This document shows, piece by piece, positions 1 to 31,890 of a DNA stretch of 31,890 bases. The notes below the pieces were generated by a model. The model ran no database searches. It was not told the origin of the DNA and saw only the letters and a program-made list of their open reading frames with translations. The position numbers were made by a program, and so were the translations under genes. Each line of letters begins with the position of its first letter. Position 1 is the first letter of the stretch. The stretch spans positions 1 through 31,890 of the IMG/VR virus record IMGVR_UViG_3300043414_000251. The stretch is one strand, 5' to 3'. The DNA comes from a virus (Duplodnaviria > Caudoviricetes).

Positions 1-95
1 AGTGGGACATTAGCATTCCGACTCTGTGGATGGTTACTTCATCCAAATCTTTCGAGCCACCATCAGGCAAGAAGATCATGGTGGAGTATGACTGA
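1..95 (+). CDS. 3' end of a gene truncated by the window edge; possibly the C-terminus of a phage VWA-like/DUF2201-type protein
   Basis: Frame from position 3 reads WDISIPTLWMVTSSKSFEPPSGKKIMVEYD* (TGA 93-95), overlapping the next ATG at 88. The 'P-x-L-W...P-x-G' tail resembles VWA-like phage proteins (recall only). Confidence 0.45.
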   Translation, partial: WDISIPTLWMVTSSKSFEPPSGKKIMVEYD

Positions 96-312
96 AACTA
101 AAAGAAGACGGTTTCGGTTTTCTTTTGAAGTTGCGGTTACTACCCGTGAACAACATGGTGCGTTTGCACATCTATATGCGTTGGAGAGAGTAGAAACGTT
201 ACAGGGCAGTGACCGCCAATTGTGGCTTGATGTGTTAGCTGAGTTAGATGAATTTGAAAGGAAATATGATGAGATACCTAAACTATGCGCGACTTCTGAA
301 CATCTCAAATAG
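88..312 (+). CDS. hypothetical protein (74 aa)
   Basis: ORF whose start overlaps the upstream stop; GGAG at 83-86 lies just upstream. Confidence 0.55.
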   Translation: MTETKRRRFRFSFEVAVTTREQHGAFAHLYALERVETLQGSDRQLWLDVLAELDEFERKYDEIPKLCATSEHLK

Positions 313-1270
313 CGCTACACCGTACCGTGGGTCTTTAAACAGATTCCCCATAGGCAACCGCAAAGAGAACACAAAGTACTTTATTGTTGGGAGCGAGGGC
401 GGTAACAATATTTTCAACATTGTGTATGGCAGTAAATTCGACAAAGAATATATAAGCAAAGAAAGGTATGACATGTATAACGCGGCGGGGAAAGCCGTTG
501 GTTATGAAACGAAATCAATTAGTTCAACTAATGTTAAGAGATACTACAAGTGGAATAAAGCACCTGACGTGATTGGGCTGGTGCGTCCTGACAATAGCTT
601 TGAGTTTGTCGGTGATTCATATTTAATGGGATGTAACTCTGTCATGTCATCTTTTTCTACAGGGCGCTTCAGTAACGACTCGCGTAGGGGTGGACTCTTA
701 TATTGCCAGAGAGAATCCACGCGCAGTGTGCCTTATATGCTACCAATATACAAAGGGCTAAAAGTTGACTGCGACACGATGCGGCCTTTTGAGCCAATAG
801 TTGTAACGGGGAAACACGTAGATAGGAAAGCATCTAAAGCATTAATGGCTGGCTACAAAGATTTCTATGCTGTGGCTGAGACTATGTGCAAGGTCATGGA
901 TATAGATTTGTTCTTGGAGACAGCTAAGTCTGTCAGAGATGAGTATGGGCTTAGTCCATCAACAGGAGAAGTATCAATAATGATTGATAAGCTGACGGTA
1001 GAGAAGCCGATTGATGCGATGTTCTTGTATATGCTTACCTTTAACTCAGGGAGGATAGATTCTTATATTCATAATAGAAATTGGGGTAAACCCGACTCCC
1101 CTATGTATATATTTGACTTGATGAAGCGTAGGCTTAACAAACATCTATACGAATCAAATAGATCAATCTTTAAGGATGTCATATACAAAGGCGGCGATCA
1201 ACTGCCTAGTAGTGAATGGGGCTATGAGTTGACGGTAAACGGTAAGCAAGTTATTCAATATGGAGGTTAA
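266..1270 (+). CDS. hypothetical phage protein (~334 aa)
   Basis: Long ORF (track start 248). AAGGA at 258-262 favours ATG 266 or 269. Confidence 0.8.
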   Translation: MMRYLNYARLLNISNSATPYRGSLNRFPIGNRKENTKYFIVGSEGGNNIFNIVYGSKFDKEYISKERYDMYNAAGKAVGYETKSISSTNVKRYYKWNKAPDVIGLVRPDNSFEFVGDSYLMGCNSVMSSFSTGRFSNDSRRGGLLYCQRESTRSVPYMLPIYKGLKVDCDTMRPFEPIVVTGKHVDRKASKALMAGYKDFYAVAETMCKVMDIDLFLETAKSVRDEYGLSPSTGEVSIMIDKLTVEKPIDAMFLYMLTFNSGRIDSYIHNRNWGKPDSPMYIFDLMKRRLNKHLYESNRSIFKDVIYKGGDQLPSSEWGYELTVNGKQVIQYGG

Positions 1271-1272
1271 TC

Positions 1273-2184
1273 ATGGACTATTTATTTCTTAATGGGTTTC
1301 ACACACCCGAGGCCGAGGAAGAGTTGAGGAACTCAGGTAGCCTCCCATTGGTACGTGAGTTGGTATTTAAGTTTGATCTACGTGTCCTTCGCAAAGTATC
1401 GAATGGATGGATGCTATGCCATAAGAATGGCATAGTAGTAGGCAAGGCTACGACGGTGAATACTGATGAAGGTAAGACTGAGTATCAATACTACTCGCCA
1501 TACTTTACCAAGGTACGGGGAACTGACAAGAAAGATAAGCAGACACTTCATAGTACAAAGCTGGGGGCTTTGATGGGTTCACTGAAGAAACATAAAGCTA
1601 TCCTAACCGAGGTAGAGATGGAGAGGAAAGTCTTTATTCCTGCGATAGCTACCAGCATTGACGTAGCACAGAGATCGCAAGGCAATTCATATAAACGCAA
1701 TGAGTTGGATGCAGTTGCAATCCATGCCTTACTTGCTCACTTTTTTGGAGAGAATCCTAATAGTCTTGGCCTATCGGTTCCAGTAAAAGAATGTAAAGAT
1801 TTGTTTGACAAATACAATGAAGCTGATAGAGTAGCGGCTATGAAACAGCAGCTAATCATGGACATGTTCCACAAACCATTCTACGTAGTTAGTGTAGATG
1901 GGTTCAATGATATTTCCGTTGGTAAGCTGAGGGTGACGAGTGGTTTGGAAAATAGTGGGTATGAAATCATTGAGCCAGTACGCCGGTACAGCAACGTAAT
2001 AGAAAGCTATCCTGACATCATACCTATTCTTACTATGACGAAGCTTGCTTACGAATCAGATCGTAGGCTTGCTGGTGGGTACATACCTATCATAGATACA
2101 TTCAACACTGCACTTAGCGCGGCGTTCACCTATGCTGGTTCGTTGGACAGTTACACATCTGTCTATATGGTGACCCCATGCTAA
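1273..2184 (+). CDS. hypothetical phage protein (303 aa)
   Basis: Long ORF with GGAGG SD at 1262-1266; tightly packed in the operon. Confidence 0.85.
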   Translation: MDYLFLNGFHTPEAEEELRNSGSLPLVRELVFKFDLRVLRKVSNGWMLCHKNGIVVGKATTVNTDEGKTEYQYYSPYFTKVRGTDKKDKQTLHSTKLGALMGSLKKHKAILTEVEMERKVFIPAIATSIDVAQRSQGNSYKRNELDAVAIHALLAHFFGENPNSLGLSVPVKECKDLFDKYNEADRVAAMKQQLIMDMFHKPFYVVSVDGFNDISVGKLRVTSGLENSGYEIIEPVRRYSNVIESYPDIIPILTMTKLAYESDRRLAGGYIPIIDTFNTALSAAFTYAGSLDSYTSVYMVTPC

Positions 2185-2465
2185 CACCCGAGCGCAAGGT
2201 CAAGGACAGAGTTAAGAAGATACTCAAGTCGGCGGGTGCGTACTACGCCATGCCTGCTACTGGTGGGTATGGCACTAGCGGTGTGCCTGACATTCTTGTA
2301 TGTTATGAGGGGAGGTTTATTGGTATTGAATGCAAGGCTAACGGGAACACGCCCACAGCGTTGCAGATGAAAAACTTAAACGACATTGCAATAGCTGGGG
2401 GGATTGCACTTGTCATCGATGAGAACAATGTAGAAGATTTAATGGATTGGATAAAGCATGAATGA
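2178..2465 (+). CDS. VRR-NUC domain nuclease (PD-(D/E)XK fold, resolvase-like)
   Basis: E..VK...K.L, GVPDILVC..GRFIGIECKA...PTALQ...L..I...GG.A.V motifs are typical of stand-alone phage VRR-NUC proteins. Confidence 0.9.
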   Translation: MLTPERKVKDRVKKILKSAGAYYAMPATGGYGTSGVPDILVCYEGRFIGIECKANGNTPTALQMKNLNDIAIAGGIALVIDENNVEDLMDWIKHE

Positions 2466-2661
2466 ACAAGATTTAGAGCAACTGCGTGAGGTACACGCTG
2501 GTTTTGCTATGTTGGGGCTATTGATGAAAGGAGTTTATGACGAAGACATACCTAAACGAGCGTACCTACTTGCAGACTCTATGTTGAATGCGAGGTCAGA
2601 ATCCGCTGGCATCGTATCAGTTAAACGTCACTTAAAGAAAGAGAAACATGAAACAATTTAA
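2458..2661 (+). CDS. small hypothetical protein (67 aa)
   Basis: Coupled ORF with an 'AGFAMLGLL...AYLLADSMLNAR' motif common in small phage proteins. Confidence 0.75.
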   Translation: MNEQDLEQLREVHAGFAMLGLLMKGVYDEDIPKRAYLLADSMLNARSESAGIVSVKRHLKKEKHETI

Positions 2662-3112
2662 ACAAGGCAAGAAGATAGCAGAGGTTGTAGCGCTACTCAA
2701 GAAGTATCCTGACCTAACTGCATCGCGTGTATCCCAAGAGGTTCTCTGTTCCCAACAATACGCATACCTACTACTCAAGAAGGCTAGAGAAAGCATTGCT
2801 AACCCGAAGCTACGTCTGCAAAAGGTGCGAGAAATGAACGATATGAAAGTGCTGATCCTAGATAGCGTCCCACCTACACATGAGGTAGTAAATACTCCTG
2901 CTATTGATATGGTAAATCATCCGGCGCACTACAAGGTGGGTGGCATCGAGACGATTGACTTCATTCAAGCCAAGCTTACGCCAGAGGAATTCCGTGGGTA
3001 TCTGAAGGGCAACATTCTGAAGTACACAAGTCGCGCGGGGCACAAGGGTGACATTGATACAGACATTGGCAAGATGGTCTGGTACGCCAACCGACTGCAA
3101 TCTACCAAGTAA
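2648..3112 (+). CDS. DUF3310-domain protein with a possible N-terminal HTH
   Basis: C-terminal DMVNHPAHYKVGGIETIDFI...GYLKGNILKYTSRAGHKG...DIGKMVWY is the DUF3310 signature. N-terminal LTASRVSQEVLCSQQYAY is HTH-like. Confidence 0.85.
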   Translation: MKQFKQGKKIAEVVALLKKYPDLTASRVSQEVLCSQQYAYLLLKKARESIANPKLRLQKVREMNDMKVLILDSVPPTHEVVNTPAIDMVNHPAHYKVGGIETIDFIQAKLTPEEFRGYLKGNILKYTSRAGHKGDIDTDIGKMVWYANRLQSTK

Positions 3113-3118
3113 TCCTTG

Positions 3119-3144
3119 AGGCATGGTTCGCCATGCCTTTTTTT
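3119..3144 (+). terminator. Rho-independent terminator
   Basis: AGGCATGG-TTCG-CCATGCCT perfect 8-bp stem followed by a T-tract, directly after the stop at 3112. Confidence 0.9.
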
Positions 3145-3177
3145 GTATCTAATGAATTTCTTATTTAAGGAAATAAA

Positions 3178-3561
3178 ATGCTATCAGGATTAGAAATACT
3201 ACTGGCCCGAATGAAAGATTATCCCGAAGAGTTTACCAACCCAGATGGGGTATGGAGAAGAATGATTAAGGATGTATTACCCTATCTCGATAAAGACGAG
3301 ATGGTGGCGCTGGAGTATGGGATTAAAGAGATCATGCGCGATAAGTTCAATGAGTCGGTTCTCAGCCAACTAGCGGGGGTAGGAGTGCAGCAACCCGAAC
3401 AAGGGAAGTCAGCAAGCGTCATTGCATCAACCGCAATGAAACAACAGGCTTTAGCCAAACAGTCTTTAGCCATGATGAACGCGCAGTTCGATCATGAGTA
3501 TAAGAAGTATGACGCACAGCGGAACCAAGCTTTCAACCCGTACAACGTATTCAAGCCATGA
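3178..3561 (+). CDS. hypothetical protein (127 aa)
   Basis: TAAGGA SD upstream; ATGA overlap with the polymerase start. Confidence 0.8.
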   Translation: MLSGLEILLARMKDYPEEFTNPDGVWRRMIKDVLPYLDKDEMVALEYGIKEIMRDKFNESVLSQLAGVGVQQPEQGKSASVIASTAMKQQALAKQSLAMMNAQFDHEYKKYDAQRNQAFNPYNVFKP

Positions 3562-6257
3562 AAATCATCACTGTTGACTTTGAGACGTACTACACCAAGG
3601 GGCTTGGGTTTAAGACTCAGACCACCGAGGAATATGTACGTGACCGCCGCTTTGAGGTGATAGGTGTTAGTGTCAAGGTTGATGACGAGCCAGCGGCTTG
3701 GTTCTCAGGGACTAAGGACGAGATTCGTAAATACCTGTCCACGTACCCGTGGGACACTAATGCACTTCTTTGCCACAACACGCTGTTTGACGGTTGCATC
3801 CTTGGCTGGCATTTCGGTGTGGTTCCCGCGCTCATGCTGGATACGCTGTGCATGGCTAGGGCAGTCCACGGAGTTGAGGCAGGTGGGTCACTGGCATCGC
3901 TTGCCTTACGTTACGGCCTTGGTGAAAAAGGCACGGAAGTCATAGCTGCTGAAGGCAAGCGTAGACAAGACTTTACTGAAGAAGAACTTAGGCGATATGG
4001 TGAGTACTGTATCAATGACGTAGAGCTTACTTACAAGCTTTGGAAATGTTTGTCGAGCGCGTTTCCGACTGATGAGTTAGGCCTCATTGATATGACGCTA
4101 CGCATGTTTACTCATCCGGTGTTCATGGTTGATGATGCGCTGTTACAGGATAGGGCGACAGAAATTGAGGAAGACAAACTGGCGCTGTTGGAAAACTTGA
4201 TGGGCGCGTTGCACTGCAATGATGCTGAGGGTGTTCGCAAGAAGCTAGCTAGTAACAAGCAGTTCGCAGCAATACTGGAGACGTTCAAAATCCCAGTACC
4301 TATGAAGACTAGCAAGACCACGGGCAAGCAGACCTTTGCGTTGGCAAAAAATGACGAGGGGTTCTTGGCGCTGATGGAAGATGAGAATGAGTTTATCCAA
4401 CAGTTGTGTACTGTTCGGCTGGGCACTAAGTCAACCATTGAAGAGTCACGCATTGAGAGATTTATAGCTGTTGGCAAACGCAACAAAGGGTTTCTACCTA
4501 TACCCTTAAAGTACTACGGCGCACACACAGGCCGTTGGGCTGGCATGGATAAGGTGAACTTCCAGAACCTTCCATCAAGAGATAAAAAGAAGAAGACGTT
4601 GAAGAATTCAGTCATTCCGCCCGACGGTCATGTGGTCATCAACTGTGACTCTTCTCAAATTGAGGCTAGGGTGCTTGTGTGGCTGGCTGGGCAGAAAGAC
4701 GTGACAGAGCAGTTTGCTAACGGTGATGATGTGTACTCAGTGTTTGCAAGCAAGATATACGGGCGTCCCGTGTCCAAAGCTAACCCTATCGAGCGTTTTG
4801 TAGGCAAGACTTGTATTGCCGAAGGAACTCTAGTATTATCCGATTCGGGGTGGAAGCCAATTGAGTTAGTGACCACAGCAGACAAACTTTGGGACGGAGA
4901 GGAATGGATATGCCATCAAGGATTAGTGAACAACGGCATCAAACCAACATTGAATCTATGCGGAGCTTGGTTGACTCCCGATCACCAAGTGTGGTCAGGG
5001 ATGCAGTGGTTGGAAGCGCAATTGGTGGTAGCCGACGAAAATATCCTTTGCCAAGTATTGGATACCGCAGTGGGAAACTTACCGTTACAGGCTACTTTCG
5101 CGGACAGAGGGGAGGCGTTGCTGCGCTTGTTGTCAAATGTGACTGCCGACCCGACGAGTACTGCGTGGACAACCATAATTTCAAAAATTTCAAAAGCACG
5201 CGCTGTCCGTTTTGTGCCAAAACTGCTTCAAACAAAAAACGGTACTGGATGTATTCGGACGCAATGGTTGACGACGGACACCGAACCCGACTTCTCAATC
5301 GACTGGCTGCTGCCATCACACGATGTCACACCCCAACCAATAAAGCATATCTTCACTATGGAGGACGGGGTATATCGGTACATAAACAATGGAGAGAGAA
5401 CAGAGCCTCGTTTCTTTGCTATGTACAAACGCTTGAAGGATGGGATGTCCCAAGTTTTGAAATGGACAGGATTGATGTCAACGGCAGTTACGAGCCGGAC
5501 AATATCCAATTTGTGTCCCGAAGTGACAACCTTAAAAACAAGCGAAAAATCGCAGACCTTGAAGCCCGTATTCGACATCTTGAATTGCGGCTCTCGCAAC
5601 AGATTCACCATCCTAACTGAGGCAGGGCCAGTCATTGTTCACAACTGCATACTTGGCCTCGGCTATGGGACTGGGGCATTAAAGTTACAGCACACGTTAA
5701 AGACTACCCCGCCGGGAGCTATCGTTACTGAGGATGAGGCTAAAGAATATGTTAAGACATACCGCGAAGCCAACGATAAAGTGATTCAGCTATGGCGTGA
5801 TGGTGACAAGGTACTCAAAGACTTAGCCAACTGGGGCGACACCAAGTCTTACTACTACGGCAAGAACAAGTGCTTAAAGGTGACTAAGGAAGGCATCCAA
5901 CTGCCTAACGATCTGTACATCCGCTACCCCGAGTTGAAACTTGATACTGAAAAATCTAAAAGCCAATACAAGTACAAGTCGCGTAAAGGACCTGTTTACA
6001 TCTGGGGCGGTTCAGTTGTTGAAAACGTAGTTCAAGCCTTGGCTAGGATTGTCGTCGGTGAACAGATGCTGAAGATTAACCAACGCTATCGCGTGGCGTT
6101 GACCGTACACGATGCGGCGGTATGTGTGGTTCCCGAAGCTGAACTAAATGAGGCTGTAGCTTATATCGTCGAGTGCATGTCTGTGGCTCCCGATTGGGCT
6201 AGTGGTTTACCCGTAGCTTGCGAAGAAAAACACGCAAACAGCTACGGAGAGTGTTAA
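3558..6257 (+). CDS. polA: DNA polymerase family A (3'-5' exonuclease + polymerase), intein-containing precursor of 899 aa; ~621 aa after splicing
   Basis: ExoI VDFETY, ExoII HNTLFD, ExoIII YCINDV; HTGRWAG..NFQNLP; motif A DSSQIEAR; motif B rebuilt after intein removal as RFVGKT/CILGLGYG; motif C TVHDA. Confidence 0.95.
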   Translation: MKIITVDFETYYTKGLGFKTQTTEEYVRDRRFEVIGVSVKVDDEPAAWFSGTKDEIRKYLSTYPWDTNALLCHNTLFDGCILGWHFGVVPALMLDTLCMARAVHGVEAGGSLASLALRYGLGEKGTEVIAAEGKRRQDFTEEELRRYGEYCINDVELTYKLWKCLSSAFPTDELGLIDMTLRMFTHPVFMVDDALLQDRATEIEEDKLALLENLMGALHCNDAEGVRKKLASNKQFAAILETFKIPVPMKTSKTTGKQTFALAKNDEGFLALMEDENEFIQQLCTVRLGTKSTIEESRIERFIAVGKRNKGFLPIPLKYYGAHTGRWAGMDKVNFQNLPSRDKKKKTLKNSVIPPDGHVVINCDSSQIEARVLVWLAGQKDVTEQFANGDDVYSVFASKIYGRPVSKANPIERFVGKTCIAEGTLVLSDSGWKPIELVTTADKLWDGEEWICHQGLVNNGIKPTLNLCGAWLTPDHQVWSGMQWLEAQLVVADENILCQVLDTAVGNLPLQATFADRGEALLRLLSNVTADPTSTAWTTIISKISKARAVRFVPKLLQTKNGTGCIRTQWLTTDTEPDFSIDWLLPSHDVTPQPIKHIFTMEDGVYRYINNGERTEPRFFAMYKRLKDGMSQVLKWTGLMSTAVTSRTISNLCPEVTTLKTSEKSQTLKPVFDILNCGSRNRFTILTEAGPVIVHNCILGLGYGTGALKLQHTLKTTPPGAIVTEDEAKEYVKTYREANDKVIQLWRDGDKVLKDLANWGDTKSYYYGKNKCLKVTKEGIQLPNDLYIRYPELKLDTEKSKSQYKYKSRKGPVYIWGGSVVENVVQALARIVVGEQMLKINQRYRVALTVHDAAVCVVPEAELNEAVAYIVECMSVAPDWASGLPVACEEKHANSYGEC
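4812..5645 (+). mobile_element. Intein (278 aa, precursor residues 419-696) inserted in polymerase motif B
   Basis: Block A CIAEGTLVLSDSG starts with Cys1 (TGT 4812); block B LTPDH (TxxH); block F PVFDILNCG..NRFTI; block G VIVHN followed by extein Cys+1 (TGC 5646). Removal restores a contiguous KTCILGLGYG. Confidence 0.95.
4910..5620 (+). CDS. HNH-type (beta-beta-alpha-Me) homing endonuclease encoded out of frame, entirely inside the intein
   Basis: Frame offset +2/-1 relative to polA (track ORF 4889-5620). Motifs G.R.GKLTV...VKCDC...RCPFC...RC......Y.HYGGRGISV...W...F...MDRIDVNGSYEPDNIQFVSRSDNLKNKR match a common phage HNH family. GGAGAGGA (4896-4903) precedes ATG 4910; ATG 4904 and GTG 5006 are alternative starts. 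Confidence 0.85.
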   Translation: MPSRISEQRHQTNIESMRSLVDSRSPSVVRDAVVGSAIGGSRRKYPLPSIGYRSGKLTVTGYFRGQRGGVAALVVKCDCRPDEYCVDNHNFKNFKSTRCPFCAKTASNKKRYWMYSDAMVDDGHRTRLLNRLAAAITRCHTPTNKAYLHYGGRGISVHKQWRENRASFLCYVQTLEGWDVPSFEMDRIDVNGSYEPDNIQFVSRSDNLKNKRKIADLEARIRHLELRLSQQIHHPN

Positions 6258-6283
6258 CATATGTAAAACGAAAGGATACAAAT

Positions 6284-6445
6284 ATGAGAGCAAGTAGAGC
6301 AGGGCGCAAGCCCAACCCGAAGCCACCAGCACCGATAGATGCTTGGTACAACGTGTTAGCAAAGGCATTGGGGGTGTACAACTTCCCTGTACCCAAACCC
6401 ACCACAGAGGCCAAACCTCAGACCGTATGGAGACATGAGCTATGA
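6284..6445 (+). CDS. small hypothetical protein (53 aa)
   Basis: AAAGGA SD at 6271-6276 before ATG 6284; ATGA overlap with the next gene. Confidence 0.6.
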   Translation: MRASRAGRKPNPKPPAPIDAWYNVLAKALGVYNFPVPKPTTEAKPQTVWRHEL

Positions 6446-6789
6446 CAGGCTTTGACAGCAAGAGAAAAATTGCGCAGGATAAATTTCCAGAAGACATTGG
6501 GCCACATTCGACAGGAGTGTGGAGATGCCATGCAGGTAATCATGGAGAATTTCTTGTAAGTTGCGAGTCGTATGGGTTCGCACCGATAGCAAGGGTGAAG
6601 GGCGACAAACGCTCAACGCTAAAAGCCGCAAAGGCAAATGCACACTTAATTGCTGCTGCGCCTGACCTATTAACTGCACTGTACGCCATGATGAACAGTT
6701 GTTTTGACCCCGCCTTAACTGAGGGTGAAGCGTTTGAGGCTTTTGACTTGGCCCGTGACGCAATTGCCAAAGCGGAGGGGTTCAAATGA
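6442..6789 (+). CDS. conserved small phage protein (ANAxLIAAAPDLL family)
   Basis: Contains the widespread phage motif ANAHLIAAAPDLLTAL...ARDAIAKAEG; ATGA overlaps at both ends. Confidence 0.8.
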   Translation: MTGFDSKRKIAQDKFPEDIGPHSTGVWRCHAGNHGEFLVSCESYGFAPIARVKGDKRSTLKAAKANAHLIAAAPDLLTALYAMMNSCFDPALTEGEAFEAFDLARDAIAKAEGFK

Positions 6790-7040
6790 CCATTGACAAC
6801 AACACAGGAAAGAACAAAGAATTTTACGACTTGGGTAAAAAGATGTTTGACCAGATAAAACCATTGAATGAGCGAGTAGTAGCGGATGCCAACGGGCTTG
6901 CACTTTACACCCTTCCACCAAAGCGCCCGTGGGTAGGGCTGACGGAAGAAGAGCGCAGTGAAATTGTAACGTTGCATCATGGCTGGAACGAATACGGTCA
7001 AGCCATTGAAGCCGCCTTGAAGGAGAAGAATTTTGACTGA
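6786..7040 (+). CDS. small phage protein with RPWVGLT...AIEAALKEKN module
   Basis: Coupled ORF; shares blocks with 8186-8446. Confidence 0.75.
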   Translation: MTIDNNTGKNKEFYDLGKKMFDQIKPLNERVVADANGLALYTLPPKRPWVGLTEEERSEIVTLHHGWNEYGQAIEAALKEKNFD

Positions 7041-7164
7041 GCGAGAGCTATTTTTAAAGGCTTTGAACAATGCTATTTACTGGCAAAACCTTTGTGTGCA
7101 TCTTTATGAGATCATTGAGATGCTGTGCTTGGACGCAGAAGACAAACTAAAGGGGAACACATGA
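7033..7164 (+). CDS. micro-protein (43 aa, TTG start), below the ORF-track cutoff
   Basis: AAGGAG SD, then MTERELFLKALNNAIYWQNLCVHLYEIIEMLCLDAEDKLKGNT*. It fills the gap exactly and ends in an ATGA overlap. Confidence 0.65.
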   Translation: MTERELFLKALNNAIYWQNLCVHLYEIIEMLCLDAEDKLKGNT

Positions 7165-7691
7165 CACGAAACGAACTACTTGAACTAGCCAATGGGTTTT
7201 ATACCAACGGCGGCGTTACAGAGCGAGAGATTGCATTTGCACGGGTTATTTCCAAAGCTGCGGCAACAAAAGAGCGTGAGGCAATAGCGCAAATGTTTGA
7301 AGACGCACCCGCATTAGTACCGTTTGCACAGAATGACAAAGGCGGCTGCATGATGTGTGGGTTTACGCCTGCGCGAAAGCCAAATAAGGCGGCGGCACTG
7401 GATAGGGACGCTGAGATTGAAAGGCTCAACGAAAAGATTGAGTTCCTCGCCCGAACCAATATGCTTTACAGCGATTGGGAGCATCGCGATACCCAAGTGA
7501 CCAGCGATTTAATCCGCAAGGGTATTGCAGCCGCAAAACTGAACGCCGAGTTGCTGTCGGCATTGGTCGCTTGCCTTAATTGGATGGAGCAAATGCGTGA
7601 CAGCGGCGATGCTGGAAACTGGGAGTGGAAAGATGACGCATATACAAAAGGCCGAGCCATTGAGCAAGCTTTGAAGGGGAAAAACACATGA
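7161..7691 (+). CDS. hypothetical protein (176 aa), apparently a mosaic of small modules
   Basis: AAGGGG SD and ATGA overlap favour ATG 7161; contains a CxxC and ends in AIEQALKGKNT. Confidence 0.75.
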   Translation: MTRNELLELANGFYTNGGVTEREIAFARVISKAAATKEREAIAQMFEDAPALVPFAQNDKGGCMMCGFTPARKPNKAAALDRDAEIERLNEKIEFLARTNMLYSDWEHRDTQVTSDLIRKGIAAAKLNAELLSALVACLNWMEQMRDSGDAGNWEWKDDAYTKGRAIEQALKGKNT

Positions 7692-7912
7692 CTAACCTTA
7701 TACGACTACCGCCAACCACCACGATGACGGCACAGCAGGCGCTTGAGTCTGCGCTTGTTGATACCAAAAACGACTACTTGCAGGACGTACTGATCTGCGG
7801 CTACACCGAGGGTGGTCACTTGTACATACGATCTAGTCGACTGACGAGGGCTGAGTCATTCTTCTTGGCAAGCAAAGCCGCGCAGTGGGCGCAGAGTGGA
7901 GATGAGATATGA
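7688..7912 (+). CDS. small hypothetical protein (74 aa)
   Basis: ATGA overlaps at both ends. Confidence 0.75.
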   Translation: MTNLIRLPPTTTMTAQQALESALVDTKNDYLQDVLICGYTEGGHLYIRSSRLTRAESFFLASKAAQWAQSGDEI

Positions 7913-8193
7913 CTAAAGACGAAGCATTAGAGTTATGCGATTACTTGGAAGGTAACGATGCCAGCCTAGAAGCGCAATGTAAAGCGGCTGCTTTTATCCG
8001 AGAAGCATTGGCACAGCCAGCGCAGGAAGCAATCTACGGCATGAACCAAGACGATTGGAAAGACGTGGTTGCCGCAATAACCAAGGTGCGTGATGGTAGG
8101 GGAATATACCTAGGATGCCGCCCTGCTGATGTGTTTAAAGATTGGTTCCTCGCGCTTGGTACAGCTAAGGTGAAGGAGAAGAACGATGGCTGA
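7909..8193 (+). CDS. small hypothetical protein (94 aa)
   Basis: Coupled ORF; contains REALAQPAQE and ends in KEKNDG. Confidence 0.75.
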   Translation: MTKDEALELCDYLEGNDASLEAQCKAAAFIREALAQPAQEAIYGMNQDDWKDVVAAITKVRDGRGIYLGCRPADVFKDWFLALGTAKVKEKNDG

Positions 8194-8446
8194 ACGCCTG
8201 CTTGAGAAGCTGGACAGGATTGGCGCTGAAGCAGGCATAAAGCAGATGACCCCTGAGGTGTATAGGTTTGCTTTAGATGTGCGGAAAGACTTGGTATCCG
8301 AGTGGCCCAAGCGCCCGTGGGTAGGGCTAACCGACGACGAGATAAAAGCAATCGTTGGGCCATACGGGGACACGCCCATCAAGGGCTATACCCGCAAGTT
8401 GTTTGACCAAATTGAAGCCAAACTCAAGGAGAAGAATTTTGACTGA
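8186..8446 (+). CDS. small phage protein with RPWVGLT...QIEAKLKEKN module
   Basis: AAGGAG SD; paralogous blocks with 6786-7040. Confidence 0.75.
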   Translation: MAERLLEKLDRIGAEAGIKQMTPEVYRFALDVRKDLVSEWPKRPWVGLTDDEIKAIVGPYGDTPIKGYTRKLFDQIEAKLKEKNFD

Positions 8447-8552
8447 ACGCACTTATACAGCCGACGAAGTAGATGCAATGATTGCAAGAGCGGCTACGCA
8501 GCACAGCCACCACAACGCCACCGAGGTGCGCCAATGCCACAAGGGCAGCTAA
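8439..8552 (+). CDS. micro-protein (37 aa, TTG start), possibly a frameshifted gene
   Basis: Same SD+TTG junction as 7033; reads MTERTYTADEVDAMIARAATQH... Confidence 0.45.
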   Translation: MTERTYTADEVDAMIARAATQHSHHNATEVRQCHKGS

Positions 8553-8595
8553 TCTTTGGACGGGCGGTGCAGGACAAGCTGCGGGAGTTAAACAC

Positions 8596-8847
8596 ATGAA
8601 CGAACGAGACAAAGAACTTGCTGAACAGGCTGGTATTGCCGTGTGGGGTGATGCTGTGTATATGTACGATCCAAAAGATACTCTGGACTCTACTGTGATG
8701 GAAAAGTTTGCTGACCTCGTCCGTGCCGACGAGCGTGATATTATTTTTAATTTGGTGCAAAAGATAGCAGCAAGGTTCTACAAAGATGATGCAGAAAAAG
8801 CGTTTGAAGAACTTACTGAAGCCATCCAAGAAAGGGGAAACACATGA
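8596..8847 (+). CDS. small hypothetical protein (83 aa)
   Basis: GGGAG SD and ACACATGA junction favour ATG 8596; MNERDKELAEQAG...EKFADLVRADER motif. Confidence 0.75.
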   Translation: MNERDKELAEQAGIAVWGDAVYMYDPKDTLDSTVMEKFADLVRADERDIIFNLVQKIAARFYKDDAEKAFEELTEAIQERGNT

Positions 8848-9104
8848 AATTGCTGATTGGTACAGATGACACCATCAAGAATGGTATGCCCATTGGGAGC
8901 ATTGAATTAAAACTGGCTGTAGCAAAGGCAGAGGGGTACTCAATCCGAGAAGACAAGACAAGGTATCACCACGTTGTTGACGGCACAGTTATTACATCAG
9001 TGGACGAAACCAAGCCGACTTATCACTACTACAACAACCGACCAATACCAATGCTTGACCCATACCGCATCGCAATGGAATTTTATCTAAAGGAAAACAC
9101 ATGA
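8844..9104 (+). CDS. small hypothetical protein (86 aa)
   Basis: ATGA overlaps and SD. Confidence 0.75.
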   Translation: MKLLIGTDDTIKNGMPIGSIELKLAVAKAEGYSIREDKTRYHHVVDGTVITSVDETKPTYHYYNNRPIPMLDPYRIAMEFYLKENT

Positions 9105-9286
9105 CCCAACCAAACAAACAGCGCATACATGAGCGCCTTGGCATGTCTGTGGAGGAAACACTCAACCGCCTGATCTGGTTCGGGCAGATCAGTCATAAGT
9201 ACAAGGAAGAGTTTGGTGAGACGATGAACCCAAAACATCTTGAGGCCGTGCTTAATGCCACATCACCAAAGGAGAAGAACACATGA
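9101..9286 (+). CDS. small hypothetical protein (61 aa)
   Basis: ATGA overlaps and SD. Confidence 0.7.
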   Translation: MTQPNKQRIHERLGMSVEETLNRLIWFGQISHKYKEEFGETMNPKHLEAVLNATSPKEKNT

Positions 9287-9480
9287 AAGACGAAGGAAAG
9301 AAAATGCGGTTTCGCGAGTGGGTGAAGGCCATGCCAGAGAAAGAACGTAACGCTTTCTGGCGCAGCATCATGGCTGTGTGTGATGCGGGAAGGAGCACAG
9401 GCACCCCACCTGAAGACCTAGCAAAGTTCTGGGTTGAGACTTACACAGAGATCGACAAACAACTCAAGGAGACCACATGA
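9283..9480 (+). CDS. small hypothetical protein (65 aa)
   Basis: ATGA overlaps and AAGGAG SD. Confidence 0.7.
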   Translation: MKDEGKKMRFREWVKAMPEKERNAFWRSIMAVCDAGRSTGTPPEDLAKFWVETYTEIDKQLKETT

Positions 9481-9713
9481 GAGCAAGAAACTGGGCAGAG
9501 GAGCGACGCGCACGGGAACTGCGAAAACTGCTTGCGGAAGTTGACCCACCGAGACGGGTAATCAGGGAGTTGTCATACTTGATATTAGACCCCATGGCTA
9601 AGCCACGCACGTTCAACCATGTCAAGGATGGGCAAGGGTATGTACCAGAGAAGCCTGCTGCAACGCGGTCCGGTGCAGACACTCATCAACGATACAAGAG
9701 CAAGGGGTTTTAA
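9477..9713 (+). CDS. small hypothetical protein (78 aa)
   Basis: ATGA overlap and AAGGAG SD; abuts the next gene. Confidence 0.7.
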   Translation: MRARNWAEERRARELRKLLAEVDPPRRVIRELSYLILDPMAKPRTFNHVKDGQGYVPEKPAATRSGADTHQRYKSKGF

Positions 9714-10382
9714 ATGAACGACATACCTGACTACACATGGTCATTCTCATCCTTAAAGGATTACATCAACTGCCCTAAGCAGTATCAAGAGATTAAGATT
9801 CTTAAACGATTCTATAAAGCCCCGACGCAGGAGATGACGTATGGCAACGAAGCCCATAAGGCTATGGAAAATTACGTCAAGGACGGAACGCCATTAGCTA
9901 AGAACTATGCGCATTTTCAACCGGTTCTGGATGTACTCATATCTACTGAAGGCGTGAAGTACCCTGAGCATCGCATGGCCTTGGATAAAGACAAGAATGC
10001 TTGTGAGTATGGCAGTGGATACTGGGTACGGGGTATCGTGGACTTGATGATTCTTGATAGTGATACAGCGTTCATCATCGACTACAAGACCGGCAGTAAC
10101 AAGTACGCTGACCCCAAGCAGTTGAAGTTGATGGCGTTGATGATCTTTGCCCACTTCCCCCAAGTGCAGAAGATCAAGGCAGGGCTACTCTTTGTGGCTT
10201 ACAACAGCTTCATGGATGAGTCTTATGAACGGAAAGATATTGAGAGTCTATGGTCCCACTTCCATCCAGACCTGACTAGGCTAAATACTTCATACGAGAC
10301 AAATGTGTGGAACCCTAACCCAACCCCGCTTTGCGGATGGTGTCCTGTTAAGACCTGTGATTTTTACAAGGAAAGACGATGA
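9714..10382 (+). CDS. PD-(D/E)XK exonuclease, Cas4/RecB-like, with a probable Fe-S cluster
   Basis: WSFSSLKDYINCP, G...H, E, RGIVDL, IIDYKTG, QLKLMA, and C-terminal LCGWCPVKTC (1+3 Cys arrangement). Confidence 0.88.
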   Translation: MNDIPDYTWSFSSLKDYINCPKQYQEIKILKRFYKAPTQEMTYGNEAHKAMENYVKDGTPLAKNYAHFQPVLDVLISTEGVKYPEHRMALDKDKNACEYGSGYWVRGIVDLMILDSDTAFIIDYKTGSNKYADPKQLKLMALMIFAHFPQVQKIKAGLLFVAYNSFMDESYERKDIESLWSHFHPDLTRLNTSYETNVWNPNPTPLCGWCPVKTCDFYKERR

Positions 10383-10567
10383 GCGAATTAATTGACTATG
10401 CCCGCCCTCTGATGATGGCTGAGAAGGCACTGAAAAAAGCCCATGACTATTTGTTAGAGCAAGACTATGATCTAGCTTTAGACCAGCTTAAACTAGCTAT
10501 AGTAGAAACCCGCGCCGCCAGCATGGCGACCATCCATATACAGGAGAAAGCCGATGCCATACGTTAA
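10379..10567 (+). CDS. small helical hypothetical protein (62 aa)
   Basis: ATGA overlap; fills the gap. Confidence 0.7.
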   Translation: MSELIDYARPLMMAEKALKKAHDYLLEQDYDLALDQLKLAIVETRAASMATIHIQEKADAIR

Positions 10568-10808
10568 CAAAGCAAGGCCGTACAAGAAAGAGTACGAGCA
10601 GCAGCAAGACCGTGGTGAGTTGCCTAACCGCATGGAGCGTCAACGCGCGCGGCGCAAGCTAGATGCCAAAGGTGTAAGCCGCGCTGGCAAAGACGTAGCC
10701 CATGTTAAAGCTCTGTCTAAAGGTGGCTCTAACAAAGATGGTGTGCGGCTTGAGAGTCCTCATAAGAATCGTTCGTTTGCCCGTAAATCTGATGGGTCAA
10801 TGAAGTAA
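10554..10808 (+). CDS. small HNH-like nuclease (84 aa)
   Basis: R.YKKEY...R..R.RARR...GKDVAHVKALSKGGSN....RLESPHKNRS; AGGAG SD. Confidence 0.75.
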   Translation: MPYVNKARPYKKEYEQQQDRGELPNRMERQRARRKLDAKGVSRAGKDVAHVKALSKGGSNKDGVRLESPHKNRSFARKSDGSMK

Positions 10809-10821
10809 GTAATTGCTGTAA

Positions 10822-10932
10822 GGCATGAGTGGGCAACGGGGGTTTCTGGTTCCCCCAAATTAACCATGTCAGTCAGAGGCGTCTTTTCTCCTTTCAACGT
10901 CGATCTGACCGATTAGCCCCCGTAAGGGGCTA
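10822..10932 (+). ncRNA. candidate structured RNA with several hairpins
   Basis: Stems GGCATG(A)GT/ACCATGTC, GGGGG/CCCCC, GTCAGTCAGAGGCGT/ACGTC(GA)TCTGACCGAT and TAGCCCC/GGGGCTA lie in one of the few intergenic gaps. Confidence 0.4.
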
Positions 10933-10955
10933 CGTTTAATTTAGTAAGGAATAGT

Positions 10956-12512
10956 ATGGTTGTAGTTGAAAATACAGCGGTGCATCTGTCTGTACCGTCT
11001 GGCGATTTAAAGCACATCGTTGGGTATATAGACAAGTGCGAGGTTCTCAATGACGATGGCACCAACGCTGAACTCCTAGTCTACTGGGGCTTAGAAGAGA
11101 TGCAACGGTTAGTTAAGGTCTATGGAGATGCTCCTAACCCAATGGCTAAAGAGTACGAATGGCCGGGGCTATATACGCCGTTTAAGCACCAAGAAACCAC
11201 CTCCTCATACTTAACATTGCGGGACCGATGCTTCTGTTTTAACGAAGCAGGTACAGGCAAAACATCATCTGTTATATGGGCCGCTGACTACTTGATACAG
11301 ATAGGTCAGATCAAGCGTGTACTCATCATCTGTCCACTGTCAATCATGTACTCAGCATGGCAAGCAGATGTGTTTAAGACCGCCATGCACCGTACAGTTG
11401 GTGTAGCCTATGGCGATGCAAGCAAACGCGCCAAAGTGGTAAACGGTCAATACGAGTTTGTCGTTATCAACTACGACGGCATAGCTACCGTGGCTAATGA
11501 GATTGCTAAGGCTAACTTTGACCTCATCGTGGTAGACGAAGCTAACGCGTACAAGACCGTCACCACGAAGCGCTGGCGTATCTTGGCGAAGTTAATTAAC
11601 CCATCCACAAAGCTATGGATGCTTACCGGTACGCCTGCGTCTCAGTCTCCGCTAGATGCGTATGGCTTAGCAAAGCTAGTCAACCCTACCACCGTGCCTA
11701 AGTACTTCACAGCATGGCGCGATAAGGTGATGCAGCAGGTCACTCGCTTCAAGTGGACACCCAGACCCTACGCTAAGCAGTTAGTGTTTGAGGCGCTTCA
11801 GCCAGCCATTAGGTTTGAGAAGGCGCAATGTCTAGACCTTCCTCCGCTGGTGTATCAAACACGTGAGATACCGCTGACTCCACAGGTACTGAAGTACTAC
11901 AAAGGATTAAAGAATCAGATGTTGATCGAGGCTGCGGGTGAGCAGATCAGCGCGGTCAATGCAGCGGCTCAGTTGAGCAAGCTACTACAGATTTCGGGTG
12001 GAGCAATCTACACGGATACGAGGGAAGTGGTGGAGTTTGATGTATCCCCACGACTCAACGCACTGATAGAAGTGCTAGACGAGACAGAGCATAAGGTGAT
12101 TGTGTTTGTCCCATTCAGGCACACCATCGTACTTGTTTCACGGCACTTAACAAATGAAGGAGTTACTAATGAAATAATTAATGGAGATGTACCCGCAAGA
12201 GAGCGCGCTGAAATCATTAACAGATTTCAAACCGCAGACCAACCACGTGTTTTAGTCATTCAACCTCAAGCTGCCTCGCATGGCGTAACCCTAACTGCTG
12301 CGGATACCGTAGTGTTTTGGTCGCCCGTCATGAGCGTAGAAACTTACCTGCAATGCATTGCGCGGATTGACCGCGTAGGGCAAGTGAACAGCATGACCGT
12401 AGTGCATCTGCAAGGGTCAGAAGCTGAGCGTAAGGTCTATCAAATGTTGCAAGGTAAGGTGGACTCCCATGAGAAATTGATTGACTTGTATCGACAGGAG
12501 CTAGGAATATGA
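10956..12512 (+). CDS. SNF2-like superfamily 2 helicase
   Basis: Walker A EAGTGKT, IICPLS, Walker B VVDEA, LTGTP, HGVTLTAA, QCIARIDRVGQ. Confidence 0.92.
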   Translation: MVVVENTAVHLSVPSGDLKHIVGYIDKCEVLNDDGTNAELLVYWGLEEMQRLVKVYGDAPNPMAKEYEWPGLYTPFKHQETTSSYLTLRDRCFCFNEAGTGKTSSVIWAADYLIQIGQIKRVLIICPLSIMYSAWQADVFKTAMHRTVGVAYGDASKRAKVVNGQYEFVVINYDGIATVANEIAKANFDLIVVDEANAYKTVTTKRWRILAKLINPSTKLWMLTGTPASQSPLDAYGLAKLVNPTTVPKYFTAWRDKVMQQVTRFKWTPRPYAKQLVFEALQPAIRFEKAQCLDLPPLVYQTREIPLTPQVLKYYKGLKNQMLIEAAGEQISAVNAAAQLSKLLQISGGAIYTDTREVVEFDVSPRLNALIEVLDETEHKVIVFVPFRHTIVLVSRHLTNEGVTNEIINGDVPARERAEIINRFQTADQPRVLVIQPQAASHGVTLTAADTVVFWSPVMSVETYLQCIARIDRVGQVNSMTVVHLQGSEAERKVYQMLQGKVDSHEKLIDLYRQELGI

Positions 12513-12931
12513 TCGAAGAAGTTGAAGAAATAACCACGACAAAGTTAGACGAATTAGTCAAAGTCTACTTGACAATACGAAATGAGCGCGATAGGATAGA
12601 GGCCGAAAGGAAGGCACAGATCAAGGAGCTTAATGATGAGTTGGCTGTACTAGAGCAGACCTTCATGGCTACTTGCAACGAGAGCAACGCTAAGAGCATA
12701 CGTACAGGCTACGGTACTGTGATTCGTAAGATGACTGAGCGTTTTACTGTGAACAACGGTGATAGCTTCCGTAAATTTGTGCTGGAGAACGGCGCGGTTG
12801 ACCTGTTTGAAGCACGTATTCATCAGGGCAACTTCAAGGAATTCCTCAAGGAGAACGCAGCCGATGGGCTACCTCCCGGAGTGAATGTAATGAGGGAATT
12901 TGACATCAGTGTTCGGAAACCCTCCAACTAA
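12509..12931 (+). CDS. conserved phage replication-module protein with an N-terminal coiled coil
   Basis: ATGA overlap; Y..IR...coiled coil, SIRT.YGTV and LPPGVN motifs. Confidence 0.8.
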   Translation: MIEEVEEITTTKLDELVKVYLTIRNERDRIEAERKAQIKELNDELAVLEQTFMATCNESNAKSIRTGYGTVIRKMTERFTVNNGDSFRKFVLENGAVDLFEARIHQGNFKEFLKENAADGLPPGVNVMREFDISVRKPSN

Positions 12932-12959
12932 GTAAGTTCAGTAACTAGGAAATTTAAAA

Positions 12960-13820
12960 ATGAGTAATGATCTCGCAACAATGTTTAGCGGCGTAATGGT
13001 TCCAGTTGAGGGTCTTGATGAAGATACCCTTGCCGTAGCTGGTGGGGCGCGCCAGAATAAGCGCATCTCTATCAAGGGCGGCGTGTTCCGCAAGTACGCT
13101 GGCGGTAAAGAAATCGGTGCTATTGAAGACCGGTTCATGAACGTCATCTTTATCAAGATGGCCCACAAAGCATCACGCATGTTCTATGAAGGTGCGTTCC
13201 AAGAAGGCCAGAAGGTTAGCCCTGTTTGCTGGTCAACCGACTCGGACAAGCCTGACTCTGATGTGAAAACTCCCTGCGCTGCTACTTGCGGCGAGTGTCC
13301 CAAGTCTGTTAAAGGTTCTGGGCAACAAGGTACAGGCACAGCTTGCCGCTTGTCTTGGCGTACTGCGGTGGTTCTTCCCAATGACCCTGCTGGCGACGTT
13401 ATGCAGCTGATTCTTCCCGCTACTTCAGCCTTCGGTAAAGAAGATAACGGACGTTGGCCTTTCCGTCCCTACATTCAGCATCTGGCAACACACAACGTCA
13501 GTGCAGGTAGGGTAATCACTAGGATGGCTTTTGATACAAAAGCTACTGCGCCTAAGTTAGTATTCAGCCCTGCTGGTAAGGTTCCTGATGATGACTTGCC
13601 TACCATTGCTAAGCAAGCCAAGAGCCTAATTGCTGAAGCTGCTATTAAGATGAACGTCTATCAAACAGACACAGTAGATGAAGTTCCAAGCCATCGCAGT
13701 GAGCTAGTTGAGCCTGAAGTTGACGCCGATATTCCTGAGCCGGTCTTGCGTGAGTCTACAAAGCCCGCCGCTACTGAGAAAGATATCTCGGATGTAGTCA
13801 AAAAATGGTCTAAGAAATAA
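12960..13820 (+). CDS. putative single-stranded DNA-binding protein with Cys cluster
   Basis: RISIKGGVFR, CWS.D...P, CxxCP...GSG...ACR and an acidic, low-complexity C-terminal tail. It sits between helicase and primase; the function is inferred. Confidence 0.6.
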   Translation: MSNDLATMFSGVMVPVEGLDEDTLAVAGGARQNKRISIKGGVFRKYAGGKEIGAIEDRFMNVIFIKMAHKASRMFYEGAFQEGQKVSPVCWSTDSDKPDSDVKTPCAATCGECPKSVKGSGQQGTGTACRLSWRTAVVLPNDPAGDVMQLILPATSAFGKEDNGRWPFRPYIQHLATHNVSAGRVITRMAFDTKATAPKLVFSPAGKVPDDDLPTIAKQAKSLIAEAAIKMNVYQTDTVDEVPSHRSELVEPEVDADIPEPVLRESTKPAATEKDISDVVKKWSKK

Positions 13821-13829
13821 GGAGCAGGA

Positions 13830-14186
13830 ATGTCACGACCATACAGCGATGCGTTTCTCATCGAGCTATACAAGGCCAATCCGAATAGGGCTGGCACTGC
13901 GCTTGGTATTGCTTGCGTAAAAGCTAAGCTTCCAGCCAAGTACGTAGCGTGGGCGCTCGATGTAACAAGAATGACCATGTTTAGTTGGTTCCGTGGCAAA
14001 CCTATTCGCCATAAGAACCTGCTGAAGGTCGAAACATTTACCGATCTGATTGAGAGCGATACCGCTAAGGGAATCTTACCTGTTAAGAACACTGCGGCGG
14101 CTATCAAGTATCTTGAGGCAATGGTCGCTAAGAAGTACGAGGGTAATGTCATCCCAAAAACTAAGGAAGAGGTTGACCACGTTTAA
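13830..14186 (+). CDS. putative HTH (Cro/XRE-like) DNA-binding protein
   Basis: LPAKYVAWALDVTRMTMFSWFRG has HTH spacing; TAAGGAG SD. Confidence 0.7.
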   Translation: MSRPYSDAFLIELYKANPNRAGTALGIACVKAKLPAKYVAWALDVTRMTMFSWFRGKPIRHKNLLKVETFTDLIESDTAKGILPVKNTAAAIKYLEAMVAKKYEGNVIPKTKEEVDHV

Positions 14187-14193
14187 ATAAATC

Positions 14194-14259
14194 GGGGGGA
14201 AAGCGGATGCTGGAGTGCGCCGTTACTAGCACAGATCAACCAGTGCAGCGAGTACCCCC
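14194..14259 (+). ncRNA. candidate structured RNA with a loop E/sarcin-ricin-like internal motif
   Basis: GGGGG/CCCCC closing stem, GAA opposite AGTA, then GC/GC, TGC/GCA, TGG/CCA and GTGC/GCAC nested pairings. Confidence 0.5.
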
Positions 14260-14270
14260 ACCCTTTAACT

Positions 14271-14296
14271 GAGCGGGCATAGTTCCGCTCTTTTTT
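14271..14296 (+). terminator. Rho-independent terminator
   Basis: GAGCGG...CCGCTC stem followed by TTTTTT. Confidence 0.8.
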
Positions 14297-14308
14297 CCTC
14301 TGCGAGAC

Positions 14309-17140
14309 ATGTTAAAACAATTTTACGAGAAAGCATTACCTACGCAGGGTGTTTACTGTATCAGTAGCATAGACAAGACAGGCAAGGTCAGCAACCGATT
14401 TGCAGAGACACTCGATGATGTACTAAAGGAAATAGGAAAATCAAAAGACAGAGAAGTAAACACATTTGTAGCTCTAGGAGCATTTGATGGGTATAGCAGG
14501 AAAGCTGCAGACTGCTTGTTTGTGCGGTCATTCTTTATAGACTTAGATGTTGGCCCAACTAAGGATTACCCGGACAAGGGCGAAGCGCACATTGCGCTGT
14601 TCAAACTACAACACGCTGCGGAGTTACCCGAGCCAGTAGTGATTGATTCAGGCGGCGGCATCCATGCCTACTGGATTATGGACACAGATATCCCCGCTGA
14701 TGAGTGGAAGATTTACGCAGAGAAGTTTAAAGCTCTTTGCATGTTGCACATCAAGATAGACCCAGTAGTAACTGCCGATGCTGCACGTATCATGCGCGCT
14801 CCAGAGACGTTCAACTACAAGACAGACCCACCAAAACCTACGTCAGTTATCACTGAGGAAATTCATGTTTATAGCTGGGAAGAGTTCCGAGAATTTCTAG
14901 GCGGTCCAGCAGCTACAGAAGTAGATATATCAATAGCAGATATCCTTGCTGAGATACCCAAGGGGTTAGACGATGACACCAAGGCGATGCTCAAGCTGGA
15001 TAACTTCTCTAAGACATTTGCGGTCTTAGCGCAGAAGAGCGTAGACGATGAAGGCGGCTGCAACCAAGTTAAGTACATGCTTGAGAACGCCGCCACACTT
15101 GAAGAGCCGATGTGGTTTGCAGGTCTATCACTAGCCAAATTTTGTGATGACGGAGCCACAGCAATACATGAAATATCCAACGAACACCCTGACTACAACT
15201 ATGATAAAACAGAAGAAAAAGCAAGTCGCTTTCCTGCTCCGCGCACCTGCTCATGGTTCATCGATAACTTCCCAGATAGATGCGATGGATGCCAGCATAG
15301 GGGAAAAATTACTACCCCAATCGTACTTGGAAAAGAATTTAAACCCACAGCAAAAACTGATAAAGCGGAATCAGTTTGGCAAGCACCGAGTACCAAAGCA
15401 CCTTCAGAATTTCCAGACTTCTTAGTCCCCTATGTACAGGGCGTCAATGGCGGCATCTACTTTGTGCCAGCGCCCAAGATAGACAAGAAGGGTAATAAGC
15501 ACCATGAAGACCCGGTTCTTATCCTGCCTCATGACCTGTACCCCATACAGCGTATGTTCAGCCCCCATGATGGTGAGTGCTTACTAATGCGCCTAGTGCT
15601 ACCCAAAGACGAGATACGTGAGTTCCTAGTGCCCATGAAGCAGGTGTATGCTAAGGAAACTTTTAAATCACTAATGGCGTCTAACGGAGTCTTCCCGTCT
15701 AACGCTAACACGGAACATCTTATGAACTATGTAGTCAAGTGGGGGCAGTACATGCAGACTGTTGCCAAGGCAGATCAGATGCGTATGCAGATGGGTTGGA
15801 CCGCTGAACGTGCTGATGCAGCAGAGTGGGATAAACGTAGCTTTGTTATTGGTAAGAAAGAGATTACATGCAACGGCGATATCATTGATGCGCCATCATC
15901 CCCCTTCGTTAGAAGCATAGCAAAACACATAGCACCGCACGGGACTTTTGCGCGTTGGCGAGAGTCGATGGACTTTTTAAACACCCCTGAGTTTGAGCTA
16001 CACGCCTTTGCGTCCATGAGTGGATTTGGTTCTCCATTGATGAGTTATACGTCAACTTCTGGTGTTGCTGTGAGCTTATTCGGGAAGTCTGGTAACGCCA
16101 AGACCGGAGCAATGTACGCGGGTTTGAGCGTGTTTGGCAACCCAAAGAATTTGAGCGTTGTGACTGCTACTGAGAACGGTTTAACAGGCCGATATCTTGG
16201 TTTGCACAACTTGATGTTTGGGCTTGATGAGATTGGCGATAAGAAGGCTGAAGACCTAGGGCGGCTCATCCATTCTGTGTCTCATGGCAAGGCAAAGATT
16301 CGGATGCAGGGGTCGGTTAATGCGGAGCGAGAGTACGAGATGTCTGCATCCATGATTGCTATGTTCACCACCAACCATACCATCTACGGTAAGCTAGAGA
16401 ACATCAAGGCTAACCCTGACGGTGAGGCAGCACGGTTGATAGAACTGCATGTCCATAAACCCGCGCTATTGGAAAAGGAAGGTCGATTGGGAGAATATAT
16501 CTTCGATGCCTTCAACTACAACTACGGTCATGCTGGCCCGATGTTCATTAAAGAGATCATGCGGCTAGGCGACAACTACGTACTGGACCACATAGCCAAG
16601 TGGAACGAGAAATTCATTAGCGACTTTGGCGTACACACCCAGTACCGGTTCTACCAAAATCTTGTTGGGGCAAACTTTGGTGCGGCATCCATAGCTAACG
16701 AACACAGTATCACTGCCTATGAACTAGACCGCATCTACCATGAGACTGTTCGCGCCATGATCGACATTCGAGATAACGTGGTGAAGGTGAACCGCACTGA
16801 CTACCAATCCTTGCTTGGTGACTTTGTGAACAGGAACATGGGCAACATCCTAGTAATTAAGAACGGCAACGTGACTATGGAGCCACGCGGTCAGATCGTG
16901 GCTAGGATATGCAGTGACGATAACCTGCTGCAAGTTTCTAAGTCAGAGTTCAAGCGGTTCCTTGCCGAACGCCAGATCAGCCCACGTGAGTTTGAGTTTG
17001 AGATGAAGGGCAAGAAAGTCTTGATTGATGACAAGAAGGGCAGGCTAACCACCGGCTGGAAGTCAGCTATCCAAGTAGACCCAGCGTACTTATATTGGTT
17101 CAAAACTGAACTGGATATCTTTGATGATTCTGGAACCTGA
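14309..17140 (+). CDS. primase-helicase: AEP/RepB-like primase + Cys-rich linker + DUF927-type P-loop helicase
   Basis: FFIDLDVG (DxD), SGGGIHAYW and RIMRAPETFNYK primase motifs; C...CDGC cluster; QMGW...FVIG DUF927-like segment; Walker A-like GKSGNAKT and Walker B GLDE. Confidence 0.88.
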   Translation: MLKQFYEKALPTQGVYCISSIDKTGKVSNRFAETLDDVLKEIGKSKDREVNTFVALGAFDGYSRKAADCLFVRSFFIDLDVGPTKDYPDKGEAHIALFKLQHAAELPEPVVIDSGGGIHAYWIMDTDIPADEWKIYAEKFKALCMLHIKIDPVVTADAARIMRAPETFNYKTDPPKPTSVITEEIHVYSWEEFREFLGGPAATEVDISIADILAEIPKGLDDDTKAMLKLDNFSKTFAVLAQKSVDDEGGCNQVKYMLENAATLEEPMWFAGLSLAKFCDDGATAIHEISNEHPDYNYDKTEEKASRFPAPRTCSWFIDNFPDRCDGCQHRGKITTPIVLGKEFKPTAKTDKAESVWQAPSTKAPSEFPDFLVPYVQGVNGGIYFVPAPKIDKKGNKHHEDPVLILPHDLYPIQRMFSPHDGECLLMRLVLPKDEIREFLVPMKQVYAKETFKSLMASNGVFPSNANTEHLMNYVVKWGQYMQTVAKADQMRMQMGWTAERADAAEWDKRSFVIGKKEITCNGDIIDAPSSPFVRSIAKHIAPHGTFARWRESMDFLNTPEFELHAFASMSGFGSPLMSYTSTSGVAVSLFGKSGNAKTGAMYAGLSVFGNPKNLSVVTATENGLTGRYLGLHNLMFGLDEIGDKKAEDLGRLIHSVSHGKAKIRMQGSVNAEREYEMSASMIAMFTTNHTIYGKLENIKANPDGEAARLIELHVHKPALLEKEGRLGEYIFDAFNYNYGHAGPMFIKEIMRLGDNYVLDHIAKWNEKFISDFGVHTQYRFYQNLVGANFGAASIANEHSITAYELDRIYHETVRAMIDIRDNVVKVNRTDYQSLLGDFVNRNMGNILVIKNGNVTMEPRGQIVARICSDDNLLQVSKSEFKRFLAERQISPREFEFEMKGKKVLIDDKKGRLTTGWKSAIQVDPAYLYWFKTELDIFDDSGT

Positions 17141-17318
17141 GTGGCTGTTCCCGTTTAGCGGCATGGGGATCGGAGATAGCTTCTTCATCCCCACCCTTCG
17201 CTTTGCCGAGATGATCTATGCACTAGATTGCGGAGCTAAGCGTGAGGGTATTCTAGTTAAGTCATACATCACCCACAAGGATGCCCACCTCGGGGTGCGT
17301 ACTTGGCGCGTTCGTTAG
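17121..17318 (+). CDS. small conserved phage protein (65 aa)
   Basis: FPFSGMGIGDSFFIP...GVRTWRV motif; last gene of the + arm. Confidence 0.75.
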   Translation: MMILEPEWLFPFSGMGIGDSFFIPTLRFAEMIYALDCGAKREGILVKSYITHKDAHLGVRTWRVR

Positions 17319-20300
17319 GGTTCTATACCGTATGCCTTAACAGTAGTAATCAACTCATGCTTAGCCATGTTTTGCTGAAGGATGTTTACTCGTAATAGCT
17401 GTTGCTTCAATTTAGGTGAGAACTCGCTGGTGCGTATCTCATTTGCTTCAGCGCGAAGCCTATTTATATTAGCTACTTCTGAGCTATACAGTCCAACTGC
17501 AGCATCTGCCATTGGGTTGTTTGTAGTAAATCTAGCGTAAGCCACTGGGTCTTTTTCGCTTAGCGTTTTTATCCGCTGGCTTAAATCTTTAATTTTAGTT
17601 TCTACAGATGTAAACTCGCGCGAGTCAACATTGGACTTAGACCCAAAGAACGAACCAAGCAGTATTAAGTCTGACTTAGGATTGAAAATTTTCTCGCCCT
17701 TAATTAAATTTGTCCAGCTATAGCTAGTCTCTGCTACTCTAGATAGGCCATCCAGATAACTATTAGCAAAGAAATACATAGTGTTAGGACTCATATCCCA
17801 TGCACCTTGCGTAGTTGAGTACACTTGCTGCGCAGCGTCTTTATAGATATCAGGAATCTTGTCGCCGCCTGTGAACGCCTCACCATACTTACGAGTATTG
17901 GCGCTGTTGATAGCTTGACCGATACCGTTCGTGTTCATGAAGTATTCAAACATGGGACGCAGCACAGAAGGCGTAATACTATCTATCGCCCATTTTCCGG
18001 GAGAGTCAGTAGGTGGTATTCTAGAGATTGGGATAGGCAAGAACGAGTCAGATAGAATCGACATGCCAATATTCCCAAACGCTTGCTTCCACGAAGCCTG
18101 CCCATGCACCATACCGCCAATCTGTGCGCCTACGGCAGCAAACGCGCCAAGCCCAAAACCCCACGGCATCTGCAGCACAACGTCTTTAGCGTCTTTGCCA
18201 AATATCTCTTTAGCTACATCGTTAGGTAGATGGAACCTAAGAAACTTAGTCCACTGCTGCATGTCATCAGAACGGGTAGAGTTGCGTTTCCATTCATCAT
18301 CAGGAGCCATCATTATTGACATCAAGTAGGTAACATACCCCATGCCAATCAAAGCCCCTGTCATTATTTGTGCGTTGGTGCGTAGCTTCTTGTAGTTTGC
18401 TAAGTACTCCGCTTTAGCTACTTTATTATCTTGGATGTTGCCGGGCATTTGCCGCTTCATCATCTCTTCAGTCATGAACGCAGGAGCCACAGTCTCAATA
18501 GCCCGCGCAGCGCCCATTGCCGCAGGTCGGAAGAACATATAAGCAGCGCCAAGTTCACGCCCAATTGCACCCACTTTTCCGAAGTTAGCTAGGTTTAGGG
18601 TCTCTGCCGCAGCCTGCACCGCCGCAGATTCCTCTGCTGGCGACATTTTATCATTCTTACCTTTTTGGTCAGACATACCAGCGGCTATGTTTGCTGCATA
18701 CATCTTCTCTTTGAACAGTGAATACGCCGCCGTGCGGCTTGTAAATTCAAACATACCGCTCCACGTATCAGCAAACGCATTAAGCTGATCTAAGCTAGCT
18801 AGAATTTTATTACGCCCAATCTTTGACAGTTTTTCATAGTTAGCTTTTAAAGCCATGCTGTCTATGTAGGATGACTTACCACCAAAACGCAGCATCTCTA
18901 GCATGTCTTTCACAAACGGGTCTTTATCTGCCATATCAAGCAGTTGTTTACGACTAGCCGCATCACCCTTTTCATGCAAGGAAGCTACCAACCACGCTTT
19001 ACCGAGGCCGTTACGCATGACGCTATAGGCGACATCTTTAATATAAACAAGCGCGCTAAGAGGCCCGAACTGACCCCCACCAATATTCCATGCGTTGGTC
19101 AACATATCAACAACGAAGTTCTTAGGCGCAAAGTTCCAGTTGTACCGGGTGTGCATCGAGCCAATCCACGACGTGATGTTGTTAGCTAAATTAAGTGTTA
19201 CGTTGTTCTTCTTGTATGAATACCGAATTGCCGCAGCTAATTTAGGTTCATATATCCTAATAACATCTATAGAACCATCTTCATTACGGTGAAATATAGT
19301 ATTATTACTACCTTTATACTGCAACAATTTAGAAGTCTCATACTCAGCAAATGGTATGTTCTCAACTACTTCAGCGTTGATAATTCCCGTACCATTAGGA
19401 TTTTTCTCCTTATCTTGCTTAGCTGAGTTTTTAAGCGCTTCAGTGGCGTTAACCACTCCAGCACGATGCGCTGCGCGGAAAGAATCATACATAACCTGTA
19501 GGATAGGATTATCCGACACAGTAGAACGCCCACTAGTAGCATATTCATGGTCTACCAGTGTTTTGTTTCTACCTTCAGTGATGCGGTTAGGATCAATATA
19601 TTTATCCATTACATGAGCGTCTTCGGTTTCTTTAAACTTTGACAGCCCCTTGAATGGCATGTAGTGCTGATAGTTATACATACCCAACAAGTTATCCACG
19701 GGGGTAGACCAAAAATTACCTATCTGATTAAGTTCTTTGGTGGCGTCAGTCAATGCCTTAACTGAAGTAAAAATCTTCTGTATAGCATCTTTATGTTCTT
19801 GCGGCATTGCATCGTACTGCTGCCTACGAAGAGCTACTTCGCCTTTGTCAATACCAAGCACGTTGTATATACCGTCATCCTTCTTTAGGCCTATACCCGC
19901 TTTTTTGTTCTCCGCGCTAAACGTAAGGCCTCTAGGAGAATAACCGTTGTAGTCAGCATGCGTATTTGCAAGCCCTGTAAGGAGGTTCCAGAAATTCTTT
20001 TTCTGTGCGTCAGTCAATTTGTATTTATGGATAATCCCCGACGCTCCAGTAGAAGGGTCACCCAAGATTGCTGTACGTACATCAGCCGCACCCATTTGTT
20101 TACCAAGGAATGACACTAATTTTGGTCCCGTAGGTTCTTTAGCAAGCGGCACGGTGGTAACAAACTTAACAGTGCGGCGCTCATCCTCGCTAAACATCTC
20201 AGCCAACATGTGGATATCTATAAACGTCTCATTCGTATTACCATCCTTAGCCATGTTGGCATAGTCTTGGAAAGATTCCTTGAGGTCTTTTAGCGGCTCA

Positions 20301-23300
20301 GACAGATAGTGGGTAATGTAGTTCTGGATTACGGACGTAGATGTATCCGACAACTCAGTGAAGTTATTGAATGCTTTAGATACATCACGATCAACTTTAC
20401 CGCCCAAATCTTGGCGCATGTAGTGACTTCTAGCTTCGTATGTTTTATCCGTAGTCAGACGCGCAATGTTCCTCCACCCAGCAGTGCTAAATAGGCTTTT
20501 AAACAAGCCACCATCTTCCGACTTACCGGTCTCTTTTTCAGTAGGAGCATATGCATCACGAAGACTCGCATCATCAAGGCCACCTTTGCGGGTGGGTGCT
20601 TTAATTGATGGCTTATTCTTAGCGGATAGTTGGTCAAGATAGATAGGCTCTGTCGGCACAGCAAGAATGCTATCAAAAGCAACAGCTGTTTCTACTAGCA
20701 AACTTTGTTTTACACCGGGAATAAGATTACCAGTTTTAGTAAATAGGTTTTTACCAACTTTAAGAATTTTTGCAATACCCAATGTAAATGCTGACCAAGC
20801 AGATTTATTACCCGGCAGTATAGACATTAACTGCTTAGTAGGGTCATCAAGTTTTTGTTCAAATGCCAAACCTTCAGCTAAAGCGGGGTCATGCAAATCT
20901 GCTTGAAATGTTTCATCAGTTAGCGCATAAGCTGTAAACTCAAATATATTTTCGTATGCGCGAGGATGTTCCTCTTGCAGCACCCCTTTAGTAGCATTCA
21001 TAATATTAATGAGATGCTCAACGCCGCGAATTTGTTCTGGAGTAAGTAGTTTTAATCGACCCATTGTGTAGTCGTTAAGGACTTTTACAGTAGCAGCATG
21101 AACTACTTCGTGCAAAACTACACCATTAGTTAAACCGTCAGCAGTAATAAAAATAGCATCTTTAACCGGGTCATATATAGCTAAATCGCCACCGGGCAAG
21201 CTTTCTACGTAGCTAATAGTCGTTTTCAAATTCATTAAGAATATTGACTGAGCTACTTCTTTAAGTATTTTCTTGCCAAGGGTCATCTCTTGCCCAGTAG
21301 CTTTAACACTACCCAATGTACGTAGGTATTGCAAAACTCCTTTTAAGTCATTGCTTTTAACCATTTGAACTACATTACTGGGCAGCACACTATTTGCCAT
21401 ACCTGATATAACGCTGGGTGTGTTACCCATAATCTGGTTAAACCGTTGCGTATCTCTTTCATGTTTAGCGCGGCGCTCTTCATAGAGCTTAGTCTCTACC
21501 GCAATCTGTTGCTGTATCAACGCAAAGTTATCAGCAGCTTTCTTTTTGGCAGTGGCATCCATACCCCCTGCTTCACTTAATAGATGTACACCTAAATCAG
21601 CAAAGGCAGCATCTTGAAATATTCCAGCGCCGGTATATGTATACGTTTCTTTATTTGTAATTGGGTCAATATTTATCTGTACTACTTTATTTAGATAAAC
21701 AAGTTTTGCTTCTTTAGATAAGTCGCCCCAACGTGGAAATTTTAATGGAAATATACGGCTATACGAAGCACGATTTTCTTCGTAAGCATTGGCTACCCTA
21801 CGTTCAGTGGGTGACATTTTTTCTGTGCCATATCCACGTGAACGAGAATTTTGTTCTTTTCTATATTTACGCAAAACCTCAGCAGCTACAGCATGTTCAG
21901 CTAAAGAGTTTTTCTTTATTTGGCTAAAATAAACATCTTTTTCATCAGCGCCCAGCCTGTGCCATTCAGGCATTTCTGATTGTTCACTACCGTAATCTGT
22001 CAATGCTTGGGAAATAGACCGCAGTTGCGCGCGTATTGCGTCTTCTTGCTTAGCTACGGCATCGGACTGCTCGAGTAATTCAATTTCACGTGGAGACAAC
22101 TCAAGCGATTTGGTTTTACGCTTCGCGTTTTCAGCTTTATTTACCTCATCGCCTTGGGCATCCAGTGCCGCGCGCTTTTCTTCCAGCACAGCTAATTGTT
22201 TAGCAAGCTCATCGTGCTGTTTTGCAAGCTCTGCGCGTTTTGCGTTATCTTCTTTGACCTTAGCATTTACTTGTTCGCGGGTATCGTTATAAAGTTCTTC
22301 CGTATTTGCAGGGATATTTTCTTGCTCATACTTAGGCTCGCCACGGGCACCTGCTTCTTTTTGATTTTCCCTACGTTGTTTTCTTTCATCCAACAAAGTT
22401 TGGTATTGATCTTGAGGTTCTTGAAGCGTTACATTGGTAGGTTTACTTTGCTCTTCCTTTAATGCTTTAGTAAGCTGGTTAATTTTATACTTTGAACTAG
22501 TCTGCTGGGCGTCATCCAACTGCGTTTGCAAATCAGCAATGCGCGCTTCATCCCTATATTGATATACATTTGAGGTAGCTTTAGTGCCAACTTCTTCAGT
22601 CTGACCTGTAACCTGCTGTTCTTTATAAGGGCCGGGGCTAACATCAAGCAGTTTTTTGCCACCCTGCATAGGGTATGGCCTTAGCGGTGAACCTTTAAAT
22701 TGAATCAAGCTAGTATCTACCGTAGTTTCTTCTACTGGCTTTTTAGCGCTAAGTACCTGCGTAGGCAACCCCACGGATTCTTTATACTTACTAAGATTTT
22801 CTTTAGCTTTTTTAATTGAGTTCTCTGGAGCGCCATTGTCTTCAAGGACCCCTATAGCTTCTACACGCCGATTAATTTCATTTTGAATTTCAGGAGTAAT
22901 TGTTGGCGCGGTATCTACATCTGTGGCTGTGGACGTTTGTTGTCCTTGCGACGTTGTTTGCTGGGTTTGAGCGGTTTCATCGACATTAGTGGTTCCAGTT
23001 AAGTCAGGGATATCAGTGAGTTCTTCTTCGATAGGGGCAGCATTTTTCTTATCCATGTAGTCGCGCAATGCTGCCATAGCTTTAACGCGATAATTTTCAC
23101 CTTTTGCAGCTACGGGCTTTTCAATGCCTAGCGACGTAAGCAGGGCGCTTAATTTGCCTACATTAAGTTCACCCGATTTTTTTATATCTAATTCCTTACC
23201 CTCTGGGAATTGAGTCAGAAATAGGTTTGCAAGCTCTTCTTCAGGAGGACCTTTAGGCTTAGCATTGAACGCCTTCTCTAGGTCTTCATCAGATATTTCT

Positions 23301-24475
23301 TCTTGCGTAGCTTTGGTCTTGCCTGACGGTGTAAACGCTTCTTTGTACGCATCTTCGCCTACACCAGCTTCTTTTAACTCCTTAACAGTCAGGTCTCTCT
23401 TAGCACTTGCGGCTTCTCTACCGCCAGACACAGCCCCCATGCCCAGACCAGCCAAGCCTTCTAAGGTACCCTGCCCAACAACACCCCGCATAGTGGGCAC
23501 ATCAAAGCCTAGCCGTTGCTGAGCGATGTTCTGAGCCGCCTGCTCTTGACTGCCCTGAAGTCCTTCGCCTAAGAATTCCTTACCAGCAGTAATCCCAGCC
23601 TGCTTTGCTACGCCACGTTTAGCGGCTTCCATAGTGGCTTTTTCAGTAGCCAACCTAACCGCTTCTTTTTGCGCCACGGTAGAAGCAATGCCTTTAGCAA
23701 GCTGCCGCGCTATAACAGGCTCCGCTCCACTTGCCCCACCAATCGCACCAAGCCCAATACCCAACAAAATCTGGTCTAGATTTTTACCGTCGTAAGCTTG
23801 TGCTTGAACAGCGGCCTTCTCAATCTGCGCTGGCGTCATCTCAGTTTTTTCGCTGAGAATTTGCTTAGTTGCATCGTAGATAGAGCCTTTAACCGTACCC
23901 GCGCCCATCATTGCGCCAGTACCAAGCGTTGCTGCGCCAGCTATAAGTGGTGTTCCACCAGTCAAAGTAGTAGCCAACGCAGCAGCAATAGCAGGCGCGG
24001 ATGTGCCCAACGCGTTAGCAAGCAAGTCTACGGGGGCAACGCTAAATGCTTTAGCGCCAGCAATGACGTTTTCTAAAATGCCCTTGTCTTCCGCATCCTT
24101 CATGATGCGTGCGATCTCTTGGCTATCCTTCTTAGACTGCGCGCTGTACAGATCAGCAATGTAGTTCTCAACCCCTCTAAGATTTTGAGATACAGCACTA
24201 TCTGCGCCGAACGCATCTGCCACTAAGCGGACACCAGTTACTGCACCAGCGCCAATCTTTAGCGGCACGTCAGCAAACTGGCGTGGGACTCCACCTAGGA
24301 TTTCCTTGTTTGGCTCTTGTGGAGGAACCAAAGGAGCAGCTTGAAACCCTACCTTCTGGTAGAAATCATTTACCGGTATGTCAGAGTAGAACTTACTATG
24401 TAACCCATCAACAAGCTCTTTATCCGGCAAATCATTGTACTGGGGGTACTTTTGCCGAATGTCTAGGATGTTCAT
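17315..24475 (-). CDS. giant internal virion/ejection protein (2386 aa), polyvalent type with a zincin metallopeptidase motif and an LPD38-like C-terminus
   Basis: N-terminal IRQKYPQYNDLPDKELVDGLHSKFY motif; Gly/Ala hydrophobic region; coiled coils; VVLHEVVHA with downstream EF.AYAL; C-terminal P.GFG.G...P..E...N....G..I pattern recalled as LPD38. Confidence 0.8.
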   Translation of the reverse strand: MNILDIRQKYPQYNDLPDKELVDGLHSKFYSDIPVNDFYQKVGFQAAPLVPPQEPNKEILGGVPRQFADVPLKIGAGAVTGVRLVADAFGADSAVSQNLRGVENYIADLYSAQSKKDSQEIARIMKDAEDKGILENVIAGAKAFSVAPVDLLANALGTSAPAIAAALATTLTGGTPLIAGAATLGTGAMMGAGTVKGSIYDATKQILSEKTEMTPAQIEKAAVQAQAYDGKNLDQILLGIGLGAIGGASGAEPVIARQLAKGIASTVAQKEAVRLATEKATMEAAKRGVAKQAGITAGKEFLGEGLQGSQEQAAQNIAQQRLGFDVPTMRGVVGQGTLEGLAGLGMGAVSGGREAASAKRDLTVKELKEAGVGEDAYKEAFTPSGKTKATQEEISDEDLEKAFNAKPKGPPEEELANLFLTQFPEGKELDIKKSGELNVGKLSALLTSLGIEKPVAAKGENYRVKAMAALRDYMDKKNAAPIEEELTDIPDLTGTTNVDETAQTQQTTSQGQQTSTATDVDTAPTITPEIQNEINRRVEAIGVLEDNGAPENSIKKAKENLSKYKESVGLPTQVLSAKKPVEETTVDTSLIQFKGSPLRPYPMQGGKKLLDVSPGPYKEQQVTGQTEEVGTKATSNVYQYRDEARIADLQTQLDDAQQTSSKYKINQLTKALKEEQSKPTNVTLQEPQDQYQTLLDERKQRRENQKEAGARGEPKYEQENIPANTEELYNDTREQVNAKVKEDNAKRAELAKQHDELAKQLAVLEEKRAALDAQGDEVNKAENAKRKTKSLELSPREIELLEQSDAVAKQEDAIRAQLRSISQALTDYGSEQSEMPEWHRLGADEKDVYFSQIKKNSLAEHAVAAEVLRKYRKEQNSRSRGYGTEKMSPTERRVANAYEENRASYSRIFPLKFPRWGDLSKEAKLVYLNKVVQINIDPITNKETYTYTGAGIFQDAAFADLGVHLLSEAGGMDATAKKKAADNFALIQQQIAVETKLYEERRAKHERDTQRFNQIMGNTPSVISGMANSVLPSNVVQMVKSNDLKGVLQYLRTLGSVKATGQEMTLGKKILKEVAQSIFLMNLKTTISYVESLPGGDLAIYDPVKDAIFITADGLTNGVVLHEVVHAATVKVLNDYTMGRLKLLTPEQIRGVEHLINIMNATKGVLQEEHPRAYENIFEFTAYALTDETFQADLHDPALAEGLAFEQKLDDPTKQLMSILPGNKSAWSAFTLGIAKILKVGKNLFTKTGNLIPGVKQSLLVETAVAFDSILAVPTEPIYLDQLSAKNKPSIKAPTRKGGLDDASLRDAYAPTEKETGKSEDGGLFKSLFSTAGWRNIARLTTDKTYEARSHYMRQDLGGKVDRDVSKAFNNFTELSDTSTSVIQNYITHYLSEPLKDLKESFQDYANMAKDGNTNETFIDIHMLAEMFSEDERRTVKFVTTVPLAKEPTGPKLVSFLGKQMGAADVRTAILGDPSTGASGIIHKYKLTDAQKKNFWNLLTGLANTHADYNGYSPRGLTFSAENKKAGIGLKKDDGIYNVLGIDKGEVALRRQQYDAMPQEHKDAIQKIFTSVKALTDATKELNQIGNFWSTPVDNLLGMYNYQHYMPFKGLSKFKETEDAHVMDKYIDPNRITEGRNKTLVDHEYATSGRSTVSDNPILQVMYDSFRAAHRAGVVNATEALKNSAKQDKEKNPNGTGIINAEVVENIPFAEYETSKLLQYKGSNNTIFHRNEDGSIDVIRIYEPKLAAAIRYSYKKNNVTLNLANNITSWIGSMHTRYNWNFAPKNFVVDMLTNAWNIGGGQFGPLSALVYIKDVAYSVMRNGLGKAWLVASLHEKGDAASRKQLLDMADKDPFVKDMLEMLRFGGKSSYIDSMALKANYEKLSKIGRNKILASLDQLNAFADTWSGMFEFTSRTAAYSLFKEKMYAANIAAGMSDQKGKNDKMSPAEESAAVQAAAETLNLANFGKVGAIGRELGAAYMFFRPAAMGAARAIETVAPAFMTEEMMKRQMPGNIQDNKVAKAEYLANYKKLRTNAQIMTGALIGMGYVTYLMSIMMAPDDEWKRNSTRSDDMQQWTKFLRFHLPNDVAKEIFGKDAKDVVLQMPWGFGLGAFAAVGAQIGGMVHGQASWKQAFGNIGMSILSDSFLPIPISRIPPTDSPGKWAIDSITPSVLRPMFEYFMNTNGIGQAINSANTRKYGEAFTGGDKIPDIYKDAAQQVYSTTQGAWDMSPNTMYFFANSYLDGLSRVAETSYSWTNLIKGEKIFNPKSDLILLGSFFGSKSNVDSREFTSVETKIKDLSQRIKTLSEKDPVAYARFTTNNPMADAAVGLYSSEVANINRLRAEANEIRTSEFSPKLKQQLLRVNILQQNMAKHELITTVKAYGIEP

Positions 24476-27396
24476 TTCCGTAGTCCTAATGGGTCAGAGG
24501 TGGAAGAAGTTGCACTAAACGCTGTGAAATCTTGACCAAACGCTTTTTTAGCCAAGGCGTCCACTTGTGCTTGCGCCCTATTTATTATTTCTGCATCGCT
24601 TTTTCTATATCCACCAAGTTTATCTTGTGCTTTAGTAAGTTCAACCAGTAATTCTTTATTAGTGGGTTCCTGCGTCAGCTGCGCTTTAAGCATTGATTCT
24701 GCCCGAACAGCGGCTTCGTACTCTTTATTTCCAGCACGGGCGCGTTCAAGCTTAGCTGGTAAGTTTCCTAGTTCTGTGGTTGCGTGTAAAAGCGAGTTCA
24801 TTTGCTGCCCGCTTAGTCTTCCTGCCACTGCTTCTTCGCGCGTTTTATCTTGCAGTTTAGCTACAAATCTTTGCGTAGCTGCCGACGAGTCTGCGGTGTA
24901 CATGGAAGTTTCTTGCTGAATCCTAGCTGATTCAATCATACCTTTACGGGTAATCTGATTGCCTGCAAGACCCGCCCTAGCAGTGCTAAGGTTCACGTTA
25001 AGTTGCATAGCAATTTTTGCAGCTTCTTCTTTTTGCTTTGCAGCTTCATCAAGATATCCAAGTTTTTCTTTGCGATTAGCTTGGCCCAGTTCGTACAGGA
25101 CTTTATCTGCCTCGCCCAAAGCTTTTCTTTGGTCTTTAACATCGGAGATCATGTCAGGAATCTTAGCTTTCAATGCAGTCATACCAGCAACGAGCGTGTT
25201 ACCGGGCGTAGAACCCCACGATGCAAAGAACTCAGCAAGGCGTAGGTGCTTGTTACGCTCAGCTTCTGCTTTGATATCAGCTTTCTGAGCCATAGCGTTT
25301 TTCATGTACTCAGCCTGAGCTTCATTTTTATCAAGCCCCAAAGCTTTGCGTGCTTCTGCATTTTCTGTAACGCGGTCAGCTATTGATTTTTTACCTTCTT
25401 CCCTAGCCCTGTTTACTTCTGCTTGTGCGTCCGCTAAAGGATCAACTTCAGGTGCAGCCGCCGTTGCAGGAGGTACAGTTTGAGGTACGGTAGCAATCCC
25501 TGTTTTTGGCGCAGCGGGCGCAGCGGGCGCAGGCCGAGGCACAGGTTGAGCAGGAGCGGCAGGTTTAGGTTGAGTAGCGGCGGCGGGTTCAGGTTGAGCA
25601 GCGGCAACAGGTTCAGCTTGAGGAGCTTTATAGTTTCTTGCAGCAGCAAGTTCAGCCCCCCTAGGCGAGCGGCGTACAGAAGCAATCCCCGCAGAAGCCG
25701 GGGGAGCTTGGTAATCCCTTGCAGCAGCAAGCTCTGCCTCTCTAGATGAGCGGCGTACAGAAGCAATCCCCGTTGGAGCAGGAGCAGTATCAGCGGCGGG
25801 CGCGATAGAAGCAGCCGCTTCAGGTGGCGTAAAAGTGGGGTCGGTCCTGCTTCTGATGCGGTTCCGTGTATTTTCCATACGCTCTGATAGCGATAGGTTT
25901 TCATTATCAGCGTAGGGGCTAGGCTGTACTTCAGGAAGATACGCGGCTGGATTACGCGGCGTCCGGTTATCAACAGCGGAGGCGGCACGCAGTGCTGCTC
26001 TTTGACGTAATTGTGTGTCAAGCTCGTTTGTACCACTTAACAGATCATCTTCTAAGCCAGATACTATTGGAGTCCTAGGAACTGTTTCTCCTTTTTGGAA
26101 CGCAATAATGCCACCACCAGCATAGTTGGCGTTGTAGTCCACATTGCTTGCATCAGGTTGCGGTTGTGGGACGCTCTCCCGGTTCATACCAGCTTGACGC
26201 TGTCTAAGAATGGCTTGAGCCATGCGTTTAATCTCTGGGCTTGGTGACTCCTTAGCTTCCCGTGCCAAAGACTGGTCGTCCATGTCCATCAGTTGGCTCT
26301 GCACCGAACCGCCCACATCGTAGCGGGGGACAGAAGTAATGCCGCCCGAAGCATATTTAAACTCACTAGGCAACCCACCTTCAGCACCCTTGCCATAGGC
26401 GTTATACAGCGACGCAGCAGAGCCAGCCATACCAATACCTTGAGTGATCGGGTTAGCCTGTGCTTGATATTGCTGAGTTGTGCTAGCTTGCATCGGCAAG
26501 CCACGAATCATGTTAGACATCGTGCCCAACTGCATCAACGGGTACTGTTGAGCGTTAGAGTAATCCTGCATAGCTTGGTTAAGCTTCTGCTGTTCCAACG
26601 ACTGCTGTTGCGCACCCATTTGGTTCTGAAGCCCATAGATGCCTTGCTGTGCTTGCAGTCCTTGCCCTGCCAGCGAAGCTGCTTGACCATAACCAGCCAG
26701 TTGGTTTTGAAGATTCTGGTTGTATTGCTGTTGAGCCGATTGAAACGCTGCTTGGCTTCCTTGCGCTTGAATATCACCCATTTGCTGACCAAGATTTCGC
26801 TCACGTTCAGCACGCATAATGGCATCACGGCTACCACCAAATGCGCCAGCACTAGCAGCTTGTGATTGCTGTTGAACACCCTGCATACCGGACTGACGTG
26901 CAGCTTCACGTTTTTGGATGTCCGTTACATTCTGCATGTACGGAGACATATATCCGCCAACTTGGTTCTGAAACCCACCAACATTGGCTTGCCCAGCAAC
27001 ATCCATAGAGCCTTGAGCGCCTTGTGCAAACTGACCGGGCACTTGCAGCCCTGCAACGCCACGCTGCGCTGCTTCCTGAAGTGGCTGGAACCCAGCTATG
27101 CCTTTACCAGCGTCGTATCCAGTTTGTTTCCCGCTTATAGGATCATAGGTTCCACCATAAGCTTTGTACGGCTGGAACCCAGTAATGTTAAACCCGCCAT
27201 CTCCAGTTGGAGTACCTTGAAACAACTGCTTTTGAGTTGCCCCCAGCATAGTCTCAACATAGGGGCGTGCATACTCAGGGATGTTGCTCTGGTTAACATT
27301 ACTTGTAGTTTGAGTAGGCTGACCCCCACCACCACCCAAAAAAAGTAAGCGACGACCATCTGGGGAGTACCCATTGTGTTTTGATGGGATAATCAT
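24472..27396 (-). CDS. internal virion / DNA ejection (pilot-like) protein (974 aa)
   Basis: GGGGG after a short leader, YMSPYMQNV, AGAFGGSR, Q/G/A-rich N-terminal half, Pro/Ala linker and coiled-coil C-terminus. Confidence 0.75.
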   Translation of the reverse strand: MIIPSKHNGYSPDGRRLLFLGGGGGQPTQTTSNVNQSNIPEYARPYVETMLGATQKQLFQGTPTGDGGFNITGFQPYKAYGGTYDPISGKQTGYDAGKGIAGFQPLQEAAQRGVAGLQVPGQFAQGAQGSMDVAGQANVGGFQNQVGGYMSPYMQNVTDIQKREAARQSGMQGVQQQSQAASAGAFGGSRDAIMRAERERNLGQQMGDIQAQGSQAAFQSAQQQYNQNLQNQLAGYGQAASLAGQGLQAQQGIYGLQNQMGAQQQSLEQQKLNQAMQDYSNAQQYPLMQLGTMSNMIRGLPMQASTTQQYQAQANPITQGIGMAGSAASLYNAYGKGAEGGLPSEFKYASGGITSVPRYDVGGSVQSQLMDMDDQSLAREAKESPSPEIKRMAQAILRQRQAGMNRESVPQPQPDASNVDYNANYAGGGIIAFQKGETVPRTPIVSGLEDDLLSGTNELDTQLRQRAALRAASAVDNRTPRNPAAYLPEVQPSPYADNENLSLSERMENTRNRIRSRTDPTFTPPEAAASIAPAADTAPAPTGIASVRRSSREAELAAARDYQAPPASAGIASVRRSPRGAELAAARNYKAPQAEPVAAAQPEPAAATQPKPAAPAQPVPRPAPAAPAAPKTGIATVPQTVPPATAAAPEVDPLADAQAEVNRAREEGKKSIADRVTENAEARKALGLDKNEAQAEYMKNAMAQKADIKAEAERNKHLRLAEFFASWGSTPGNTLVAGMTALKAKIPDMISDVKDQRKALGEADKVLYELGQANRKEKLGYLDEAAKQKEEAAKIAMQLNVNLSTARAGLAGNQITRKGMIESARIQQETSMYTADSSAATQRFVAKLQDKTREEAVAGRLSGQQMNSLLHATTELGNLPAKLERARAGNKEYEAAVRAESMLKAQLTQEPTNKELLVELTKAQDKLGGYRKSDAEIINRAQAQVDALAKKAFGQDFTAFSATSSTSDPLGLRK
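25622..25772 (-). repeat. Imperfect tandem duplication with 81-nt (27-aa) period, GIASVRRS.R.AELAAAR.Y.AP
   Basis: Copies start at 25622 and 25703 on the + strand and share the exact block GAGCGGCGTACAGAAGCAATCCCCG. Confidence 0.85.
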
Positions 27397-27800
27397 AATT
27401 CAATCCTCATTACTTGATGGGTGACTTTTAACCCAAATTTCTCGTACATGTTAACTAGAGACCCTTTAGCCCATACTTGGGCTTTAGTGGCCCCATGAAG
27501 TTTCATCCACTTATACATTTCTTGAATTACGTGTGGGCGCATGATGCCCTTACCACCCATTAGATTTCCATGCCCAATACGCTCACGGGGAAAATCTATA
27601 AAATCTATAGCAGCTGCTCCAGTAATGCCTTCACCCGGCTCATCCCAAACTACCAAAAATGTACGACCTGTACGAACTGCATACTCAACTTGTTCAATAG
27701 TGATCTCTTGTGGATCAAGATCAATAGCGCGCTGCAACATAGGTGCAGCAACGGGCCATATAGTTGGTAGTTCGCGGGGGTCTACTTGGTAGAGTGGCAT
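27393..27800 (-). CDS. putative GNAT-fold protein of the virion module (135 aa)
   Basis: IWP...P.L..A, L.GG.G, W.K.HGAT......G...MYEKFG pattern; located among ejection-protein genes. Confidence 0.6.
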   Translation of the reverse strand: MPLYQVDPRELPTIWPVAAPMLQRAIDLDPQEITIEQVEYAVRTGRTFLVVWDEPGEGITGAAAIDFIDFPRERIGHGNLMGGKGIMRPHVIQEMYKWMKLHGATKAQVWAKGSLVNMYEKFGLKVTHQVMRIEL

Positions 27801-29314
27801 TATTTAGGTATGTACTTGTTAGGGTTGATTTGCTTACCCTGCTTGGGGTTGCCTGTCCTAGCTTTACGGATTTGAGTCATCATCTCATGAAGCCTCTTTG
27901 CGCCAGCTTCTGTAGAGCCATTGCCTAAGTGCGACACTACGTCAGCGGGAACAACAAATTCTCCATCAGCAAGACGCGCCGGTTGACGATTGTTAATCGT
28001 AGCTGGTATGTTATCACTCATTCCATCTCCGGGGCCACGTAAAAGTCTAGGGTTTCCCCCAGCAGCATAGCCACCAAGGTTGCTAGCGCCCATGATGCCA
28101 CCATGCGCAGCAGCTACGGGTTTAAAATTCAACGTACCCATAGGTGTAGGTTTATTAAACTTAGACTTGGTATCGACGTAGCTGCGACTGTCAAGCTTAG
28201 ATTGGCGTACCATTGCAGCGGTGAGCGGGTCTAAGTACCTAGTGTCGGGGTCATCATCACGAGCAATCTCACCGCGATAAACCGGAAGCTCTTTGTACTT
28301 TGGGTCAATCATGTCAGTGAAATAAGATTCGTCAACCCTACTACCTTTGGCATAGCTAGGAATCTGCGCAATGCCCCCAGCAGCCATCTCGTATTGACGG
28401 GGTGTGTATCGGTAGTCTTCAGGATTAACTTGACGACCTTGGAAGTCAGGCGACATGCGGTACTTAGACAGCGGACCGTTATAAGGCGCAGGCGCATCCA
28501 TGCCTTTTTGATCCAATAGGCCAAGCTTTGACGCACCCATGTAGGCACCGGCAGCGGTTCTATAAGGATTTTTTTCCGCGTAATCAATCACGCTGTTTAA
28601 CCCACGCATAAACGGGCTTTGAGAACTTGTGTATTCTCCAGTAGCAGGGTTGTACTGATAAGCAGATGGGTCTGATGGAACAGGAGGTGTAGCGCCGGGT
28701 ACGTTAGCAGGCATTGTATTAGTAAACCCAGTACCTGTAGACGAGGGATTACTAAATTGTTGCAACCCAGTTGGATTATTAGCACTAATATTAGGATTGC
28801 CAGCCGCGTTGGAATAAGGACTTGCTTGTCCGGGCGTGTAAGTACTTGGAATTGATTCGGTTGGATAATTAAACCCGGGACCAGCAAATTGTTCTGAGCC
28901 GGGTCCATACATGCTAGTCTCCGGTGCAAAATTGGCTGCGCTTTGCATTAGCTCAGGATTTGCCGCCTGCATAATCCCGCTGTTCGCTGCTTCACTTTGA
29001 ACTAGTTCTGCAAGCCCGTTACCATAAAGTTCTGGGTTAGCTAAAAACTCAGACAACCCAGCTTCAGTTCCAAGCGCGCCTAGACCTCCACTTGACCCAA
29101 GCGCGCCTAACCCAGCTTCAGTTCCAAGCACGCCTAGACCCCCAGCAGTGGAGGCAGCTTGAGCGGCGGCGGTAGTAGCGGCGGCGGTTTCAGCAGTGGC
29201 GGCGGCAATAGCGGCGGCTTCAGCAACGGCAGCGGCTTCGGCAGCGGCGGCAATTTCAGCAGCGGTGATGGCTGCGGTGGTAGCTTCAACAGCAAATAGA
29301 GCCATTATTGGCAT
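27800..29314 (-). CDS. internal virion protein (504 aa)
   Basis: Ala-rich N-terminus; C-terminal GPGDGMSDNIPA...ARLADGEFVVPADVVSHLGNGSTEAGAKRL domain seen in phage virion proteins. Confidence 0.75.
   Translation of the reverse strand: MPIMALFAVEATTAAITAAEIAAAAEAAAVAEAAAIAAATAETAAATTAAAQAASTAGGLGVLGTEAGLGALGSSGGLGALGTEAGLSEFLANPELYGNGLAELVQSEAANSGIMQAANPELMQSAANFAPETSMYGPGSEQFAGPGFNYPTESIPSTYTPGQASPYSNAAGNPNISANNPTGLQQFSNPSSTGTGFTNTMPANVPGATPPVPSDPSAYQYNPATGEYTSSQSPFMRGLNSVIDYAEKNPYRTAAGAYMGASKLGLLDQKGMDAPAPYNGPLSKYRMSPDFQGRQVNPEDYRYTPRQYEMAAGGIAQIPSYAKGSRVDESYFTDMIDPKYKELPVYRGEIARDDDPDTRYLDPLTAAMVRQSKLDSRSYVDTKSKFNKPTPMGTLNFKPVAAAHGGIMGASNLGGYAAGGNPRLLRGPGDGMSDNIPATINNRQPARLADGEFVVPADVVSHLGNGSTEAGAKRLHEMMTQIRKARTGNPKQGKQINPNKYIPK
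29055..29140 (-). repeat. 32-nt direct repeat (one mismatch, 54-nt period) encoding GLG(A/V)LGTEAGL
   Basis: 29055-29086 versus 29109-29140. Confidence 0.8.
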
Positions 29315-29646
29315 GATGTATCTCCTACGGGTAGTACTTGTGGAGACTCTAACCCAGTTCCACGCAAGTTATGTAAACAGCAAAGCACAACATTGTCTGT
29401 CAACGCTAAAAACTTATGCCTACATCCAGCTGGGATGGTGATGACCGCTGGGGCATGGTGGTCTCCCGTAACTACATCATCCTGCCATACACGTACCGCC
29501 CCGCTAGAGACCAACGTGATGTGGTCATGGGCATGAACATGTTGAACTACGATTGAGTTAGCCTTATCGACTGTGTAGGCGCGCACCCAGATGTCGTCTA
29601 CCTCGGCAAACTCTACGTAGTTAGGTGGAATTTTTTGTAGTTTCAT
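29305..29646 (-). CDS. cupin-fold protein (113 aa)
   Basis: QHVHAHDHITLVSSGAV (motif 1) and ITIPAGCRHKF (motif 2). Confidence 0.8.
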   Translation of the reverse strand: MKLQKIPPNYVEFAEVDDIWVRAYTVDKANSIVVQHVHAHDHITLVSSGAVRVWQDDVVTGDHHAPAVITIPAGCRHKFLALTDNVVLCCLHNLRGTGLESPQVLPVGDTSCQ

Positions 29647-29649
29647 GTT

Positions 29650-30318
29650 TTATTGAGTTGTGGGTAAAGCAGAAACAAAGCTCATAGTAGCAACTACCGA
29701 AGCTGTTGAGGGTTTGGGTGGTCCGCCTGAAGCCGCGTATGTTTCAACGGTTAGTGTTGCAATAGTAGCCGACCAGTAGATTTCTATATAGTCGTTTGCG
29801 TCCATGGACAAAAAGTAGTTCCAGCCCTTGATGTCATGGGAGGGAACACCAACGCTTTTACGTGCAGGTATTCCTATTTTTCCTGTAGACCCAACGATGT
29901 CCACCCCATTTTGCTTTAGCCAGATAAACATGTCTTGCGGGGCGTTGTCCGAGTTCTGAATCTGCACACTGAACTGCAGGTTATAGATGCCTGCGTATGC
30001 TACGGTAATCTTAGACGAACTAATAGACACTTCATTAGAAAAGTCCGTAGTGGTTAGCTTTAGTAGCGTAGCCGTGTTAGCTATGCCTGTTATGCCGGGA
30101 AGTTGGCTAGTGAAGTCTGAAAACGCGCCATATGGAGCGCTCAAGAACTTACCACCATTGCTTGATAGTAGTGACTGCGTAAAGTTATCTAGCTGGGCAA
30201 AATACAGCCGAAGAATATTATTCTCCGCATCCAGCATAGACTGGTCATACGCAGGTGTAGCTGAAGGTAGCCGGGGGGCTACCGTAGAGCGTAGTGTTAA
30301 TTGACCGGTTGTAGCCAT
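29650..30318 (-). CDS. virion structural protein with a C1q/BclA-like beta-sandwich C-terminus
   Basis: APRLP.A...YDQ....NNILRLYF N-terminus; AGIYNLQFSVQ...IWLKQNG...DYIEIYW C-terminus. Confidence 0.7.
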   Translation of the reverse strand: MATTGQLTLRSTVAPRLPSATPAYDQSMLDAENNILRLYFAQLDNFTQSLLSSNGGKFLSAPYGAFSDFTSQLPGITGIANTATLLKLTTTDFSNEVSISSSKITVAYAGIYNLQFSVQIQNSDNAPQDMFIWLKQNGVDIVGSTGKIGIPARKSVGVPSHDIKGWNYFLSMDANDYIEIYWSATIATLTVETYAASGGPPKPSTASVVATMSFVSALPTTQ

Positions 30319-31890
30319 TATCCACCCCTCCGTCCATCAGGCCGGATATCAATACGAGGAGCGCCTAGCTGCCACTGAGTACCTAATTTATTGCAGGCAA
30401 TTCTCATAGACATTTGACGACCACGAATGCGGATGTTAAGTTGCCCCGTAAAAACGTCGGGGTCTTGCGGGTATACGTACAGGGGAGAAACCCCATCTTT
30501 AGCCGTGTTAACTGTTTGTGTTGCGTTTGAACTAGTACCACCTATTGACTCTGGCACGGTATACGAAGAACCAGAGTTTTGCAAAGGTTGAAGCTGTATG
30601 GTTAGCTCTGGATAAGAACCATCAGTAGACCCGTTAAAAGTTAAATCTGGCAACATACGCCACACAAACGCAAAGTTGTGTCCATCCCCAATATCAAACT
30701 GGGAAGTAGTGATTGACGAATTTATAGCAACCCCCGTTAGGCTGTCAGTACAGTCATCTACGCCTTTTTCATGGTAGACCAAGTTTCTGGAGTACGTAGC
30801 TGCAATGGGATAAGGTCTTAGAGACGAGTCAAGCCACGCTGTACGAGCCATTGAACCGTAGCTCCAAACATTTTCCTCATAGTTGTACACCACGTAACGG
30901 TTGATTGTAGGACTACCCTCCGTGCAATAGAACCACCAAACTTCATTAAAGCCTTCGTTGGTACTTGCAAAAATTTGCCCAAATTGATCGCGGTTAATGT
31001 CGTTGTAGATAAACCTAAGCAAGTCGCAACGCAGCGTTTGAACCCGACCATCGTACTTGTAAAACTTATCCTGACCCATCCAGTAAGCTGTACCAATTGT
31101 AAAAACCGCTGCATTAATACTAACAATAGAAATGTTGTCAGACAGAATCTGAGAACCCCAAACGTAAGGCGCACCTAAATACTGAAGCGAGTAAAGTGCT
31201 GCGTCGGAGAAAACCAAAATTTCTTGGCGAGCTTGTAGCACTGCTTGAATAGCAGAGCCGTGGGAAAGTCTAAGGCCTCCAGCTTGATTTGTAGCCGCAG
31301 GCGTCCAATTAGTTAAACTTTCTTGGTCAGACCAGCGTATTACCATAGGGTCGTAGGTTGTACTGAGGTACTCGTTAGTCCCAAAAGCAAAGGTAAACCG
31401 GCTAGCGTCAGACACAAGCAAAGTATTTTGAGTTAAAGGTACATTGGAAGCGCCGGTTAAACTAGATACAGCAATACCTCGGCCTGAAATTGCTTGAGTA
31501 CCAACACCAGCGGAAGATGTTTTTATTACAGTTACTGCGCCCATCGTAGTAGCAGATACTGCGCCACCTATACTGACTATATAAGTGCCAACCCCGCCCG
31601 TCCCCGTAGTGCCACCACTACCAAACGCCGCTATAAAACCAAGGGATAATTGATTATTTCCTGTCCCGGTGTAGTAGTAGACCGACATACCAACTGCCAG
31701 AGTACCGGTAACAGAAATTACAGTCAACGTCGTTCCTGCGCAGCTAGCAAACGGATAAATAACTGTTGACCCTACGGATAAGTTAAACGTAGTTAAAGTT
31801 AAATACCGTGTGTAATATACAGTGTACGGAGCCAAAAGAGCCGGTAACGCAGCTACTGTGGGCGCAGTAGCCGTAGTCTCAAACATGATG
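30318..31890 (-). CDS. tail hub / packaged-DNA stabilisation protein (P22 gp10-like); 5' end lies outside the window
   Basis: DPMVIRWSDQE...W.P..TNQAG..RL..GS.I, YWMG...FY.YDG.VQ.L.C, FNEVWWFY, RGRQ...R.DGRR motifs. The frame stays open to the window edge. Confidence 0.8.
   Translation of the reverse strand, partial: IMFETTATAPTVAALPALLAPYTVYYTRYLTLTTFNLSVGSTVIYPFASCAGTTLTVISVTGTLAVGMSVYYYTGTGNNQLSLGFIAAFGSGGTTGTGGVGTYIVSIGGAVSATTMGAVTVIKTSSAGVGTQAISGRGIAVSSLTGASNVPLTQNTLLVSDASRFTFAFGTNEYLSTTYDPMVIRWSDQESLTNWTPAATNQAGGLRLSHGSAIQAVLQARQEILVFSDAALYSLQYLGAPYVWGSQILSDNISIVSINAAVFTIGTAYWMGQDKFYKYDGRVQTLRCDLLRFIYNDINRDQFGQIFASTNEGFNEVWWFYCTEGSPTINRYVVYNYEENVWSYGSMARTAWLDSSLRPYPIAATYSRNLVYHEKGVDDCTDSLTGVAINSSITTSQFDIGDGHNFAFVWRMLPDLTFNGSTDGSYPELTIQLQPLQNSGSSYTVPESIGGTSSNATQTVNTAKDGVSPLYVYPQDPDVFTGQLNIRIRGRQMSMRIACNKLGTQWQLGAPRIDIRPDGRRGG

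Follow-up and report, generated by a model that had tools for sequence, protein, structure and literature searches.

Gosselin, Arsenault and Gogarten (bioRxiv 10.1101/2025.01.02.630785) described actinobacteriophage inteins whose third frame (frame 3) holds an endonuclease VII-like gene, as well as inteins with antisense endonuclease genes, and the accessible text of the preprint proposes that they arose by invasion of a free-standing endonuclease gene. In the ShiLan domain, according to the accessible part of Arsenault et al. (2025, PMC11855218), an out-of-frame HNH gene is hidden in a phage DNA methylase. Separately, Dassa et al. (2009, PMC2677866; accessible part) reported fractured genes in which the intein is split and the endonuclease is free-standing.

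The locus analysed here belongs to the gene encoding DNA polymerase in a phage known from one whole linear virus record (IMGVR_UViG_3300043414_000251; 31,890 bases, about half complete; hereafter, the window). Its intein encloses an HNH-like gene in another reading frame (Table 1). Like the frame-3 inteins of Gosselin et al., as the accessible text describes them, this intein is contiguous, with an unstructured in-frame interior and a same-strand, frame-3 gene for a putative endonuclease that may, as there, be of the beta-beta-alpha type. Thus, the window shares the general layout, i.e., an endonuclease-like ORF in a different frame while the intein frame stays open, but its gene is not endonuclease VII-like: it matches the DR-type family PHROG374 (E 6e-29), whereas the match to endonuclease VII, PHROG1035, reaches only E 4e-4. 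The host also differs, since a family A polymerase does not appear on the host list in the accessible text of the preprint, which includes Pol III alpha. In that text, the nested ORFs are typically positioned clear of the splicing domain and no dN/dS or start-site analysis is given, whereas the ORF of the window overprints splicing blocks B and F, takes its start from them, and was subjected to both analyses. The ShiLan locus, as described in the accessible text, likewise has an HNH gene in the third frame, a stop-free host frame and a shadow peptide tolerated as a loop; nevertheless, it is described there without a splicing domain and without a Shine-Dalgarno (SD) signal, a leaderless start being proposed, while an SD and an ATG are conserved in the window's family. 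The loci of Dassa et al., in the part accessible, resemble ours in having a separate endonuclease gene in the intein locus, with its 3′ end overlapping the C-terminal intein part, but their host frame is broken and the intein split, whereas that of the window is continuous.

Table 1. Features of the polymerase intein and its nested gene, in window coordinates. The slash marks the insertion point.
Feature	Position	Strand and frame	Support or remark
Family A DNA polymerase precursor, 899 aa including intein	3558..6257	+	Pfam DNA_pol_A E 5e-27; PHROG17 E 9e-71
Intein, 278 aa, inserted at FVGKT/CILGLGYG; Cys+1 at 5646-5648	4812..5645	+	
Intein N-terminal splicing region, residues 1-95 (C1; TPDH block B 4974-4985)	4812..5096	+	Confident fold, pLDDT 95-97 for residues 1-90
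Predicted internal ribosome-binding site GGAGAGGA (4896-4903) with ATG 4904 and ATG 4910	4896..4912	+	Written by intein codons D-G-E-E-W-I-C
Nested gene, 236 aa, HNH-like (His-Me finger-like) nuclease family, with Arg where the catalytic His would be	4910..5620	+, +2 (-1) frame	PHROG374 E 6e-29
N-terminal extension of nested protein, overprinted on intein block B	4910..5056	+	Both frames constrained
Intein in-frame linker, residues 96-244, stop-free shadow translation of nested gene	5097..5543	+	Predicted unfolded, pLDDT about 30
Putative zinc-binding C77, C79, C99, C102 of nested protein, after a small beta-barrel (residues about 47-95)	5138..5215	+	
Putative beta-beta-alpha core of nested protein, D186-R187 ... 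Y194 ... N198 ... N207	5465..5530	+	Predicted strands 183-187, 199-203; helix 204-231
Intein C-terminal splicing region (block F D255 5574-5576; block G His-Asn 5640-5645)	5544..5645	+	pLDDT 94-96 for residues 251-278
Predicted coiled-coil helix at the C-terminus of nested protein, overprinting intein block F	5546..5617	+	Helix 204-231

Closer relatives were found among cultured phages. The polymerase inteins of Jerseyvirus and Dhillonvirus (SETP3, Ent1/Ent3, LPSE1, SO-1, EP23) and of Pseudomonas phage MR14 belong to the same family; they are 299 aa long (289 aa in MR14), with the same motif and the same +2 offset, and their nested protein is about 46% identical to that of the window. The Ent3 annotation mentions an intein "encoding splicing domains" only, while GenBank does annotate the nested ORF in SO-1, labelled as an intron, and in LPSE1, as a hypothetical protein. 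More distantly related is the polymerase (P45) intein of APSE-1, whose nested out-of-frame HNH-like gene P46 (32% identity over 81 aa) is annotated in RefSeq; this gene lies in the +1 frame, its start is further in and its C-terminal domain is a different one, and the intein occupies another site, nearer the polymerase C-terminus (GGKS/CEN). Given these annotations and the accessible text of the 2025 preprint (10.1101/2025.01.02.630785), the suggestion of the first-pass annotation that the architecture had not been described does not hold. A literature search confined to freely accessible papers and preprint main texts found no paper treating this polymerase intein family.

The window contains phage replication and virion genes, as judged by PHROG profile comparison. 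A minus-strand ORF of 2,386 aa (17315-24475) adjoins the virion genes and, like the ORFs at 248-1270 (340 aa) and 1273-2184 (303 aa), has no PHROG match; a terminator-like hairpin with a T run (3118-3149) lies upstream of the gene preceding the polymerase.

The intein interrupts the motif B region of the polymerase. As first noted, its splicing blocks are intact: the 278 codons contain no stop and encode C1, TPDH (residues 55-58), D255 and H277-N278, i.e., together with the Cys at +1, the full set of class 1 residues (C1, block B TxxH, block F Asp, terminal His-Asn, and Cys/Ser/Thr at +1). C1, T55 and H58 are invariant in 61 of 61 aligned inteins, as are D255 and N278 among the aligned inteins, and structure prediction gives a Hint fold for the polymerase frame. 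From this conservation in an essential gene, we infer that the intein splices. The layout is not the canonical one, in which blocks B and F flank an endonuclease domain read in the intein's own frame, as residues 96-244 are predicted to be unfolded and show a dN/dS of 1.38. The in-frame interior had been described as a linker of about 185 aa with no endonuclease; its character was borne out, no known endonuclease fold being predicted for it, while its length is closer to 150 aa. This linker is rich in Thr, Ser, Ala and Leu, and natural in-frame deletions have shortened it in one relative (L023). A match of the intein to the PHROG93 "endonuclease" profile (E 7e-16) covers columns 3-218 and not columns 352-440, which are matched instead by a separate 95-aa gene of the window; it is likely due to intein sequence carried into that profile. 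A 135-aa antisense ORF is also present within the intein (minus strand, 5228-5635). Ten inteins of cultured phages differ widely in how long their antisense frames stay open, so this ORF is probably a shadow.

In the +2 frame, 251 open codons (4865-5617) separate an upstream stop at 4862 from the terminal stop at 5618-5620. The uninterrupted ORF reported earlier is therefore present; nevertheless, it does not lie wholly within the interior but overlaps blocks B and F. The HNH-like family match occurs in this frame only and the Hint fold in the polymerase frame only, which is the division predicted at first pass. The nested protein model (pLDDT 81) matches BFVD entries annotated, although not assayed, as HNH endonucleases (E 3e-10), and some relatives yield weak coiled-coil Pfam matches. 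The four Cys residues C77, C79, C99 and C102, conserved in 70, 68, 70 and 70 of 70 relatives, respectively, suggest zinc binding. In the putative beta-beta-alpha core, D186, Y194, N198 and N207 are invariant (70/70) and R187 is found in 69/70. The metal site of a His-Me finger is thus represented by the acidic D186, the loop N198 and the helix N207, while the position of the catalytic His, assigned by motif, reads DR in 69/70 and DS in 1/70. All the HNH motifs listed in the first-pass annotation are present, but they do not make a full set, the general-base His being absent in 70/70 (the DRID motif has Arg). As Arg replaces the catalytic His in 69/70, cleavage is a putative activity of the nested protein. 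Structure comparison found no strong match to solved nuclease structures. PacI, a restriction enzyme, is a His-less beta-beta-alpha nuclease (PMC5714182, in its accessible part), and its match to the nested protein is weak; by analogy, the invariant Tyr194 may substitute for the catalytic His, a role that is hypothetical.

A profile of the nested protein recovered 329 relatives in viral contigs. The best 80 of these 329 all lie inside polymerase inteins with an identical +2 offset, none being in-frame or free-standing. After dropping duplicates, truncated copies and +1-type loci, 70 distinct complete inteins (window included) were retained. Their polymerase frame is open in 70/70 and their nested frame, from the start position, in 68/70, the exceptions being an internal stop (L139) and an early stop (L168). 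Far from being riddled with stops in homologues, the +2 frame has 134 stops in codons 1-30 and 2 in codons 31-260 among the 70 inteins. Elsewhere in the window (12 coding stretches with 7,618 codons in all), a +2 stop occurs every ~9 codons, and the longest open run is 65. Conversely, among 20,000 synonymous recodings of the nested protein, none left the polymerase frame open over 4910-5617 (mean of 11.2 stops); for the core alone, the probability of zero stops was 1.5e-4, which agrees in order with the rough earlier estimate of 1e-4. Stop avoidance in the polymerase frame is real.

Selection on the two frames was compared segment by segment with 18 disjoint pairs (36 of the 70 sequences, 73-96% identical; Nei-Gojobori method, bootstrap over pairs), bearing in mind that simple dN/dS values on overlapping frames are only indicative. 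Upstream of the nested start, dN/dS was 0.19 in the polymerase frame and 1.89 in the nested frame. Over the core (5057-5545), it was 1.38 [1.20-1.62] in the polymerase frame and 0.15 [0.12-0.17] in the nested frame; therefore, the core is shaped by the nested gene and the linker is a passenger. Over 4910-5056 (polymerase frame 0.32, nested frame 0.58) and 5546-5617 (0.48 and 0.57), the values indicate that both overlaps with the splicing blocks are constrained in both frames. The earlier proposals that the interior is a stop-free shadow translation and that both frames are under selection, albeit of different kinds, agree with these results, and the nested ORF is conserved in homologous inteins, as the first-pass annotation had suggested checking.

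Of the two starts first considered, ATG 4910 is the best, with ATG 4904 possible, while TTG 4889 lacks an SD signal. In the window's clade, a GTA or ATA codon followed by TGC for the conserved Cys creates an ATG at the 4910 position in 37/37 inteins, against a background of 29% A-ending Val codons. The other 33 relatives would start six bases earlier, at the 4904 position on a Trp codon, with ATG in 28, GTG in 4 and TTG in 1; the annotated nested ORF of LPSE1 starts at the same offset. An SD pairing of -5 kcal/mol or better precedes the start in 70/70, compared with 13% of 871 control ATGs, although these SD and start counts come from related, hence non-independent, sequences, and purines are in any case abundant in the W-D-G motif. 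Slippery heptamers show no conservation, any position being shared by at most 5/70 relatives, and no internal promoter stands out in the window sequence. The simplest reading is internal initiation on the polymerase mRNA, and the conserved ATG and SD favour the separate translation start that had been proposed for the nested gene.

The intein is sparsely distributed. Among the 80 polymerases nearest to that of the window (75-90% identical over 110 aa), 79 have no insert at its site and read KT-C(I/V)LG. Over the 110 residues before the site, empty polymerases reach 83-90% identity to that of the window, and the polymerases carrying its closest inteins (67-73% identical) are 53-59% identical to it. 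Empty alleles of related phages are present in runs X1 and X3, and in a 151-base contig of run X5 (depth 3.7), an intein end that is nearly identical, with at most 3 differences in 65 nt, runs into a C-extein that is divergent, with at least 15 differences in 86 nt, mostly at third positions. The family uses two insertion sites four codons (12 nt) apart, KT/CILG in 23/70 and ILG/CGYG in 46/70, with 1 unclassed. The window element is a mosaic of both: its ends group with KT/CILG inteins and its core with ILG/CGYG inteins, the 5′ half of the core being 84-95% identical in DNA to the latter. Approximately unbiased (AU) tests on 18 of the 70 sequences, with groups picked after an identity scan, gave p values of 6e-7 and 4e-4. 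The mosaic element and the 79/80 empty polymerases indicate that the intein moves horizontally. One polymerase (L059, 2831-3676) is 80% identical to that of the window before the site and has a same-site intein only 37% identical, i.e., a separate invasion of one site as judged from sequence identity.

Decay forms are also found. In L023 (2756-3301), an in-frame deletion removes 297 bases across the nuclease core; the joint bears a short TGGAC repeat, and the ATG equivalent to 4910 is lost as well. Other stages are the internal stop of L139 and the short inteins (168 and 140 aa) of two cultured phages, L029 and L030. The distribution, mosaic structure and decay forms fit a homing cycle, although ordinary recombination may also account for them. 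Of 192 matching records from cultured phages, 164, mostly from Salmonella phages, span 80% or more of the intein, and the nested frame is intact in the six in which it was read (SETP3, Ent3, T102, EP23, SO-1 and MR14).

Two polymerases, L141 (2-2572) and L179 (1002-4200), have two inteins of the group each, both with an out-of-frame HNH-like ORF; that of the second intein lies in the +2 frame in L141 and in the +1 frame in L179, which points to more than one origin of the layout. In a second lineage (L011, 2746-3645; L026 and L028, both 2501-3418), the intein lies later in the polymerase, at GGKx(EN)/C, and the nested ORF is in the +1 frame, open from offset 184.

We consider, with a probability of about 0.72, that the locus combines an intein with a separate, conserved +2 gene, likely translated from its own start in the polymerase mRNA, whose product is likely a homing nuclease responsible for the spread of the intein. 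The polymerase frame, which is open, shows stop avoidance. In the predicted sequence of events, the Hint domain would fold from both ends and splice out with a ~150-aa unfolded loop, while initiation at 4910, as the conserved ATG, SD and stop boundary suggest, would give a free 236-aa protein. This protein would bind, and nick or cut, the intein-free motif B site of a co-infecting phage, possibly using Tyr194 in place of the missing His, as in PacI, and repair would copy the element across. Since two sites 12 nt apart use one nuclease lineage, the core can be swapped between inteins by recombination. A more specific version, which we put forward tentatively and would give less than even odds, is that of an overlooked large lineage of phage polymerase inteins, homing by a His-less nuclease that is possibly Tyr-dependent in the manner of PacI. 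Its ribosome-binding site, start codon, first 50 residues and C-terminal coiled coil would have arisen by overprinting of the splicing blocks, which would lock the two genes together against fusion by any single indel, while its core would still shuffle between the neighbouring sites.

The main competitor, which we regard as unlikely, is that the nested product is a DNA-binding protein derived from an HNH fold, not a nuclease, with a regulatory or exclusion role, and that ordinary recombination spreads the intein. The Arg in place of the catalytic His and the lack of a strong match to solved nucleases favour it, as does the existence of inactive His-Me groups that retain DNA binding (PMC5714182, accessible part). 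Nevertheless, the invariance of the metal-site residues and of the loop Y194 argues for a nuclease, as do the DR motif in free-standing phage relatives and the resemblance of the fold to annotated (not assayed) HNH endonucleases, and the sparse, horizontal distribution with its decay products agrees with homing. A programmed -1 ribosomal frameshift, yielding a truncated polymerase-intein-nuclease fusion and no free protein, would be compatible with the offset, the +2 frame being the -1 frame, and one X XXY YYZ heptamer is present in the window at ~5073. This seems quite improbable to us, as that position has a heptamer in only 5/70 relatives, purifying selection already acts on the +2 frame from about 160 nt upstream of it, and the open frame begins exactly at the conserved ATG with its SD.

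In the SO-1 record, gp38 and gp39 are annotated as a "type I self-splicing intron", and intron-encoded HNH genes are known in phage polymerases (PMC3428280, accessible part); the insert could accordingly be a group I intron that contains an endonuclease ORF. We give this very little credence: the insert is a multiple of three and stop-free in 70/70, it encodes C1, TPDH, HN and Cys+1 in a Hint fold under protein-level purifying selection (dN/dS 0.19), and the Ent3 record annotates the same insert as an intein. Least probable of all is that assembly or sequencing errors shifted an in-frame HNH domain out of frame. The window does come from a metagenomic virus record, and one database protein (P0010) is a frameshifted fusion; nevertheless, the offset is the same in all of the best 80 of 329 viral loci and in the six cultured phages, no indel of the kind that compensating errors would leave occurs at the locus in contigs of four public runs, one of them possibly from the source sample, and P0010 occurs on one contig, without block G or the polymerase C-terminus. 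Independent genomes thus rule out an assembly-error origin. P0010 itself reads polymerase, intein and HNH in one frame and represents a frameshifted or mis-assembled copy.

The layout of an intein with an out-of-frame nuclease-like gene is real and common in phages, and its general type was described in 2025; the observation made at first pass was right and its mechanism probably is. The polymerase family contributes its scale, the start and terminal segments overprinted on splicing blocks, a nuclease core that lacks the catalytic His, and the exchange of cores between neighbouring sites. Termed rare in the accessible text of the 2025 survey, the layout is the rule in this polymerase intein family, which has at least 329 viral-contig matches (the best 80 of 329 examined). 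About 160 cultured-phage records carry the family, mostly annotated without the nested gene, so that annotations of inteins thought to be endonuclease-free, and of the SO-1 "intron", are corrected. Overprinting occurs naturally at the locus, and the selection acting on either frame can be quantified there for each segment. Laboratory phages could be used to test by what route an endonuclease gene lying out of frame comes to be expressed, and whether proteins of the very common DR-type "HNH" family can cut DNA although they lack a catalytic His.
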